A stretch of DNA of 64,000 bases from the NCBI GenBank assembly GCA_029266525.1, contig JAQSWQ010000006.1, positions 9,370 to 73,369 on the forward strand. The letters run 5' to 3'. This DNA comes from Microvirga sp. (GTDB lineage Bacteria > Pseudomonadota > Alphaproteobacteria > Rhizobiales > Beijerinckiaceae). The notes under the pieces are model-generated. The model made no database searches, was not told the origin of the DNA, and worked only from the letters and a program-made list of their open reading frames with translations. A program made the position numbers and the translations under genes. Below are positions 1 through 64,000 of the stretch, piece by piece. Numbering within the stretch: position 1 is the stretch's first letter; each line of letters begins with the position of its first letter.

Positions 1-63
1 ATCTCGATGCCGCGGCCGCAGGTGCTGAACGCGCAGGACGAGGCGGGGGTCACCGGGAAGTAG

Positions 64-690
64 ATGAGCCCGGCCGACACGCTCGTCACGCTGGCGGCGC
101 TCTGGCTCGTCGCCGTCGTGACGCCGGGGCCGAACGTCCTGTTCTTCACGTCTCTCGCGCTGTCCTCGCCGAAGCGTAGCGTGATCGCGGCGGGCGCAGG
201 CATCGTCCTCGGCACGGCCGCCTGGGGGCTCGCCGGACTGTTCGGGCTCCTGTGGCTCTTTGAGGTTTTCCCGGCGCTCGCGGTCGCGGTGAAGGCGCTC
301 GGGGGCGCCTATCTCGCCTGGATCGGATTCAGGATCCTGTGGGGGAGCTTGCGCCCGCCCGCGCCAGCGGCCGCGCTGCGCGAGGCCGTGCCGCTCTCGC
401 CGATGAAGGCATTCTCGCTTGCCGTTGCGACCAATCTCTCCAATCCGAAATCGCTCGTCTTTGTGACCTCCCTCTTTGCGGTGACGCATCTCGCCGAGGC
501 GCCGCTCGCGGTCGGCCTCGCCGGGGTCGCGATCATGACGGCGATGTCGACCGGTTATTACTGCCTCTACGGCCTGCTACTTCGCCTGACCCCGGTGGCG
601 CGCCGCGAAGGCCGCCTGAAGCGCGCCGTCGGCGTCCTCATCGGCGCTGCGCTGATGGGCTTCGGCGTCCGCATGGCCCTCGAGCGTTGA
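64..690 (+). CDS. LysE/RhtB-family amino-acid efflux permease
   Basis: 208-aa ORF with several hydrophobic helices and the N-terminal VVTPGPN motif typical of LysE/RhtB exporters. The ATG at 64 directly follows a TAG at 61-63. Confidence 0.8.
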   Translation: MSPADTLVTLAALWLVAVVTPGPNVLFFTSLALSSPKRSVIAAGAGIVLGTAAWGLAGLFGLLWLFEVFPALAVAVKALGGAYLAWIGFRILWGSLRPPAPAAALREAVPLSPMKAFSLAVATNLSNPKSLVFVTSLFAVTHLAEAPLAVGLAGVAIMTAMSTGYYCLYGLLLRLTPVARREGRLKRAVGVLIGAALMGFGVRMALER

Positions 691-692
691 GC

Positions 693-1310
693 ATGATCGA
701 TCGACGCGCCCTGCTGCTCGGCCCGCTCGCGGCCTGCACCGGCACGCCAGCCCTCGCCCAACCCGAGGCGCTGCGCGTACCGATCGAGATCGTCGAGGAG
801 GCTCTCGAGCTCGAGGCGGCGATCCGCGTCGGCAATCCCAGGGGCGACGTCACGCTGATCGAGTTCTTCGACTACAACTGTCCTTGGTGCAAACGGTCGG
901 CCGCCGACCTGCCGGGGCTGTTCGCGGCCGAGCCCGACCTCGCCTATGTGCTCGTGAATTTCGCCGTGCTCGGCGCTCCTTCGGTCGGAGCGACCAAGGT
1001 CGCGCTCGGGTTTTTCGACCTCTACGGGCCGCAGCGCTATCTGTTGCTGCATCAGCGGCTGTTCGCCTTGCGCGGCGTGATCGACGCTCCGCGTGCGCTG
1101 AAGGAAGCGGCCGAGCTCGGCGCCGGCTCCGGGCGCCTGATCGCGACCGCCGATTCGCGCAAGATCATCGACTGGATGACCGAGGCGTTGCGCGTCGGCA
1201 ACTCGCTCGGCCTTGCCGCGACACCCTCCTTCGTGATCGGTCCCGAGGCCTATCAGGGCTATCTCAGCCTTGCCCGCAAGCGCGCGCTGATCGCGAAGGC
1301 GCGCGCCTGA
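693..1310 (+). CDS. DsbA-family thiol:disulfide oxidoreductase (secreted thioredoxin fold)
   Basis: I use the internal ATG at 693 of the 339..1310 ORF, 2 nt after the upstream stop, giving 205 aa. The N-terminus is signal-like (LLLGPLAACTGTPALAQ) and FFDYNCPWCK carries a CxxC motif. Confidence 0.8.
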   Translation: MIDRRALLLGPLAACTGTPALAQPEALRVPIEIVEEALELEAAIRVGNPRGDVTLIEFFDYNCPWCKRSAADLPGLFAAEPDLAYVLVNFAVLGAPSVGATKVALGFFDLYGPQRYLLLHQRLFALRGVIDAPRALKEAAELGAGSGRLIATADSRKIIDWMTEALRVGNSLGLAATPSFVIGPEAYQGYLSLARKRALIAKARA

Positions 1311-1317
1311 GGGGCGT

Positions 1318-2553
1318 TCAGCGGATCGGCGCGTTGCGCCCTTCCGCGGGGCCGTGCTTCGCAAGCTCGATCTTGGCGACCGTCTCGCGATGCACCTCGT
1401 CGGGGCCGTCGGCGAGCCGCAGCACGCGGGCGCGGGCGAAGGCATAGGCGAGGTGGAAGTCTTGGGAGACGCCGCCGCCGCCGCAGACCTCGATCGCGCG
1501 GTCGACCACGCGCTGGGCGACGTTCGGGGCGACGACCTTGATCATCGCGATCTCGGCCCGGGCGGCCTTGTTGCCGACCTCGTCCATCATGCGGGCGGCC
1601 TGGAGCGTAAGCAGCCGCGCCTGGTCGATGTCCATGCGCGACTCGGCGATCCAGTGGCGGGTCACGCCCTGCTCGGCGATGGGCTTGCCGAAGGCGACCC
1701 GCGACAGCGAGCGCCGGCACATCGTCTCGAGCGCGCGCTCGGCGAGCCCGATGCAGCGCATGCAGTGGTGGATGCGCCCCGGGCCGAGCCGCCCCTGCGC
1801 GATCTCGAAGCCGCGGCCTTCGCCGAGGAGGATGTTCGAGGCCGGCACCCGTACGTCCTCGAACGTCACCTCGGCATGGCCGTGCGGCGCGTCGTCGTAG
1901 CCGAAGACGGAGAGGTGGCGCACGACCTTCACGCCGGGCGTGTCCATCGGCACGAGGATCATCGACTGCTGCTTGTGCTTCGCCGCGGCGGGATCGGTCT
2001 TGCCCATGAAGATCGCGATCTTGCAGCGCGGATCCATGGCGCCCGAGGTCCACCACTTGCGGCCGGTGATGACGTAATGGTCGCCGTCGCGGCGGATGTC
2101 CGATTGGATGTTGGTGGCGTCGGACGAGGCGACGGCGGGCTCGGTCATGGCGAAGCAGGAGCGGATCTCGCCGTCGAGCAGCGGCTTCAGCCATTCCTCC
2201 TTCTGCGCCTCGCTGCCGTAGCGGATGATGGTCTCCATGTTGCCGGTGTCGGGCGCCGAGCAGTTGAAGGGCTCGGGACCGATCGGCGAGCGGCCCATGA
2301 TCTCGCAGAGATGCGCGTATTCCTCGTTCGTGAGGGCGTCGGGATACCCGTGCTTGGGCAGGAAGAGGTTCCACAACCCTTCGGCCTTCGCCCTGGCCTT
2401 GAGCTCCTCCATGACCGGCGGCACGTGCCAGCGGCTCGGCAGCCCGTTCAGCTGCTCCTCGTAGAGGTCCTCGGCCGGATAGACGTGCTCCTCCATGAAG
2501 GCGGTGACCCGCTTCCTCAGGTCTTCGACGCGGGGCGAGAGGGGGAAGAGCAT
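1318..2553 (-). CDS. acyl-CoA dehydrogenase (ACAD10/11- or FadE2-like branch)
   Basis: 411-aa ORF with full ACAD architecture ([28 protein letters not shown]-terminal LADGPDEVH). It is the last gene of the minus-strand beta-oxidation string. Confidence 0.9.
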
Positions 2554-2568
2554 GGGGACCTCGTTGAT

Positions 2569-2742
2569 CCCCTCCCCCTTGCGGGGAGGGGTAGGGGTGG
2601 GGGTCGGGGGCGTAGAGCTCAGGCTCGGAAGTCGAGCTCAACTGTACCAGCATCGAGCGCGAAGGGTTGGAGTCGCGCTCGACACACCAACCCCACCCGG
2701 CTCGGCCTTCGGCCGAGTCCGCCCTCCCCGCAGGGCGGAGGG
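2569..2742. repeat. G/C-tract hairpin-ended intergenic repeat element (about 174 bp)
   Basis: The left end is the hairpin cccctcccc-cttgc-ggggagggg (2569-2591) and the right end is ccgccct-ccccgc-agggcgg (2719-2738). The subterminal ggggtggggg / ccccaccc tracts are inverted, and there are internal perfect hairpins such as ctcggcc-ttc-ggccgag. It fills the gap between two ACAD genes. Confidence 0.6.
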
Positions 2743-2745
2743 AAT

Positions 2746-3891
2746 TCAACTCACCAATCCCCCCGCCTCCGCCACCGCGGCGAGATGGTGGTCGGCGTCG
2801 CCGAACAGCGTGTCGATCATGGTGACGCGCTTGAAGTAGTGGCCGACCGAGAATTCCATGGTCATGCCGACGCCGCCATGAAGCTGGATCGCCTGCTGGC
2901 CGATGAACTTCCCCGAGCGGCCGATCTGCACCTTCGCGGCCGCGACCGCCTTGCGGCGCTCGTCCGCGTCCTCAGCTTGGGCCATCATGGTCGCGAACAT
3001 CGCCATCGAGCGCGCCTGCTCGAGCGCCACGAACATGTCGGCGCCGCGATGCTGCAGGACCTGGAAGGAGCCGATCGGGACGCCGAACTGCTTGCGGGTC
3101 TTGAGATAGTCGATCGTGAGCCGGTGCATCTCGCCCATGGCGCCGACTGCCTCGGCGCAGAGCGCGGCGATCGCCTCATCGACCACGCGCTCGACCAGCG
3201 GCAAGCCGTTTCCGGCGTCGCCGAGCACCGCTTCCGGTCCGACGCGCACGCTCGCAAGCGAGATTTCGGCCGCGCGCTGGCCGTCCTGGGTCGGGTAGCC
3301 GCGCCGCGAGACGCCCGCCGCGTTCGCGTCGACGAGGAAGACGCCGATGCCGCTGCGGTCGCGCCGCCCGCCGGCCGTGCGGGCGGTGACGATCAGCTTG
3401 TCGGCCGAATCGCCGTGCACGACCACGCCCTTGTCGCCTTCGAGCACGAAGCCCGGGCCGTCGCGCTTCGCGGTCGTCGCCACGTCGAACAGGTCGAAGC
3501 GCGATTGCCGCTCCGTGTGGGCGAAGGCGAGGGTCAGCTCGCCGGCGGCGATTTGCGGGATGAGCTCGGATTTCTGGGCATCGGTTCCGCCGTGGCGCAG
3601 GAAGCCGCCGCCCAGGATGACCGTTGCGAGATAAGGCTCGAGCACGAGGGCGCGGCCGAACGCCTCCATGACGATCATGGTCTCGACCGCGCCGCCGCCG
3701 AAGCCGCCATGCTCCTCGGCGAAGGGCAGGCCGAGGAGACCGAGCTCGGCATATTGCGCCCAGAGCTCGCGGCTGAAGCCCTCGGGCTCCTGTTGGTAGT
3801 GCCGACGCTCGTCGAAGCCGTAGCGGTCGGCCACGAGCCGGTCGACGCTGTCCTTCAGGAGCCGCTGCTCGTCGGTAAGGTCGAAGTCCAT
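2746..3891 (-). CDS. acyl-CoA dehydrogenase, PimD-like (putative small subunit of a two-subunit ACAD)
   Basis: 381-aa ORF (MDFDLTDEQRLL...) with an ACAD fold (IGSFQVLQHRGADM). Its size and pairing with the 399-aa ACAD upstream recall, from memory, the PimC/PimD pair of Rhodopseudomonas. Confidence 0.85.
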   Translation of the reverse strand: MDFDLTDEQRLLKDSVDRLVADRYGFDERRHYQQEPEGFSRELWAQYAELGLLGLPFAEEHGGFGGGAVETMIVMEAFGRALVLEPYLATVILGGGFLRHGGTDAQKSELIPQIAAGELTLAFAHTERQSRFDLFDVATTAKRDGPGFVLEGDKGVVVHGDSADKLIVTARTAGGRRDRSGIGVFLVDANAAGVSRRGYPTQDGQRAAEISLASVRVGPEAVLGDAGNGLPLVERVVDEAIAALCAEAVGAMGEMHRLTIDYLKTRKQFGVPIGSFQVLQHRGADMFVALEQARSMAMFATMMAQAEDADERRKAVAAAKVQIGRSGKFIGQQAIQLHGGVGMTMEFSVGHYFKRVTMIDTLFGDADHHLAAVAEAGGLVS

Positions 3892-3901
3892 GCATGCCCC
3901 G

Positions 3902-4293
3902 CTGTCATTCCGGGGCTCGCCGAAGGCGAGAGCCCGGAACCCATAAACACTGCTGGTTTAGGACGAGGTACAGATCCTGCCACTCCGGGTTCATCTCCTC
4001 GATTAGCCGGATCTTCCAGTCGCGCCATTTCTTCAGCGCCTTCTCGCGTGCGATCGCCTCCTCGATGCGCTCGTAAGTTTCGTCCCAAACAAGACGATCG
4101 ACGCCGTAACTAGCCGAGAATCCCGTGTACACCTTTGTCTTGTGCTCCCAGATACGGCGCGACAGGTTGTTGGTGACGCCGAGATAGAGGGTGCCGTACC
4201 GTCCGCTTGCAGTCATGTAGACGTAGTACGTCATCGCCGCCGTCGGTGGTTATGGGTCCGGGCTCGGCGCTACGCGCCGCCCCGGAATGACAG
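3902..4293. mobile_element. inverted-repeat-bounded element carrying a GIY-YIG nuclease gene
   Basis: The 49-nt left terminus (3902-3950) and 48-nt right terminus (4246-4293) are inverted copies, ctgtcattccgggg...cccggaatgacag. The interior is visibly more A/T-rich. The same termini occur without cargo at 42082-42222. Confidence 0.55.
3905..4234 (-). CDS. GIY-YIG (URI-domain) nuclease family protein, YhbQ/COG2827-like
   Basis: 109-aa ORF. YYVYMTAS..GTLYLGVTNNLSRRIWEHK...YERIEEAIAREKALKKW matches the GIY-YIG core (GIY...YVG...R..EH...E). The last ~15 codons and the stop are encoded by the left terminal repeat. Confidence 0.85.
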   Translation of the reverse strand: MTYYVYMTASGRYGTLYLGVTNNLSRRIWEHKTKVYTGFSASYGVDRLVWDETYERIEEAIAREKALKKWRDWKIRLIEEMNPEWQDLYLVLNQQCLWVPGSRLRRAPE

Positions 4294-4298
4294 CACCA

Positions 4299-5498
4299 TC
4301 ACAACCCCAATATCGCCTTGGCGATGATGTTCTTCTGGATCTCGTTCGAGCCGCCATAGATCGAGATCTTGCGCCAGTTGAAATAGGTCGGCGCGACCGG
4401 GCCGGCCCAGTCGGGGCCGATCGGCGGCTCGTTGGTGCCGTGCTCGGGCTCCTCCTGGTAGGGCATACTGTACGGGCCGACGACCTCCATCAGGAGCTCG
4501 GTCGTGGCCTGCTGGATCTCCGAGCCCTTGATCTTGAGGATCGAGGAGGCGGGATCGGGCCTGCCCTTCTCCCGGTTCCGCTCGGCCGCGACGACGCGCA
4601 GCTGCGTCATCTCGAGGGCCTTGAGCTCGATCTCGACCGCCGCAAGCTTCTCGCGGAAGCGCGGGACTTGGATCAGCGGCACGTCGCCGATGCGCTCGAG
4701 CGAGGCAAGCTCCTTGATGCGCCGGATGCGTTCCTTCGAGACGCCGACGCGGGCGATGCCGACGCGCTCGTTGCCCAGAAGAAACTTGGCGTAGTCCCAG
4801 CCCTTGTTCTCCTGCCCGACGAGGTTCGTGGCGGGCACGCGCACGTCGTCGAGGAAGACCTCGTTGACCTCGCGCCCGCCGTCGATGGTCTGGATCGGGC
4901 GCACGGTGATGCCCGGCGTCTTCATATCGATGAGCAGGAACGAGATGCCCTCCTGCTTCTTCGCCGCCGGGTCGGTGCGCACGAGGCAGAAGATCCAGTC
5001 GGCATATTGGCCGAGCGTGGTCCAGGTCTTCTGGCCGTTGACGATGTAAGCGTCGCCGTCGCGCTTGGCGCTCGTCTTGAGCGAGGCAAGGTCGGAGCCG
5101 GAGCCGGGCTCGGAGAAGCCCTGGCACCACCAATCGTCGAGATTGGCGATGCGCGGCAGGAAGCGGCGCTTCTGTTCTTCCGAGCCAAACTCGATGATCA
5201 CCGGCCCGACCATGCTGACCCCGAAGGGCAAGGGCGAGGGCGCCGGGGCCTGCTGCAGCTCGTCCTGGAAGATGTACTGCCGCACCGGGTCCCAGCCGGT
5301 GCCGCCCCACTCGACCGGCCAGTGCGGCACCGCCCAGCCCTTCCGGTTGAGGATGCGCGTCCACTCGACGAGCTCTTCCTTCGTGGTGTGGTGCCCCTGC
5401 ACCAGCTTCTGGCGGATACGCTCGGGCAGCGCAGCGCGAAAGAATTCGCGCACCTCCTCGCGGAAGGCGTTTTCCTCGCGGGTGAAGCGGAGGTCCAT
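4299..5498 (-). CDS. acyl-CoA dehydrogenase, PimC-like (putative large subunit)
   Basis: 399-aa ORF (MDLRFTREENAFREEV...) with an ACAD fold including WCQGFSEPGSGSD and a C-terminal IYGGSNEIQ. Confidence 0.9.
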   Translation of the reverse strand: MDLRFTREENAFREEVREFFRAALPERIRQKLVQGHHTTKEELVEWTRILNRKGWAVPHWPVEWGGTGWDPVRQYIFQDELQQAPAPSPLPFGVSMVGPVIIEFGSEEQKRRFLPRIANLDDWWCQGFSEPGSGSDLASLKTSAKRDGDAYIVNGQKTWTTLGQYADWIFCLVRTDPAAKKQEGISFLLIDMKTPGITVRPIQTIDGGREVNEVFLDDVRVPATNLVGQENKGWDYAKFLLGNERVGIARVGVSKERIRRIKELASLERIGDVPLIQVPRFREKLAAVEIELKALEMTQLRVVAAERNREKGRPDPASSILKIKGSEIQQATTELLMEVVGPYSMPYQEEPEHGTNEPPIGPDWAGPVAPTYFNWRKISIYGGSNEIQKNIIAKAILGL

Positions 5499-5526
5499 GG
5501 CGGGCTCCTTTTCGTCTCAGTACGGT

Positions 5527-5621
5527 GTCATCCCGGAAGCCGCGAAGCGGCTATCCGGGACCCATGGCGCCGGAGCGTGGTCGTGGGTCCCGGATAGCGG
5601 CTGCGCCGCTTCCGGGATGAC
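5527..5621. repeat. GTCAT...ATGAC double-hairpin palindromic element (type A)
   Basis: The arms gtcatcccggaagccgcgaagcggctatccgggaccca and tgggtcccggatagcggctgcgccgcttccgggatgac are inverted copies, and each arm is itself a hairpin (tcccgga..tccggga). Confidence 0.75.
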
Positions 5622-5641
5622 CATGGAGAGGTGAAGCGAAC

Positions 5642-7309
5642 TCACGACGCTTCCCGCAGCCGCGCCTTTGCCCTCTCCTCCTCGACCAGCTCCTTCTTCG
5701 AGAGCTTGCCGACGGCGGTGCGGGGGAGAGCTTCGCGGATCTCGAGCGCCGCGGGCATCTCGTGCCGGCCGATCTTGTCGGCGAGGAAGGCGCGCAAGGC
5801 CTCGAGCGTGAGCGGCGTCGCGCCCTCGCGCAGCTTCACGAAGGCTTTGGCGGCCTCGCCGCGATAAGGATCAGGCACGCCGACCACGATCGCCTCCTCG
5901 ACATCGGGGTGCTCGTAGACTGCCTCCTCGATCACCCGCGGATAGACGTTGAAGCCCCCGGAGATGATCATGTCCTTCTTGCGGTCGACGAGGAAGAAAT
6001 AGCCGTCCTCGTCCATGTGCCCGATGTCGCCGGTGAGGAACCAGCCGTCGACGAAGGCGGCGGCCGTCTCCTCGGGGCGGTTCCAGTAGCCCTTCATGAC
6101 GTTGCGGGCCCGGATCGCGATCTCGCCCTTCTGGTTCGGCCCGAGCTCCCGGCGCGGATCGTCGAGCGACACGATGCCCATCTCGATCCCCGGCAGAGGC
6201 AGGCCCATCGAGCCGGGCTTGCCCGGCCCGTCGAGGGGGAGATTGGTGCCGGCGGGTGCGGTCTCGGTCATGCCCCAGCCGCCGCCGAGCCGGTGTCCGG
6301 TCAATCGCCGGAAGCGCTGCTCGATCTCGACCGGGAGCGAGGCCCCGCCCGAGCCGCAGAAGGTGAGCGAGGAGAGGTCGCGCTTCTCGATTCCGGGCAG
6401 GTTCGTCAGCGCGATCCACATGGTCGGCACGCCCGCGAACGCCGTCGCACGCTTGACCTCGATGTCGTGCAGGATCGACTCGGGCTCGAATTTCTCGCGC
6501 AGCAGCATCTCGTTGCCGTGCTTGACCTGGCGCAGCAGGATCGTGGTCAGCGCGTAGATGTGGAAGAGCGGCAGCACGAGGATGTTCCTGCCGCCTTCGA
6601 GCGCGCGCCCCTGGCCGACATACCATTGGTCGTAGCTCGACACCGCAGCGGTGAGGTTCGCATGGGTGAGCATCGCGCCCTTCGGCACGCCGGTGGTGCC
6701 GCCGGTATATTGGAGGAGCGCCACGTCCTCGATCGCCACCTCGGGGAAGATCGCGCCGCCGGCATCAGCCATGAGGTCGGCGATCGTGGTGATACCCGGC
6801 GCTTGCGGCATCGGCGCCAGCGGGAAGGCTCCCGGTCCCCATTCCGCGTCGTCGCCGACGACGAGCAGGTCGAGGAGCCCAGCCTCCTTCAGCTTCTGCG
6901 CCTTCGGCATGAGGCCCGCCCAGTTGGTCGTGACGAGCACCCGTGCGCCCGAGTCCTTGAGCTTATGGGCGAGCTCGCGCTCCGCTTCGAGCGCGCTCAT
7001 GTGCACGGCGCGGATGCCCGCCTTCATGCAGGCGAAGAAGGCGATCGGGTGATAGGGCGTGTTCGGCAGATAGAGCCCGACGGCGGAGCCCGGTCCGAGG
7101 CCGCGGGCGAGGAAGGCTGCGGCCAGGCGATCGACCTTGTCGGCGAGATCCCGGTAGGTGATGGTCCGGTCGCGAAAGTCGAAGGCCGGGCTCCCGGCCG
7201 AGCGGGCAAGGCCGCGATCGAGCAGCGCCGAGACCGTCGAAACCTCGATCGGCGCGTCCCACGACAGGCTCGGCGGGTAGGATCTCTCCCAGGGGAACGG
7301 GCGTTTCAT
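5642..7309 (-). CDS. AMP-dependent acyl-CoA synthetase (long-chain/dicarboxylate-CoA ligase, FadD/PimA-like)
   Basis: 555-aa ORF with the AMP-binding signature LQYTGGTTGVPKGAMLTH and a later GWFLTGDIG motif. Confidence 0.9.
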   Translation of the reverse strand: MKRPFPWERSYPPSLSWDAPIEVSTVSALLDRGLARSAGSPAFDFRDRTITYRDLADKVDRLAAAFLARGLGPGSAVGLYLPNTPYHPIAFFACMKAGIRAVHMSALEAERELAHKLKDSGARVLVTTNWAGLMPKAQKLKEAGLLDLLVVGDDAEWGPGAFPLAPMPQAPGITTIADLMADAGGAIFPEVAIEDVALLQYTGGTTGVPKGAMLTHANLTAAVSSYDQWYVGQGRALEGGRNILVLPLFHIYALTTILLRQVKHGNEMLLREKFEPESILHDIEVKRATAFAGVPTMWIALTNLPGIEKRDLSSLTFCGSGGASLPVEIEQRFRRLTGHRLGGGWGMTETAPAGTNLPLDGPGKPGSMGLPLPGIEMGIVSLDDPRRELGPNQKGEIAIRARNVMKGYWNRPEETAAAFVDGWFLTGDIGHMDEDGYFFLVDRKKDMIISGGFNVYPRVIEEAVYEHPDVEEAIVVGVPDPYRGEAAKAFVKLREGATPLTLEALRAFLADKIGRHEMPAALEIREALPRTAVGKLSKKELVEEERAKARLREAS

Positions 7310-7330
7310 GGCGCGCGCATCCTTCGCGCC

Positions 7331-7440
7331 GTCGTCCCGGAAGCCGCGCAGCGGCTATCCGGGACCCACCCCCACGCGCCGGCGCCATGGGTCCCGGATC
7401 GGCGCCGCACCGCTGCGCGCTGCGGCGCGTCCGGGACGAC
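7331..7440. repeat. GTCGT...ACGAC double-hairpin palindromic element (type A variant)
   Basis: The left arm gtcgtcccggaagccgcgcagcggctatccgggaccc is inverted at ...gggtcccggatcgg...gtccgggacgac. It lies between the ligase start and the hydratase/dehydrogenase stop. Confidence 0.7.
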
Positions 7441-7466
7441 CCCGGCGATCGGACGAGAGCGTACGA

Positions 7467-9572
<2,106 letters not shown>

Positions 9573-9645
9573 GTTTCCTCGCCTCTTGTTCTTGGGTTTA
9601 GATCGCTAGGCCAGAGACACGCCTTATCACAAGTCAGGAGCCCGC

Positions 9646-10410
9646 ATGAGCACCCCCTTCGACCTCACGGATAAGGTCGCCGTCGTCACGGGCTCGAGCC
9701 GCGGCATCGGGCGCTCGATCGCCGAGACCATGGCCCGGATGGGGGCGCGGGTGGTCGTCTCCAGCCGCAAGGGCGAGGCCTGCGAGCCGGTCGCGGCCGG
9801 CATCCGCGACAAGGGCGACGAGGCCGTCGTGATCCCATGCAACATCTCCCGCCGCAACGAGGTCGAGGCGCTGATCCGCGGCGCCGAGGCGCAGCTCGGA
9901 CCGATCGACATCCTCGTCTGCAATGCGGCCGTGAACCCGTATTACGGGCCGCTCGGCGAGATCACGGACGAGGCTTTCGACAAGATCATGGGCGCGAACG
10001 TGAAGAGCAATCTCTGGCTCTGCAGCCTCGCGATCCCCGGCATGGCCGAGCGGGGCGGCGGCGCGGTGATCATCGTGTCGTCGATCGCCGGCATCCGCGG
10101 CACCGAGATGATCGGCGCCTACGGCATCTCGAAGGCCGCCGATTTCGCGCTTTGCCGTAATCTCGCCGTCGAGTGGGGGCCGAGGAACGTGCGCGTCAAC
10201 TGCATCGCTCCGGGCCTCGTGAAGACCGATTTCGCTCGCGCGCTGTGGGAGGACGAGAAGGCGCTGGAGCGCCGCAACCGCGCGACGCCGCTCCGCCGCA
10301 TCGGCGCGCCGGACGAGATCGGGGGCGTCGCGGCCTTCCTCGCCTCGCCCGCCGCAAGCTTCATCACCGGCCAGGTGATCGTCGCCGACGGCGGGGTGAC
10401 GATCGCGTGA
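9646..10410 (+). CDS. SDR-family oxidoreductase
   Basis: 254-aa ORF with the cofactor motif VTGSSRGIGRSIA and the catalytic YGISKAA (YxxxK). It is divergent from the beta-oxidation operon. Confidence 0.85.
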   Translation: MSTPFDLTDKVAVVTGSSRGIGRSIAETMARMGARVVVSSRKGEACEPVAAGIRDKGDEAVVIPCNISRRNEVEALIRGAEAQLGPIDILVCNAAVNPYYGPLGEITDEAFDKIMGANVKSNLWLCSLAIPGMAERGGGAVIIVSSIAGIRGTEMIGAYGISKAADFALCRNLAVEWGPRNVRVNCIAPGLVKTDFARALWEDEKALERRNRATPLRRIGAPDEIGGVAAFLASPAASFITGQVIVADGGVTIA

Positions 10411-10430
10411 GGGGTTGCGCTCGTTGCGCG

Positions 10431-10524
10431 GTCGTCCCGGCCGGAGCGCAGCGGAGAGCCGGGACCTACTGCCGCCCCCGGCGTGTGGGTCCCGGATAGC
10501 CGCTGACGCGGCTTCCGGGATGAC
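10431..10524. repeat. double-hairpin palindromic element (type A)
   Basis: gtcgtcccggccggagcgcagcggagagccgggacc ... gggtcccggatagccgctgacgcggcttccgggatgac. It lies between the SDR stop and the NUDIX start. Confidence 0.7.
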
Positions 10525-10545
10525 CCGCGGGCAAAGGTTAGACAC

Positions 10546-11016
10546 ATGGCCGTCAGGAGTGCTGGTATCCTGCTCTACAAGCACGAAGCCGGAGAGGTTC
10601 GCGTGCTGCTCGTGCATCCCGGCGGGCCGTTTTGGGCCAAGAAGGACGCCGGCGCCTGGTCGATTCCGAAGGGCGAGTACGGGGACGGCGAAGACCCCGA
10701 AGCCGCCGCCCGCCGCGAGTTCGAGGAGGAGCTCGGCGTCGCGCTCACCGGCGAGCTGAGGCCGCTCGGCGAAGCCGTCCAGCCGAGCCGCAAGCGCGTG
10801 ATCGCCTACGCCTGCGGGGGCGATCTCGACGTCGCCGCGATCCGCAGCAATAGCTTCGAGATCGAATGGCCGCCGAAGAGCGGCCGCCGCCAACACTTTC
10901 CCGAGATCGACCGCGCCGGCTGGTTCACGCTCGACGAGGCGCGCGAGAAGATCCTTTCCGGCCAGCGCGTCTTCCTGGACCAGCTGCGCGAAAACCTGCA
11001 AACCCCCTCATGCTGA
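10546..11016 (+). CDS. NUDIX hydrolase (COG4119-like NTP pyrophosphohydrolase)
   Basis: 156-aa ORF with the Nudix box GEYGDGEDPEAAARREFEEELG and the LLVHPGGPFWAKKDAGAWSIPKGE segment typical of this subgroup. Confidence 0.8.
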   Translation: MAVRSAGILLYKHEAGEVRVLLVHPGGPFWAKKDAGAWSIPKGEYGDGEDPEAAARREFEEELGVALTGELRPLGEAVQPSRKRVIAYACGGDLDVAAIRSNSFEIEWPPKSGRRQHFPEIDRAGWFTLDEAREKILSGQRVFLDQLRENLQTPSC

Positions 11017-11048
11017 GGCGGGTCTGAACCCGGCAGGAAACCGGCCCG

Positions 11049-12518
11049 TCAGGCCTTCGCGGCGTGCTCCTGGGTCACGTAGACGATTCGGACCATGTTG
11101 GTGGCGCCTGGGGTGCCGAAGGGCACGCCGGCGACCACGATGATGCGGTCGCCGGCAACCGCGAACTCCTCGCGCACCGCAAATTTCGCCGCCCGGAACG
11201 CCATGTCGTCGAGGTCGCTCGCGTCCTTGGTGACGATCGCGTGCACGCCCCAGGCGAGCGCGAGGCGGCGCGCGGTCTCGCGTTTGGGGGTCAGCACCAG
11301 CACGGTCGAGTTCGGGCGTTCGCGCGCGAGCCTGAGCGCGGAGGCTCCCGAGAAGGTCCACACCGTCACGGCCTTGAGATTGAGCGCGTCGGCGATTTGG
11401 TGCGAAGCGGCCGCGATCGCGTCGGACCCTGTCGCCTCCGGGGCGGCGCGTTGCGCCGTGATGATCGACCAGTAGATCGGATCGCGCTCGACCTCCTCGG
11501 CGATGCGGTTCATGGTCGAGACCGCCTCAAGCGGATACTTGCCCGAGGCGCTCTCGGCCGAGAGCATCACGGCGTCTGCGCCTTCGAATACGGCCGTTGC
11601 GACATCCGATACCTCCGCTCGCGTCGGCACCGGGCTTGCGATCATCGATTCGAGCATCTGCGTCGCGATGACCACCGGCTTGCCGAGCCGGCGGGCAGCC
11701 CGCGTGATGCGCTTCTGCAGCCCGGGCACCTTTTCCAGCGGCATCTCGACCCCGAGGTCGCCGCGCGCGACCATCACCGCGTCCGATGCCTCGAGGATGT
11801 CGTCGAGGCGGCTGATCGCCTGCGGCTTCTCGAGCTTCGTCATGATGAGCGCGCGCCCGCGCGCCATCTTGCGGCCCTCGGCCACGTCCTCCGGTCGCTG
11901 CACGAAGGACATGCCGATCCAGTCGACGCCGGCATCGAGCGCCGCCTCCAGATCAGAGCGGTCCTTCTCGGTCATGGCCGCGACCGGGATCTCGGTGTCG
12001 GGCAGGTTCACGCCCTTGCGGTTCGAGATCCTGCCGCCGACCGCGACCCGCGTGACCGCACGGCCCTGGCGCACCTCCTCGACCTCGAGCCGCAGCTTGC
12101 CGTCGTCCATGAGGACGCTGTGGCCCTCCTCGAGCGAGCCGAGGATCTCGGGATGGGGCAGATGCACCCGCTTCGCATCCCCCGGCGCCTCGTCCGAATC
12201 GAGGACGAAGCGGCTGCCCTGCTTCAGGGTCGCCGAATCGGCGCCGAAGGTGCCGACGCGCAGCTTCGGCCCCTGCAGGTCGGCGAGGATGGCGATCGGG
12301 CGCTTGTAACGGGCCTCGACCTCGCGGATCGCCGCGACTTTCTCGCGCAAGCGGTCGCGGTCGAGGTGGCTCATGTTGAGGCGGAAGGTGTCGGCGCCGG
12401 CCTCGAACAGTCGCGCCATCATGTCGGCTGAGTCGGAGGCGGGCCCGAGCGTGGCGATGATCTTGGTCCGTCGCGAACGCTTCACGGGGCGCCTCCTCGT
12501 CCGGGCGGCATCATCCAC
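11049..12518 (-). CDS. pyk: pyruvate kinase
   Basis: 489-aa ORF with RRTKIIATLGPAS, FRLNMSH, MVARGDLGVE and a full barrel plus C-terminal domain. The start could lie a few codons downstream. Confidence 0.9.
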   Translation of the reverse strand: MDDAARTRRRPVKRSRRTKIIATLGPASDSADMMARLFEAGADTFRLNMSHLDRDRLREKVAAIREVEARYKRPIAILADLQGPKLRVGTFGADSATLKQGSRFVLDSDEAPGDAKRVHLPHPEILGSLEEGHSVLMDDGKLRLEVEEVRQGRAVTRVAVGGRISNRKGVNLPDTEIPVAAMTEKDRSDLEAALDAGVDWIGMSFVQRPEDVAEGRKMARGRALIMTKLEKPQAISRLDDILEASDAVMVARGDLGVEMPLEKVPGLQKRITRAARRLGKPVVIATQMLESMIASPVPTRAEVSDVATAVFEGADAVMLSAESASGKYPLEAVSTMNRIAEEVERDPIYWSIITAQRAAPEATGSDAIAAASHQIADALNLKAVTVWTFSGASALRLARERPNSTVLVLTPKRETARRLALAWGVHAIVTKDASDLDDMAFRAAKFAVREEFAVAGDRIIVVAGVPFGTPGATNMVRIVYVTQEHAAKA

Positions 12519-12533
12519 AAAGCGACGCGAAGC

Positions 12534-12950
12534 TCAACGGGGCGGGGGCGCGCCCGGCCGGCCGGGATCGCTGAGCTGGATCGTCCAGCTCTTCTGCTCG
12601 CCGGTGTCGACCTCGAAGAAGCCGTTGCGGTCGAAGCCGCGGGCGAAGCAATCCTCGACCCCGCGGATCGTGAACTCGCGCTCGCGGGTGCACATGAAGG
12701 AGCGCCCGCTCCACTCGCCGCCGCGGTCGTAGTCGACGGCATAGACATAGTAGAAGCGGGCCGCGAGCTGGCCCTTGAGCAGCGTCTCGCAGCCGCGCGG
12801 ATTGAGGTTCCACCAGCCTTCGGTCACCCAGCCCTGCGGATCGCGGTAGCCGATCGCGATGCCGACCCGGCTGGTGGTGAGGTTGCACATGCGCAGATCG
12901 GCAAGGGCGGGGGTGGCGAGGGCCAGGCTCGTCAACACCCACGCCGTCAT
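12534..12950 (-). CDS. DUF1036-domain secreted protein
   Basis: I use the internal ATG at 12950 of the 12534..13151 ORF, giving 138 aa. It has the signal peptide MTAWVLTSLALATPALA and an RMCN..TSRVGIAIGY..GWVTEGWW..C motif pattern I recognise as DUF1036. Confidence 0.75.
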   Translation of the reverse strand: MTAWVLTSLALATPALADLRMCNLTTSRVGIAIGYRDPQGWVTEGWWNLNPRGCETLLKGQLAARFYYVYAVDYDRGGEWSGRSFMCTREREFTIRGVEDCFARGFDRNGFFEVDTGEQKSWTIQLSDPGRPGAPPPR

Positions 12951-13039
12951 CCCGGCCGAAGCGAAGCGAAGAGCCGGGATCCACGTCCGGGTGCGGCGCC
13001 GCGGGTCCCGGATAGCCGCTTTGCGGCTTTCGGGATGAC
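12946..13039. repeat. double-hairpin palindromic element (type A)
   Basis: The left arm gtcatcccggccgaagcgaagcgaagagccgggatcca is identical over 37 nt to the arm at 17896. The right arm is gggtcccggatagccgctttgcggctttcgggatgac. Confidence 0.75.
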
Positions 13040-13053
13040 ACTGAGACGGGGGC

Positions 13054-14346
13054 TCAGCCGACGAGGATGATGCGGCAGTCATTGACGTTGGTTCGGGTCG
13101 GCCCGCAGGTGACAAGGTCGGAGAGACGCTCGAAGAAATTTGTCGAATCATTGTCGGTCATGAGCGCCGCGGCATCGAGCCCGAGGGCGCGCGCGCGCGC
13201 AAGCGTGGTCTCGTCGATTATCGCCCCAGCGGGATCATCGGCCGACCCCGCACCCCCGTCGGTGCCGTCGGTGTCGGCCGCGAGCGCGGCGATGCCGGGC
13301 GCGCCGTCGAGCGCGAGGGCGAGCGCGAGCGCGTATTCCTGGTTCGGGCCGCCGCGCCCGGAGCCGCGGATCGTCACCGTGAGCTCTCCGCCGGAGACGA
13401 TGGCGGCCCGCCGCCCAGCGGCTGCCGCCTCCCGCGCGAGGCGCCCATGCTCGGCCGCGACCTCGCGGGCTTCGCCCTCGAGATCGGCGCCGAGCACCAA
13501 GGGATCGTAGCCGGCCGCGCGCGACGCCATTGCGGCCGCCGCGATCGCGTCGGCCGGGCGCGCCACGATGCGGAACTCGGTGTTGGCGAAGGCCGGATCG
13601 CCGGGCTTCGGCGATTCGTTCGCGGGATCCTTCAAGAGCGCCTCGGCCGAGGGCGGCAGCGGCACGCCGCGCCGCCGCACGATCTCCCGAGCATCAGCGA
13701 GGGTCGAAGGATCGGGCACCGTCGGCCCGGACGCGATCACGGCGGGGTCGTCACGCGGCACGTCGGAGATCGCGAGCGTCAACACGCGCGCCGGCGCCGA
13801 GACGCGCGCGAGCCGCCCGCCCTTGATGCGCGAGAGGTGCTTCCTCAGGGTATTGATCTCGCCGATGTTCGCGCCCGAGCGCAGGAGCGCACGGGTGATG
13901 CCCTGCTTCTCGGCGAGCGTCAGCATCCCTGCAGGGGCGATCCAGTTCGCCGACCCGCCGCCGGACAGAAGCACCAGGACGAGATCGTCCGCCGTCGCGC
14001 CCTCGGCGAGTGCGAGCGCCCGCAGCGTCGCCTCGACGCCCTCCCGGTCCGGCACAGGATGCCCGGCTTCGATCACCGGGACGGCGCCTGCAGGCTCGCC
14101 GTAGCCGTGACGCGTGACCGCAAGGCCGGCGAGCCGCCCGGGGCTGATCCCGCGCTCGCGGTAGAAGCGCTCCGCGACCGCAGCCATGCTGGCGCCGGCC
14201 TTGCCTGCGGCGAGCAGGATGAGCCTGCCTTTGCCGGGCGGCTCCGGCAGATGTCCGGCGAGGCAGCCGCTCGGATGCGCGGCTGCCACGGCCGCCTCGA
14301 AAGCCCGGCGCAGAACCTCGCGCCGGCGGGCGATCTCCGGAGTCAT
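13054..14346 (-). CDS. glycerate 2-kinase / hydroxypyruvate reductase family (DUF4147 + MOFRL, TtuD-like)
   Basis: I use the internal ATG at 14346, giving 430 aa (MTPEIARRREVLRRAFEAAV...). LLAAGKAGASMA and the C-terminal MOFRL-like region fit the family. The start overlaps the stop of the upstream DMT gene in an ATGA. Confidence 0.8.
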   Translation of the reverse strand: MTPEIARRREVLRRAFEAAVAAAHPSGCLAGHLPEPPGKGRLILLAAGKAGASMAAVAERFYRERGISPGRLAGLAVTRHGYGEPAGAVPVIEAGHPVPDREGVEATLRALALAEGATADDLVLVLLSGGGSANWIAPAGMLTLAEKQGITRALLRSGANIGEINTLRKHLSRIKGGRLARVSAPARVLTLAISDVPRDDPAVIASGPTVPDPSTLADAREIVRRRGVPLPPSAEALLKDPANESPKPGDPAFANTEFRIVARPADAIAAAAMASRAAGYDPLVLGADLEGEAREVAAEHGRLAREAAAAGRRAAIVSGGELTVTIRGSGRGGPNQEYALALALALDGAPGIAALAADTDGTDGGAGSADDPAGAIIDETTLARARALGLDAAALMTDNDSTNFFERLSDLVTCGPTRTNVNDCRIILVG

Positions 14347-15275
14347 GCGGCGGCCCCGTTGCGCGGGCGCGCGACGTAGATGCCGAGGAGGATCAGCGCT
14401 CCGCCGCAGGCCTGGATCACGGTGACGCGCTCGGCCAGGATGATCCATCCGAAACCGGCCGTCGCGACCGCCTCGAGGAAGATCACGAGCGAGGAAAAGG
14501 TCGCGGGCAGGCGGCCGAGCGCCACCGACAACAGCCCCTGTCCCGCGGCGTGGCTGATCCACGCGAGCCCGGCGAGCCAAAGCCATCCCTTGGCGGTCGC
14601 GGGAACGGGATTGCCGTCGAGCACGAGCGCGACCGGCAGCAGCACGAGCGCCGTCACGACGCCGGCCTCGAAGGTGACGCGCGCCGCGCCGGCGCCCGCC
14701 CGGGCGCGTGCCACGAACAGGAAATACAGCCCGAAGAAGAAGGCCGTCGCGACGCCCTGAAGGTCGCCGCGTACATGGGCAGGGTCAAGCTGAAGGCTCG
14801 CACCGACGAGCGCCGCGCCGCCGAGGAGGCATAGCCCGAGCCCGGCCCAGGTCGCCGCCGCCACGTGCCGGCGCAGCACGAGCCAGGTGATCAGCACCAC
14901 GAAGACCGGCGCGGTCGTCGCGAAGAAGGTCGCGTTGGCGACCGTGGTGTTCATGATGGCGAGGTGCCAGAAGAACAGGTCGCCGGCGAAGGCGAGGCCC
15001 GCGTGCAGCGAGGCGCGGCCGAAGATGCGGTGCGCCCGGCGCTCGCTCGCCTCTTCGATCCGCATCCAGGCGTAGAGCACGGGGAGCGACAGCGCGACGC
15101 GCCAGAAGGCGCTCGCGAAGGGCCCGATGCCCTCCGCCGCCGCGAGTCGCACGAAGATCGCCGAGAAGCCGAGCGCGACCGCGCCGGCAAGGAGCGCCGC
15201 GAGCGCGGGCCCGAAGCCCGAATCGAGCCGGGCGTTGGTGTCGGTCGATGCCATGGGGAAGCCGCGCGGGCTCAC
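14343..15275 (-). CDS. DMT-superfamily (EamA-type) transporter
   Basis: 310-aa ORF with about ten hydrophobic helices in two EamA-like halves. An alternative start is Met8 at 15254. Confidence 0.8.
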   Translation of the reverse strand: MSPRGFPMASTDTNARLDSGFGPALAALLAGAVALGFSAIFVRLAAAEGIGPFASAFWRVALSLPVLYAWMRIEEASERRAHRIFGRASLHAGLAFAGDLFFWHLAIMNTTVANATFFATTAPVFVVLITWLVLRRHVAAATWAGLGLCLLGGAALVGASLQLDPAHVRGDLQGVATAFFFGLYFLFVARARAGAGAARVTFEAGVVTALVLLPVALVLDGNPVPATAKGWLWLAGLAWISHAAGQGLLSVALGRLPATFSSLVIFLEAVATAGFGWIILAERVTVIQACGGALILLGIYVARPRNGAAA

Positions 15276-15365
15276 GGGAAGAAGGGGCCGAAGGTCGCGT
15301 TGCCGGCACCTCTATGGCAGTTTATGGGCCCCGTCACCTCAACAGCTTCCAGCGAGCGAACGCCC

Positions 15366-15671
15366 ATGCGAGAGATCGACCCCGCGACCCGCGCCGAGCT
15401 CGAAGCCGCAGCCTTCCGCCGGCTCCTCGAGCATCTCAATGCCCGCGCCGAGGTGCAGAACATCGACCTGATGAATCTCGCCGGCTTCTGCCGCAACTGC
15501 CTCTCGAACTGGCTGAAGGATGCGGCCGATGCGCGAGGCGTGCCGCTGTCGAAGGATGAGAGTCGCGAGATGGTCTACGGCATGCCTTACGAGGAATGGA
15601 AGGCGCGCCACCAGGCCGCGGCGAGCCCCGAGAAGCTCGCTGCCTTCGAGAAGAACAAGCCCGGCCATTGA
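15366..15671 (+). CDS. DUF1244 family protein
   Basis: ATG at 15366, in frame with the 14865..15671 ORF, giving 101 aa. [13 protein letters not shown]....[19 protein letters not shown]...YGMPYEEWK is the signature I recall for DUF1244. Confidence 0.75.
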
Positions 15672-15784
15672 CTGTCCCCGCGATCCACACCGCAGGCGCT
15701 GAACAGCGCCGCCGGCCGCGCTTGACGGGCAGCGCCCGCGCGGGCACCCCGGTGGCAAGAACGAATCTGCAGACGGGGGCGCTC

Positions 15785-16048
15785 ATGCTCGACAAGAATC
15801 CGATGGTTGCGACCGAGTCGGTCGCGGCCGACCAGCTCAAGGCCTTCATCGAGCGCATCGAGCGGCTCGAGGAGGAGAAAGCTTCGCTCGCCGGCGACAT
15901 CCGCGAGGTCTACGGCGAGGCCAAGGGCAACGGCTTCGACACCAAGGTCATCCGCAAGATCGTCGCCATGCGCAAGAAGGACTTCGCCGAGTGGCGCGAG
16001 GAGGAGGCGATCCTCGACCTCTATATGCAGGCGCTGGGGATGACGTGA
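15785..16048 (+). CDS. gapR: GapR / DUF2312 (UPF0335) nucleoid-associated protein
   Basis: ATG at 15785, in frame with the 15596..16048 ORF, giving 87 aa. [57 protein letters not shown] closely parallels Caulobacter GapR as I remember it. Confidence 0.8.
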
Positions 16049-16148
16049 CGGGCGGCAGCGGCTGCGCATGATTTCGCCAGGCGCGGCGCCGGTTCGATGT
16101 TGCCGGAGGCCCGATGCAGAGCCATGCTCGCGACCAGGAGTGGCGAGC

Positions 16149-17220
16149 ATGGCGGAAGGCCGCGATAAGCTGAAGGTCGCGATCGCCTGCCAGGGGGGGC
16201 GGCAGCCACACCGCCTTCGCGGCCGGCGTGCTCTCGGTGCTGCTCGCGAAGGAGAACGGCGAGCGTTTCGATCTCGTCGCGCTGAGCGGCACCTCGGGCG
16301 GGGCCATGTGCGCGACGCTCGCCTGGTCGGCGCTGATCTCCGGCGATGGCGACAGGGGCGTTGAGGCGGCGAACCGGCTGCAGGCCTTCTGGGACGATCT
16401 CAAGGCCGACGAGCCCTTCGACGCCGCGCTGAACTCATGGGGCCTTTTCACGGCGCGCTTGCCGGTCGTCGCGGAGATCAGCCCCTATGCCTATGCGCCC
16501 TTCGCGCAACGCGAATTGACGAGAGCGCTGCGCGATTATGCGAGGCTCGGCGACTTCCCGGCGGATGCGACCCGCTCGAACCCGTTTCTTTTTGTGGCCG
16601 CGACCGAGATCCTGGAGGGCGTGACGAAGCACAACAGCGTCTTTCGTGGCGAGACGATCACGATCGATCAGGTTGTCGCCTCGGCCGCGATCCCGCCCGT
16701 CTTCCGCGCCATCCCGATCGGCGAGAAGCGCTATTGGGACGGGCTGTTCAGCCACAACCCGCCGATCCGCGTCTTCACCGACATAGAGCCGAAGGAGCGC
16801 CGGCCGGACGAGATCTGGATTATCCGCATCAATCCCCGGAAGCGTAAGACGGAGCCGACCACCATGCCGGAGATCATCGATCGGCGAAACGAGCTCTCCG
16901 GCAACCTCGCCCTCGACCAGGAGCGCGCCTTCATCGAAAAGATCAACGAGCTGATCCCGGAAATGACCAAGCTCCGGAAGTACAAGAAAATCGAGTTGCG
17001 CGAGATCGCGCTCGACGAGGACGAGCTGGAGCGGGACGGCTTCCGAATGGATTACGTCTCGAAGCTCGATCGCAGCCCGCGCTTCATCGACGCGCTGATA
17101 GCGGCCGGGCGCGGGGCGGGCTGGGCTTTCCTCGCGGAACGGTTCGCCGGCGTTACGGCACCTGTCGAAGGCGATCGCGCGGGCGCCGCCGCAAGCGTCA
17201 CGCCGCCCTCTTCGCGCTGA
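16149..17220 (+). pseudogene. patatin-like phospholipase split by a +1 frameshift in a G7 run
   Basis: The frame from ATG 16149 reads MAEGRDKLKVAIACQGG and then drifts. The next frame, open from 16174, reads GGSHTAFAAGVLSVLL...LSGTSGGAM. Together these give the patatin oxyanion motif (GGGxH) and the GxSxG lipase motif. The join lies in ggggggg at 16193-16199. Confidence 0.7.
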
Positions 17221-17863
17221 TCAGCTCCCATGCGACAGCGAAACGGCGGGCGTTCTCGCGCACCGTCGCCGGCGTGGCGCTCGGGGTGAACAGCGCGGAC
17301 CCGAGGCCGAAGCCGTCGGCGCCCGCGGCGGCGTAGGCCGCCATGCTCTCGGGCGTGATGCCGCCGACCGGCAGGAGCAGCGTGTCCTTCGGCAGGACCG
17401 CGCGCCAGGCCTTCACCGCGGCCGGCGGCAGGATCTCGGCCGGGAAGATCTTGAGCGCCGTCGCGCCGGCCTTCAGCGCCGCGAAAGCCTCGGTCGGCGT
17501 GGCGACCCCCGGCGTGCAGGCGAGCCCGAGCGCGACCGCGCGCTCGATGACGGCCGCATCGCTGTGCGGCATCACGACCAAGCGTCCGCCGGCGTCGCGG
17601 ATGCGCAGCACGTCGTCCGGCTCGAGCACGGTGCCCGCCCCGACCAGCACCTCCGGCCCGAGTTTCTTTGCCATGATCTCGATGCTGCGGAAGGGCTCGG
17701 GCGAGTTCAGCGGCACCTCGATGATGCGGAACCCCGCCTCGACCAGCGCCCCGCCGACGGCTTGCGCGTTCTCGGGACGCAGGCCGCGCAGGATCGCAAC
17801 CAGCGGGAAGGCGGCAAGGTGGTTGCGGAAGGGGGGCATGGGGCGCTCCGTCATTGCGCGCAT
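17198..17863 (-). CDS. 2-dehydro-3-deoxy-6-phosphogalactonate / KDPG aldolase (DgoA/Eda family)
   Basis: 221-aa ORF with LVAILRGL..., IIEVPLNSPEPFRSI and LKIFPA...LPVGGI. Alternative starts are at 17854 and 17839. The 3' end overlaps the patatin ORF end by 23 nt (convergent). Confidence 0.85.
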   Translation of the reverse strand: MRAMTERPMPPFRNHLAAFPLVAILRGLRPENAQAVGGALVEAGFRIIEVPLNSPEPFRSIEIMAKKLGPEVLVGAGTVLEPDDVLRIRDAGGRLVVMPHSDAAVIERAVALGLACTPGVATPTEAFAALKAGATALKIFPAEILPPAAVKAWRAVLPKDTLLLPVGGITPESMAAYAAAGADGFGLGSALFTPSATPATVRENARRFAVAWELISAKRAA

Positions 17864-17895
17864 GTGACGCGCCGTTCCGCCGAACGCAACAGCCT

Positions 17896-17990
17896 GTCAT
17901 CCCGGCCGAAGCGAAGCGAAGAGCCGGGATCCATAACCATGCGCCGGCGCTGTGGATCCCGGATAGCCGCAGGGCGGCTTCCGGGATGAC
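17896..17990. repeat. double-hairpin palindromic element (type A)
   Basis: gtcatcccggccgaagcgaagcgaagagccgggatcc ... ggatcccggatagccgcagggcggcttccgggatgac. Confidence 0.75.
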
Positions 17991-18004
17991 CGCGTACTGG
18001 ACGC

Positions 18005-18033
18005 TTGACAAAGAATCCTACTAGGACTATACA
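18005..18033 (+). promoter_or_regulatory. candidate sigma70-type promoter (TTGACA-17 nt-TATACA)
   Basis: ttgaca lies at 18005-18010, followed by a 17-nt spacer and tataca at 18028-18033. The spacer contains the small palindrome tccta-c-tagga. This is the only A/T-rich patch in the 17991-18614 gap. Confidence 0.4.
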
Positions 18034-18614
18034 CCGCTTCATCCCGTCCGCGAGGGGCGCTTCCGGAGGCGTTCGAAAGTGGGGCGGCATCGCTTCGAGG
18101 TTCGGCCGCGGCGGCGCGCAAGCGCAACCGCGCAAGAGCCGAAGGAGCGTTGGCTCGGGGCTTCTCCGCAGGGAGCGGTCCCGGGTCGATGCGGCGCTCG
18201 AGCCCGCCTTCGCAGGGCGGTGTCTCGAGGTCCTCCGCCTCCCGGTCACTGGCGCGTCGAGGGCGCGCCACCCGGCCTTGGCGGGGCCTCGCCCGTCCCG
18301 GCAGCCATGCCGGGTCCGCGCGCAAGCGCTTAAGGCGCACGCCTCCGCAAGGAGAGTCGACGCCGAAGCGCGAGGCCAGGGATCATGGCGCCGCGCGGGA
18401 GGTCTGGTTCGGCTCGCTCCCGGCGGGCTCCCACCCTTCCCTACCCTTCCCGTGCGCACGTCCGCTAAGGACGCGAAGCATGGGCCAGGCCTCCCGCGCC
18501 CCTCGTCTTCGAGAGGCGTGCGCCGCGCAAGCCCCGGGCCGCAAGGTCGCGGGAGGGCGGGCGCGTGGCTCGAATCCATTTGATCCAAGAGGCTCCTTCG
18601 TGCACATCCGCCCC
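18034..18614 (+). other. long GC-rich hairpin-dense leader or possible structured RNA upstream of the IlvD/Edd dehydratase gene
   Basis: I find no convincing ORF in this stretch. It has many short perfect hairpins, several with GCAA loops. The motif gcgcgcaagcgc occurs at 18114 and 18318, and gccgcgcaagcc at 18522. Confidence 0.3.
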
Positions 18615-20315
18615 ATGAGCGAGACCAAAGGCAAGGGCCTCGAAGCGGGCCTCACCAACTACGGCGACCCGGCCTTCGCGGCCTATCTGCGTCGGTCCTT
18701 CGCCCGCTCGATGGGCTATTCGCGAGAGCTCCTGGCGAAGCCCGTGGTCGGCATCGCCCAGACCGCGAGCGGCTTCAACAACTGCCATCGCGGCGTGCCG
18801 GAACTGGTCGAGGCGGTGAAGCGGGGCGTGCTCGCGGCGGGCGCGCTGCCGCTCGACTTCCCGGTGATCTCGCTCGGCGAGGTGTTCCTCTCGCCGACCA
18901 GCATGTTCTACCGCAACCTCATGGCCATGGCGACGGAGGAGATGATCCGCGGCCAGCCCATGGACGCGGTGGTCCTGGTCGGCGGCTGCGACAAGACGCT
19001 GCCGGCGCTCGTGATGGGCGCGGCCTCCGCGGGCAAGCCGGCGATCGTGCTCGCCACCGGACCGATGATGACCTCGCGCTATCGCGGCGAGCGGCTCGGC
19101 GCCTGCACCGATTGCCGCCGCTTCTGGGCGAAATACCGCGCCGGCGGCATCGACTCCGACGAGATCGAGACGATCGAGGGCCGGCTCGCCACGACCGAAG
19201 GCACCTGCGCGGTCATGGGCACCGCCTCGACCATGGCGATCCTGATCGAGATGCTCGGGCTGATGCTGCCCGGCACCGCCGCGATTCCCGCCGTGCACGC
19301 CGATCGGCTGCGCGCCGCGGAAGCCACGGGCCGCGCCGCGGTCGAGCTCATCGGCTCCGGGCGCACGATCGACAAGATCGTCACGCAGGCGAGCATCGAC
19401 AACGCCGTGCGGGCGCTCCTGGCGGTGAGCGGCTCCACCAATGCGGTGGTGCATCTTGCCGCGATCGCGGGACGCCTCGGGCTGAAGGTCGATCTAGACC
19501 GCCTCAACGCGCTCTCGGACGAGACGCCGGTGCTGGTCGACCTGAAGCCGACGGGCGAAGGCTACATGGAGGATTTCTTCGCCGCCGGCGGCGTCGGCGG
19601 CCTTCTCCAGCGCATGGGCTCGCTGTTCGATCTGTCCGCGAAGACGGTGACCGGCGAGACGCTCGGCGACTGGGTGTCGCCGGATGCGGCCTTCATCGAT
19701 CCCGCCGTGATCCGCCGGGCCGACGACCCGGTCAGCGACAAGGGCGGGCTCGTCGCGCTCTACGGCTCGCTCGCGCCGAAGGGCGCGATCCTCAAGCGCG
19801 CCGCCGCCGACGAGCGCCTCTTCGAGAAGACGGCGCGGGCGGTGGTGTTCACCTCGCTCGAGGATCTCTCGGCGCGCATCGACGATCCCGACCTCGACGT
19901 CGGCCCCGACGATGCGCTCGTCTTGCAGAACGCCGGCCCGAAGGCTTGCGGCATGCCGGAGGCGGGCTACCTGCCGATCCCGAAGAAGCTCGCCGCGGCG
20001 GGCGTGAAGGACATGCTGCGCCTGTCCGATGCGCGCATGAGCGGCACCGCCTACGGCGCCATCGTGCTGCACATTGCGCCCGAGGCCGCCGACGGCGGCC
20101 CGCTCGGCCTCGTGCGCGACGGCGACCGCATCCGCATCAGCGTGAAGGAGCGCAGGCTCGACCTCCTGGTCGACCAGGCGGAGCTCGCAAGCCGGCGCGC
20201 CGCCATGCCCGCCGCCGCGCCGGCGCCGCCGCGCGGCTGGGCCCAGCTCTACCAGGCCCGAGTGCTCCAGGCCGACGAGGGCTGCGACCTCGATTTCCTG
20301 CGCGCCCGGGGGTGA
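18615..20315 (+). CDS. IlvD/Edd-family sugar-acid dehydratase
   Basis: ATG at 18615, in frame with the 18150..20315 ORF, giving 566 aa. It has VLVGGCDKTLPA (cluster-ligand motif), TCAVMGTASTM and MSGTAYG. Confidence 0.9.
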   Translation: MSETKGKGLEAGLTNYGDPAFAAYLRRSFARSMGYSRELLAKPVVGIAQTASGFNNCHRGVPELVEAVKRGVLAAGALPLDFPVISLGEVFLSPTSMFYRNLMAMATEEMIRGQPMDAVVLVGGCDKTLPALVMGAASAGKPAIVLATGPMMTSRYRGERLGACTDCRRFWAKYRAGGIDSDEIETIEGRLATTEGTCAVMGTASTMAILIEMLGLMLPGTAAIPAVHADRLRAAEATGRAAVELIGSGRTIDKIVTQASIDNAVRALLAVSGSTNAVVHLAAIAGRLGLKVDLDRLNALSDETPVLVDLKPTGEGYMEDFFAAGGVGGLLQRMGSLFDLSAKTVTGETLGDWVSPDAAFIDPAVIRRADDPVSDKGGLVALYGSLAPKGAILKRAAADERLFEKTARAVVFTSLEDLSARIDDPDLDVGPDDALVLQNAGPKACGMPEAGYLPIPKKLAAAGVKDMLRLSDARMSGTAYGAIVLHIAPEAADGGPLGLVRDGDRIRISVKERRLDLLVDQAELASRRAAMPAAAPAPPRGWAQLYQARVLQADEGCDLDFLRARG

Positions 20316-20341
20316 AGCCCTCTCCCGAGACCGGAGAGGAT

Positions 20342-22090
20342 TCAGTCGCCGATCGCCACTCCCTCGCGGCGGCCGTCGGCGCCGCCGAGGAAGCCGGAAG
20401 CCGTGAGAACGATCGCCTGGATGCCCGAGGTCATCGGCGTCGCGCGCACGGTATGGCCCTTGGCCTCGAGCTCGGCCTTCCAGCCTTCGGCCTCGGTTCC
20501 GGCCTCCAATTCGGTCGGGCCGTTGCGGCTGCCGAAATTCGGCAGGTCGACCGCGACTTGCGGGTCCATCTTCCAGTCGAGGATCGCGACCAGCGTCTTT
20601 GCGACATAGCCGATGATATGACTGCCGCCGGGCGAGCCGGTCACCGCGTAAAGCCGGCCGAAGGCATCGAACACGATCGTCGGCGCCATCGAGCTGCGCG
20701 GGCGTTTGCCGGCCTCGACGCGGTTCGCGACCGGCTTGCCCTCCTCGGCCGGCACGAAGTTGAAGTCGGTCAGCTCGTTGTTGAGGAGAAAGCCGCCTCT
20801 GGTCATGAGCCGCGCCCCGAAGGCGTCCTCGATCGTCGTCGTCATCGAGACGGCGTTGCCCTCGGCGTCCACGACCGAGATGTGGCTGGTGCCGTTCTCG
20901 ACGCCGTCGGCGGGAGCGGGGCGCTGCGACCTTTGGAAGGGCGGGTCGCCCGGCTGCGCGCGGCCCATCGACTTGCCCGGCGCGATGAGGGCCGCCCGGC
21001 CCTTCAGATAGCCGGGGTCGGTCAGGCCCTTCACCGGAACGTTCACAAAGCCGGGATCGCCGAGATAGAGCGCGCGATCGGCGAAGGCGAGACGGCCCGC
21101 TTCCGAGAACCAGTGCGCCGCCTCCGGCCCGGGCTTGAGCCGCCCGATCTCGCGCGTCTCGAGGATCGCGAGCATCTGCTGCACGGCAACCGCGCCCGAG
21201 CTCGGCGGTCCCATGCCGCAGATCGTGTAGACGCGGTATTTGCCGCAGACCGGCGCGCGCTCGACGACGGCGTAGCCGCGCAGATCGGTCAGCGTCATGT
21301 CGCCGGGGCTGGTCGGATGCGCAGCGGCGGTCGCGACGATGTCCTCGGCGATGGTCCCGTTGTAGAAGGCGTCGGCGCCGCGCTCGGCGAGCGTGCGCAG
21401 CGTCCTCGCGAAATCCGGGCTCTTGAGGATGGTGCCGACCGGCTTCGGGCTGCCGTCCTCCTGGTAGAAATAGGCCTTCGCCCGCACGTCCTGGCGCAGC
21501 GCCTGCTCCTGGCCAAGAAGGCCGTTCAGGCGCGGCGAGATCGCGAATCCCTCCTCGGCCAGGCGGATCGCGGGCTCGAACAGCCGCTCCCACGGCAGCT
21601 TGCCCCATTTCTTGTGTGCGGCTTCGAGCAGGCGCACGGTCCCGGGCACCCCGACCGAGCGCCCGCCGACGACCGCGTCCATGAACTTCATGGGCTTGCC
21701 GTCGGGGCCGAGGAACCGCTCGGGCGTCGCTGCGGCCGGCGCGGTCTCGCGGCCGTCGATGGTGGAGATGGCGCGCGCGGCGGCGTCCCAATGCACGACG
21801 AATGCGCCGCCGCCGATCCCGGAGCTCTGCGGCTCGACGAGGTTGAGGACGAGCTGGACCGCGATCGCCGCGTCCGCCGCGCTGCCGCCGGCCCGCAGGA
21901 TCTCGCGCCCGGACTCGGCGGCGAGCGGGTTCGCGGCGGCGACCATGTATTTCGTCGCTTCGCCGACGCTGCGGGCGGTCCGGCCGGTCGCGCCTTCGGG
22001 TTGGGCGAGTTGCTGGGCCGACGCCGTGAGCGGGGCGGCAGCGAGCAGGGCCGCAGCGACGGATCTCCGCCAGTCGAGAATGGATGTCAT
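20342..22090 (-). CDS. ggt: gamma-glutamyltransferase
   Basis: 582-aa ORF with a signal peptide, SGIGGGAF, and the autoprocessing/catalytic segment NGTSHISVVDAEGNAVSMTTTIE. Confidence 0.9.
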   Translation of the reverse strand: MTSILDWRRSVAAALLAAAPLTASAQQLAQPEGATGRTARSVGEATKYMVAAANPLAAESGREILRAGGSAADAAIAVQLVLNLVEPQSSGIGGGAFVVHWDAAARAISTIDGRETAPAAATPERFLGPDGKPMKFMDAVVGGRSVGVPGTVRLLEAAHKKWGKLPWERLFEPAIRLAEEGFAISPRLNGLLGQEQALRQDVRAKAYFYQEDGSPKPVGTILKSPDFARTLRTLAERGADAFYNGTIAEDIVATAAAHPTSPGDMTLTDLRGYAVVERAPVCGKYRVYTICGMGPPSSGAVAVQQMLAILETREIGRLKPGPEAAHWFSEAGRLAFADRALYLGDPGFVNVPVKGLTDPGYLKGRAALIAPGKSMGRAQPGDPPFQRSQRPAPADGVENGTSHISVVDAEGNAVSMTTTIEDAFGARLMTRGGFLLNNELTDFNFVPAEEGKPVANRVEAGKRPRSSMAPTIVFDAFGRLYAVTGSPGGSHIIGYVAKTLVAILDWKMDPQVAVDLPNFGSRNGPTELEAGTEAEGWKAELEAKGHTVRATPMTSGIQAIVLTASGFLGGADGRREGVAIGD

Positions 22091-22163
22091 CGGCCGCTCC
22101 TCGAGCCTCTGGGAAGCCCGAAGTCTACTCCGGCCGCGCCGCCGCGCCAGCGCGGCGCCGGGG

Positions 22164-22397
22164 TCAATGCGCTTCGCCGCGGCCCCGGCCGTTCAGGATC
22201 CTGATCAGGATCCCCATGCCGTCGTCGCGGTCGAGAGCCGGCGGCACGAGGCTTTCCTGCTCGGCGGCGGCGAGCCGGCGCCCGACCGCGAACAGGAGGG
22301 CATCGAGGAGCTGGCCGAGGAATTCCTCCTCGCTCTCATGGGCCACCTCGCGCGCGGCGAGGCAGTGATCGGCGATGGTTTCGAGATGTGCGCTCAC
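22164..22397 (-). CDS. hypothetical 77-aa protein (last ORF of the LysR-linked operon)
   Basis: Its GTG start overlaps the stop of the upstream gene (GTGA). I recognise no motif, and it could be a non-coding ORF artefact of the GC-rich sequence. Confidence 0.3.
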   Translation of the reverse strand: MSAHLETIADHCLAAREVAHESEEEFLGQLLDALLFAVGRRLAAAEQESLVPPALDRDDGMGILIRILNGRGRGEAH

Positions 22398-22975
22398 GCT
22401 GACGCTACTCCATGCAGTTCGCGGCGCTCGAAGGTCTCGACCGCAGCGGGGATGTCGATGAGGTCGGCGAATTCGCCGATCAGGCCGCAGACGCTGTCAT
22501 GGGCGACCGCGCCGTAGCTGCCGGCGGCCTCGCCCACGAAGCGGATGCGGTGACCGCGCGAATAGGCGTCGATCGCCGTCGCAAGCCCGGTGTAATTCGC
22601 CCCGAAGCCGGCGAGGAAGAACAGCGGGTCGCGGACATGGCCGAAGAAGCGCGTGAACGCCTCGCAGGAGTAGCAGGAGGGCAGGTCGTGCTCGAACACC
22701 ATCTCGTTCGGCCAGGGCCGCACCGGCTCCAGCCAGTCGGCGAACTGGCCGGCCGGGTTGAAGAACGGGCTCTCCTGAAGGCGCCTGAAATGGGCGATCG
22801 GCAGCTGCGCCGCGCGCGCCGCCGTGAGAAGGCGCTTGCAGCCTTCGAGCACGGCGCCGGCGTCGGCGATGCTGTAATGGCGCCCTGCGATGGCGTGCTC
22901 GAGCTGGAGGTCGGTGAGCAAGAGGACCGGGACGACGCGCCTGAACCGGGTGCTCGCTGCAATGACTTGGGCCAC
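22394..22975 (-). CDS. isochorismatase-like hydrolase family protein (tentative)
   Basis: 193-aa ORF with a GTG start preceded by GAGGAG at a 6-nt spacing. The length and the pattern VLLLTDLQ.....IAHFR......FFLAGFGANYTGLATAIDA resemble the isochorismatase/cysteine-hydrolase fold. I could not place a catalytic Cys confidently. Confidence 0.55.
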   Translation of the reverse strand: MAQVIAASTRFRRVVPVLLLTDLQLEHAIAGRHYSIADAGAVLEGCKRLLTAARAAQLPIAHFRRLQESPFFNPAGQFADWLEPVRPWPNEMVFEHDLPSCYSCEAFTRFFGHVRDPLFFLAGFGANYTGLATAIDAYSRGHRIRFVGEAAGSYGAVAHDSVCGLIGEFADLIDIPAAVETFERRELHGVASA

Positions 22976-22985
22976 GATAGACTCC

Positions 22986-23639
22986 TCAAGCCGCCTTGGC
23001 GTTGCGCAAAGGTGAGGTGACGGGACGGACCGTCGAGCGTTCGAGCACGCCGGGCCGGTGCCATTCGCCCTCGGGGCGAATCAGCACATAGGGGTCGGAG
23101 GCGAGCGAGATCGCATCCGGATGCGGCTCCGTCTCGAGGAGCATCTCGGTGTAGCTGAAGTCGCTGAACACCAGTTCGCGCCTCGGCTCGACCGGGCGGG
23201 CGCCGAAGCGCTTCCAGAACGGAACCAGGCGATCCTGGGCGTGGCCGTAGATCTTGCGGTAGCCCTTGACCCGGCAGAGCTCGATGCCGGCGCGCACGAG
23301 GTCGAACGCGAGGCTCGAGCGGCGGAACTCGCGCCGGACCGCAAGGCGCTCGAGCTTGGCGAAGTCGGCGAAGAAGCGCGCCCGGATGCAGCCGGCGGGC
23401 TCGTCGCCGATCGTGCCCAGGAGGTGCATGCCGCAGAAATCGTTGCCGTCGAACTCCTCGCCGTAGGGGCAGTCCTGCTCGGCCATGTAGACGGCGGCGC
23501 GCAGCGCGATGACTTGCATCAGCTCGTTCAGGGTCCGGGCGACCTTGATTCGCTTTTCCGGCTCGTTCGAGCGCCGCTCGTCGCCAGCCTCGACGGCCTT
23601 GAGCTTCGGCGCGGTGTGGACGCGGGGTTCCTGGTGCAT
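22986..23639 (-). CDS. GNAT-family N-acyltransferase (ElaA-like core with about 50-aa C-terminal extension)
   Basis: 217-aa ORF. LRAAVYMAEQDCPYGEEFDGNDF..HLLG....GCIRARF...AKLERLAVRREFR resembles the ElaA/COG2153 GNAT signature. GGAGGG lies upstream of the ATG. Confidence 0.7.
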   Translation of the reverse strand: MHQEPRVHTAPKLKAVEAGDERRSNEPEKRIKVARTLNELMQVIALRAAVYMAEQDCPYGEEFDGNDFCGMHLLGTIGDEPAGCIRARFFADFAKLERLAVRREFRRSSLAFDLVRAGIELCRVKGYRKIYGHAQDRLVPFWKRFGARPVEPRRELVFSDFSYTEMLLETEPHPDAISLASDPYVLIRPEGEWHRPGVLERSTVRPVTSPLRNAKAA

Positions 23640-23645
23640 GCCCGA

Positions 23646-24086
23646 TCAGCCCTCCGAGTTCGAGGAACCGCTGGTCCGGCGAACGCGGCGGTAGAGATTC
23701 GTAGGACCGCCTTCGACCGCGCGGAGACCAATTCGCTCGAAGAAGGTTCTCCCGATGTCGCCGGTCGGGAACGTCCAGAGGTCCGCGTTCCTAAAGCGCC
23801 ACGTTTCCAGCATTTTGAGGATGTCGCCGATGCCGCCACCTCCATCTTTGTAGATGCCCCAGAAATAAACTCCGACAGCGGGCTCCCTGGCGCTTACGAG
23901 ACACTCCTCGGCCGGATCGTGTGGATCGAGCCCACCGCCGAGAAGCTTGGCGACACCGACTTCCGAGAGAAAGAGGAAGGCCACCCCGCCGGTGATCCGC
24001 CCGTCGGTCTCGAAAACCCACAGAGTTTCCGGGTCGCGGGCTAGCATCCGCTCGACCACCTCCTGTGGGGCGACCGGTACGCCCAT
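23646..24086 (-). CDS. hypothetical protein (first gene of the LysR-linked operon)
   Basis: I prefer ATG 24086 (146 aa, MGVPVAPQEVVERML...) because it leaves about 210 bp of divergent promoter space. The ORF stays open up to TTG 24272 / ATG 24266. I recognise no motif, and the codon usage is lower in GC than the surroundings. Confidence 0.5.
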   Translation of the reverse strand: MGVPVAPQEVVERMLARDPETLWVFETDGRITGGVAFLFLSEVGVAKLLGGGLDPHDPAEECLVSAREPAVGVYFWGIYKDGGGGIGDILKMLETWRFRNADLWTFPTGDIGRTFFERIGLRAVEGGPTNLYRRVRRTSGSSNSEG

Positions 24087-24298
24087 CGCTTTGCTACCGG
24101 CTCGCCGAAGCGCACCTATTTCCTCGGGTTGGGGCTGCCGCAGGAGAGTCTGGGGCTTTCTGATGAGGGATAGGTCACCAGAATTGACGCACGCTGGCCT
24201 AGCTCGCGCGTCTTCGCGAGGTTCCTGAGCGGAATTGCTTGCAGTTTCGTGCGTTTGGTGCAGCATAAGCAAACCTTCTCACGGCATTGGGCGAGGCG

Positions 24299-25375
24299 AT
24301 GCCCACAAGTGTGAAACGCGGTGTTTCGGATTTGAAACGCTCAAGCGCGCTCGACCTGGATCGGCTTTCGTGGGACGACCTTCGGGTTTTCATCACGGCC
24401 GCACGGCACGAGAGCTTTCGCAAGGCTGCCAACGTGGCGCACGTGAGCGCGGCGACGGTCACTCGTCGGATCGAGGCTCTGGAGAGGCAATTCGGCTTTC
24501 GGCTGTTCGACCGGCTGCCAGACGGGGTACGCTTGACCCGGGAGGGCAAATGGGTCCTCGACGCCGCGCAGAAGATGGAGCAAGCGAGCGTCGGGCTTCG
24601 CCGCTTCCTGGATCAGGATATCACGACGCGCGGTGTAATCCGGTGCGCGGTGACCGAGGGTCTCGGGACGTATTGGATCCTGCCTCGCCTTGTCGAGTTC
24701 AATCGCGCTAATCCGTACTCAGTGATCGACCTCGACTGCACGATGAACGTGATGGACGTAGGGCGGATGGAAGCGGACTTAGCGATACAACTCGTCCGGC
24801 CGACAAGCCCCGATCTGAAGGTAGTGAAACTCGGACGCTTTCATATCTATCCATTCGCAGCACCAAAATACCTGGAGATTTTCGGCACGCCGAAGTCGAA
24901 AGCCGATCTTTCGCGCCATCGGATTATCGACCAAGTCAGTCCGCAGATAGCGGAAGGCTTTCTTGAAAAGCTGATTGGTCTTCAAAGCATCGAAGGAGTG
25001 GTCGCGCTGAGGACCAACTCCAGTTCCGCGCATTTCTATGCCATCGAACATGGCATCGGCATAGGGGTGCTGCCGACCTACGCGATCCCGCTTGGGGCGG
25101 ACGTCGTGCCGCTGGACCTCGGCATTCGTCAGGAAGTGGACATTTGGCTGACCTATCATCCGGACGTTCGGCAGGTGCCCCGCATTTCGCTGTTCGTCGA
25201 TTGGCTGAAAGACATCTTTGATCCCTCGAAGTACCCTTGGTTCCGCGATGAATTCATACATCCCTTGGATTTAATGAGGTGGCGACCAAATGGTCCGGCT
25301 GTCGCCGTTGAACCTGCGCGTGGCGTGATCGCGCATCCTCCCAACATAGAGGAGGCAGTTCCCGTCGCTGCATAG
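24299..25375 (+). CDS. LysR-family transcriptional regulator
   Basis: It has the N-terminal wHTH WDDLRVFITAARHESFRKAANVAHVSAATVTRRIEALE and a LysR substrate-binding domain of typical length. The start is ATG 24299 or TTG 24287. It is divergent from the 24086-22164 operon. Confidence 0.9.
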   Translation: MPTSVKRGVSDLKRSSALDLDRLSWDDLRVFITAARHESFRKAANVAHVSAATVTRRIEALERQFGFRLFDRLPDGVRLTREGKWVLDAAQKMEQASVGLRRFLDQDITTRGVIRCAVTEGLGTYWILPRLVEFNRANPYSVIDLDCTMNVMDVGRMEADLAIQLVRPTSPDLKVVKLGRFHIYPFAAPKYLEIFGTPKSKADLSRHRIIDQVSPQIAEGFLEKLIGLQSIEGVVALRTNSSSAHFYAIEHGIGIGVLPTYAIPLGADVVPLDLGIRQEVDIWLTYHPDVRQVPRISLFVDWLKDIFDPSKYPWFRDEFIHPLDLMRWRPNGPAVAVEPARGVIAHPPNIEEAVPVAA

Positions 25376-25681
25376 CCAATGAGTCCATCCTCGAGCTTCA
25401 AAGAGCAGACCGCGGCCGCCGCGTAATCGGTTAATCAACCCCCCAACGTACCGGTCTGGATTTCGGCTGCTTCCTTGACGCAGAAACGCCCAAGTTGTGT
25501 TGGAGAGGGCCGAGCACTGAAGAGCGCAGGCGCGCCAAAAATCCGGTGGTCAAACCGCTTAGGGTTATTCACGCGCCCACAGCTTGGCGGTATGTACAAC
25601 TGATCGTGACCGCGCTATCGGGCTTCCCGCGAAGCCCGGAACGCGGTAATGCGGGCCTGCAACCTAAGCGAGGATATCTGA

Positions 25682-26182
25682 ATGGCCATGCAAACAGTGA
25701 AGTCGGCGAGTCCGGTCGATCGTCACGTCGGCGCGCGCGTGCGCATGCAGCGGATGCTGCTCGGGATGAGCCAAACCGATCTCGGCCAGCGCGCCGGCGG
25801 TATCACCTTCCAGCAGATCCAGAAGTACGAGAACGGGGTCAACCGCATCGGCGCGAGCCGCCTGCACCTGATCTCGCGGGCGCTCGGCGTCCCGATCGAG
25901 TTCTTCTACGAGGGCGCCCCGGACCCGGTCGGGAGCGGCCGCGGCAAGGCCTCGACCGTCGCGGTTCCGGACGTGTCGAGCTTCCTTGCCTCCTCCGACT
26001 CCGTCGACCTGATGAAGGCCTTCGTGCAGATCAAGGATCGCGGCGTGCGCCGCCGGATCGTGAAGCTTGCCGAGGAGCTCGCTCGCGGCGAGTCGTCGCG
26101 GGAGAAGGAAGCGGCAAAGCCGGCCGGCCGGCCGGCCGCGAAGACCGCCGCGAAGGGCGCGACGAAGCAGGGCCGCCGCTGA
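25682..26182 (+). CDS. XRE-family HTH transcriptional regulator with basic Ala/Lys-rich tail
   Basis: 166-aa ORF with the HTH_3 motif LGMSQTDLGQRAGGITFQQIQKYENGVNRI. The C-terminal tail is KPAGRPAAKTAAKGATKQGRR. Confidence 0.85.
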   Translation: MAMQTVKSASPVDRHVGARVRMQRMLLGMSQTDLGQRAGGITFQQIQKYENGVNRIGASRLHLISRALGVPIEFFYEGAPDPVGSGRGKASTVAVPDVSSFLASSDSVDLMKAFVQIKDRGVRRRIVKLAEELARGESSREKEAAKPAGRPAAKTAAKGATKQGRR

Positions 26183-26203
26183 GCGCCGTGATCGGGCTCG
26201 GCT

Positions 26204-26941
26204 CTAGAGGCCGGGCCCCTTGGCGGCGCCGAGGATCGGGCCGGGCTTCTCCTGCTCGCCCGCCTGCAGGATGACGACGTAAGAGTCGGCATCGGCGGGG
26301 CGTGCCTTGGTCAGCGGCACCTCGAAATGCGCCTGGGCGCCGGACCAGAACCCGGCCCGGGTCATGCCGCGGACCACGTTCGCGTAGGTCACCGAACGGC
26401 CCCGGTTCTCGCCGCGGCCGATCGCGACCTCGCGCTCCTTCAGGACCGGCAGCACCCACACCTCGCCCGAAGCAGGCGGCTCCGCGCGCCCGACCTCGAT
26501 CGCGAGCGTCTCGCCCTTCTCGGCAAGATCGATCCGCACCGGCAGGCTCTGGCGTGCCGCCGGCGCGCGGGTCATGGCACGGCCGATCTGCGCCCGGTCC
26601 GACCCGACGCAGGAGGTCTTGCCGTTGACGATCACCTGCGGGGTGAAGACCTGGCGGTCGCCGCGGGCCTCGGCATAGGCGCGCTGGCGCGCGCTGAAGG
26701 CGGGCGAGGCGAGGGTGTCCTTCCAGCCGAGATAGTCCCAATAATCGACCGGGAAGGACAGGGCGACGATCCCGGGCTCCTTGGAAAGGTCGTAGACCAC
26801 GCGGTCGGCTGGCGGGCAGGACGAGCAGCCCTGGCTCGTGAAGAGCTCGACCACAGCCTTCGGCGGCTCGCCGGCGAGGCTCGGCATCGCGGAGAACGCC
26901 GAGGCGAGCGCGGCGAGGAGCCTGAGGCGGCCAGGAGGCAT
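26204..26941 (-). CDS. DUF1223 family secreted thioredoxin-like protein
   Basis: I use the internal ATG at 26941, giving 245 aa, with a signal peptide (MPPGRLRLLAALASAFSAMPSLA). ELFTSQGCSSCPPAD and YWDYLGWKD are the DUF1223 hallmarks I recall. Confidence 0.8.
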   Translation of the reverse strand: MPPGRLRLLAALASAFSAMPSLAGEPPKAVVELFTSQGCSSCPPADRVVYDLSKEPGIVALSFPVDYWDYLGWKDTLASPAFSARQRAYAEARGDRQVFTPQVIVNGKTSCVGSDRAQIGRAMTRAPAARQSLPVRIDLAEKGETLAIEVGRAEPPASGEVWVLPVLKEREVAIGRGENRGRSVTYANVVRGMTRAGFWSGAQAHFEVPLTKARPADADSYVVILQAGEQEKPGPILGAAKGPGL

Positions 26942-26976
26942 GCCCCCATAAACACCAGGGGCCCTTCGGCGCGAAG

Positions 26977-27924
26977 TCACTTTGCCTTGAGCCCGGTGTG
27001 AGCGGCCGGAACGCGCCAGCGCCGATGCATCCACAGCCATTGATCCGGGTGCTCGCGCACCCAGCCTTCGACGACCCGCGTCATGGCCTGCATCGCGCCC
27101 TGCACGTCGATCAGCCCGTCGGCGTCGCGCAGAAGCTCGAGAGCGGGCGTCAATTCAAGCCTGAAGCGGCCTCCGGGCAGGCGGATGACCCGCACGCCAT
27201 GCACCGGGCAGTCGAACGCGCGGGCGAACTTCGCCATGACCGGGTTGGTCAGCGCCGGGCGGCCGAAGAACTCGACCGTCACGCCGCGCGTGAAGTGCTG
27301 GTCGATCAGCATGCCGAGATGCCCGCCGCGCTCGAGCACCGCCTGCATGGCGAAGGCAGCGCCCTGGCGCGCGGCTTCGAGCCCGCCCATGGTCTCGTTA
27401 CGGATTTCGTGCACCACGCGGGCGACGGCCGGATCGTTCGGCGGGCGGAACACGGCGGTGGCTTCGAGCCCGTAGCGCGCGGCGCAGATCGCCGGCATCT
27501 CCCAATTGGCGAGGTGGGCGGAGAAGATCAGCCCCGGCTTGCCGTCGTCGCGCAAGGCCATGAACTGCTCGACGCCCTCGACCTCGATCCGTCCCGTGGC
27601 GTCGGCCCAGTAGTCGTAATCGAAGAGTTCGCCGAGATGGGGGTATTCCGCACCGATGCGGCCGACATTCTCCCAGGCGCCGGAGAGGATCGCGCGGAGT
27701 TCGGCTTCGCTCTTGTCCGGAAAGGCCGCGCGCAGATTGGCGAGCCCGATACGCTGCTGCGGCAGGAGCGGGCCCAGCCGGCGCGCGATCGCCCCGCCGA
27801 TATTGCTCGAACGGTCCGGCCCGAGCGCGCGGGCGAGCGCGAACACGCCGCGCACCACGCCGATCATGGCGTACTCGGCGATCTTCCAGAGAAAGCGCCG
27901 CGCGAGGGACGGGTTGTGGATCAT
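26977..27924 (-). CDS. lpxXL: lipid A late acyltransferase (LpxL/HtrB family), positional LpxXL candidate
   Basis: 315-aa ORF with an N-terminal membrane anchor and the acyltransferase HX4E motif (SAHLANWE). It sits at the end of the acpXL-type cluster. Confidence 0.7.
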   Translation of the reverse strand: MIHNPSLARRFLWKIAEYAMIGVVRGVFALARALGPDRSSNIGGAIARRLGPLLPQQRIGLANLRAAFPDKSEAELRAILSGAWENVGRIGAEYPHLGELFDYDYWADATGRIEVEGVEQFMALRDDGKPGLIFSAHLANWEMPAICAARYGLEATAVFRPPNDPAVARVVHEIRNETMGGLEAARQGAAFAMQAVLERGGHLGMLIDQHFTRGVTVEFFGRPALTNPVMAKFARAFDCPVHGVRVIRLPGGRFRLELTPALELLRDADGLIDVQGAMQAMTRVVEGWVREHPDQWLWMHRRWRVPAAHTGLKAK

Positions 27925-28099
27925 GGGCCCGCCCCCGCGGCGGCGCGCAGGAATACCCTCGCCGCGAAGGGCGGCGCTGCGGTCGAAAGCCCGGTCATGG
28001 TGCGGCTGGGGTAAAGACCGAGAGGGCCAGGCGCAAGCATCCGGTCGTCTCGACCGGTGCCGGCGCGCCGGCTACAAGCCGTCGTCGCCCTTCACCCAT

Positions 28100-29998
28100 A
28101 TGTGCGGTCTTTACGGCTCCATCGCCTTCGCGCCCGAGCGCGCGCGCATCGACCTCGTCGCCCATCGCGGGCCGGACGGGGCGGGCTGGCGCGAATTCAC
28201 CTCGGCCGCGGGCCCGGTCGCGCTCGGGCACCGGCGGCTTGCGATCCTCGATCTCTCCGACGCCGGCCTTCAGCCGATGCCCGATGCGAGCGGGCGCTTC
28301 CACCTCGTTTTCAACGGGGAGATCTACAATTATCTCGAGCTGCGCGACGAGCTGCGCCGCAAGGGCCGCACCTTCTCCACCGACACCGACAGCGAGGTGC
28401 TGCTCGCGGCCTACGCAGAATGGGGCGAGGCCTGCCTCGAGCGCTTGCGCGGGATGTGGGCTTTCCTCATCTGGGACGGCCGCGACGAGCGCCTCTTCGC
28501 GGCGCGCGACCGTTTCGGCATCAAGCCGCTCTACGTCGCCGCGAACCGGCACGGCGTCGCCTTCGCCTCCGAGATCAAGCAGCTCGTCAGCCTGCCGGGC
28601 CTCTCCGGCCGCATGAACCTTGCCCGGGTGCGGGACTTCCTTGCATCCGGCATCAGCGACCACACCGACGAGACGCTGTTCGAGGGTGTGCGCCAGCTGC
28701 GCCCGGGCTCGTGCCTCGCGATCGATGCGTCGCGGGGTTGGGACGCGGTCATTGCGCCACGGCGGTGGTATGCGATCCCGCCGCATGGCACCCTGCAGCT
28801 TGGCGAGGATGAGGCGGCCGAGCAGTTCCGCAGCCTCCTTGAGGATTCGGTGCGGCTGCACCTGCGCTCCGACGTGCCGGTCGGGTCCTGCCTTTCGGGC
28901 GGGCTCGATTCCTCGTCCATCGTCGGCCTGATGAGCGGCATGCTCGCCGAAGAAGGCAGGGGCGAACGCGTCAACACGGTCTCGGCCTGTTACGCTGAGA
29001 AGGCGGTCGACGAGCGCCCTTTCATGGAGGCGGTCGTCGCGAGGACGGGCGCGATCCCTCACCAGGTCTTCCCGCGGCCGGAGGACGTCTTCCAGCACGC
29101 CTCCGACCTTACTTGGCACCAGGACGAGCCCTTCGGCTCGACCTCGATCTTCGCGCAATGGTGCGTGTTCGCCGAGGCGCGCCGGGCCGGCATCAAGGTC
29201 ATGCTCGACGGCCAGGGCGCCGACGAGGCGCTCGCCGGCTACCACTGGACCTATGCCTGGCACCTCCTCACGCTCCTGCGCCGGCGCCGTCCGCGCGCGT
29301 TCGCCGCGACCGTCGCGGCGCGGGTCGGCGCCCACGGCATAGGCGTCGCCGAGCAGCTGATGCGGCTTGCGGCGGTGGCGCTTCCGGCCGGCATCGCGGA
29401 GCCCCTGCGCGCGCGTCGGAGCGCCGCCGGCCATGCCTGGCTGCAATCCGAAGCCCTTCGCCCGCTCGGCCCGGCGCCCGCCGCGCTCGAGCTCGCGAGC
29501 GCGGTCAACGGCTTGCCGGAAACCGTCGACCTCGCTTCGCTCTGCGTCGTCCTCACCTTTTCCGCCAACCTGCAGATGCTGCTGCATTGGGAGGACCGCA
29601 ACTCGATGGCCCATTCGATCGAGGCGCGCGTGCCCTTCCTCGATCACCCGCTCGTCGAGTTCGCGCTCGCGCTCGGCAACGATCACAAGATGGTCGGCGC
29701 CGAGACGAAGCGCTTGCTGCGCCGCGCCATGCAGGGCGTGCTGCCCGCGCCGGTGCTCGAGCGCCGCGACAAGCTCGGCTTCGCGACGCCGGAGAGCGCC
29801 TGGTTCGCTGGCCCGCTGAAGGACGAGATGCGCGACGGCGTCGAGGCGACGCTCAGGCGCTTTCCCGGGCTACTCAACGCGGAGGCGACGTGGGCGATGG
29901 CGGCGGCGATGCTCGAAGGACGACGGCCGATGGACTTCGCGCTGTGGCGTCTCGTCAACCTCGGCATCTGGGGCGAGCGCTTCCGCGTCGCGCTCTGA
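28100..29998 (+). CDS. asparagine synthase (glutamine-hydrolysing) family amidotransferase
   Basis: ATG at 28100, in frame with the 27656..29998 ORF, giving 632 aa. It has the MCG N-terminal nucleophile and the PP-loop CLSGGLDSSSIV. Confidence 0.9.
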   Translation: MCGLYGSIAFAPERARIDLVAHRGPDGAGWREFTSAAGPVALGHRRLAILDLSDAGLQPMPDASGRFHLVFNGEIYNYLELRDELRRKGRTFSTDTDSEVLLAAYAEWGEACLERLRGMWAFLIWDGRDERLFAARDRFGIKPLYVAANRHGVAFASEIKQLVSLPGLSGRMNLARVRDFLASGISDHTDETLFEGVRQLRPGSCLAIDASRGWDAVIAPRRWYAIPPHGTLQLGEDEAAEQFRSLLEDSVRLHLRSDVPVGSCLSGGLDSSSIVGLMSGMLAEEGRGERVNTVSACYAEKAVDERPFMEAVVARTGAIPHQVFPRPEDVFQHASDLTWHQDEPFGSTSIFAQWCVFAEARRAGIKVMLDGQGADEALAGYHWTYAWHLLTLLRRRRPRAFAATVAARVGAHGIGVAEQLMRLAAVALPAGIAEPLRARRSAAGHAWLQSEALRPLGPAPAALELASAVNGLPETVDLASLCVVLTFSANLQMLLHWEDRNSMAHSIEARVPFLDHPLVEFALALGNDHKMVGAETKRLLRRAMQGVLPAPVLERRDKLGFATPESAWFAGPLKDEMRDGVEATLRRFPGLLNAEATWAMAAAMLEGRRPMDFALWRLVNLGIWGERFRVAL

Positions 29999-30009
29999 GC
30001 GAAGCCCGG

Positions 30010-31032
30010 TCAGAACGTGACGATCACCTTCCCGAACGCCTTGCGGCTCTCGAGCTTCTCGAGGCCTTTGGCGAATTCGTCGAGGGGAAAGACCGAGTCG
30101 ATCACCGGGGTGAGGCCCTCCGCCATCTTGGCGAGCGAGTCGCGGATATTCCCCATCGAGCAGCCGAAAGAGCCGAAGATCCGATATTGCTGCTGAAAGA
30201 GCTGCATCAGGTTCATGGTCGCAGAGACGCCCGAGGTCGAGCCGCAGGTGACGAGCCGCCCCCCGCGCTTCAGGCACAGGAGCGAGCCGTTCCAAGTGTC
30301 GGCGCCGACATGCTCGAACACCACGTCCACGCCCTTGCGCCGGGTAAGTCGCCTCACCTCGCCCTCGAAGCGCTCGCTGCGGTAGTTGATGACGTGGTCG
30401 GCGCCGAGAGCCTTCGCCTTCTCGGCCTTGTCGTCGTCGCCGACCGTCGTGAAGACGGTGCAGCCGATCGCCTTCGCCATCTTGATCGCTGCCGTGCCGA
30501 TGCCCGAGCCGCCGGCGTGGACGAGGATCGACTCGCCCGGCTCGAGCTTCGCGTTGTCGAACAGCATGTGCTGCACGGTGCCGAAGCCGATCGGAGCGCA
30601 GGCCGCGTCCTCGAACGAGACGCCCGGCGGAACCGCGACGGTCAGCCGCTCCGGCCGGTTGATCAGCTCGCGGGCGAAGCCGTCGAGGTGAAAGCCGAGG
30701 ATGCCGCCGACATTCTCGCATAAATTGTCGCGGCCCTCGCGGCAGGCGCGGCAATGGCCGCAGGTCTCGGCGCCGTACATCACCACGGGGTCGCCCGCCT
30801 TGAAGCGCGTGACGCCGGGCCCGACCGCCGCCACCTCGCCCGAGGCCTCGACACCGACCACCTGCGGCATCTTGCGCTTGGCGAAGGCCATACCGCGAAA
30901 GCCCCAGACGTCGAGATAATTGAGCCCAATCGCCCGCACCCGCACCTGCACCTCGGCCTCGCCGGGCGGCGGCGGGGCCTCGATCTCGGTCAGGCGAAGG
31001 TCGCGGTCGCCGAAGAGCTGAAGCGCGCGCAT
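30010..31032 (-). CDS. zinc-dependent alcohol dehydrogenase (MDR family), positional equivalent of the VLCFA-cluster adh
   Basis: I use the internal ATG at 31032, giving 340 aa. It has the structural-zinc Cys cluster CGHCRACREGRDNLC and the Rossmann motif HAGGSGIGTAAI. Confidence 0.85.
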   Translation of the reverse strand: MRALQLFGDRDLRLTEIEAPPPPGEAEVQVRVRAIGLNYLDVWGFRGMAFAKRKMPQVVGVEASGEVAAVGPGVTRFKAGDPVVMYGAETCGHCRACREGRDNLCENVGGILGFHLDGFARELINRPERLTVAVPPGVSFEDAACAPIGFGTVQHMLFDNAKLEPGESILVHAGGSGIGTAAIKMAKAIGCTVFTTVGDDDKAEKAKALGADHVINYRSERFEGEVRRLTRRKGVDVVFEHVGADTWNGSLLCLKRGGRLVTCGSTSGVSATMNLMQLFQQQYRIFGSFGCSMGNIRDSLAKMAEGLTPVIDSVFPLDEFAKGLEKLESRKAFGKVIVTF

Positions 31033-31034
31033 CG

Positions 31035-31784
31035 TTACCGATGCACCCCGATCATCGCGGTGAGGCCACCGTCGATCGGCAGCACCGCCCCGGTGATGTA
31101 GGCGGCGGGCGGGCTCATCAGGAAGGCAACGACGCCCGCGACCTCCTCGGGCGTAGCGAACCGGCCGGCCGGAATCTGCTTCTCCATGCCGGCGCGGTAA
31201 TCGGCGTAAGCCGCCATCATGTCGGTGTCGACGAAGCCGGGGGCGATCGTGTTGACCGTGATGCCGCGCTTCGCCGTCTCGATCGCGAGTGTGCGGCAAT
31301 AGGAGAGGAGCGCGCCCTTCGAAGCCGCGTAGGCGGCATTGCCGGGATTGCCCTGCAGCGCCGCGACCGAGCCGATCGCGACGATGCGCCCGGCGCGGGC
31401 CCGGATCATGCCGCGCAGCACGGTCTTGGCGAGCCGCGCCATCGACCAGAAGTTCACCTGCATCGTGGCCTCGGCCTTGTCCTGCGCCATCATGGCGGCT
31501 AGCGCGTCGTAGGGCTGGCCGGCGTTATGGACCAAGCCGAAGAAGCTTTCCTTCTCGATCGCCTCGCAGAAGATGTCGAGCGAGCCCTTCTCGGAAAGAT
31601 CGACCGAATGCGCGTTGAAGCGCCGCGCCGGCTGTGCGGCCTTGAGCTCGTCCAACAGCGCAAGGGCGGCGTCGGCCGAGGCGCGGTAGGTGAAGTCCAC
31701 GTCGAATTCCGCCGCGGCAAGCGCCCGCACGATCGCGGCGCCGAGGCCCTTGCCGCCGCCGGTGACGAGGACGCGGCGGCTCAA
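31035..31784 (-). CDS. SDR-family 3-oxoacyl-ACP reductase-like protein (FabG-like)
   Basis: 249 aa if translation starts at TTG 31784-31782, which overlaps the upstream TGA (TTGA) and gives MSRRVLVTGGGKGLGAAI. There is no ATG/GTG nearer the Rossmann motif. The catalytic motif is YAASKGA. Confidence 0.8.
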   Translation of the reverse strand: MSRRVLVTGGGKGLGAAIVRALAAAEFDVDFTYRASADAALALLDELKAAQPARRFNAHSVDLSEKGSLDIFCEAIEKESFFGLVHNAGQPYDALAAMMAQDKAEATMQVNFWSMARLAKTVLRGMIRARAGRIVAIGSVAALQGNPGNAAYAASKGALLSYCRTLAIETAKRGITVNTIAPGFVDTDMMAAYADYRAGMEKQIPAGRFATPEEVAGVVAFLMSPPAAYITGAVLPIDGGLTAMIGVHR

Positions 31785-33070
31785 GCGGCGAGACCCTTGG
31801 GTTCCGCCCCGAGGACCAAGCAGGTGTTCTGGCCGCCGAAGCCGAAGGAATTCGAGAGCGCGATGCCGACCGTGGCGTCGCGCGCCTCGTTCGGCACCAC
31901 ATCGAGCGGGATCGCTGGGTCGGGGACGCGGTAATTGAGGGTCGGCGGGATGCGCCCGTGCTGGATGGTGAGGAGCGACATCACGGCCTCGACCGCGCCG
32001 GCGGCCGTCAGCGTGTGCCCGATCATCGATTTGTTCGAGGAGATCGGCACCTGTTTCATGCGTTCGCCGATCACCGCCATGCAGCCCATCGACTCCATCT
32101 TGTCGTTCTCGGGCGTGCCGGTACCGTGAGCGTTGACGTAGTCGACGTCGTCGGGAGTGAGCCCCGCATCCTCGATCGCCTCGCGGATCGACGCGACGAT
32201 CGGCGCCCCGTCGGGGCTCGACCGGGTGCGGTGGAAGCCGTCGCCGCGCTCGCCGCAGCCGAGCACGTAGCCGAGGATCGTCGCGCCGCGCGCTCTTGCG
32301 GCTTCGGCGTCCTCGAGCACGAGCGCCGCGCCGCCTTCGCCCATGACGAAGCCGTCGCGGTTCTTGGAGAAGGGCTTCGCAGCGCCTTCCGGCGGCTCGT
32401 TCTGGGTCGACAGCGCCGAGAGCAGCGAGAAGCGGATCAGCGCCTCGGCATGGACCGAGCCGTCGGTGCCGATGCACAGCGCGGCTTTCGTCTCGCCGCG
32501 GCGGATCGCCTCGACCCCGAGCTGGATCGCGGTTGCGCCGGAGGAGCAGGCGGTCGAGAGCGAGATCGGCGAGCCCTTGGTGCCGAAGCGGTTGGCGATG
32601 CGGTCTGCGACCGTTCCGAACAGGAAGAGGTCGTGCCAGGGCTTGAAGCGCCCGGTGGCCGCGGCCTTGAGGAGGTCCGGATAGGTCACGCCTTCGTTCT
32701 GGCCCGACGCCTCGGCGAGCGCCTCGCGCTGCGGCCACTCGATTTCGACCGGCGGCACGGCGATGAACAGCGCGCCCGGAAAGTCGCCCTTCGTCCCCGC
32801 CCCCGACTGGGCAACCGCCTCCTCGGCCGCGAGCATGGCGAGGCGCTCGGACAGCATGGGCGCGCAGAAGGGCTGGACTTCGATGAAGTCGACCGTCCCG
32901 GCAATCTTCGTCCGCAACCCCTCGGTCGGGAAGCGGCCGATGGCATGGATCCCCGAGCGCCCGGAGGTCAGTGCCGCCCAGTTGTCCTCGCGGCCTTGCC
33001 CGAGCGAGGTGACGACGCCCATGCCGGTCACCGCGACGAGCGGGCGTCCTTGCCGGTCCTTCAGCGCCAT
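31781..33070 (-). CDS. fabF1XL: beta-ketoacyl-ACP synthase II (FabF-type), positional FabF1XL
   Basis: 429-aa ORF with the active-site Cys in LSTACSSGA and the His-His pair in HGTGTPEND and IGHTLTAAG. Confidence 0.8.
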   Translation of the reverse strand: MALKDRQGRPLVAVTGMGVVTSLGQGREDNWAALTSGRSGIHAIGRFPTEGLRTKIAGTVDFIEVQPFCAPMLSERLAMLAAEEAVAQSGAGTKGDFPGALFIAVPPVEIEWPQREALAEASGQNEGVTYPDLLKAAATGRFKPWHDLFLFGTVADRIANRFGTKGSPISLSTACSSGATAIQLGVEAIRRGETKAALCIGTDGSVHAEALIRFSLLSALSTQNEPPEGAAKPFSKNRDGFVMGEGGAALVLEDAEAARARGATILGYVLGCGERGDGFHRTRSSPDGAPIVASIREAIEDAGLTPDDVDYVNAHGTGTPENDKMESMGCMAVIGERMKQVPISSNKSMIGHTLTAAGAVEAVMSLLTIQHGRIPPTLNYRVPDPAIPLDVVPNEARDATVGIALSNSFGFGGQNTCLVLGAEPKGLAA

Positions 33071-33079
33071 TCCTTATCC

Positions 33080-34210
33080 TCATGCCGCCGGGGTCAGGCG
33101 GATGAGGCCGTCCCCGCGCCAATGCCCGACCGCGGTCACGACCACCTCCGGCGCGCCCTTTGCGATCAGCGCCGCGGCGACGATCGCCCCGACCGGCGCC
33201 TGTGCCTCGAGCGAATGGCCGATGATATCGCCGAGCGGATGGATCGTCGCCCCGGGCGCGACCTCGTGTAGCGCCGCCTTCTCCTCCGCGGTCGGCTGCG
33301 CGACGCCGGTCGCTCCGGAGAGCACCACCGCCTGGCGAGAGGCGCCGAGCGCCCGCCACTGCGCCTCGAGCGAGGCGCGGAGCGCGCCCGGCTCGCGCCG
33401 CGTGCGTTCCGCGCTCACGCCGGCGATGGCGGCAATGGGGTTTACCCCGCGCGCCTCGGCGTGCTCGCGCGATTCCAGGACCATGAAGGCGCCGGCCGAT
33501 CCCGGGATTAGCCCGCCGCCCCCGGCGGGACGCTCCCAGACGCTGCGGAAGGCCTTCTTCCAATAGAAGCCGCCCATCTCATAGATGAGATGCGCGTCGG
33601 CGCGTTCGCCATTGTAGGAGCCGCCGACCAGGAAGAACTCGGCCTGTCCGGCGGCGATCCGGGCGTGTGCGATCCGGATGGCGTCGACGCCCGCGCTCTC
33701 CTCGCCCATGAAGGTGCGGGACGCGCCCGTGACGCCGTGCACGATCGAGATGTTGCCGGCGAGAAGATTCGAGAGCTGGGCAAGGAACAGCGTCGGGCGA
33801 AGATCGCTCATCAGCCGCTCGTTGAGGAACACGCCGTGGTTCGCGGCCGAGCGCAGGCCGGTCAGGATCTGCCCATCGACGGCGTAGTCGCGCTCGCCGC
33901 CGCCGGCCGCAACAATGAGGTGCATGCGGGCTTTGAGCGCCGCGTCGGCCTTGACGCCGGCCGATTCGAGCGCGAGCCCGGCGGAGTAGACGCCCAATCG
34001 CTGCCAGGGCTCCATCTGGCGCTGGTCGGATTTCTTCGGGATCTGCTTGTCCCAGTCGAGATGAACCGCCGGGTGGACGGGGTAGGGGGCGAAGGTCGTC
34101 GTATCGACGTTCGGGACGAAGCCCGGCTCGAGCGCCGAAAGATGCGCCTCAACCGTCTCGCCGACGCTCGACACGATGCCGAGCCCGGTGACCACGACCT
34201 CGCGCGCCAT
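33080..34210 (-). CDS. fabF2XL: beta-ketoacyl synthase-like protein lacking the active-site Cys, positional FabF2XL
   Basis: 376 aa from ATG 34210 (a GTG lies one codon upstream at 34213). It has the thiolase/KAS fold, but the position aligned to ACSSG reads GEESAG and the HGTGT position reads SGATGV. Confidence 0.75.
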   Translation of the reverse strand: MAREVVVTGLGIVSSVGETVEAHLSALEPGFVPNVDTTTFAPYPVHPAVHLDWDKQIPKKSDQRQMEPWQRLGVYSAGLALESAGVKADAALKARMHLIVAAGGGERDYAVDGQILTGLRSAANHGVFLNERLMSDLRPTLFLAQLSNLLAGNISIVHGVTGASRTFMGEESAGVDAIRIAHARIAAGQAEFFLVGGSYNGERADAHLIYEMGGFYWKKAFRSVWERPAGGGGLIPGSAGAFMVLESREHAEARGVNPIAAIAGVSAERTRREPGALRASLEAQWRALGASRQAVVLSGATGVAQPTAEEKAALHEVAPGATIHPLGDIIGHSLEAQAPVGAIVAAALIAKGAPEVVVTAVGHWRGDGLIRLTPAA

Positions 34211-34671
34211 CACGCGGCCTCCACCGGGAGCCCGATGCGCCGCGCCTGACCGCGCATCGCCTCGGCCATTCCTTCAGGGAAGGGCATGGTCTTGAAGCGC
34301 AGGGACGCGTCGCAGATGCGCTTGCCCCCGACCGCGATCGCAGCCTTGGTGACGGCGTAGCCGGAGCCCTCATGCTCGAGCTCGGCCGTGATCACGAGCT
34401 CGGCGCCCGGGCCGACGAAGGTGCGGAAGCGCGCCTTGTCGACGGCCATGAGGAAAGGCATGTGCGAGAAAGCCATGAGCCCGAGCACCAGATAGCCCGA
34501 GGCCTGCGCCATGGTCTCGGTCAGGAGCACTCCCGGCATGAGCGGATGGCCGGGGAAATGCCCCTCAAATATCGGACTCACGTCGGGCACGACCGAGCGG
34601 GCCTCGATGCGCTTCGCGGCCCGGTCGAAGGACGCCACCCGGTCGATCATTTCGAAATATTCGAGGCGCAT
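34210..34671 (-). CDS. fabZXL: 3-hydroxyacyl-ACP dehydratase (FabZ/FabA hot-dog fold), positional FabZXL
   Basis: I use the internal ATG at 34671, giving 153 aa, with FEGHFPGHPLMPGVLLTETMAQ as the catalytic His motif. Its stop overlaps the next start (TGATG). Confidence 0.8.
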   Translation of the reverse strand: MRLEYFEMIDRVASFDRAAKRIEARSVVPDVSPIFEGHFPGHPLMPGVLLTETMAQASGYLVLGLMAFSHMPFLMAVDKARFRTFVGPGAELVITAELEHEGSGYAVTKAAIAVGGKRICDASLRFKTMPFPEGMAEAMRGQARRIGLPVEAA

Positions 34672-34759
34672 GCCGTGAGGGCGAGTGGCGGGTGGCAAAT
34701 GGCGATGCAGTGGGCGCTCGAAATCTATTCGCTACTCGCCATTCGCCATTCGCCTCCCC

Positions 34760-35041
34760 TCAAGTGTTCTTGGCGGCGACGAGCGCGTCGATGCGCGCGG
34801 TCAGGTTCTTCAGCACGAAATACTCCTCGGCCGGCACCTTCCCCTCGTTCACCTCCTGGGTCCACTGCTCGAGCGGCAGCTTGATGCCGAAGGCCTTGTC
34901 GATCGCGAAGGCGATGTCGAGGAAGGCGAGCGAGTCGATGCCGAGATCGTCGATGGCGTGACTTTCGGGGGTGATCTGCTCGCGCGGGATGTCCGCGGTC
35001 TCGGAGATGATATTGGCGACGGTCTCGAAAGTGGACGACAT
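34760..35041 (-). CDS. acpXL: acyl carrier protein (long, AcpXL-type)
   Basis: I use the internal ATG at 35041, giving 93 aa. The phosphopantetheine site is [13 protein letters not shown]. It heads a FabZ/KAS/KAS/reductase string as in rhizobial acpXL clusters. Confidence 0.8.
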
Positions 35042-35216
35042 CTGCGCCGCGCTCCGCACATTCTCTGAAAATCGCGGCGCGACATTCGCCGGGCGCATGG
35101 CCCTGCCCCCGGTCGCATTCCGCTTTGGACAGCCCTGGATGAACCGCACCCCTTACACGACGGGTGTTGGCCGGGCAACCGGGGCGTCCAACAGCCGTCC
35201 GGGAGAGCAGGCGCGC

Positions 35217-35687
35217 TCACCAATAGTGAATCGCCATGGTCTCCGCGACGCAGGCGGGCCGGTCAGAGCCTTCGAGCTCGACCGTGGTGCGGAGCGTGGC
35301 GCGCAGGCCTCCCCCTTCCATCGGCTCGGCCGCGGCAAGGCGGATGCGGCCGCGCAGGCGCGAGCCTGCCCGGACGGGAGCGGGGAAGCGGACCCGATTC
35401 GAGCCGTAATTCACGCTTTGGCGCACGGCCTCGAGCCGGATCACGTCGTAGATGAACACCGGCAACATCGAGAGCGTGAGGTAGCCATGCGCGACCGTGG
35501 TTCCGTAGGGCGACTCGCGCCGGGCCCGCTCGGGATCGACATGGATCCACTGCCGGTCGCCGGTCGCCTGCGCGAATTGGTCGATGCGTTCCTGCGTGAC
35601 CTCGACCCAGCGGCTGACGCCGAGCTCGCTTCCGGCCGCGGCCGCCAACTCCACCGCGCTCGCGAATACGCGCATTCCCGCCTCCAT
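35217..35687 (-). CDS. MaoC-like (R)-specific enoyl-CoA hydratase/dehydratase
   Basis: The start is ATG 35687 or 35675. The hydratase-2 motif is FAQATGDRQWIHVDPERA, in a single hot-dog domain of about 150 aa. Confidence 0.75.
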   Translation of the reverse strand: MEAGMRVFASAVELAAAAGSELGVSRWVEVTQERIDQFAQATGDRQWIHVDPERARRESPYGTTVAHGYLTLSMLPVFIYDVIRLEAVRQSVNYGSNRVRFPAPVRAGSRLRGRIRLAAAEPMEGGGLRATLRTTVELEGSDRPACVAETMAIHYW

Positions 35688-35821
35688 GCTCGGCGGCGGC
35701 TCATAGCACGGCAGCAGTCCCGGCCTGAAAATCTCCTTGACGGTGACGCAACGCGAAGTGACCTTGCCCAGGAACGCGAAACCGGGCTTGCCGGGACAAT
35801 CGCGCGATCGGGAGAGGAAAC

Positions 35822-37048
35822 ATGCCAATAATCCGTCGGGCGCTTCTCGGCGTCGCCTTGACCCTCGCCGCGCTCCCTGCCGCGGCGCAGGATTCGATCA
35901 AGATCGGCTATATCGACCCGCTCTCCGGGGCTTTCGCCAATGTCGGCGAATTGGGCGTCCATCACTTCCAGTTCGCGATGGACCGCATCAACGCCAAGGG
36001 CGGCGTGCTCGGCAAGAAGCTGGAATTGGTGCCGCTCGACTCGAAGGCGAACCCGCAGGACACGCAGATCGCCCTGAAGAAGGTGATCGACGACGGCATT
36101 CGCTTCGTGCTGCAGGGTAACGGCTCGAACGTCGCCCATGCGATCGTCGACACGCTCTCCAAGCACAACGAGCGCGAGCCGGCGAAAGCCGTGCTGTTCC
36201 TCAATTATGCCGCGGTCGATCCGGCGCTCACCAACGACAAATGCTCGTTCTGGCACTTCCGCTTCGATGCCGACGCCGACATGAAGATGGAGGCGCTGAC
36301 CAACTACATGGCGAAGCAGCAGGGCATCAAGAAGGTCTATTTGATCAACCAGGACTATTCCTTCGGCAAGGCGGTCGCGGCCGCGGCGCAAGCCATGATG
36401 AAGCAGAAGCGCGCCGACGTGCAGATCGTCGGCGACGAGCTCCATCCGCTCGGCAAGGTGCAGGACTTCTCGCCCTACGTCGCCAAGATCAAGGCCTCGG
36501 GCGCCGACTCGGTCATCACCGGGAACTGGGGCAACGACCTCTCGCTCCTGGTCAAGGCGGCGAAGGACGCAGGGCTCAATGTCGACTGGTACACCTATTA
36601 CGCCGGCGGCCTCTCGACCCCCGCGGCGATCGGACAGGCCGGCAAGGACCGCGTCAAGCAGATCACCGAGTGGCATTCGAACGTCGAGGCGGCAGCGCTC
36701 GACGAGGAGCTCGACGCGTACAAGAAGAAGTACAATGAGGACTTCTACTTCCTGCGCACCCGCAACCTCATGGAAATGCTCGTAAAGGCGTTCGAGCAGG
36801 CGAAGTCGGCCGATCCCGTGAAGGTTGGCATCGCGCTCGAGGGCATGAAGCACCAGACCCCAACGGGCGAGGTCTACATGAGGGCCGACAACCACCAGCT
36901 CATCCAGCCGCTCTTCGTCTCGACCATGTCGGCCGGCATGAAGCGCGACGTCGAGAACACCGGCCTCGGCTTCAAGACCGACGGGCGCATCGAGGCCAAG
37001 GACACCGAGACCCCCACGACCTGCAAGATGAAGCGGCCGAGCGCGTGA
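35822..37048 (+). CDS. ABC transporter periplasmic substrate-binding protein (LivJ/K-type, HAAT family)
   Basis: 408-aa ORF with a signal peptide (ALLGVALTLAALPAAAQ) and IKIGYIDPLSGAFANVGE, typical of Leu/Ile/Val-binding-type SBPs. Confidence 0.9.
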   Translation: MPIIRRALLGVALTLAALPAAAQDSIKIGYIDPLSGAFANVGELGVHHFQFAMDRINAKGGVLGKKLELVPLDSKANPQDTQIALKKVIDDGIRFVLQGNGSNVAHAIVDTLSKHNEREPAKAVLFLNYAAVDPALTNDKCSFWHFRFDADADMKMEALTNYMAKQQGIKKVYLINQDYSFGKAVAAAAQAMMKQKRADVQIVGDELHPLGKVQDFSPYVAKIKASGADSVITGNWGNDLSLLVKAAKDAGLNVDWYTYYAGGLSTPAAIGQAGKDRVKQITEWHSNVEAAALDEELDAYKKKYNEDFYFLRTRNLMEMLVKAFEQAKSADPVKVGIALEGMKHQTPTGEVYMRADNHQLIQPLFVSTMSAGMKRDVENTGLGFKTDGRIEAKDTETPTTCKMKRPSA

Positions 37049-37051
37049 CCT

Positions 37052-37158
37052 CCCTCTCCCGCTTGCGGGAGAGGGCTGGGGTGAGGGGAGAGTCCGGGCC
37101 GGGGTGCCCTCGCCCGGTCGCCTCCGGCGACTCGACCTCTCCCGCTTTGCGGGAGAGG
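37052..37158. repeat. intergenic element made of two directly repeated perfect hairpins (CTCTCCCGC-loop-GCGGGAGAG)
   Basis: ccctctcccgc-tt-gcgggagaggg lies at 37052-37075 and cctctcccgc-ttt-gcgggagagg at 37136-37158. The second 3' arm is the only Shine-Dalgarno-like sequence before the GTG at 37163. Confidence 0.65.
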
Positions 37159-37162
37159 TAAG

Positions 37163-38110
37163 GTGGAACTCGTCGTCTTCTCCCTCCTGAACGGGGTGCT
37201 CTACGGGCTCCTCCTGTTCATGCTGTCGAGCGGCTTGACGCTTATCTTCAGCATGATGGGCGTGCTCAACTTCGCGCATGCGAGCCTGTTCATGCTGGGG
37301 GCGTATCTCGCCTACCAGATCGGCCGCTACACCGGCTTTTGGCCGGGATTGGTGCTCGCGCCGCTGATCGTCGGGCTCCTCGGTGCGGCGATCGAGCGCT
37401 GGGGCCTGCGCACCGTGCACCGCTTCGGCCACGTCGCCGAGCTGCTCTTCACCTTCGGCCTGGCGCTCCTGATCGAGGAGGTGGTGCAGCTGATCTGGGG
37501 CCGCGCACCGGTGCCCTATACGGTGCCGTCCTCCCTCGATTTTGCCGCCTTCACGCTCTTCGGCACCACCTACCCGGCCTACAAGGTTTTCATGGTGCTG
37601 ATCTCGATCGGCATGTTCGGCCTCCTCGGGCTCGTGCTCACCAAGACCCGCATCGGTCTCATCATCCAGGCGGCGCTGACCCATCCCGACATGGTCGCGG
37701 CGCTCGGCCACAACGTGCCGCGCGTGTTCATGCTCGTCTTCGGGGTCGGCAGCGCGCTCGCCGGCCTTGCCGGCGTGATCGGCGGCTTCGCGCTGGTGAC
37801 CTCGCCGACCATGGCGCGGACGCTTGGGCCGATCGTCTTCGTGGTCATCGTGGTCGGCGGGCTCGGATCGCTCACGGGCGCCTTCGTCGCCTCGCTCCTC
37901 ATCGGCATCGTGCAGACCTTCGCGGTGGCGATCGACTTCTCGCTCATCGACCTGCTTGCCCGCTTCGGCGTGACGGTCACCCGCGCCGACACCTTCTACG
38001 ACCTCTGGCGGATCAAGCTTGCCCAGCTCGCCCCGGTCCTTCCCTACTTCATGCTCGTCCTGATGCTGATCATGCGCCCGCGCGGCCTGATGGGGACGCG
38101 CGAGACATGA
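37163..38110 (+). CDS. ABC transporter permease, LivH-type
   Basis: 315-aa ORF with a GTG start. LNGVLYGLLLFMLSSGLTLIFSMMGVLNFAHAS is the LivH signature. Confidence 0.9.
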   Translation: MELVVFSLLNGVLYGLLLFMLSSGLTLIFSMMGVLNFAHASLFMLGAYLAYQIGRYTGFWPGLVLAPLIVGLLGAAIERWGLRTVHRFGHVAELLFTFGLALLIEEVVQLIWGRAPVPYTVPSSLDFAAFTLFGTTYPAYKVFMVLISIGMFGLLGLVLTKTRIGLIIQAALTHPDMVAALGHNVPRVFMLVFGVGSALAGLAGVIGGFALVTSPTMARTLGPIVFVVIVVGGLGSLTGAFVASLLIGIVQTFAVAIDFSLIDLLARFGVTVTRADTFYDLWRIKLAQLAPVLPYFMLVLMLIMRPRGLMGTRET

Positions 38111-39390
38111 GCGAGGTCGCGCTGAAAACGCGCGCGGCGCGGACACGCGCGCCGGTCTGGCTGCGCGCCGCCGTGCCCTGGGCGCTCGCGGTCCTCATCA
38201 TCCTCGCCCTGCCGCAGCTCATGACGACGAGCTTCGGCCGCACGCTCCTCATCGAGATGGGCATCGCGATCGTCTTCGCGGTCGCCTACAACATGCTGCT
38301 CGGCGAGACCGGAATGCTGTCCTTCGGGCATGCCATCTATTTCGGGCTCGGCGGCTACGCGGCGGTCCATGTGCTGCGGTTCATCGCGGCGGGACTGCTG
38401 CTGCCGGTCGCCTTGCTGCCGCTGGTCGGCGGGCTCGGCGGGCTCGTGTTCGGGCTCCTCTTCGGCTACCTTTCGACCCGGCGGGCCGGCACGGCGTTTG
38501 CCATGATCACACTCGGGCTGATGGAATTGGTCGTCGCCCTGGCGCTGATCTTCGACCATCTCTTCGGCGGCGAGGAGGGCATCTCCGGCAATCGCACCTC
38601 CGGGCCGGAGCTGTTCGGCATCACCTTCGGCTCGCAGCTGCATGTCTATTACCTTGTCGCGGTGTGGATGCTGGTCAGCCTCGCGCTGATGCGCGCCTTC
38701 ACCCGCACGCCGGTCGGGCGGCTCTGCAATGCGGTGCGCGATAACCCCGAGCGCGTGCAGTTCCTCGGTTACGACCCGTCCCGTATCCGGCTCATCGCCT
38801 TCGCGGGCTCGAGCTTCTTCGCGGGCGTCGCCGGCGGGCTGTTCGCTGTCAATTACGAGCTCATGGCGATCAACAGCCTCGGCGCCGAGCGCTCGGCCCT
38901 GGTGCTGCTAATGGCCTATATCGGCGGCATCGGCTCGTTCCTCGGGCCGATACTCGGCGCGGTCCTCGTCACCTTCCTGCAGGTCGCGCTCAGCGACTAC
39001 ACCCAGGCCTGGCTCCTCTATCTCGGCCTGTTCTTCGTGCTTGTGACGCTGTTTGCGCCGAACGGCCTCATCGGGCTCGTCCTGATGCATGGCCCGATCG
39101 CCCGGGCCGGGCTCCTCCACCGGCTCGCCGCGGCCTACGCGCTCGCACTCGTGCCGGCGCTGCTCTTGGCCGCTGGCCTGATCGCGCTGGTCGAGATCAA
39201 CTACCGCTTGGCCATCCGCCCGGAACTGGGTCCGGCCATGAAGCTTTTCGGCGTCGCTTTCGACGCGAAGAGCGCGACGGCCTGGATCGTCAGCTTCCTC
39301 CTCGTCGGGGCTGGCCTCCTCGGCCTGCGCGCGGTCGCGCCCCGCGTCGCGGCGCGCTGGGGCGAGACGCTCGAGGTGGCGCGCGCATGA
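38107..39390 (+). CDS. ABC transporter permease, LivM-type
   Basis: ATG 38107 overlaps the upstream stop (ATGA), giving 427 aa. It has NMLLGETGMLSFGHAIYFGLGGY. Confidence 0.9.
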   Translation: MSEVALKTRAARTRAPVWLRAAVPWALAVLIILALPQLMTTSFGRTLLIEMGIAIVFAVAYNMLLGETGMLSFGHAIYFGLGGYAAVHVLRFIAAGLLLPVALLPLVGGLGGLVFGLLFGYLSTRRAGTAFAMITLGLMELVVALALIFDHLFGGEEGISGNRTSGPELFGITFGSQLHVYYLVAVWMLVSLALMRAFTRTPVGRLCNAVRDNPERVQFLGYDPSRIRLIAFAGSSFFAGVAGGLFAVNYELMAINSLGAERSALVLLMAYIGGIGSFLGPILGAVLVTFLQVALSDYTQAWLLYLGLFFVLVTLFAPNGLIGLVLMHGPIARAGLLHRLAAAYALALVPALLLAAGLIALVEINYRLAIRPELGPAMKLFGVAFDAKSATAWIVSFLLVGAGLLGLRAVAPRVAARWGETLEVARA

Positions 39391-40139
39391 CCGCGTCGGC
39401 GCTCGAGCTCCAGGCCGTGCACAAGAGCTTCGGCGCGACCGCGATCATCCGCGGCGTGGACATGAGCGTCGGACGAGGCGAGCGCCACGCCCTGATCGGC
39501 CCGAATGGCGCCGGCAAATCGACCCTGTTCCACCTGATCACCGGCCGTTTCCCCCTCAGCTCCGGCGCGGTGCGGCTCAACGGCGAAGACGTGACGGGGC
39601 TCGCCCCGTTCGAGATCTACCGCCGCAAGCTCGCCCGCAGCTTCCAGATCACCAACATCTTCCCGCGCATGTCGGTCTACGAGAATTTGCGCTGCGCGGT
39701 CCTGTGGTCGCTCGGGCACGGCTATTCCTTCCTTCGCCTCATCGACCGCATGCCCGACGTGAATGAGCGCGCGCAAGCGGTGCTCGAGCGCATCGGCCTC
39801 GCGGCACGGCGGGACGTGCCGGCCGGCCTCCTCGCCTATGCCGAGCAGCGCGCGCTCGAGATCGGGCTTGCCATCGCCGGCGAGCCTGAGATCATCCTCC
39901 TCGACGAGCCGACGGCGGGCATGAGCCACAGCGAGACCGAGCACGCGGTCGAGCTCATCCGACGCGTGAGCGAGGGCCGCACGCTCCTCATCGTCGAGCA
40001 CGATATGGCCGTGGTGTTCGGCCTCGCCGACCGCATCTCGGTGCTGGTCTATGGCGAGATCATCGCGAGCGACGCACCGGAGAAGATCCGCGCCAACCGC
40101 GCCGTGCAGGAAGCCTATCTCGGCACGGTGCCGGCATGA
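39387..40139 (+). CDS. ABC transporter ATP-binding protein, LivG-type
   Basis: 250 aa with Walker A GPNGAGKST, signature region LAYAEQRALEI and Walker B ILLDEPTAG. It overlaps its neighbours by 4 nt. Confidence 0.9.
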   Translation: MTASALELQAVHKSFGATAIIRGVDMSVGRGERHALIGPNGAGKSTLFHLITGRFPLSSGAVRLNGEDVTGLAPFEIYRRKLARSFQITNIFPRMSVYENLRCAVLWSLGHGYSFLRLIDRMPDVNERAQAVLERIGLAARRDVPAGLLAYAEQRALEIGLAIAGEPEIILLDEPTAGMSHSETEHAVELIRRVSEGRTLLIVEHDMAVVFGLADRISVLVYGEIIASDAPEKIRANRAVQEAYLGTVPA

Positions 40140-40840
40140 GCGCCATGCTCGAGGTCGCCGACCTCCACGCCTATTACGGCAAGAGCCACATCCTGCACGG
40201 GGTCACCTTCGCGGTCGGCGAGGGCGAGATCGTGAGCCTTCTCGGCCGCAACGGCGTCGGGCGCTCGACCACCATCAAGACCATCATGGGGCAGGTCAGG
40301 CCGCACGGCTCGGTGCGCTTCCGCGGGCGCGAGATCGCCGGCCTCGAGCCGCACGAGATCGCCCATCTCGGCCTCGGCTACGTGCCCGAGGAGCGCGCCA
40401 TCTTCCCCGGCCTCACCGTGCGCCAGAACCTGATCCTCGGCGAGAAGCGCGCGGGCCGGAGCGGGCGCTGGACCATGGAGGACATGTTCGAGCTCTTTCC
40501 CCGATTGGCCGAGCGGGTCGACACGCCCGGCGGCGTGCTCTCCGGGGGAGAGCAGCAGATGCTCACCATCTGCCGCACGCTCATGGGCGACCCCGACCTG
40601 ATCATGGTCGACGAGCCGACCGAGGGGCTCTCGCCGCAGATGGTCGAGCGCGTCGGCGGGCTCCTGCGCCGGATCGCGGAGCGCGGCGTCGCAATCCTCC
40701 TCGTCGAGCAGAAGCTGACCATCGCGCTCGAGATCTCCAAGCGCCTCTACGTCATGGGCCACGGCCGCATCGTCTTCGAAGGCACGCCCGCCGGCCTGCG
40801 GGCCAATGCCGGCGTGCGCAAGGAATGGCTGGAGGTATAG
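40136..40840 (+). CDS. ABC transporter ATP-binding protein, LivF-type
   Basis: 234 aa with Walker A GRNGVGRST, signature LSGGEQQML and Walker B IMVDEPTEG. Confidence 0.9.
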   Translation: MSAMLEVADLHAYYGKSHILHGVTFAVGEGEIVSLLGRNGVGRSTTIKTIMGQVRPHGSVRFRGREIAGLEPHEIAHLGLGYVPEERAIFPGLTVRQNLILGEKRAGRSGRWTMEDMFELFPRLAERVDTPGGVLSGGEQQMLTICRTLMGDPDLIMVDEPTEGLSPQMVERVGGLLRRIAERGVAILLVEQKLTIALEISKRLYVMGHGRIVFEGTPAGLRANAGVRKEWLEV

Positions 40841-40896
40841 CGCTTGCCGCGCCGGATAGAGCCGCATAGGTCTCTCGCAGAGCAAGGACCACCGTC

Positions 40897-42081
40897 ATGA
40901 CCGAAGCCGTCATCGTCTCGACCGCGCGCACGCCGATCGGCAAGGCCTACCGCGGCGCCTTCAACAACACGCACGGCGCGACGCTCGCCGGCCACGCCAT
41001 CAGGAACGCGGTCGAGCGGGCGAAGATCGATCCGGGCGAGGTCGAGGACGTGCTGCTCGGCTGCGCCATGCCCGAGGGCGCCACGGGTGAGAACATCGCC
41101 CGCCAGGCCGCGCTCCGCGCCGGGCTCCCGGTCACGGCCGGCGGCGCGACCGTCAACCGCTTCTGCTCATCCGGCATGCAGACCATCGCCATGGCGGCGC
41201 AGCGCGTCATCGTTGATAACGTGCCGGTAATGGTCGCGGGCGGGCTCGAGTCGATCAGCCTCGTGCAGAACGATCACAAGAACAAATACCGGCTGCACGA
41301 CGAGTGGCTCGACGAGAAGAAGCCCGAGATCTACCTGCCGATGATCGACACCGCCGAGGTGGTGGCGAAGCGCTACGGCATCTCGCGCGAGACCCAGGAC
41401 GGCTATGCGCTGCAGAGCCAGCTGCGCACCGCCGCGGCCCAGCAGGCCGGGCGCTTCGACGACGAGATCGTGCCGCTGCCGACGACCAAGCTCGTGCAGG
41501 ACAAGGCGACCGGCGAGATCAAGGAGCAGGCGGTTGCCCTCGATCGCGACGAGGGCAACCGGCCGGACACCTCGCCCGAGGGGTTGGCCAAGCTCGAGCC
41601 GGTGCGCGGGCCCGGCGCCTCGATCACCGCCGGCAATGCGAGCCAGCTCTCCGATGGCGCCTCGGCCTGCGTCGTGATGAACGGCAAGCTCGCCGAGAAG
41701 CGCGGGCTCAATCCGCTCGGCATCTTCCGCGGACTCAGCGTTGCAGGCTGCGAGCCCGACGAGATGGGTATCGGCCCGGTCTACGCCGTGCCGCGGCTCC
41801 TCGAGCGCCACGGCCTGACCATGGACGACATCGACCTGTGGGAGCTGAACGAGGCCTTCGCCGTGCAGGTGATCTACTGCCGCGACAAGCTCGGCATCCC
41901 CAACGACAAGCTCAACGTCGACGGCGGCGCAGTCTCGATCGGCCATCCCTACGGCATGAGCGGCGCCCGCATGGTCGGCCACGCCCTGATCGAGGGCAAG
42001 CGCCGCGGCGCCAAGTACGTCGTCTGCACGATGTGCGTCGGCGGCGGCATGGGCGCCGCCGGCCTGTTCGAGGTGGCGTGA
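40897..42081 (+). CDS. acetyl-CoA C-acyltransferase (thiolase)
   Basis: 394 aa with the active Cys in [15 protein letters not shown], and C-terminal [13 protein letters not shown]. Confidence 0.9.
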
Positions 42082-42222
42082 CTGTCATTCCGGGGCGGCG
42101 CGAAGCGTCGAGCCCGGAACCCATAAACACCTGCGGTGCCGATTGCGCACGACGTTCCAGCACGATCGGAAAGGTTCGTGGTTATGGTTCCGGGCTCTCG
42201 CTTCGCGAGCCCGGAATGACAG
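42082..42222. repeat. 141-bp MITE-like element with the same termini as the GIY-YIG element (type B, no cargo)
   Basis: ctgtcattccggggcggcgcgaagcgtcgagcccggaacccataaacac (42082-42130), then 47 bp, then gtggttatggttccgggctctcgcttcgcgagcccggaatgacag (42178-42222). It starts right after the thiolase TGA. Confidence 0.7.
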
Positions 42223-42245
42223 TGCATAATTTCGGGAGATCGTCC

Positions 42246-43268
42246 GTGACTCAGCAGAACCGTCGCGTCGTACTCGCGTCTCGTCCTGTCGGGGAGCCGA
42301 AGGACAGCGACTTCCGCCTGGAGAGTGCCGCCGTCCCGGAGCCTGGCCCCGGCCAGGTGCTGGCGCGGACGCTGTGGCTCTCGCTCGACCCTTATATGCG
42401 CGGACGCATGAGCGATGCTAAATCCTACGCCAAGCCGGTCGGCATCGGCGAGGTCATGACTGGCGGCACCGTCGCCGAGGTCGAGCGCTCGAACGACCCG
42501 AAATTCGCTCCCGGCGACCTCGTCCTCGGCATGGGCGGCTGGCAGGAATACGCCGTGATGGAGGGCAAGGAACTGCGCAAGCTGGACCCCAACGCCGCGC
42601 CGCTGTCGACCCATCTCGGGGTCCTCGGCATGCCCGGCATGACGGCGTACACAGGGCTCCTCAACATCGGCCAGCCGAAACCGGGCGAGACGGTCGCGGT
42701 CGCGGCGGCGACCGGCCCGGTCGGCTCGCTCGTCGGCCAGATCGCCAAGATGAAGGGCTGTCGCGCGGTGGGCATCGCCGGCGGGCCCGACAAGTGCCGG
42801 GCGCTTACGCAAGAGTTCGGCTTCGATGCCGCGGTCGACCATCGCGCGCCGGGGTTTCCGGAAAAGCTCAAGGCAGCCTGTCCGAACGGCATCGACATCT
42901 ATTTCGAGAATGTCGGCGGGGCGGTATGGGATGCGGTGTTCCCGCTCCTCAACGACTTCGCGCGCGTGCCTGTCTGCGGGCTCATCGCCAACTACAACAT
43001 GACCGAGCTGCCGCCCGGCCCCGACCGCACGCCGCAGCTCTTCCGGGCGGTTCTGACCAAGCGCCTCACCATCCGCGGCTTCATCGTGTGGGATTTCGCG
43101 GCGCAGGCGCGCGAGTTCGCGACCGAGGTCGGCCAATGGCTACGCGAGGGCAGGATCAAGTACCGCGAGGACGTGGTCGAAGGGCTGGAGAACGCGCCGC
43201 AGGCATTCATGGGCCTGCTCAAGGGCAGGAATTTCGGCAAGCTCGTGGTGCGGGTGGCGGGGACTTGA
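42246..43268 (+). CDS. NADP-dependent alkenal/enone oxidoreductase (MDR, YncB/CurA-like)
   Basis: I prefer GTG 42246, which has GGGAGA 6 nt upstream and gives 340 aa (VTQQNRRVVLASRPVGEP...). An in-frame ATG at 42216 lies inside the repeat. The Rossmann motif is AAATGPVGSLVGQIAK. Confidence 0.85.
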   Translation: MTQQNRRVVLASRPVGEPKDSDFRLESAAVPEPGPGQVLARTLWLSLDPYMRGRMSDAKSYAKPVGIGEVMTGGTVAEVERSNDPKFAPGDLVLGMGGWQEYAVMEGKELRKLDPNAAPLSTHLGVLGMPGMTAYTGLLNIGQPKPGETVAVAAATGPVGSLVGQIAKMKGCRAVGIAGGPDKCRALTQEFGFDAAVDHRAPGFPEKLKAACPNGIDIYFENVGGAVWDAVFPLLNDFARVPVCGLIANYNMTELPPGPDRTPQLFRAVLTKRLTIRGFIVWDFAAQAREFATEVGQWLREGRIKYREDVVEGLENAPQAFMGLLKGRNFGKLVVRVAGT

Positions 43269-43287
43269 GCTAGCTGTCAGCTCCGCT

Positions 43288-44409
43288 TCAGCGCGTCTCG
43301 TAGCGCGCCATGAAGCGCGGCGCCATGGTGCGCAGGCGCTCCAGGTCGACACGGCCCGAACGCGTAATGTAGCTCATGCCGAAGTCGGGCGGCGCGAGCC
43401 GCATGTGCTCGGGGAAGCGCTCGTACCAGGCGGCGCTCGTCTTCGAGGCGGCGACGAGCTTGTCCACGACCGGCCGCCGCTCCGCCTCGTAGCGGGCGAG
43501 CCCCGCGGCGATGTCGCCCGTCTCGGCCCCGAGCGCCTTTGCGAGCGCGATCGCGTCCTCGAGCGCGAGGCGCGTGCCGGAGCCGATCGAGAAATGGGCG
43601 GTGTGCAGCGCGTCGCCGACGAGCACCTTGTTGCCGAACGACCAGCGTTGGTTGGCGATCCACGGGAAGTTCCGCCACACCGAGCGGTTCGAGACGAGCG
43701 GATGGCCGTCGAGCGCCTCGGCGAAGACGCGCTCGCACACCGCCTTCGCCGCCTCGGGCTCCATCCGGTCGAAGCCGGCGCGTAGCCAAGTCCCGCGGTC
43801 GCATTCGACGATGAAGGTGCTCATCGCGGGCTGGTAGCGGTAGTGATGGGCGTTGAAGGTGCCGAGCTCGCATTGGACGAAGGTTTGCGTGAGCGTCTCG
43901 AAGCGCTTGGTCGTCCCGAACCAGACAAACTTGTTGGCGAGGTACGAAACGGACGTGCCGAAATCGCCCTCGAAGCTGCGGCGGACAAGCGAGTTCACGC
44001 CGTCGGCGCCGACGATCAGGTCGGCGTCGCCGAGTTCCTCGATCGAGCGCACCGGCATATCGTAGCGCAGCCCCACGCCGGCCGAGCGCGCCTGCTGCTG
44101 CAGGAGCAGCAGCAGCTGAAGCCGGCCGAGCGCCGAAAAACCGACGCCATCAATCGCAACGCGCTCGCCGCGATGGACGAGCGCGATGTCGGCCCAGGCC
44201 TCCATGCGCGGCGTGACGAGATCGGCGGTCTCCGGGTCGTCGGCACGCAGGAAGTCGAGGGCGCGGTCGGAAAACACGACCCCGAAGCCGAAGGTCGCGT
44301 CGGGCGGGTTCTGCTCGAACACCGCGACCGCGTCGGCGGGGTGCCGCCGCTTCCATAGATAGGCGAAATAGAGCCCGGCGGGCCCTCCACCCAGAACCGC
44401 GATGCGCAT
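43288..44409 (-). CDS. FAD-dependent monooxygenase (aromatic/acyl-CoA hydroxylase-like)
   Basis: I use the internal ATG at 44409, giving 373 aa, with MRIAVLGGGPAGL (GxGxxG), GADGVNS and GDALHTAHFSIGSG. Confidence 0.8.
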   Translation of the reverse strand: MRIAVLGGGPAGLYFAYLWKRRHPADAVAVFEQNPPDATFGFGVVFSDRALDFLRADDPETADLVTPRMEAWADIALVHRGERVAIDGVGFSALGRLQLLLLLQQQARSAGVGLRYDMPVRSIEELGDADLIVGADGVNSLVRRSFEGDFGTSVSYLANKFVWFGTTKRFETLTQTFVQCELGTFNAHHYRYQPAMSTFIVECDRGTWLRAGFDRMEPEAAKAVCERVFAEALDGHPLVSNRSVWRNFPWIANQRWSFGNKVLVGDALHTAHFSIGSGTRLALEDAIALAKALGAETGDIAAGLARYEAERRPVVDKLVAASKTSAAWYERFPEHMRLAPPDFGMSYITRSGRVDLERLRTMAPRFMARYETR

Positions 44410-44476
44410 AAGACTCCCCGGCCGCAGCTTGCGGGTTTGCCCGCGAGCCTTCAAGCCGACGCTTTTCGGAGAAGCC

Positions 44477-45169
44477 GTGCCCGACCAATCCACCCCGGCC
44501 GAGATCGTCGAGGCGGCGATCGCAAGCCGCCGCTCGGTGCGCGCCTTCCTGCCGACGCCGGTTCCGCGCGAGTTGATCGAGCAAATCCTCGACGTCGCGG
44601 CGCGAGCGCCGAGCGGCACCAACATGCAGCCCTGGCGCGCCTATGTTCTTGCGGGCGACGTCAAGGAGCGCCTGTCGGCCGATCTCGTGCGGGCCTTCAT
44701 GGAAGGCTCGCAGCACGCATCGGAGTACAAGTACTATCCCGACCGGTTTTTCGAGCCCTACCTCTCGCGCCGCCGCAAGGTCGGCTGGGACCTCTACGGG
44801 CTGCTCGGCATCGCGCGCGGCGAGACCGCGCGAATGCAGGCGCAGCACGCCCGAAATTTCCTCTTCTTCGAAGCGCCGGTCGGGCTGATCTTCACCATCG
44901 AGCGCCGCCTCGAGATCGGCAGCTGGCTCGACTACGGCATCTTCCTCGGCAACGTCATGACGGCGCTGCGCGGCCACGGCCTGCACAGCTGCGCCCAGGC
45001 CGCGTTCGCGCCGATGCACGAGATCGTGCGCCTGCACCTGCCGATCCCGCCGGATGAGGTCGTGGTCTGCGGGATGTCGATCGGCTACGAGGACACGAGC
45101 GCGCCGGAGAACCGGCTGCGCACGGAGCGCGTGCCCGCGCGCGAGTTCGCGCGGTTCATCGGGTGGTGA
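44477..45169 (+). CDS. nitroreductase-family protein
   Basis: GTG 44477 with GGAG upstream, giving 230 aa. It has RRSVRAFLPTPV, APSGTNMQPW and a typical length. The ORF is open from 44402, but that start would overlap the divergent gene's start. Confidence 0.8.
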   Translation: MPDQSTPAEIVEAAIASRRSVRAFLPTPVPRELIEQILDVAARAPSGTNMQPWRAYVLAGDVKERLSADLVRAFMEGSQHASEYKYYPDRFFEPYLSRRRKVGWDLYGLLGIARGETARMQAQHARNFLFFEAPVGLIFTIERRLEIGSWLDYGIFLGNVMTALRGHGLHSCAQAAFAPMHEIVRLHLPIPPDEVVVCGMSIGYEDTSAPENRLRTERVPAREFARFIGW

Positions 45170-45346
45170 GGAGCGCCGCCGAGCCGACGATCTCGGGCAA
45201 GCGCGATCGATGCGCTTGATCAACCTATGTTAAGGCCGTACGCTCGGTACAACTCCTGAAGTCATTTGCCCGATCGCGGCTTCCGGCCCACCGCCTCTCG
45301 GGCGCGTTCCTGTCGAGCTTCGGCATGGCCTGAGGGGAGAGCGACC

Positions 45347-46471
45347 ATGGCTACCGGCACATCATCGGCTTCGACCCAACTCGAAAACGTTGCTTCCGAG
45401 GAAGCGGAACAAATCGCTTCGATCGTGAAGGCGACGGAGGCGCAGCTCCGTTTCCGCTACGGCAATAAGCCGCCGTTTCTTCGCGGCGTTCACCCGAAGG
45501 CTCACGGATGCGTCGAGGCCACGTTCACCGTGATGGAAAAACTCGGGGAGAAGTACCGCGTCGGGCTGTTCGCTCAGCCCGGCCGACAATACCGCGCCGA
45601 CATCCGCTTCTCCAATGCCGCACCTCTCGTCACGCCCGACTCGCCGGAGGATCCCCCGCAATCTGGGAAGCGAGGGCACGGCAGTCGCGGCATGGCGGTG
45701 AAGCTCCACGGCGTCGGCGGGAAACGCCTGGTGCCAGACGACGGCGAGGACACGCAGGACTTCCTGATGATCAACCAACCGGTCTTCGCCTTCGCCAATG
45801 TCGAGGATTACGAGGTGCTCAGCCGGGTTGTTGCCGAGGACAAGGAGGACCCGCGCCGGTTCTTTGGCCGGCTCGCCAGCACGAACGAGAAGGTTCGCAC
45901 GCGCGCGGAGGTGACGAAAAAAATCATCGATCGCATCAAAAGCTTATCGCTTCCGGACGCATTCGCGGCCCCGCCCCTCAGCCCCCTCGACAACCGCTAT
46001 TTTACGGCGGCGCCGTTCCTATTCGGCGAAGGTCATGTAGCGAAGTTTAGTGCCAACCCGGCCGCGCCCGTGGAGGGCGAGCTCGGCGACGCAATCGCCG
46101 AGAAGGACTACCTCCGGGCGGCGTTGAACAAACGCCTGGCCGTCACCGGCGGCGACGACATCGTGTTCTACTTCGAAGTGCAGAGGCGGCCCATCGACGC
46201 GAACCTGAATATAGACGACGACATCGAGAATGCCTGCACGTTCTGGGACGAGAAAAAGTATCCCTTCGAGAAGGTCGCCATGATCACCATTCGGCCGCAG
46301 GACATCAACGCCCGGGAGGAAGCTTGCGAACGGCTCGAGTTCTCGCCTTGGCATGGGCTGGTCGAGCATCGCCCGCTGGGCAGCATCAACCGCATGCGGC
46401 GCACGGTGTATGAGAAATCGTGGGAGCTTCGCCGCTGTCCGGTGTCGACTGCCCCGGCTTCCTCGGGTTAG
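45347..46471 (+). CDS. small catalase-related haem protein (catalase-core-only family)
   Basis: ATG 45347 with GAGGGGAGA upstream, giving 374 aa. It has the distal-His motif LRGVHPKAHGC and a proximal Tyr candidate in NRMRRTVYEKS. The region is visibly lower in GC. Confidence 0.7.
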   Translation: MATGTSSASTQLENVASEEAEQIASIVKATEAQLRFRYGNKPPFLRGVHPKAHGCVEATFTVMEKLGEKYRVGLFAQPGRQYRADIRFSNAAPLVTPDSPEDPPQSGKRGHGSRGMAVKLHGVGGKRLVPDDGEDTQDFLMINQPVFAFANVEDYEVLSRVVAEDKEDPRRFFGRLASTNEKVRTRAEVTKKIIDRIKSLSLPDAFAAPPLSPLDNRYFTAAPFLFGEGHVAKFSANPAAPVEGELGDAIAEKDYLRAALNKRLAVTGGDDIVFYFEVQRRPIDANLNIDDDIENACTFWDEKKYPFEKVAMITIRPQDINAREEACERLEFSPWHGLVEHRPLGSINRMRRTVYEKSWELRRCPVSTAPASSG

Positions 46472-47709
46472 GACGCCAGCCGGCGCACCGCCCCGATCAG
46501 CACCCGGACCGCGACATCGGCGTCCGCTTCGGTGATCGATTCCGCCGGGTTGTGGCTGATGCCGCCCTTGCAGCGCACGAACAGCATGGCGGCGGGGCAC
46601 AGCGTCGCCATCGCGACCGCGTCGTGACCCGCGCCGGAGGGCAGGCGAAGCGGTGTGACTCCTAAGGTTGCCGCACCCTCCTCCATGGCCCTCGTCAGCC
46701 ACGGGTCCATGGCGGTCGCGGGCGAGTCCATGAACGGCTCGATCGACAGCGAGACGCCGCGCCGCACGGCGATTGTGCGAAGCTCGCCTTCGATCTCCGC
46801 CACCATCGCCTTGCGCACGCCATCCTCGGGCGCGCGGGCGTCGAGCGTGAACGCGACCTCGCCGGCAATCACGTTGACGGCGCCCGGCCGCACCTGCGCG
46901 ACCCCGACCGTCGCGACCGTGTCCTCGCGCCTGCGCCCGATGCGCTCGACCGCGACGATCATCTCGGCCGCGGCGGCGAGCGCGTCGTGGCGCATCGCCA
47001 TCGGCACGGTGCCGGCATGGCCCGCCTCGCCGGTGACCCGGGCGCGGGCACGGGTGATGCCGTTGATCGCGGTCACGACGCCGACCGGCAGATCCTTCGT
47101 CTCGAGCAGCGGGCCCTGCTCGATATGGACCTCGAGATAACCGACGACCTCATCCGGCCGCCGTGCGAGTGCCGGAATTTCGTCGGAATCGCCGCCGAAG
47201 GCCGCGAGCGCGTCGCGCAGGCGCACGCCCTCGGCATCGCGCGCCTCGAGCCAGAGCGGATCATAGCGGCCGGCGAGCGCATAGGAGGTCGAGAGGTTGG
47301 TCGGGAAGCGCACGTTCTCCTCGTCGCCGAACGCAACCACCTCGACCGCGAAAGGCAGGCGCGGGCCTTCGCGCGCCAGCGCCTCGACCGCGACGATGCC
47401 GCACACGATGCCGAGCGGGCCGTCGAAGCGGCCGGCATCGACCACGCTGTCGAGATGCGAGCCGATGATCAGCGCAGGCAGCCCCGGGCGCGCGCCTTCG
47501 TAGCGCCCGGCGACGTTGCCGACCGCATCGATCCGCGCCTCGAGCCCGGCGTTTTGCATCATGGCGAGCGCGGCCTCGGCGGTCGCGCGGTGCGCCTTGG
47601 AGAGATAGAGCCGCGTCAGCCGGCCGGGCTCGTCGGTGTAGCGAGCGAGCTCGTCGAGGAGCGCCATCGCGCGCGCGCCGAGCGCGCCTTCGGCTCGGGG
47701 CGAGGTCAC
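46468..47709 (-). CDS. M20-family Zn amidohydrolase (allantoate amidohydrolase / N-carbamoyl-amino-acid hydrolase type)
   Basis: 413-aa ORF with a GTG start (alternative Met15). It has IGSHLDSV, FGDEE and GAGHDA, typical of the AllC/hydantoinase-carbamoylase group. Confidence 0.8.
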   Translation of the reverse strand: MTSPRAEGALGARAMALLDELARYTDEPGRLTRLYLSKAHRATAEAALAMMQNAGLEARIDAVGNVAGRYEGARPGLPALIIGSHLDSVVDAGRFDGPLGIVCGIVAVEALAREGPRLPFAVEVVAFGDEENVRFPTNLSTSYALAGRYDPLWLEARDAEGVRLRDALAAFGGDSDEIPALARRPDEVVGYLEVHIEQGPLLETKDLPVGVVTAINGITRARARVTGEAGHAGTVPMAMRHDALAAAAEMIVAVERIGRRREDTVATVGVAQVRPGAVNVIAGEVAFTLDARAPEDGVRKAMVAEIEGELRTIAVRRGVSLSIEPFMDSPATAMDPWLTRAMEEGAATLGVTPLRLPSGAGHDAVAMATLCPAAMLFVRCKGGISHNPAESITEADADVAVRVLIGAVRRLAS

Positions 47710-47715
47710 TGCCGA

Positions 47716-48462
47716 TCAGTACGTCGCGCGGCCGCCCGAGAGGTCGAACACCGCGCCGGTGGTGAAGGAGTTCTCGGCCGAGCACAGCCACGCGACCATC
47801 GAGGCGACCTCGCGCGTCTCCAGGAATCGCCCGCGCGGGATCTTCGCCAGCATGAAGTCGATATGCTCCTGGCTGATCTGGTCGAAGATGCGGGTGCGCG
47901 CGGCGGCCGGCGTGATGGTGTTGACCGCGATATCGTATGAGGCGAGCTCCTTGCCAAGCGACTTGGTCAGGCCGATCACGGCGGCCTTCGAGGCGGAGTA
48001 GGGGGCGGCGTTGGGGTTGCCCTCCTTGCCGGCGATCGAGGCTATGGTGACGATCCGGCCGTAGCCCTGGCGAATCATCGAGGGCACGACCGCGCGGCAG
48101 CAGTTCCAGGTTCCGTCGACATTGATCTTCATGACCCGCGCCCAGACCTCCGGCGCGTATTCCCAGGTCTTCATGGTCGGGCCGGCGATGCCGGCGCTGG
48201 TCACCAGGATGTCGATCGGGCCGTAGGCCGCCTCGGCGGCCTTGGCTCCCTCCATCACGCCCTCGGCGTCGGTCACGTCGACGCTGCGGGCGTGGACCGT
48301 CGAGCCGATCCCGGCCGCCGTCTCCTGGGCGAGGTCGCCGTCGAGGTCCCAGATCTCGACCGTCGCGCCGCTCGCCGCGAAGCGCTCGACGATCGCCTGG
48401 CCGATGCCCTGCGCTCCGCCCGTGACGATCGCCACGTGGCCGTTGAGATCGATTTGGTTCAT
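47716..48462 (-). CDS. SDR-family oxidoreductase
   Basis: I use the internal ATG at 48462, giving 248 aa, with VTGGAQGIGQAI and YSASKAA. Confidence 0.85.
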   Translation of the reverse strand: MNQIDLNGHVAIVTGGAQGIGQAIVERFAASGATVEIWDLDGDLAQETAAGIGSTVHARSVDVTDAEGVMEGAKAAEAAYGPIDILVTSAGIAGPTMKTWEYAPEVWARVMKINVDGTWNCCRAVVPSMIRQGYGRIVTIASIAGKEGNPNAAPYSASKAAVIGLTKSLGKELASYDIAVNTITPAAARTRIFDQISQEHIDFMLAKIPRGRFLETREVASMVAWLCSAENSFTTGAVFDLSGGRATY

Positions 48463-48669
48463 GAAGCTCTCCGGCGTTCCTCTTGGGCGCGGAGGTAGCC
48501 CGAATGGCAGCCACGGGAAAGCCCGCGTCCCGACCGCGAGACGCGGGGCTGGTCTGCCGCCTGCGTCGAGGGAACTCGACAAAGTTCCTGTTTTCGGCAA
48601 CCGTGTCGGCCAGTAAAGATCACGGCGGGCGCAACGCCTCAAAGCCGGGCAAACGGGAAGGAAACGCTC

Positions 48670-49914
48670 ATGACATCGAAGCTCGTCACGCGCCGCACGC
48701 TCATGAAGAGCGCCGCCGGCTCCGCCGTCCTTGCCGGCATCGGCATGCCGGCGATCGTCAAGGCGCAAGCCGACGCGATCCGCATCGGCCATCTGACGCC
48801 GCTCACCGGCTTCCTCGGGCCGCTCGGGGAATACGCCCAGATGGGCGTCAAGCTCGCCCAGGAAGAAATCAACAACGCGGGCGGCGTCATGGGCCGCAAG
48901 ATCGAGCTCGTGATGGAAGATTCGGTCAACCCGCAGACCGCCTCCGCCAAGGCCGAGCGCATCATCGAGCGCGACAAGGTCGCGATGATCATCGGCGAGA
49001 TCTCGTCGGCCTCGGGCCTCGCCATCGGCCAGGTCGCGAACCGGATGAAGACCGTGTTCATCAACACCGGCTGCAATTCGGACGCGCTGCGCGGCGCGAG
49101 CTGCAATCCCTACATGTTCCACATCGAGGCGGCGAACTCGATGTATGTCGAGGGCGTCGGCAACTACTTCCTGCGAGAGAACCTCGTGAAGGGCAAGAAG
49201 TGGTACACGCTCACCGCCGACTACGCCTTCGGCCACGACCTCGCCCGCGTGGCGAAGAAGTTCCTCGAGAAGCATGGCGGGCAGCTCGCCGGCGACGAGC
49301 TCGTCCCGACCGACGCTACCGACTTCAGCCCCTACCTCCTCAAGATCCGGCAGGCCCGGCCCGACATCGTCGCCTCGAACCTCGCCGGCAACCAGATCAC
49401 CAACTTCATCAAGCAATATTCCGAGTACGGGCTGCAGTTCCCGGTCGTCGGCTTCGGCTTCGACACGGCTGTCGCCTGGGGTGCCGGCAAGGGCAACTTC
49501 TCCGGCATCTGGCCGCTCGTCTGGCACCACCTCGTCGACACGCCGACGTCGAAAAAATACGTCGAGGCCTTCACCAAGAAGTACGGCAAGCTGCCGGAGA
49601 ACCAGAGCTGGGGCGACTACATGTCCCTCAAGATCGTCGCGCAGTCGATGAACGAGATCAAATCCGCCGACCCGCAGAAGCTCGCCGAGCATCTGCGCAA
49701 AGGGGCAAAGTTCGACATCGGCAAGGCGCGCGAGGGCTATTTCCGGCCTTACGACAACCAGATCATCATGGAGATGTACGCCGTGAAGGCGAAGGAAGCC
49801 TCCAAGATGAAGGACCAGTGGGACATCTACGACCCGCTTGGCTCCGTGCCCGGCCCGACCGAGGACATGGAGGTGCTTGCCCCACCGAAGGACGGCACCT
49901 GCAAGATAACCTGA
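48670..49914 (+). CDS. ABC transporter substrate-binding protein (LivJ/K-type) with Tat-like signal
   Basis: 414 aa with TRRTLMKSAAGSAVLAGIGMPAIVKAQA followed by IRIGHLTPLTGFLGPLGE. Confidence 0.9.
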   Translation: MTSKLVTRRTLMKSAAGSAVLAGIGMPAIVKAQADAIRIGHLTPLTGFLGPLGEYAQMGVKLAQEEINNAGGVMGRKIELVMEDSVNPQTASAKAERIIERDKVAMIIGEISSASGLAIGQVANRMKTVFINTGCNSDALRGASCNPYMFHIEAANSMYVEGVGNYFLRENLVKGKKWYTLTADYAFGHDLARVAKKFLEKHGGQLAGDELVPTDATDFSPYLLKIRQARPDIVASNLAGNQITNFIKQYSEYGLQFPVVGFGFDTAVAWGAGKGNFSGIWPLVWHHLVDTPTSKKYVEAFTKKYGKLPENQSWGDYMSLKIVAQSMNEIKSADPQKLAEHLRKGAKFDIGKAREGYFRPYDNQIIMEMYAVKAKEASKMKDQWDIYDPLGSVPGPTEDMEVLAPPKDGTCKIT

Positions 49915-49928
49915 TCGCTCCCGATCAG

Positions 49929-50029
49929 GTTATCCCGGTCGCAGCGAAGCGGAGAGCCGGGATCTCGCGCCGATAGGGCGCCTTCTCAGCGAGAGATCCC
50001 GGATCGCGCTTCGCCGCGTCCGGGGCGAC
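49929..50029. repeat. degenerate double-hairpin palindromic element (type A-like)
   Basis: gttatcccggtcgcagcgaagcggagagccgggatc ... gatcccggatcgcgcttcgccgcgtccggggcgac. The termini have diverged from GTCAT/ATGAC. Confidence 0.45.
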
Positions 50030-50099
50030 GGGCCAGGGTCGATCCGCGCCGGAGCTGAGACGGCGAAGCGCACGCGGCCCCCGAGGCGAGGAGCGGACG

Positions 50100-51248
50100 A
50101 TGGACGAGATCCTGATCAACACGTCCACGCTCGGAAGCCAGGAGCAGCCCGCGGTTGCGGGCTTCCGCGGCACCCAGTTCGTCGCGGTTTGGGAGGATCG
50201 CCAGGACGGCAACATCAAGGGCCAGATGCTGTCCACGGCCGGGAACAAGACCAGCGGCGAGTTCGTGGTCAACTTTCCGGGACTGCCGATGACGAGACGC
50301 CGAATGCCGGCGATCATCGAAACCATGTTGGGGTTTGTGGTTGCATGGACCGAGCAGGCGCCCGGCGGAGGTCCTCAGCTGAAGCTTCGGACATTCGATC
50401 AAGACACGCTGTCCGGGCCGGAGATTCAGGTCAGCTCGGCCGAGGTGGAGCCGCTGTTGCGGCCCGCGATGGCGCCTCTGAACGGCGGCGGCTTCGTCGT
50501 CGTGTGGGCCGACAAGCGCGCGGACGAGCGCATCCGCGCGCAACGCTTCGGATCGGATGGCGAAAAGGTCGGCCCCGAGTTTCGCGCCAACACCCTCGCC
50601 GGGCTGCACCAGAACCCGATGACCGCCTGTCTGACCAACGGGAACATCGTGATCGGCTGGCGCGCGCGCCTGCTGGGCTCTCCGCTCCTCGTCCACCTCC
50701 AGATATTCGACGCCAACGGGCCGGTCGGCGGCGAGCAGACGACCGCCCTCGACATCACCCAGGCCGTCATGGCGCCGCTCGATTCGGGCCGGTTCGTCAT
50801 CGTCCACGTGCGCAACGCCTTGGACGGCGAGCCCGGCTTCGAGACGAGCGTCGCGCAGGCGAGCGTGTTCGAGGCAAGCGGCGCCTTCCCGGGCACCCGC
50901 TTCCCCGCGACCACCGGTCGGATCCAGACCGAGTGGCCGGCCGTCGTGCCGCTCTCCGGCGGCCGCTTCGTCGTTGCCTGGACGCAAGTCAACATCGACG
51001 CAGTCGAGGCCGGGTCGCACGTGATGGCGAGGCTCTTCGCGCAGACCGGCGGCGCGATCGGCAACGCCGTTCAGGTCGACACCTCCACCGGCCGCCGCGA
51101 GCGGTTCAGCCTGCGCGCCGCCGCGACGGCAGGCCCGGACGGCGAGACTCTCTTCGCGACCTGGGCCGACAACGGCCAAGGCGGCGACGATCCATCGGTG
51201 CGCGCCGTGCGCGGACGGCCGCTTCCGATTCCGTCCGGCGGCTTCTAG
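50100..51248 (+). CDS. hypothetical protein with seven internal repeats (beta-propeller-like), no signal peptide
   Basis: 382 aa with GAGGAG 6 nt upstream of the ATG. It contains seven ~50-aa repeats, each with a hydrophobic strand ending in W/H: FVAVW, FVVAW, FVVVW, IVIGW, FVIVH, FVVAW, LFATW. Confidence 0.7.
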   Translation: MDEILINTSTLGSQEQPAVAGFRGTQFVAVWEDRQDGNIKGQMLSTAGNKTSGEFVVNFPGLPMTRRRMPAIIETMLGFVVAWTEQAPGGGPQLKLRTFDQDTLSGPEIQVSSAEVEPLLRPAMAPLNGGGFVVVWADKRADERIRAQRFGSDGEKVGPEFRANTLAGLHQNPMTACLTNGNIVIGWRARLLGSPLLVHLQIFDANGPVGGEQTTALDITQAVMAPLDSGRFVIVHVRNALDGEPGFETSVAQASVFEASGAFPGTRFPATTGRIQTEWPAVVPLSGGRFVVAWTQVNIDAVEAGSHVMARLFAQTGGAIGNAVQVDTSTGRRERFSLRAAATAGPDGETLFATWADNGQGGDDPSVRAVRGRPLPIPSGGF

Positions 51249-51296
51249 CGCCGGCGCACGGGCACGCCCTCCGACAAACCAGTGTGAGGCAGCCGC

Positions 51297-52172
51297 GTGC
51301 AGCTCATCTTCCTCCTCGAGCAGGTGCTGAACGGCCTCCTCGTCGGCGCATATTACCTCCTCATCGCGCTCGGGCTGTCGCTGATCTTCTCGCTCGGCGG
51401 CATCGTGAACCTCGCCCATGGCGGGTTCTATGCCATCGGCGCCTATCTTGCCGTGTTGCTCGCGCCGCGCCTCGGCTTTGCCGGCGCCTTTATCGCCTCT
51501 CCAGTGCTGGTCGGCATGCTCGGCATGGTCTTCGAGCGCCTGTTCTTCCGCCGCTTCTACCGCTCCGACCCGATCCTCAGCCTCCTCCTCACCTTCGGCC
51601 TCGCCATGGTGATCGAGCAGTCGCTGCGCATCGTCTTCGGCGCGGCACCGCTGCCATTCTCGATCCCGCCGGAGCTGCGCGGCCAGGTCTTCGTCGGGGA
51701 CTTCATCTATCCGCGCTATCGGCTCGGCATCTTCGCGATCGCGCTCGCGGCGGTCACCGCGACCTGGTTCATCGTTTACCGCACCTCCTTCGGCCGCGTG
51801 GTGCGCGCGGGCGTGCAGAACCCCGACATGGTCGGCGCGCTCGGCATCTCGCTGCAGCCGTATATGACCGCCGTTGCGGCGCTCGGCGTAGGCCTCGCCG
51901 GGCTTGCAGGCGTGCTGCTGGCGCCGATCTCGGGCGTGCACCCGGCGATGGGGGCTGAGATCCTCACCGCCGCCTTCGTGGTCGTGGTGATCGGGGGCCT
52001 CGGCTCCTTCTGGGGCGTGATCGCGGCCGCCGCCCTCGTCGGCGTGGTGCGCGGGGTCACGATCTTCGTCAATCCGTCCTGGGGCGAAGCCTCGATGTAT
52101 CTGCTGATGGCGCTCGTGCTCCTGGTTAGGCCGCGCGGGCTCCTCGGCGAGCGCATCCAGAAATTCGAGTAG
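51297..52172 (+). CDS. ABC transporter permease, LivH-type
   Basis: 291 aa with a GTG start. It has LNGLLVGAYYLLIALGLSLIFSLGGIVNLAHGG. Confidence 0.9.
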   Translation: MQLIFLLEQVLNGLLVGAYYLLIALGLSLIFSLGGIVNLAHGGFYAIGAYLAVLLAPRLGFAGAFIASPVLVGMLGMVFERLFFRRFYRSDPILSLLLTFGLAMVIEQSLRIVFGAAPLPFSIPPELRGQVFVGDFIYPRYRLGIFAIALAAVTATWFIVYRTSFGRVVRAGVQNPDMVGALGISLQPYMTAVAALGVGLAGLAGVLLAPISGVHPAMGAEILTAAFVVVVIGGLGSFWGVIAAAALVGVVRGVTIFVNPSWGEASMYLLMALVLLVRPRGLLGERIQKFE

Positions 52173-52175
52173 CCG

Positions 52176-54692
52176 ATGCGCCGCGATCACGCGCCCCTCC
52201 TGATCGCGGCGGGTTCGCTCGCGATCCTGCCCTTCGCACTCGATTTCGTCGGGCTGCCCTTGCGCTCGTCGATCGACGTGGTGCTGTTCGCGGTCGCCTG
52301 CCTCGGCCTGAACGTCCTCGTCGGCTACACCGGATTGGTCTCCTTCGGTCATGGCGCCTGGTTCGGGCTTGCGGCGTATGCGGCGGCGCTGTCGCAGAAG
52401 TATTGGTTCTCGGGCAGCTTCGTCGTGCCGGCGCTGTTCGCGCTTCTCTTCATCGCCGTAACCGCGACGCTCGCCGGCGCGCTCATCCTGCGCCGGCGCG
52501 GCGTCTATTTCTCGCTGCTGACGCTCGCGCTCACCGCGCTCCTCTTCGCGGTCGGCTACCGCTGGACCGACTTCACCGGCGGCGAGAGCGGGCTCGGCGG
52601 CGTCACGCGCGCCACGGTGCTTGGGCTGAACCTCGAACGCGATGCCATCTACTACTGGGTCGTCGCCGCGATCGGTCTTGCGGTCACCTTCTTCCTCTGG
52701 CGCTTCCATCGCTCGCCGGCCGGGCACGTGCTGGTCGCGATCCGCGAGAACGAGCAGCGGGCGCGCTTCATCGGCTATCCGACGAACCGCTACAAGCTCC
52801 TAGGCTTCGTGATATCGGCCACCGTGGTCGGCATCGCCGGCGTGCTGTCTGTGTTCAACCACCGCTTCGCCTCGGCCGAACCGCTGGCCGTCGCCTTCTC
52901 GGGCGAGCTCATCGCGATGGTGGTGATCGGCGGGATGCGCAGCTTCCTCGGCCCGGCGCTGGGCGCCTTGTTCTACATCCTGTTCCGCGAGTTCCTGTCG
53001 ATCTGGACGCCGAACTGGCTGTTCTTCTTCGGCGTGTTGTTCGTTGGCTTCATCATGTTCTCGCCGACCGGGCTCGTCGGCGTGGCGCAGCGCCTCCTCG
53101 CGCCCTTCCGAAAGGTGGTGTTCGAGGAGGCGGCGATGGCCGGCCGCACGCTCTCGGACGATCCGCTGCCCGCCTTCCTCAAGCCCGCGGACCACGTCTC
53201 CGGCCCGCTGCTCGAGGCGCGCGGCATCGCGAAGCACTTCGGCGGCATCAAGGCCGTGCAGGGCGCCGACATCACGGTGCGCGACCGCAGCCTGCACGCG
53301 CTGATCGGCCCGAACGGCGCCGGCAAGACCACCGCCTTCAACCTCATCTCCGGGATGTACGTGCCGGACGCCGGCGAGGTGCTGCTGCGCGGCCAGTCGA
53401 TCGCGGGCTTGAGCCCCGAGCGGATCACGGAAGCCGGGATCGGGCGCTCCTTCCAGATCACCAATCTCTTCCCCGGGCTCTCGGTCGAGGAGAATCTTCG
53501 CCTCGCGATCCAGGCCCGCCACCCGCGCCGCTTCGACCCCTGGGCCGAGGCGCGCGCGATCGCGGACATCGAAGGCGAGACCGCGGCGCTCATCCGCTAT
53601 CTCGGCGTCGCCGGCATGGAGCCGGCCGAGGCCGGCGCGCTCTCCTATGGCGGGCAACGCCTTCTCGACATGGGGCTTGCGCTCGCGACGAAGCCGCGCC
53701 TGCTGCTGCTCGACGAGCCGCTCGCCGGGCTTGCTGCGGCCGAGCGCCAGCGCATCGGCGACATCGTCAAGCGCATCTCGGCCGACATCCCGGTGCTCCT
53801 CGTCGAGCACGACATCGACCGCGTCTTCCAGATCGCCGACGCGGTCACCGTGATGAACGAGGGCAAGGTGCTGGTCGACGGCACTGTCGAAGACGCGCGC
53901 CAGAGCCCCAGGGTGCAGGAGGTCTATATCGGCTCGGGGGCCGCGAGCGTCGCGGCGAAGCCCCGCGAGAGCGCTGCCGAGCCCGCAACAGTGCTCTCCG
54001 CGAAGGACGTCAATACCTTTTACGGCAAGAGCCACATCCTCGTGGACGTGGCGTTCGAGGTCCACAGCCACGAGATCGTGGCGCTGCTCGGCCGCAACGG
54101 CGCCGGTAAATCGACGCTGCTAAAGACGCTGATCGGCATCGCGCCGCCGGCCGTGGGCTCGATCACGCTCGACGGGCGCGAGATAGCCGGCCTGCCCGCG
54201 GCCGAGATCGCGCGGCTCGGCATCGGCTACGTGCCGCAGGGAAGGGGCCTCTTCGCCGGCATGACGGTCGCCCAGAACCTCGAACTCGGGCGCCTGAAGC
54301 GCCAGACCGGAAAGGGCGTGCGCTGGGACCTCAAGCGCATCTTCGAGTATTTCCCGCGCATCCGCGAGCGCATCGACACGCCGGCCGATTTCCTCTCCGG
54401 CGGCGAGCAGCAGATGGTGGCGGTCGCGCGCGCGCTCTCGGGCGACGTGCGCGTGCTCCTCCTCGACGAGCCCTTCGAGGGCCTCGCCCCGACGATCATC
54501 GAGCAGCTGTTCGAGAGCTTCGACAAGCTCCGCCACGAGGTCTCGATCGTCATCGTCGACCACCACCTCGACCTCGCGCTGGCGCTGTCCGACCGCACCG
54601 TCGCGCTCGAGCGGGGCCGCGTGATCCACACCGGCCCATCGAAGGATCTGCGCGACGATCTCGCGCTCAGGCGGAAGGTGCTGTGGCTGTGA
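52176..54692 (+). CDS. fused LivM-type permease + LivG-type ATPase + LivF-type ATPase (single 838-aa polypeptide)
   Basis: The reading frame is continuous. The N-terminal ~320 aa is a membrane domain (NVLVGYTGLVSFGHGAWFGLAAY). It is followed by Walker A GPNGAGKTT ... LLLDEPLAG, a linker (SGAASVAAKPRESAAEP), then a second Walker A GRNGAGKST ... LSGGEQQMV ... LLLDEPFEG. Confidence 0.85.
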   Translation: MRRDHAPLLIAAGSLAILPFALDFVGLPLRSSIDVVLFAVACLGLNVLVGYTGLVSFGHGAWFGLAAYAAALSQKYWFSGSFVVPALFALLFIAVTATLAGALILRRRGVYFSLLTLALTALLFAVGYRWTDFTGGESGLGGVTRATVLGLNLERDAIYYWVVAAIGLAVTFFLWRFHRSPAGHVLVAIRENEQRARFIGYPTNRYKLLGFVISATVVGIAGVLSVFNHRFASAEPLAVAFSGELIAMVVIGGMRSFLGPALGALFYILFREFLSIWTPNWLFFFGVLFVGFIMFSPTGLVGVAQRLLAPFRKVVFEEAAMAGRTLSDDPLPAFLKPADHVSGPLLEARGIAKHFGGIKAVQGADITVRDRSLHALIGPNGAGKTTAFNLISGMYVPDAGEVLLRGQSIAGLSPERITEAGIGRSFQITNLFPGLSVEENLRLAIQARHPRRFDPWAEARAIADIEGETAALIRYLGVAGMEPAEAGALSYGGQRLLDMGLALATKPRLLLLDEPLAGLAAAERQRIGDIVKRISADIPVLLVEHDIDRVFQIADAVTVMNEGKVLVDGTVEDARQSPRVQEVYIGSGAASVAAKPRESAAEPATVLSAKDVNTFYGKSHILVDVAFEVHSHEIVALLGRNGAGKSTLLKTLIGIAPPAVGSITLDGREIAGLPAAEIARLGIGYVPQGRGLFAGMTVAQNLELGRLKRQTGKGVRWDLKRIFEYFPRIRERIDTPADFLSGGEQQMVAVARALSGDVRVLLLDEPFEGLAPTIIEQLFESFDKLRHEVSIVIVDHHLDLALALSDRTVALERGRVIHTGPSKDLRDDLALRRKVLWL

Positions 54693-54714
54693 GAAGCGCC
54701 GCGTTCTTTCCTTT

Positions 54715-54791
54715 GTCATGGCCGGGCTTGACCCGGCCATCCAGCAACCGTCGACGTCGGACTGGATCGCCGGGTCAAGCCCCGCGATGAC
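54715..54791. repeat. 77-bp palindromic element (type C: gtcatggccgggcttgacccggccatccag...)
   Basis: gtcatggccgggcttgacccggccatccag - 17 nt - ctggatcgccgggtcaagccccgcgatgac. It has GTCAT/ATGAC termini like type A but a different hairpin core. Confidence 0.6.
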
Positions 54792-54830
54792 AATCGTAAA
54801 GCGGATCGCTCCCGAGGAAAGGGATAGGAC

Positions 54831-55763
54831 ATGCCAACCGTCGCCATCGTAGGCGCAGGCCTTATCGGCCGGTCCTGGGCGATCGTGTTCGCCCGGGCCG
54901 GATGGGAGGTGCGGCTGACCGACCCGAGCGCCGAGGCGCTCGCCGCGGCGCCCCGTCTCATCCGCGAGGGTCTCGACGAATTGGCCGGCTACAACCTCGT
55001 CGACAACGCGGCGGAGGCGGCGTCTCGCGTATCTGTCGCGGGCCCGCTCAACGAGGCCGCGGCAGGGGTCGACCTTGTGCAGGAAAACGGGCCGGAGCGG
55101 GTTGAGGACAAGCGCCGCATCTTCGCCGAGCTCGACCAGGCCGCGCCCGCGGACGCCGTCCTCGCCTCCTCGACCTCGGCCATCGTGGCTTCGAAATTCA
55201 CCGAAGGCCTCGTGGGACGCGCGCGCTGCCTCGTGGCGCATCCGGTGAACCCGCCGCATCTCGTGCCGATCGTCGAGCTCTGCGGCGCGCCGTGGACCTC
55301 GCCCGAAATCGTGGCGCGGGCGCGCGGTATCTACGAGGCGGTCGGACAGGCTGCGATCACCGTGAACCGCGAGATCGAGGGATTCGTGCTGAACCGCCTC
55401 CAGGTCGCGCTCCTCGCCGAGGCCTTCCGCCTGGCCGGCGAAGGCGTCGTCACCCCGCAGGATCTCGACAAGACGCTCTCCGACGGGCTCGGCCTGCGCT
55501 GGTCCTTCATGGGCCCGTTCCAGACGATCGAGCTCAACGCGCCGGGCGGCATCCCGGATTACTGCGCCCGGTAGGGGGACTTCTTCCGCCGCACCACGGC
55601 CGACCCGCCGAAGCCGTCGGTGTGGGACGAAGCCAACATCGCCCGCGTCATGCAAGCCTGGGGGCGGTCGCCCACGAAAGAGGAGGTTGCGCGCCGCACC
55701 GCCTGGCGCGACAAGCGCCTGGCCGCACTGATGGCGCACAAGCGCGCGCAACCCGACAGCTAG
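54831..55763 (+). pseudogene. 3-hydroxyacyl-CoA dehydrogenase-family enzyme (L-carnitine / L-gulonate 3-dehydrogenase-like) interrupted by an in-frame TAG
   Basis: It has the Rossmann motif VAIVGAGLIGRSWA and a 3HCDH core. The ORF stops at TAG 55572-55574 (codon 248), but the same frame stays open for 62 more codons to TAG 55761-55763. Those codons encode a plausible C-terminus (GDFFRRTTADPPKPSVWDEANIARVMQAW...RRTAWRDKRLAALMAHK). Confidence 0.7.
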
Positions 55764-55782
55764 ACGAGAGGAAACGCACGGC

Positions 55783-56715
55783 ATGGCGAAGAACCGGAAG
55801 GTCATCATCACCTGCGCGGTGACGGGCTCGATCCACACGCCCTCGATGTCGCCGCACCTGCCGATCACGCCGCAGGAGATCGCCGACGCCGCGATCGGCG
55901 CCGCCGAGGCCGGCGCCGCGATCGTGCATCTCCATGCGAGGAAGCCTGCCGACGGCCTGCCCGACCAGAGTCCCGAGGCCTTCGCGCCCTTCCTGCAGGT
56001 GATCAAGCAGCGCTCGAGCTGCGTCGTGAACATCACGACCGGCGGCGCCCCGACCATGTCGATCGAGGAGCGGGTGCGCCCCGCGGCGACCTTCAAGCCC
56101 GAGGTCGCCTCCCTCAACATGGGCTCGATGAATTTCGGGCTGTTCCCGATGCTCGCGCGCTTCAAGGAGTTCAAATACGACTGGGAGCGGCCCTATCTCG
56201 AAGGCTCGCGCGAGCGCATCTTCAAGAACACCTTCGCCGATATCGAGTACATCCTCACGACCTGCGCCGAGAACGGCACCCGCTTCGAGATCGAGTGCTA
56301 CGACATCGGCCATCTCTACACGCTCGCCCATTTCGTGGACCGCGGCGTAGTCAAGCCGCCGCTGTTCGTGCAGAGCGTGTTCGGCATCCTCGGCGGCATT
56401 GGCCCGCATCCCGAAGACGTGGCGCACATGAAGCGAACCGCGGACAGGCTTTTCGGCGACCAGTACCGCTGGTCCGTGCTCGGCGCCGGCCGCAACCAGC
56501 TCCCGATCGCCGCAATGGCCGCCTCAATGGGCGGCAACGTCCGCGTCGGCCTCGAGGATTCTTTGTGGATCGGGGCCGGGAAGCTCGCCGAGTCGAATGC
56601 CGCGCAGGTCACCAAGGCTCGCCAGATCATCGAGGGGCTCGGCCTCGAGATCGCCTCGCCCGACGACGCCCGCGAGATCCTCGAGCTCAAGGGCGGCGAC
56701 CGCGTAAACTTTTAG
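55783..56715 (+). CDS. beta-keto acid cleavage enzyme (BKACE/DUF849, 3-keto-5-aminohexanoate cleavage enzyme family)
   Basis: 310 aa with [39 protein letters not shown], and length and motifs as I recall for DUF849. Confidence 0.85.
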
Positions 56716-56725
56716 GAGTCCCCTC

Positions 56726-58033
56726 ATGGCCCACTGGCTCAAGCGCGGGCGCGACGCCGCCGCGATCGCCGAGGACGACGCCCGCATCCGTGCGACGGTC
56801 GAGAACATCCTCGCCGACATCCAGGCCCGCGGCGACGACGCCGTGCGCGACCTGTCGAAGAAATTCGACGGCTGGGACCGCGACGACTACCGCCTGACCG
56901 ACAAGGAAATCCGAGACTGCCTCGGCGAGCTCTCGGCGCGCGACATCGAGGACATCAAGTTCGCGCAGGCGCAGGTGAAAAACTTCGCCGAGCATCAGCG
57001 CGCGGCGATGAAGGATGTCGAAGTCGAGACGCTGCCGGGCGTGGTGCTCGGCCACAAGAACATCCCGGTGCAGAGCGTCGGCTGCTACGTTCCGGGCGGG
57101 AAGTATCCGCTGCTCGCCTCGGCCCATATGTCGGTCATCACCGCGAAGGTCGCGGGCGTGCCGCGCATCGTCACCGCGGCGCCGCCCTTTGAGGGAAGGC
57201 CCGCGCCGGCGATCGTCGCGGCGCAGCACCTTGCCGGGGCCGACACGATCTACTGCCTCGGCGGCGTGCAGGCGGTCGGCGCGATGGCGCTCGGGACCCA
57301 AACCATCGAGCCCGTGGACATGCTGGTCGGGCCGGGCAACGCCTATGTGGCGGAGGCCAAGCGCCAGCTTTACCACCGCGTCGGCATCGACCTCTTCGCC
57401 GGCCCGACCGAGACCCTCGTCATCGCCGACGAGACGGTCGACGGCGAGCTCTGCGCGACCGACCTCCTGGGCCAGGCCGAGCACGGCCCGACTTCGCCGG
57501 CGATCCTCCTCACCAACTCCGAGAAGCTCGCCCGCAACACCATGGCCGAGGTCGAGCGCCTGCTTGCGATCCTGCCGACGGCCGAGATCGCCAAGAGGGC
57601 GTGGGCTGATTACGGCGAGGTCATCGTCTGCGACGGCGAGGAGGAGATGGTGCGCGAGGCCGACCGCATCGCCTCCGAGCATGTGCAGGTGATGACGCGC
57701 GATCCCGACTATTTCCTGCAGCGCATGACCAATTACGGCGCGCTCTTTCTCGGACCGCGCACCAATGTCAGCTTCGGCGACAAGGTCATCGGCACGAACC
57801 ATACCCTGCCGACCAGGAAGGCGGCGCGCTACACCGGCGGCCTCTGGGTCGGCAAGTTCCTCAAGACCGTCACCTACCAGCGCGTCCTGACCGACGAAGC
57901 CGCCGCCCGCATCGGCGAGGTCTGCTCGCGCCTGTGCATGCTCGAGGGCTTTGCCGGCCACGCCGAGCAGGCGAACATCCGCGTGCGGCGGTATGGGGGC
58001 CGGAACATTCCCTACGCGACCGCGGCGGAGTGA
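56726..58033 (+). CDS. histidinol dehydrogenase-family NAD-dependent dehydrogenase (paralogue in catabolic context)
   Basis: 435 aa with [28 protein letters not shown] and HTLPT. Confidence 0.85.
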
Positions 58034-58091
58034 CCCTGTCTTGTGGGAAGACGTCGAAGGCTCGCTCGAGCCTCGCTCGACCAGGCGGCAC

Positions 58092-59507
58092 ATGGCGGCG
58101 AGAGCGTCCATCCTTGCGCTGCTGCTTCTGCTCCCGAATCCCCTGCTCATCGATCGCAGGCCGCTGGCCGGAGAGTCTCGGCTCCCATCCTCCGACTCTC
58201 CTTCGAGTCAGTCGCAGGCTGGATCTTCGGCGAAGCGCGCAGGGCTTCGCACGATCGAATTCCTGCCTCTGGGCAAGTCGAACACCGCCGCCGCGACCTA
58301 TGGCAGCCATAACCAGAAAACCGCGGTCACGCCGTCCGGCATCTTCGCGGCCTTTGTCGACGAGCTCGGAACATCAAGCGCCCGCTGGCGCCTGATGCGC
58401 ACCAATGACGAAGGTAGGACCTTCACGACCGTATGGACTGGCCGCTCGTCCTTCGGCGCCCCCGCGCTGGAGAGCGACCGCACCAACCTTTTCCTTGCCG
58501 TGCCCTCGGAGAGCTATCCGGACGGCACCTTCATCAGGATCGATCCCGAGGGCAGGCAGCCCGCTGTCCACGCCACGATCACAGGGGGAGGCGACGGCCA
58601 CTATAACCTGATCTACGACGCCCCGCGCGATCGGCTTCTTTACGCCGCCTCGGTGTACACCTTCCTTCTCGACGCAGGAGGTAGCACACTCGAGAAGGTT
58701 CAGCTTTTCCCCTTTCCCAGCCCGGGCGAGCGGCTCGCGGAGATCGCGCATTATCCATTGCTGGCGCGGGATGCAGGCCTGATCGCACTTGCGAACACGA
58801 CGACGCCGTATCCCGGCTGGACCGGACCGGACGGACGGCCGAACAACTGCTATCCTTCGTTCGGCCTGTTGCTCAGTACCGATGGCGGCCGATCCTGGGA
58901 GGATCCGCGGAGCGGCCGGCGGCTACAACTCCCGATCGACGCCGGACAGAACGGCCCGTCCTATCATCCTCTCGAGCGTGCGGTGACGGAGATCGGCGAG
59001 CGCTGCATGCACAACTGGCTGTCTGGATTCCTGTACAAATCCGGCCGAATCCTCATGGGACTTCGGAGCTACGACAAATCGGGCCCCCACGGCGCGAGCC
59101 TCCAGCCGATACCCGACGCGATCAGGTTCTTGAGCTTCGATGTGGTTGCGCGAACTCTCGATCTCCCAAAGAAACAGGCGCAACTGAGAGGGCAGGAGCT
59201 GGCCGTCGGTTCCTCGCAGATCTTCTTCACATCGGGAGAACGGCCCGACGATCCAGTCTATGTGATCTCGGCCGAGGTAGTCTCCGGGGGTGCCCGGATG
59301 ATCGTTCTGGTCAGTCACGATCTCGGCGACACGTGGCACGATTATGCGGCCTCCGAGGTCGTGCCTGACGGATATGCCGACTCGTTCTACGGCCTTTCCG
59401 CGACGCGCCGGCCCGCGCCGGACGGAAGCCTCTATGGGACTTTCACCCTGGTGAGCCCGGCCGCGGATGGACCTCGCGAGGTTTTCTTTTTCCGAGTAAG
59501 GCCATAG
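58092..59507 (+). CDS. secreted hypothetical protein with Asp-box (BNR) motifs, sialidase-like propeller candidate
   Basis: ATG 58092, in frame with the 57951..59507 ORF, giving 471 aa with a signal-like N-terminus (MAARASILALLLLLPNPLL). The Asp-box-like motifs are STDGGRSW, SHDLGDTW and TNDEGRTF. The region is lower in GC than its neighbours. Confidence 0.6.
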   Translation: MAARASILALLLLLPNPLLIDRRPLAGESRLPSSDSPSSQSQAGSSAKRAGLRTIEFLPLGKSNTAAATYGSHNQKTAVTPSGIFAAFVDELGTSSARWRLMRTNDEGRTFTTVWTGRSSFGAPALESDRTNLFLAVPSESYPDGTFIRIDPEGRQPAVHATITGGGDGHYNLIYDAPRDRLLYAASVYTFLLDAGGSTLEKVQLFPFPSPGERLAEIAHYPLLARDAGLIALANTTTPYPGWTGPDGRPNNCYPSFGLLLSTDGGRSWEDPRSGRRLQLPIDAGQNGPSYHPLERAVTEIGERCMHNWLSGFLYKSGRILMGLRSYDKSGPHGASLQPIPDAIRFLSFDVVARTLDLPKKQAQLRGQELAVGSSQIFFTSGERPDDPVYVISAEVVSGGARMIVLVSHDLGDTWHDYAASEVVPDGYADSFYGLSATRRPAPDGSLYGTFTLVSPAADGPREVFFFRVRP

Positions 59508-59579
59508 GGCATTCCACGCCGCCGCAGCACCGCGATGGGCTTCCGGCGACCTGGAGGGACGGACGCGACCGGAGGGACC

Positions 59580-60344
59580 ATGCATCTCCCCACCACCCCC
59601 TCCTTCCGGCTCGACGGCAAGCGCGCGCTCGTCACCGGCGCCGGCCGCGGCATCGGCTTGGCCGCGGCGGCGGCCTTCGCGGATGCCGGCGCGCATGTGA
59701 CCCTTGTCGCACGCTCACAGGGCGAGATCGACGAGGCGGCGGATGCCATCCGGGCGGCAGGCGGCTCGGCCGATGCGCAGGCTTGCGACGTGACCGACCT
59801 CGACGCCTTCGCGAAGCTCGTCGGCAAGGCCGATGCTTACGAGGTGTTCTTCAACAATGCCGGCATGAACCGGCCGCAGCCCTTCGCCGAGGTCACGGTC
59901 GAGAACTACGACACCATCATGAACCTCAACCTCCGCGCTGCCTTCTTCGCAGCCCAGGCCGTGGCGCGGCGGCTGATCGCTACACAGAGGGGCGGCTCGA
60001 TCATCAACACCTCCTCGCAGATGGGGCATGTCGGCGCGGCCGGCCGCTCCGTCTACAACGCCTCGAAATTCGCTGTCGAAGGCTTCACCAAGGCGATGGC
60101 GATCGAGCTCGGACCCCACAACATCCGCGTCAACACCGTCTGCCCGACTTTCATCGAGACGCCGATGACCAGGCCCTTCCTCAAGGACGAGAGCTTCATG
60201 AGAAGCGTCGTGTCGAAGATCAAGCTCGGGCGCCTCGGCCAGGTCGAGGACGTCATGGGCGCGGTGCTCTTCCTCGCCTCCGATGCCTCGGCGCTGATGA
60301 CGGGCTCGGCCCTCATGGTCGACGGCGGCTGGACCGCGGAGTGA
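59580..60344 (+). CDS. SDR-family oxidoreductase
   Basis: ATG 59580 with GGAGGGA upstream, giving 254 aa. It has VTGAGRGIGLAAA and YNASKFA. Confidence 0.85.
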   Translation: MHLPTTPSFRLDGKRALVTGAGRGIGLAAAAAFADAGAHVTLVARSQGEIDEAADAIRAAGGSADAQACDVTDLDAFAKLVGKADAYEVFFNNAGMNRPQPFAEVTVENYDTIMNLNLRAAFFAAQAVARRLIATQRGGSIINTSSQMGHVGAAGRSVYNASKFAVEGFTKAMAIELGPHNIRVNTVCPTFIETPMTRPFLKDESFMRSVVSKIKLGRLGQVEDVMGAVLFLASDASALMTGSALMVDGGWTAE

Positions 60345-60349
60345 AGCCG

Positions 60350-61810
60350 ATGGGCGAGGCAGGCTCGATCGCGCAGGCCACCGACATCACGGCGCTCGAC
60401 GCCTGCGCGCTAGCCAAGGTGATCCGCGCCGGACAAGTCTCCTGCGTCGAGGTGATGACTGCGTATCTCGACCGCATCGAGCGCCTCAACCCGAAGGTCA
60501 ACGCGATCGTCTCGCTCCAGGATCGTGGCGATCTTATGCGCCAGGCCCGCGAGCGCGACGAGGAGCTCGCGCGCGGCCAGTACCGCGGCTGGATGCACGG
60601 CTTCCCGCAGGCCATCAAGGACCTCGCCGCGACCAAGGGCATCCGCACGACGCACGGCACGCCGTTCCTGAAAGACTTCGTGCCGGAGGCCGACGCGATC
60701 TTCGTCGAGCGCATGAAGCAGGCCGGGGCCATCATCATCGGCAAGACCAACACGCCCGAGATGGGCCTCGGCTCGCATACCTACAACAGCGTCTTCGGTA
60801 CAACCTTCAACGCCTATGACCAGTCGAGGACCGCGGGCGGCTCGAGCGGCGGGGCCGCGGTCGCTCTGGCGCTCCGCATGCTGCCGGTCGCCGACGGCAG
60901 CGACCATGGCGGCTCGCTGCGCAACCCCGCCGCCTTCAACAACGTGCTCGGCTTACGGACGAGCTACGGCCGCGTGCCGGCGAACGCCGAGGAGGTCTTC
61001 CTGCCGGGCTTGGGGGTCGCCGGGCCGATGGCCCGCAACGTGGCGGATCTCGCGCGGCTCCTCTCGGTGCAGGCCGGCTATGACCCGCGCGTGCCCCTCT
61101 CGATCCGCGAGGATCCCGCAATGTTCGCCGCGCCGCTGAAAGGCGAGGTCAAAGGCAAGCGCCTAGCCTGGTTCGGCGATCTCGGCGGTCACCTGCCGAT
61201 GGAGCCCGGCATCCTCGATCTCTGCCGGGGCGCGCTCCGCGTCTTTGAGGAGCTCGGCTGCCACGTCGAGGAGGCGGTGCCGGATTTCGATCCTGAGCGC
61301 ATCTGGCAGGCTTGGCTGCCCTTGCGCCACTGGCAGGTCGGAGCGGTCTGGGCCGCAGCCTATGCCGATCCCGCGAAGCGCGCGCTGATGAAACCCGAGG
61401 CGCGGTGGGAGATCGAGAACGGCTTCAAGCTCTCGGCCTATGACATCCACCGGGCCTCGGCCGTGCGCACGGCCTGGTACCAGACCGTGCGCCGCCTGTT
61501 CGAGGATTATGATTTCTGGCTTCTGCCGAGTGCGCAGGTCTTTCCTTTCGACGCTTCGCGCGACTGGCCGAAGGAGATTGCAGGGCGAGCGATGGACACC
61601 TACCACCGCTGGATGCAGGTGGTGATCCCGGCGACGATGTCCGGCTGCCCCGCGGTCAGCATCCCGGTCGGCTTCGGCCCGAACGGGCTGCCGATGGGCA
61701 TGCAGATCGTCGGCTCGAACCACGGCGAGCGCGCGATCCTCGAGCTCGCCTACGCCTACGAGCAAGCGACGGGCTGGGTCGAGAAGCGCCCGCCGCCGCT
61801 CGCGGGGTGA
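60350..61810 (+). CDS. amidase-signature (AS) family amidase
   Basis: ATG 60350, in frame with the 59783..61810 ORF, giving 486 aa. It has the AS motif GGSSGGAAVALA...DGSDHGGSLRNPA. Confidence 0.9.
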   Translation: MGEAGSIAQATDITALDACALAKVIRAGQVSCVEVMTAYLDRIERLNPKVNAIVSLQDRGDLMRQARERDEELARGQYRGWMHGFPQAIKDLAATKGIRTTHGTPFLKDFVPEADAIFVERMKQAGAIIIGKTNTPEMGLGSHTYNSVFGTTFNAYDQSRTAGGSSGGAAVALALRMLPVADGSDHGGSLRNPAAFNNVLGLRTSYGRVPANAEEVFLPGLGVAGPMARNVADLARLLSVQAGYDPRVPLSIREDPAMFAAPLKGEVKGKRLAWFGDLGGHLPMEPGILDLCRGALRVFEELGCHVEEAVPDFDPERIWQAWLPLRHWQVGAVWAAAYADPAKRALMKPEARWEIENGFKLSAYDIHRASAVRTAWYQTVRRLFEDYDFWLLPSAQVFPFDASRDWPKEIAGRAMDTYHRWMQVVIPATMSGCPAVSIPVGFGPNGLPMGMQIVGSNHGERAILELAYAYEQATGWVEKRPPPLAG

Positions 61811-61817
61811 GGCTCCT

Positions 61818-62981
61818 ATGAACCTGCACGCCGGCGTTTCCGAGACGCGCTCGCCCTTCTTCTCGCCCGAGCACGAGCTCTTGCGCGACCAGGTCCGGCG
61901 CTTCGTCGAGGAGGAGATCAAGCCTCACGCGGACGCCTGGGAGGAGGCCGGCTTCGTGCCGCGCGAGGTGCTCAAGCGCATGGGCGCGCTCGGCTTGTTC
62001 GGCATCCGCTACCCGGCCGAGTACGGCGGCTCGGAGATGGACGCGCTCGCGACCGTGGTCCTCGCCGAGGAGTTCGGGCGCTCGACTTACGGCGGCGTCG
62101 CCATCACCGCCCTAGTTCATACCGACATGGCCTCGGTCCACGTCTTCAACGGCGGCTCCGAAGCCCAGCGGGCGCGCTGGATGCCGCGGATCGTGTCGGG
62201 CGAGATCATCACCGCCGTTGCCGTGACCGAGCCGGAGGCGGGCTCCGACGTGAAGGGCATCCGCACGACGGCCCGGCGGGATGGCGATGCATACGTCCTC
62301 AACGGGACCAAGCTCTTCATCACCAACGGCGTGCACGCCGATCTCTACTGCGTGGCGGCCAAGACCGGCGGCGACGGATCGCGCTCGATCACCATGTTCC
62401 TGGTCGAGAAGGGCACGCCGGGGTTCCGGGTCGGCCGCGCCCTCGACAAGCATGGCTGGCGAGCCTCCGACACCGCCGAGCTCGTCTTCGAGGAGTGCCG
62501 CGTGCCAGTCGAGAACGTGCTCGGTGAGGAGAGCCGGGGCTTCTACGCGATCATGCGCAACTTCCAGAACGAGCGCCTCGTCATCGGCGCCATGGCGATG
62601 GGGGAAGCCCAGGCCGCGCTCGAGATCACGCTCGGCTGGGTGCGCTCGCGACGGGCCTTCGGCGCGACCTTGTGGGACAAGCAGGCGACGCGGCAGAAGC
62701 TCGCCATGCTCGCCGCGAAGGTCGAGGCCGGCCGGCAGCTGGTCTATGCGACGGCATGGCGCGTCGCCCGCGGCGAGGACTGCACGCGCGAGGTCTCGAT
62801 GGTGAAGGCCTATTGCGGCGAGCTCGTCAACGAGGTCATCTACGGCTGCGTCCAATGCCATGGCGCCATGGGCTTCATGCGCGGCACCGCGATCGAGCGC
62901 ATGGCCCGCGACGCCCGCGTCCAGGCGATCGGCGGCGGCGCGACCGAGGTGATGCTGGACGAGATCGCGAAGCGGCTTTGA
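61818..62981 (+). CDS. acyl-CoA dehydrogenase
   Basis: 387 aa with AVTEPEAGSD, canonical ACAD length, and C-terminal IGGGATEVMLDEIAK. Confidence 0.9.
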   Translation: MNLHAGVSETRSPFFSPEHELLRDQVRRFVEEEIKPHADAWEEAGFVPREVLKRMGALGLFGIRYPAEYGGSEMDALATVVLAEEFGRSTYGGVAITALVHTDMASVHVFNGGSEAQRARWMPRIVSGEIITAVAVTEPEAGSDVKGIRTTARRDGDAYVLNGTKLFITNGVHADLYCVAAKTGGDGSRSITMFLVEKGTPGFRVGRALDKHGWRASDTAELVFEECRVPVENVLGEESRGFYAIMRNFQNERLVIGAMAMGEAQAALEITLGWVRSRRAFGATLWDKQATRQKLAMLAAKVEAGRQLVYATAWRVARGEDCTREVSMVKAYCGELVNEVIYGCVQCHGAMGFMRGTAIERMARDARVQAIGGGATEVMLDEIAKRL

Positions 62982-62982
62982 G

Positions 62983-63720
62983 TCAGGCGCTCGCACTCAT
63001 CATCTTGAGAAGCGCGAGCGCGTTCGGGGCGGCCGCGCCATGCGCGGTATTGTCGAAGATGCACCAGACCTCCGCGCCGGTCTCGGCGTGTCGCCGCAGC
63101 CTGCCTGCAAGCGCCTCCAGGTAGGGCTCCTCGTAGGACGAGAAATAGACGCGCGGCGAGCCGTGCAGGCGCATATAGACAAGGCTTGGCGAGCCACCCG
63201 GCGCGTCCGCGCTCTCAGCCCGGGCCGGGTCGGCCGCGACCCGGGAAATGCCGTGCGCCCGCAAGAGGCCGTCCGCCGGCTCAGCGAACCATCTCGCATG
63301 CCGCGGCTCCAACGCGACAGGCCCGGCGAAGCGGCCCCGCGCCATACCGAAAAACGCGTCCGCGACCGAGAGGTCGAAGGCGAGGCTTGGGGGCAGCTGG
63401 ATCAGCAGCGGGCCGAGCCTCGTGCCGAGCGGGGCGACCTCCGCGAGGAAACCTTCGAACGGTTCCACGGCGTCGACCAGCCGCCGCTCGTGGGTGATGT
63501 TCCGCGAGACCTTGGCGCAGAACCGGAAGTCGGGCGGAACCGTCTCGGCCCAGCGGGCATAGGTCGCAGGCCGGTGGGGACGGTGAAAGCTCGAGTTGAT
63601 CTCAGCGACGTCGAATCGGCGGCTGTAGCGGGAGAGATGCCCGCCTTCGCCAGGAAAATCTGGCGACACGGCACTCGGGATCGTCCAACCGGCCGTGCCG
63701 ATCCTGACGCTCTGCGCCAC
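62983..63720 (-). CDS. DUF72 family protein
   Basis: I propose GTG 63720, 5 nt after the upstream TAA, giving 245 aa (VAQSVRIGTAGWTIP...). The IGTAGW start motif and FHRPH are typical of DUF72. The longer ORF to 63888 would overlap the kinase gene. Confidence 0.7.
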   Translation of the reverse strand: MAQSVRIGTAGWTIPSAVSPDFPGEGGHLSRYSRRFDVAEINSSFHRPHRPATYARWAETVPPDFRFCAKVSRNITHERRLVDAVEPFEGFLAEVAPLGTRLGPLLIQLPPSLAFDLSVADAFFGMARGRFAGPVALEPRHARWFAEPADGLLRAHGISRVAADPARAESADAPGGSPSLVYMRLHGSPRVYFSSYEEPYLEALAGRLRRHAETGAEVWCIFDNTAHGAAAPNALALLKMMSASA

Positions 63721-63725
63721 GATGC

Positions 63726-64000
63726 TTAGCCGGCGATCGCCCGTTCCGCGGCATCGACGCGGTGCTTCTCGCGGAAGCGTTCCTGCGCGGCGGCAATGTC
63801 GGACAAGGTCGGGAGGCTCGCCTCGTTGCCGAGATGCTGGATCGAGTGCGTCGAGGCGCCGCGCGCGAAAACGAAATGCTCGGCCCAAGGCGCGTCCGGC
63901 CGGGCAAGATAGGCATAGACATAGGCGCCGTGGAAGATGTCGCCGGCGCCGTTGGTGTCGAGAACGAGCTCCGCCGGCACGTCGAGCGCCGGCAGGAAGC
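63726..64000 (-). CDS. PfkB-family sugar kinase, C-terminal part (gene continues beyond the window)
   Basis: It has the DTNGAGDIFHGAY ATP-binding/anion-hole motif. The frame is open to the window edge. Confidence 0.7.
   Translation of the reverse strand, partial: FLPALDVPAELVLDTNGAGDIFHGAYVYAYLARPDAPWAEHFVFARGASTHSIQHLGNEASLPTLSDIAAAQERFREKHRVDAAERAIAG

What the first reader, a model, noticed from the sequence alone, without database searches (positions are those of the whole stretch)
3902..4293. GIY-YIG nuclease gene carried inside hairpin-ended inverted repeats; a cargo-less 141-bp twin lies at 42082-42222
Seen directly: 3902-3950 (ctgtcattccggggctcgccgaaggcgagagcccggaacccataaacac) and 4246-4293 (gtggttatgggtccgggctcggcgctacgcgccgccccggaatgacag) are inverted copies. 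They bracket a single 109-aa GIY-YIG (URI-domain, YhbQ/COG2827-like) ORF whose last ~15 codons and stop run into the left repeat. The same two termini recur at 42082-42130 and 42178-42222 with only 47 bp between them and no ORF, so this second copy is a MITE-like version. By eye, 41 of 49 positions of the two left termini are identical. All 8 differences fall in the inner stem of the terminal hairpin, and the stem still pairs in both copies (ctcgcc/ggcgag versus cggcgc/gcgtcg). That points to selection on the hairpin rather than random decay. The cargo is visibly more A/T-rich than the flanking genes. The element accounts for all but about 17 bp of the gap between two acyl-CoA dehydrogenase genes that look like partner subunits. 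Inference: this small GIY-YIG protein may be the mobilising or maintenance nuclease of the hairpin-ended repeat family. The logic parallels RAYT/REP pairs but with a different nuclease fold. I do not know of this being an established mechanism.
Basis: partly seen in the sequence, partly recalled or inferred. Interest (0 to 1): 0.72.

Follow-up and report, generated by a model that had tools for sequence, protein, structure and literature searches.

The report
Ssn nuclease gene with hairpin repeats
A small GIY-YIG nuclease gene sits between two copies of the DNA hairpin repeat it probably recognises; this gene-plus-repeat pairing is real but was described in 2025 as the Ssn nuclease family, so this is a new example, not a new kind of system.

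Summary
Two inverted 48-49-nt hairpin modules bracket a GIY-YIG ORF between pimC and pimD, and a 141-bp gene-less doublet lies at 42082-42222.

The association is not chance. In 80 related loci from many Hyphomicrobiales genera, modules are about 60-fold denser next to the gene than elsewhere. The few loci that seemed bare carry variant modules. The inner stem is hypervariable but always paired: 99% of cells pair, with 187 compensatory cells against 40 in shuffles.

The system is already published. Chenal et al. 2025 (Nat Commun 16:2388) describe Ssn, a ~94-aa single-domain GIY-YIG ssDNA nuclease. Its gene is flanked by hairpin repeats (NTS/SRM, CGTCATTCC...), which it binds and cuts just 5' of the repeat. 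Contigs fetched with the published NTS pattern alone encode proteins 52-58% identical to the window's, in the same layout. The repeats also fit the "CGTC-tagged REPs" of Di Nocera 2013, which were said to lack a dedicated enzyme.

Mobilisation remains unproven. I found no target duplications, and the gene is low-copy and syntenic across genera. However, its position differs among close relatives.

Verdict: new member of a known kind.

The parts
3902..3950 (+). SRM-type hairpin module with its head (C-TGTC-ATTCCGGGG) at the outer, left end. It lies downstream of the ssn gene. It supplies the read-through tail and the TGA stop of the ORF.
   Evidence: CM R1 score 74.7 bits; ssDNA fold -14.8 kcal/mol, z -4.9
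3905..4234 (-). ssn gene: single-domain GIY-YIG nuclease, 109-aa ORF. The ancestral 95 codons are 3950-4234. Codons 96-109 (3905-3949) are read-through into the module after the ancestral stop changed from TAG to CAG.
   Evidence: 52-58% identity to proteins flanked by canonical NTS; GIY-YIG-like model in which the tail 92-109 is disordered
4235..4245 (-). 11-nt spacer between the upstream module and the ATG
4246..4293 (-). SRM-type hairpin module upstream of ssn, head at the outer, right end
   Evidence: CM 64.6 bits; ssDNA fold -15.3 kcal/mol, z -3.8
42082..42130 (+). Left module of the gene-less head-to-head doublet, same subfamily as the ssn flanks
   Evidence: CM 75.1 bits
42131..42177 (.). 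47-nt spacer of the doublet; no ORF and no recognisable ssn remnant
42178..42222 (-). Right module of the doublet. It has a shorter inner stem and is the only module that matches the published strict SRM search motif.
   Evidence: CM 46.8 bits
5525..5623 (.). Head-to-head doublet of a sister subfamily (TGTCATCCCGG...), between the acyl-CoA ligase gene and pimC
7329..7445 (.). Doublet of a CGTC-headed subfamily (CGTCGTCCCGG...). The left module was found by the CM; the right one was read by eye.
12944..13041 (.). Weak-scoring doublet, 85% identical to the one at 17892-17990
17894..17992 (.). Doublet of the TGTCATCCCGG subfamily

Best explanation
The element is an Ssn/SRM pair. It is a ~95-aa single-domain GIY-YIG nuclease gene (ssn) bracketed, heads outward, by two copies of its cognate hairpin repeat. 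The 141-bp twin and several other doublets in the window are gene-less copies of the same repeat superfamily.

By homology with characterised SsnA proteins, the likely mechanism is as follows. The protein binds the module only when it is single-stranded and folded. It reads the unpaired GTC just 5' of the stem and the C just 3' of it. It then hydrolyses the same strand a few nucleotides 5' of the head. Duplex DNA, RNA and the complementary strand are not cut.

In this layout the two predicted nicks fall just outside the element, on opposite strands (left of 3902 on +, right of 4293 on -).

**Shown here:** the architecture, the specific gene-repeat association, selection on the hairpin, homology to NTS-flanked genes, low gene copy number with many modules, and long vertical persistence with occasional relocation.

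**Inferred:** the enzymatic activity, the cut sites, and any role in spreading the repeats or in restricting or processing ssDNA.

This particular copy may be impaired. It has lost its stop codon, has a one-residue deletion in KKW(R)RDWK, and carries Y51D.
For: **Architecture and statistics in the window:**

**Gene-repeat association**
- In 80 genome loci from Microvirga, Enterovirga, Bradyrhizobium, Bosea, Methylobacterium, Rhodopseudomonas, Afipia, Nitrobacter, Pseudolabrys and others, the head motif lies within 250 nt upstream in 58, downstream in 67, and on both sides in 53.
- A profile search gives 179 modules within 300 nt of the gene and 74 in the remaining ~1.3 Mb.
- The apparent exceptions carry variant modules with CGTC, TGTC or CCTC heads.

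**Selection on the hairpin**
- A covariance model finds 323 modules.
- 99.1% of cells pair. 187 cells show changes on both sides, against 40 in shuffles. Slid controls are near zero.
- The outer stem, the GTC head and the C after the stem are invariant. This matches the positions that Chenal et al. found critical for cleavage and binding.

**Link to the published family**
- The published NTS pattern alone retrieved 8 loci with the layout NTS-gene-NTS. Their proteins are 52-58% identical to the window's (E 1e-25 to 1e-30).
- Chenal et al. 2025 describe the family, its flanking repeats and its ssDNA-specific cleavage.

**Paralogue-specific modules:** L091, L094 and the second gene in L041 each have their own stem variant.

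**Fold:** the model and its structural neighbours (UPF0213, Slx1, UvrC N-terminal domain) fit a GIY-YIG fold.
Against: - No reference SsnA sequence from Neisseria and no CDD cd10448 model were available. Family membership therefore rests on an indirect bridge (NTS-flanked homologues) and on architecture.
- The published strict SRM search motif matches only 1 of the 4 modules, because the hairpin here is two-tiered and longer.
- No biochemical data exist for any Hyphomicrobiales member.
- This copy has three lineage-specific changes at conserved positions and could be inactive.
- The match between nuclease lineage and stem variant is not strict. L014 has a window-type protein but NTS-like stems.
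Confidence: 0.82

Rival explanations
1. Active IS-like transposon with MITE-like derivatives. On this reading the nuclease is the transposase that excises and inserts both the gene-bearing element and the doublets.
For: - The layout is inverted-terminal, and gene-less doublets are abundant: 63 head-to-head pairs.
- Position varies among relatives. The ssn gene lies at pimC-pimD in the window, in L093 and in Enterovirga rhinocerotis L012. It is absent there in the closer relatives L091, L092 and L094. L091 and L094 carry another paralogue one gene further on.
- L093 shows a doublet inserted next to a duplicated 3' fragment of the gene.
Against: - GIY-YIG enzymes hydrolyse DNA and form no covalent intermediate, and no strand-transfer activity is known for them (established knowledge).
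- There are no target-site duplications at 20 elements with exact ends.
- The gene is low-copy: only 2 extra copies in ~1.4 Mb of flanks.
- 23 Bradyrhizobium-lineage loci, 12 Bosea/Microvirga loci and 7 Pseudolabrys-group loci share flanks.
- All 22 same-species contigs read carry the element, and no empty site was found in metagenomes.
- Mobility has not been shown in the literature either.
Confidence: 0.2
2. The window copy is a decaying relic. The family is Ssn/SRM, but this gene is no longer functional, and the repeats persist on their own or are served by paralogues elsewhere in the genome.
For: - The ancestral stop has changed from TAG to CAG, giving a 14-residue module-encoded tail that is disordered in the model.
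- One residue is deleted in the conserved KKWRRDWK helix, and the nearly invariant Y51 is now D.
- Other module subfamilies in the window have no cognate gene nearby.
Against: - The ORF is intact and identical on all 22 metagenome contigs read.
- The GIY, YIG, Arg, His, Glu and Asn positions are retained.
- Position 51 is F, V or A in the NTS-flanked homologues, so it is not universally constrained.
- Tails that read into the module occur in other lineages too.
Confidence: 0.3
3. Homing-type spread. The doublet is the target site, and the nuclease gene copies itself into unoccupied doublets by break repair, as free-standing GIY-YIG homing endonuclease genes do.
For: - Gene-bearing and gene-less versions share the same termini.
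- Some loci have full doublets on both sides of the gene.
Against: - The doublet spacers show no remnant of, or shared junction with, the gene ends.
- The protein has no DNA-binding domain.
- Characterised family members do not cut duplex DNA.
- The gene is low-copy despite hundreds of potential targets.
Confidence: 0.04
4. The hairpins are ordinary intergenic terminators or mRNA-stabilising REPs, and their proximity to the nuclease gene is coincidental.
For: - The modules are intergenic and strongly folding.
- Several lie between co-directional operon genes.
Against: - Modules are about 60-fold enriched beside the gene, across many genera.
- Paralogues have their own stem variants.
- No T-run terminator or promoter pattern is present in the element.
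- There is no Rfam match.
- The orientation is conserved, with an invariant unpaired head.
Confidence: 0.02

Closest known systems
Ssn nucleases with NTS/SRM repeats (Chenal et al. 2025, Nat Commun 16:2388; N. meningitidis SsnA, NMV_0044; CDD cd10448)
   Same: - A single-domain GIY-YIG protein of about 95 aa.
- The gene is flanked on both sides, heads outward, by a hairpin repeat with an unpaired YGTC head, a stem starting ATTCC and a C after the stem.
- There are many gene-less copies in intergenic DNA.
- Different paralogues have different repeat variants.
- Proteins flanked by canonical NTS are 52-58% identical to this one.
   Different: - The hairpin here is two-tiered: a 7-bp conserved outer stem, a bulge, and a 6-bp hypervariable inner stem, about 32 nt in all. 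It has a longer conserved tail (CCCATAAMCAC). It therefore mostly escapes the published strict search motif.
- The host is a soil member of the Hyphomicrobiales that is not known to be naturally transformable, so the role shown in Neisseria (limiting transformation) may not apply.
- This copy reads through into the repeat.
CGTC-tagged REP superfamily (Di Nocera, De Gregorio and Rocco 2013, BMC Genomics 14:522)
   Same: - The terminal tag is CGTC, TGTC or CCTC.
- The stem begins with AT, and there is a short CCA-like tail.
- Head-to-head dimers predominate.
- The repeats are intergenic and concentrated in Alphaproteobacteria, including Bradyrhizobium and Rhodopseudomonas.
- Neisseria dRS3 is assigned to this superfamily.
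   Different: - That paper describes 8-9-bp stems with 4-5-nt loops, and it found no dedicated enzyme.
- Here the stem is longer and two-tiered, and a dedicated nuclease gene is adjacent.
- Among papers in the held library, none that contains the 'CGTC' repeat terms also mentions Ssn or GIY-YIG.
RAYT/REP and REPIN systems (Nunvar 2010; Bertels and Rainey 2011)
   Same: - A low-copy, vertically inherited nuclease gene is flanked by the hairpin repeats it is thought to act on.
- Repeats occur mostly as inverted doublets, in high copy number.
- Recognition is of single-stranded hairpins.
   Different: - RAYTs are HUH/Y1 transposase relatives that form covalent intermediates, and REPs carry a GTAG head.
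- Here the fold is GIY-YIG (hydrolytic) and the head is YGTC.
- No transposition chemistry is known for this fold.
E. coli YhbQ / UPF0213 (cd10456; PDB 1zg2) and Slx1
   Same: A GIY-YIG fold of similar size. They are the best structural neighbours of the model.
   Different: Similarity is only at superfamily level: 29% identity with pairwise E 2e-4 to YhbQ, and PDB sequence E 0.08. These families have no associated repeat family, and Slx1 acts on branched duplex DNA.

Membership tests
Ssn nuclease family (Chenal 2025) | Single-domain GIY-YIG protein of about 94 aa with no extra DNA-binding domain | tested here: met
   The Pfam GIY-YIG domain covers residues 3-71 and nothing else matches. Homologues are 94-95 aa. 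The 109 aa here comes from read-through after loss of the stop.
Ssn nuclease family (Chenal 2025) | Homology to N. meningitidis SsnA / placement in CDD cd10448 | not testable with these tools
   No SsnA sequence or CDD model was at hand, and the paper's supplements are not held. The test is indirect: 8 loci retrieved with the published NTS pattern alone encode NTS-flanked proteins 52-58% identical to the window's, E 1e-25 to 1e-30.
Ssn nuclease family (Chenal 2025) | Gene flanked on both sides by its hairpin repeat | tested here: met
   Window modules at 3902-3950 and 4246-4293. Both sides are flanked in 53 of 80 relatives by a strict motif. Of the 5 loci with no module by the profile search, the 4 inspected carry variant modules and the fifth (L086) has covariance-model hits on both sides.
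Ssn nuclease family (Chenal 2025) | Repeat fits the SRM search motif HGTCWYN(0-2)YYVSBRHN(0-5)WNVSBRGN(0-2)RNCYNB | tested here: inconclusive
   The strict motif matches 1 of the 4 modules. Head and tail fit; the hairpin is longer than the motif allows.
Ssn nuclease family (Chenal 2025) | Conservation of the 3 nt 5' of the palindrome and of the C just 3' of it (critical for cutting and binding) | tested here: met
   G3, T4, C5 and the C after GGAAY are invariant in 29 diverse modules, while the inner stem varies.
Ssn nuclease family (Chenal 2025) | Binds and cuts only ssDNA, a few nucleotides 5' of the repeat | not testable with these tools
   Needs biochemistry.
CGTC-tagged REPs (Di Nocera 2013) | Unpaired terminal CGTC (or TGTC/CCTC) tag, stem starting AT, CCA-like tail | tested here: met
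   The module reads C-TGTC-ATTCCGGG...CCCGGAA-CCCAT. CGTC and CCTC heads occur in sister subfamilies.
CGTC-tagged REPs (Di Nocera 2013) | Stem of 8-9 bp with a 4-5-nt loop | tested here: not met
   The hairpin is 7 bp + bulge + 6 bp + triloop. Short-stem versions do flank some homologues (L052, L078).
CGTC-tagged REPs (Di Nocera 2013) | Mostly head-to-head dimers | tested here: met
   63 head-outward pairs against 19 tail-outward pairs and 2 tandem pairs.
RAYT/REPIN | Associated gene is an HUH/Y1 (IS200/IS605 TnpA-like) transposase, and the repeat carries a GTAG head | tested here: not met
   The protein matches only GIY-YIG and the head is TGTC. The system works like RAYT/REPIN but is not a member.
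IS element / MITE | Terminal inverted repeats with target-site duplications and a recognised transposase | tested here: not met
   No direct repeats above chance at 20 exact-ended elements. There is no transposase domain.
YhbQ / UPF0213 | Close sequence similarity to E. coli YhbQ or B. halodurans BH0048 | tested here: not met
   29% identity over 73 residues, pairwise E 2e-4. PDB 1zg2 gives E 0.08 by sequence and Foldseek E 5e-4. The similarity is at superfamily level only.

The most novel reading that the evidence does not exclude
Ssn-type GIY-YIG nucleases may be the long-missing dedicated enzymes of the whole CGTC-tagged REP superfamily, which in 2013 was said to lack one.

On this reading they act as a hydrolytic analogue of RAYTs. 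Several co-evolving nuclease/stem-variant pairs would coexist in one genome. Each pair would maintain or spread its own population of doublets through ssDNA nicking plus host repair or replication.

The two-tier hairpin would separate two jobs. The conserved outer stem, head and tail would provide recognition. The free-to-vary but always paired inner stem would provide folding stability.
Probability: 0.3. Interest if true: 0.65.

Novelty: new member of a known kind. Interest (0 to 1): 0.35.

Why it matters
The window gives a clean alphaproteobacterial example of the Ssn/SRM system outside the organisms studied so far. Four points are useful.

- **Hairpin design.** The hairpin variant shows which parts are read as sequence (head, outer stem, tail) and which only need to pair (inner stem). 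That bears on designing Ssn-based ssDNA tools.
- **Several subfamilies together.** Multiple stem subfamilies lie side by side with only one cognate gene nearby.
- **Persistence and relocation.** The gene persists vertically at fixed loci, yet its position differs among close relatives. This bears on the open question of whether Ssn spreads its repeats.
- **A link between two literatures.** The Ssn repeats appear to be the same as the 'CGTC-tagged REPs', whose enzyme was unknown. The held papers do not seem to make this connection.

None of this changes the kind of system. It is an instance of a published family.

Tried and rejected
**Database searches with no result**
- Rfam gathering scan of the whole window: no match.
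- NCBIfam: no family.
- PDB by sequence: only weak GIY-YIG hits and no Ssn structure.
- The supplements of the Ssn paper are not held, so no SsnA sequence could be taken from them.
- Literature searches for GIY-YIG together with REP, REPIN, RAYT, MITE or the host genera found nothing. The pairing with 'extragenic' then found Chenal 2025.
- A search for follow-up papers on Ssn found none.

**Sequence tests with no signal**
- Promoter and terminator scan of 3700-4500: nothing inside the element.
- Target-site duplication test: no signal. The inverted repeat only extends 1-2 nt beyond TGTC.

**Searches for polymorphism**
- Metagenome scan for an empty pimC-pimD site, using exact flanks: 0 hits.
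- Scan with the 3' end of the thiolase gene, to sample the junction carrying the twin: only one same-species contig. The doublet is present there with two substitutions, so this says nothing about polymorphism.
- Same-species contigs L001-L007: no presence/absence differences at any module. The only indels are in the unrelated pimD-ACAD411 spacer.

**Readings considered and rejected**
- Intrinsic terminators.
- A classical MITE derived from an IS.
- A homing endonuclease gene.
- A YhbQ orthologue.
Full report
**1. The observation**

- CTGTCATTCCGGGGC occurs at 3902 (+), 4279-4293 (-) and 42082 (+), and with two mismatches at 42208-42222 (-). Shuffles of the window give 0.24 matches on average.
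- The inner end AGCCCGGAACCCATAAACAC recurs exactly at 3931 and 42111.
- The arms at 3901-3941 and 4254-4294 are inverted repeats.
- Between them lies a 109-aa ORF (3905-4234, minus strand) with a Pfam GIY-YIG domain at E 7e-10.
- The second copy has 47 nt between its modules and no ORF.
- The two left modules differ at 8 of 49 positions, all in the inner stem.
- As single-stranded DNA each module folds into a 7-bp outer stem (TTCCGGG/CCCGGAA), a one-base bulge, a 6-bp inner stem and a triloop. Free energies are -13 to -15 kcal/mol, with z-scores of -3.4 to -4.9.
- The cargo is 57.6% G+C, against 66-69% in the neighbouring genes.
- Those neighbours are the large and small subunits of pimeloyl-CoA dehydrogenase, by JGI's names for near-identical proteins.
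- The element fills all but 15 nt of the pimC-pimD gap.

**2. The ORF**

Most of the 2764 homologues found are 94-95 aa and align with residues 1-94.

The orthologues at the same junction in L093 and in Enterovirga rhinocerotis (L012) end with TAG immediately before the downstream module. In the window that codon is CAG. Translation therefore runs 14 codons into the module and stops at the TGA inside the head GGAATGACAG.

The window protein also lacks one residue of the conserved KKWRRDWK motif, and it has D in place of a nearly invariant Y51.

An AlphaFold model is of moderate quality (mean pLDDT 67). It has the strand-strand-helix-helix-strand-helix order expected of GIY-YIG, and a disordered tail at 92-109. 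Its structural neighbours are UPF0213 BH0048, Slx1 and the UvrC N-terminal domain.

E. coli YhbQ is only 29% identical, with a pairwise E of 2e-4. 'YhbQ-like' is therefore true only at superfamily level.

**3. Is the link between gene and repeat real?**

A scan of one genome per species returned 80 loci with close relatives of the protein. They come from Microvirga, Enterovirga, Methylobacterium, Bosea, Bradyrhizobium, Rhodopseudomonas, Afipia, Tardiphaga, Nitrobacter, Pseudolabrys, Lichenihabitans and others.
- The 11-nt head motif (at most 1 mismatch) lies within 250 nt upstream in 58 loci, its reverse complement lies downstream in 67, and both are present in 53. Often these are the only copies in 20 kb.
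- A profile of the four window modules finds 253 modules in these loci. Of these, 179 lie within 300 nt of the gene (about 4% of the DNA) and 74 lie elsewhere. That is roughly a 60-fold enrichment.
- The commonest layout, in 24 of 80 loci, is the window's own: one module on each side, heads outward. Other loci have complete doublets on one or both sides.
- Loci that seemed to lack modules carry variants. These include short NTS-like hairpins (L014, L052, L078), a CCTC-headed form (L083) and an ATGCTCGGG-stem form beside a second paralogue in L041.

**4. Selection on the hairpin**

A covariance model built from 13 modules finds 323 modules in 1.46 Mb.

On the 144 distinct sequences among the best 150 matches:
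- 99.1% of cells form a standard pair.
- 187 cells show changes on both sides, against 40 in column shuffles.
- Sliding the partners by 1-3 columns removes the signal.
- The four middle inner-stem pairs take GC, CG, UA and AU freely.
- The outer stem, the unpaired GTC head and the C after the stem are invariant or nearly so.

One caveat applies. The alignment was fitted to the model, which favours pairing. The raw sequences show the same pattern by eye.

**5. Copy number and inheritance**
- Only two further ssn-like genes occur in about 1.4 Mb of flanks, whereas modules away from the gene occur at about 0.06 per kb.
- With filters off, the window has at least 12 modules, mostly in head-to-head doublets: 5525-5623, 7329-~7445, 12944-13041, 17894-17992 and 42082-42222.
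- These belong to at least three stem subfamilies. Only the twin at 42082 matches the subfamily that flanks the gene.
- Head-outward pairs outnumber tail-outward pairs 63 to 19.
- Flanking DNA is shared among 23 Bradyrhizobium-lineage loci, 12 Bosea/Microvirga loci and 7 Pseudolabrys-group loci. The gene has therefore stayed in place over long periods.

**6. Evidence bearing on mobility**
- Within the species the element looks fixed. All 22 contigs read carry it at the same site and are 99.0-99.97% identical to the window.
- A metagenome scan for the empty junction, using exact flanks, found nothing.
- Between species the picture is different. The ssn gene is at pimC-pimD in the window, in L093 (PimD 78% identical) and in E. 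rhinocerotis (70%).
- The closer relatives L091 and L092 (87 and 86%) have other palindromes at that junction. L094 (89%) has no recognisable pimC upstream of pimD.
- L091 and L094 carry a different paralogue (54% identical) between pimD and the next gene. It is flanked by doublets of a CGTC-headed variant.
- L093 also has two extra doublets and a duplicated 38-nt 3' fragment of the gene.
- No target-site duplication is detectable at 20 exact-ended elements. The inverted repeat merely extends 1-2 nt beyond TGTC.

Together these results show gain, loss or relocation on evolutionary time scales. They do not reveal the mechanism.

**7. What is already known**

Searches combining GIY-YIG with REP, REPIN, RAYT or MITE found nothing. 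The pairing with 'extragenic' found Chenal et al. 2025. That paper reports the following.
- It defines the Ssn family of single-domain GIY-YIG proteins (cd10448); N. meningitidis SsnA is 94 aa.
- N. meningitidis SsnA binds the hairpin repeat NTS (CGTCATTCCCGCGMAVGCGGGAATCYRG) only as ssDNA. It cuts a few nucleotides upstream. It does not act on dsDNA, on RNA or on the reverse strand.
- 71% of homologues have NTS-like 'SRM' repeats nearby, and 42% have them on both sides.
- Cutting depends on the three nucleotides 5' of the palindrome. Binding depends above all on the C just after it.
- The NTS-ssnA-NTS layout is compared with insertion sequences and with RAYT/REP. Domestication is proposed. 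Roles outside Neisseria are left open.

The window modules share the head (YGTC-ATTCC), the C after the stem, and the orientation.

The published strict search motif matches only one of the four modules, because the hairpin here is longer.

As a direct bridge, I scanned IMG/VR with the published NTS pattern alone. Eight of the 120 loci retrieved encode a protein 52-58% identical to the window's (E 1e-25 to 1e-30). In the clearest cases (for example L128) canonical NTS copies flank the gene with heads outward; the other loci have an NTS or a close variant on each side. These loci are high in G+C and have no Neisseria uptake sequences, so they are not Neisseria. I could not compare with SsnA itself.

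**8. A second link**

Di Nocera et al. 2013 described a 'CGTC-tagged' REP superfamily with these features.
- The tag is often TGTC or CCTC.
- The stem starts with AT, and there is a CCA-like tail.
- The repeats occur mainly as head-to-head dimers.
- They are found mostly in Alphaproteobacteria, including Bradyrhizobium and Rhodopseudomonas palustris.
- Neisseria dRS3 is included.
- They 'apparently lack a dedicated transposase'.

The modules here fit that description except for stem length. Chenal 2025 is not among the eight held papers that contain the CGTC-repeat terms. The two literatures therefore seem unconnected. Ssn is the obvious candidate for the missing enzyme.

**9. Verdict**

But it rediscovers a family published in 2025. 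The part that would be new, that the nuclease mobilises the repeats, is still unproven.

What this case adds:
- a two-tier hairpin variant with a freely covarying inner stem;
- several stem subfamilies in one genome;
- long vertical persistence with occasional relocation inside the pim operon;
- a possibly impaired copy whose stop codon is now supplied by the repeat.

I classify it as a new member of a known kind, of moderate to low interest.

Noticed in passing
window 2554-2745: The pimD-ACAD411 spacer holds a different palindrome class (for example CCCTCCGCCCTGCGGGGAGGGCGG and CCCCTCCCCGCAAGGGGGAGGGG). It is polymorphic within the species: a 16-nt indel in L001, L004 and L006, and in L007 about 100 nt that do not align with 134 nt of the window.
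   Followed up: partly
L093 2701-2990: After the full ssn gene come an SRM doublet and then a second, 38-nt copy of the gene's 3' end (PEWQDLYLILNR*) abutting the terminal module. This suggests either a doublet insertion with duplication or recombination between two elements.
   Followed up: partly
window 5525-5623, 7329-7445, 12944-13041, 17894-17992, 10483-10526: Further SRM-like modules and doublets of other stem subfamilies (TGTCATCCCGG and CGTCGTCCCGG) have no cognate ssn gene in the window. Which nuclease serves them, if any, is unknown.
   Followed up: partly
L091 2908-3000; L092 2882-3000: In the closest relatives, the pimC-pimD junction that holds ssn in the window is occupied by other palindromes. 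L091 has a hairpin built from GGCGAAT heptamers. L092 has a CGTCAT-headed module with an ACTCGGG stem plus a GTCATGGCCGGG hairpin.
   Followed up: no
L085 10319-10392, L072 8591-8677, L086 730-816: Some modules matched end to end by the covariance model are 66-87 nt long, so they carry 20-40-nt insertions in the inner stem or loop.
   Followed up: no
L095, L128, L143, L145, L155, L171, L189, L210 (IMG/VR contigs): Contigs catalogued as viral carry NTS-ssn-NTS elements. They have 64-69% G+C and no Neisseria uptake sequences. Whether these are prophage regions or bacterial DNA called viral by mistake was not examined.
   Followed up: no
L223 329-469 versus window 42082-42222: Another strain of the same species has the doublet with two differences. 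One of them restores the canonical GGGG of the right-hand head.
   Followed up: yes
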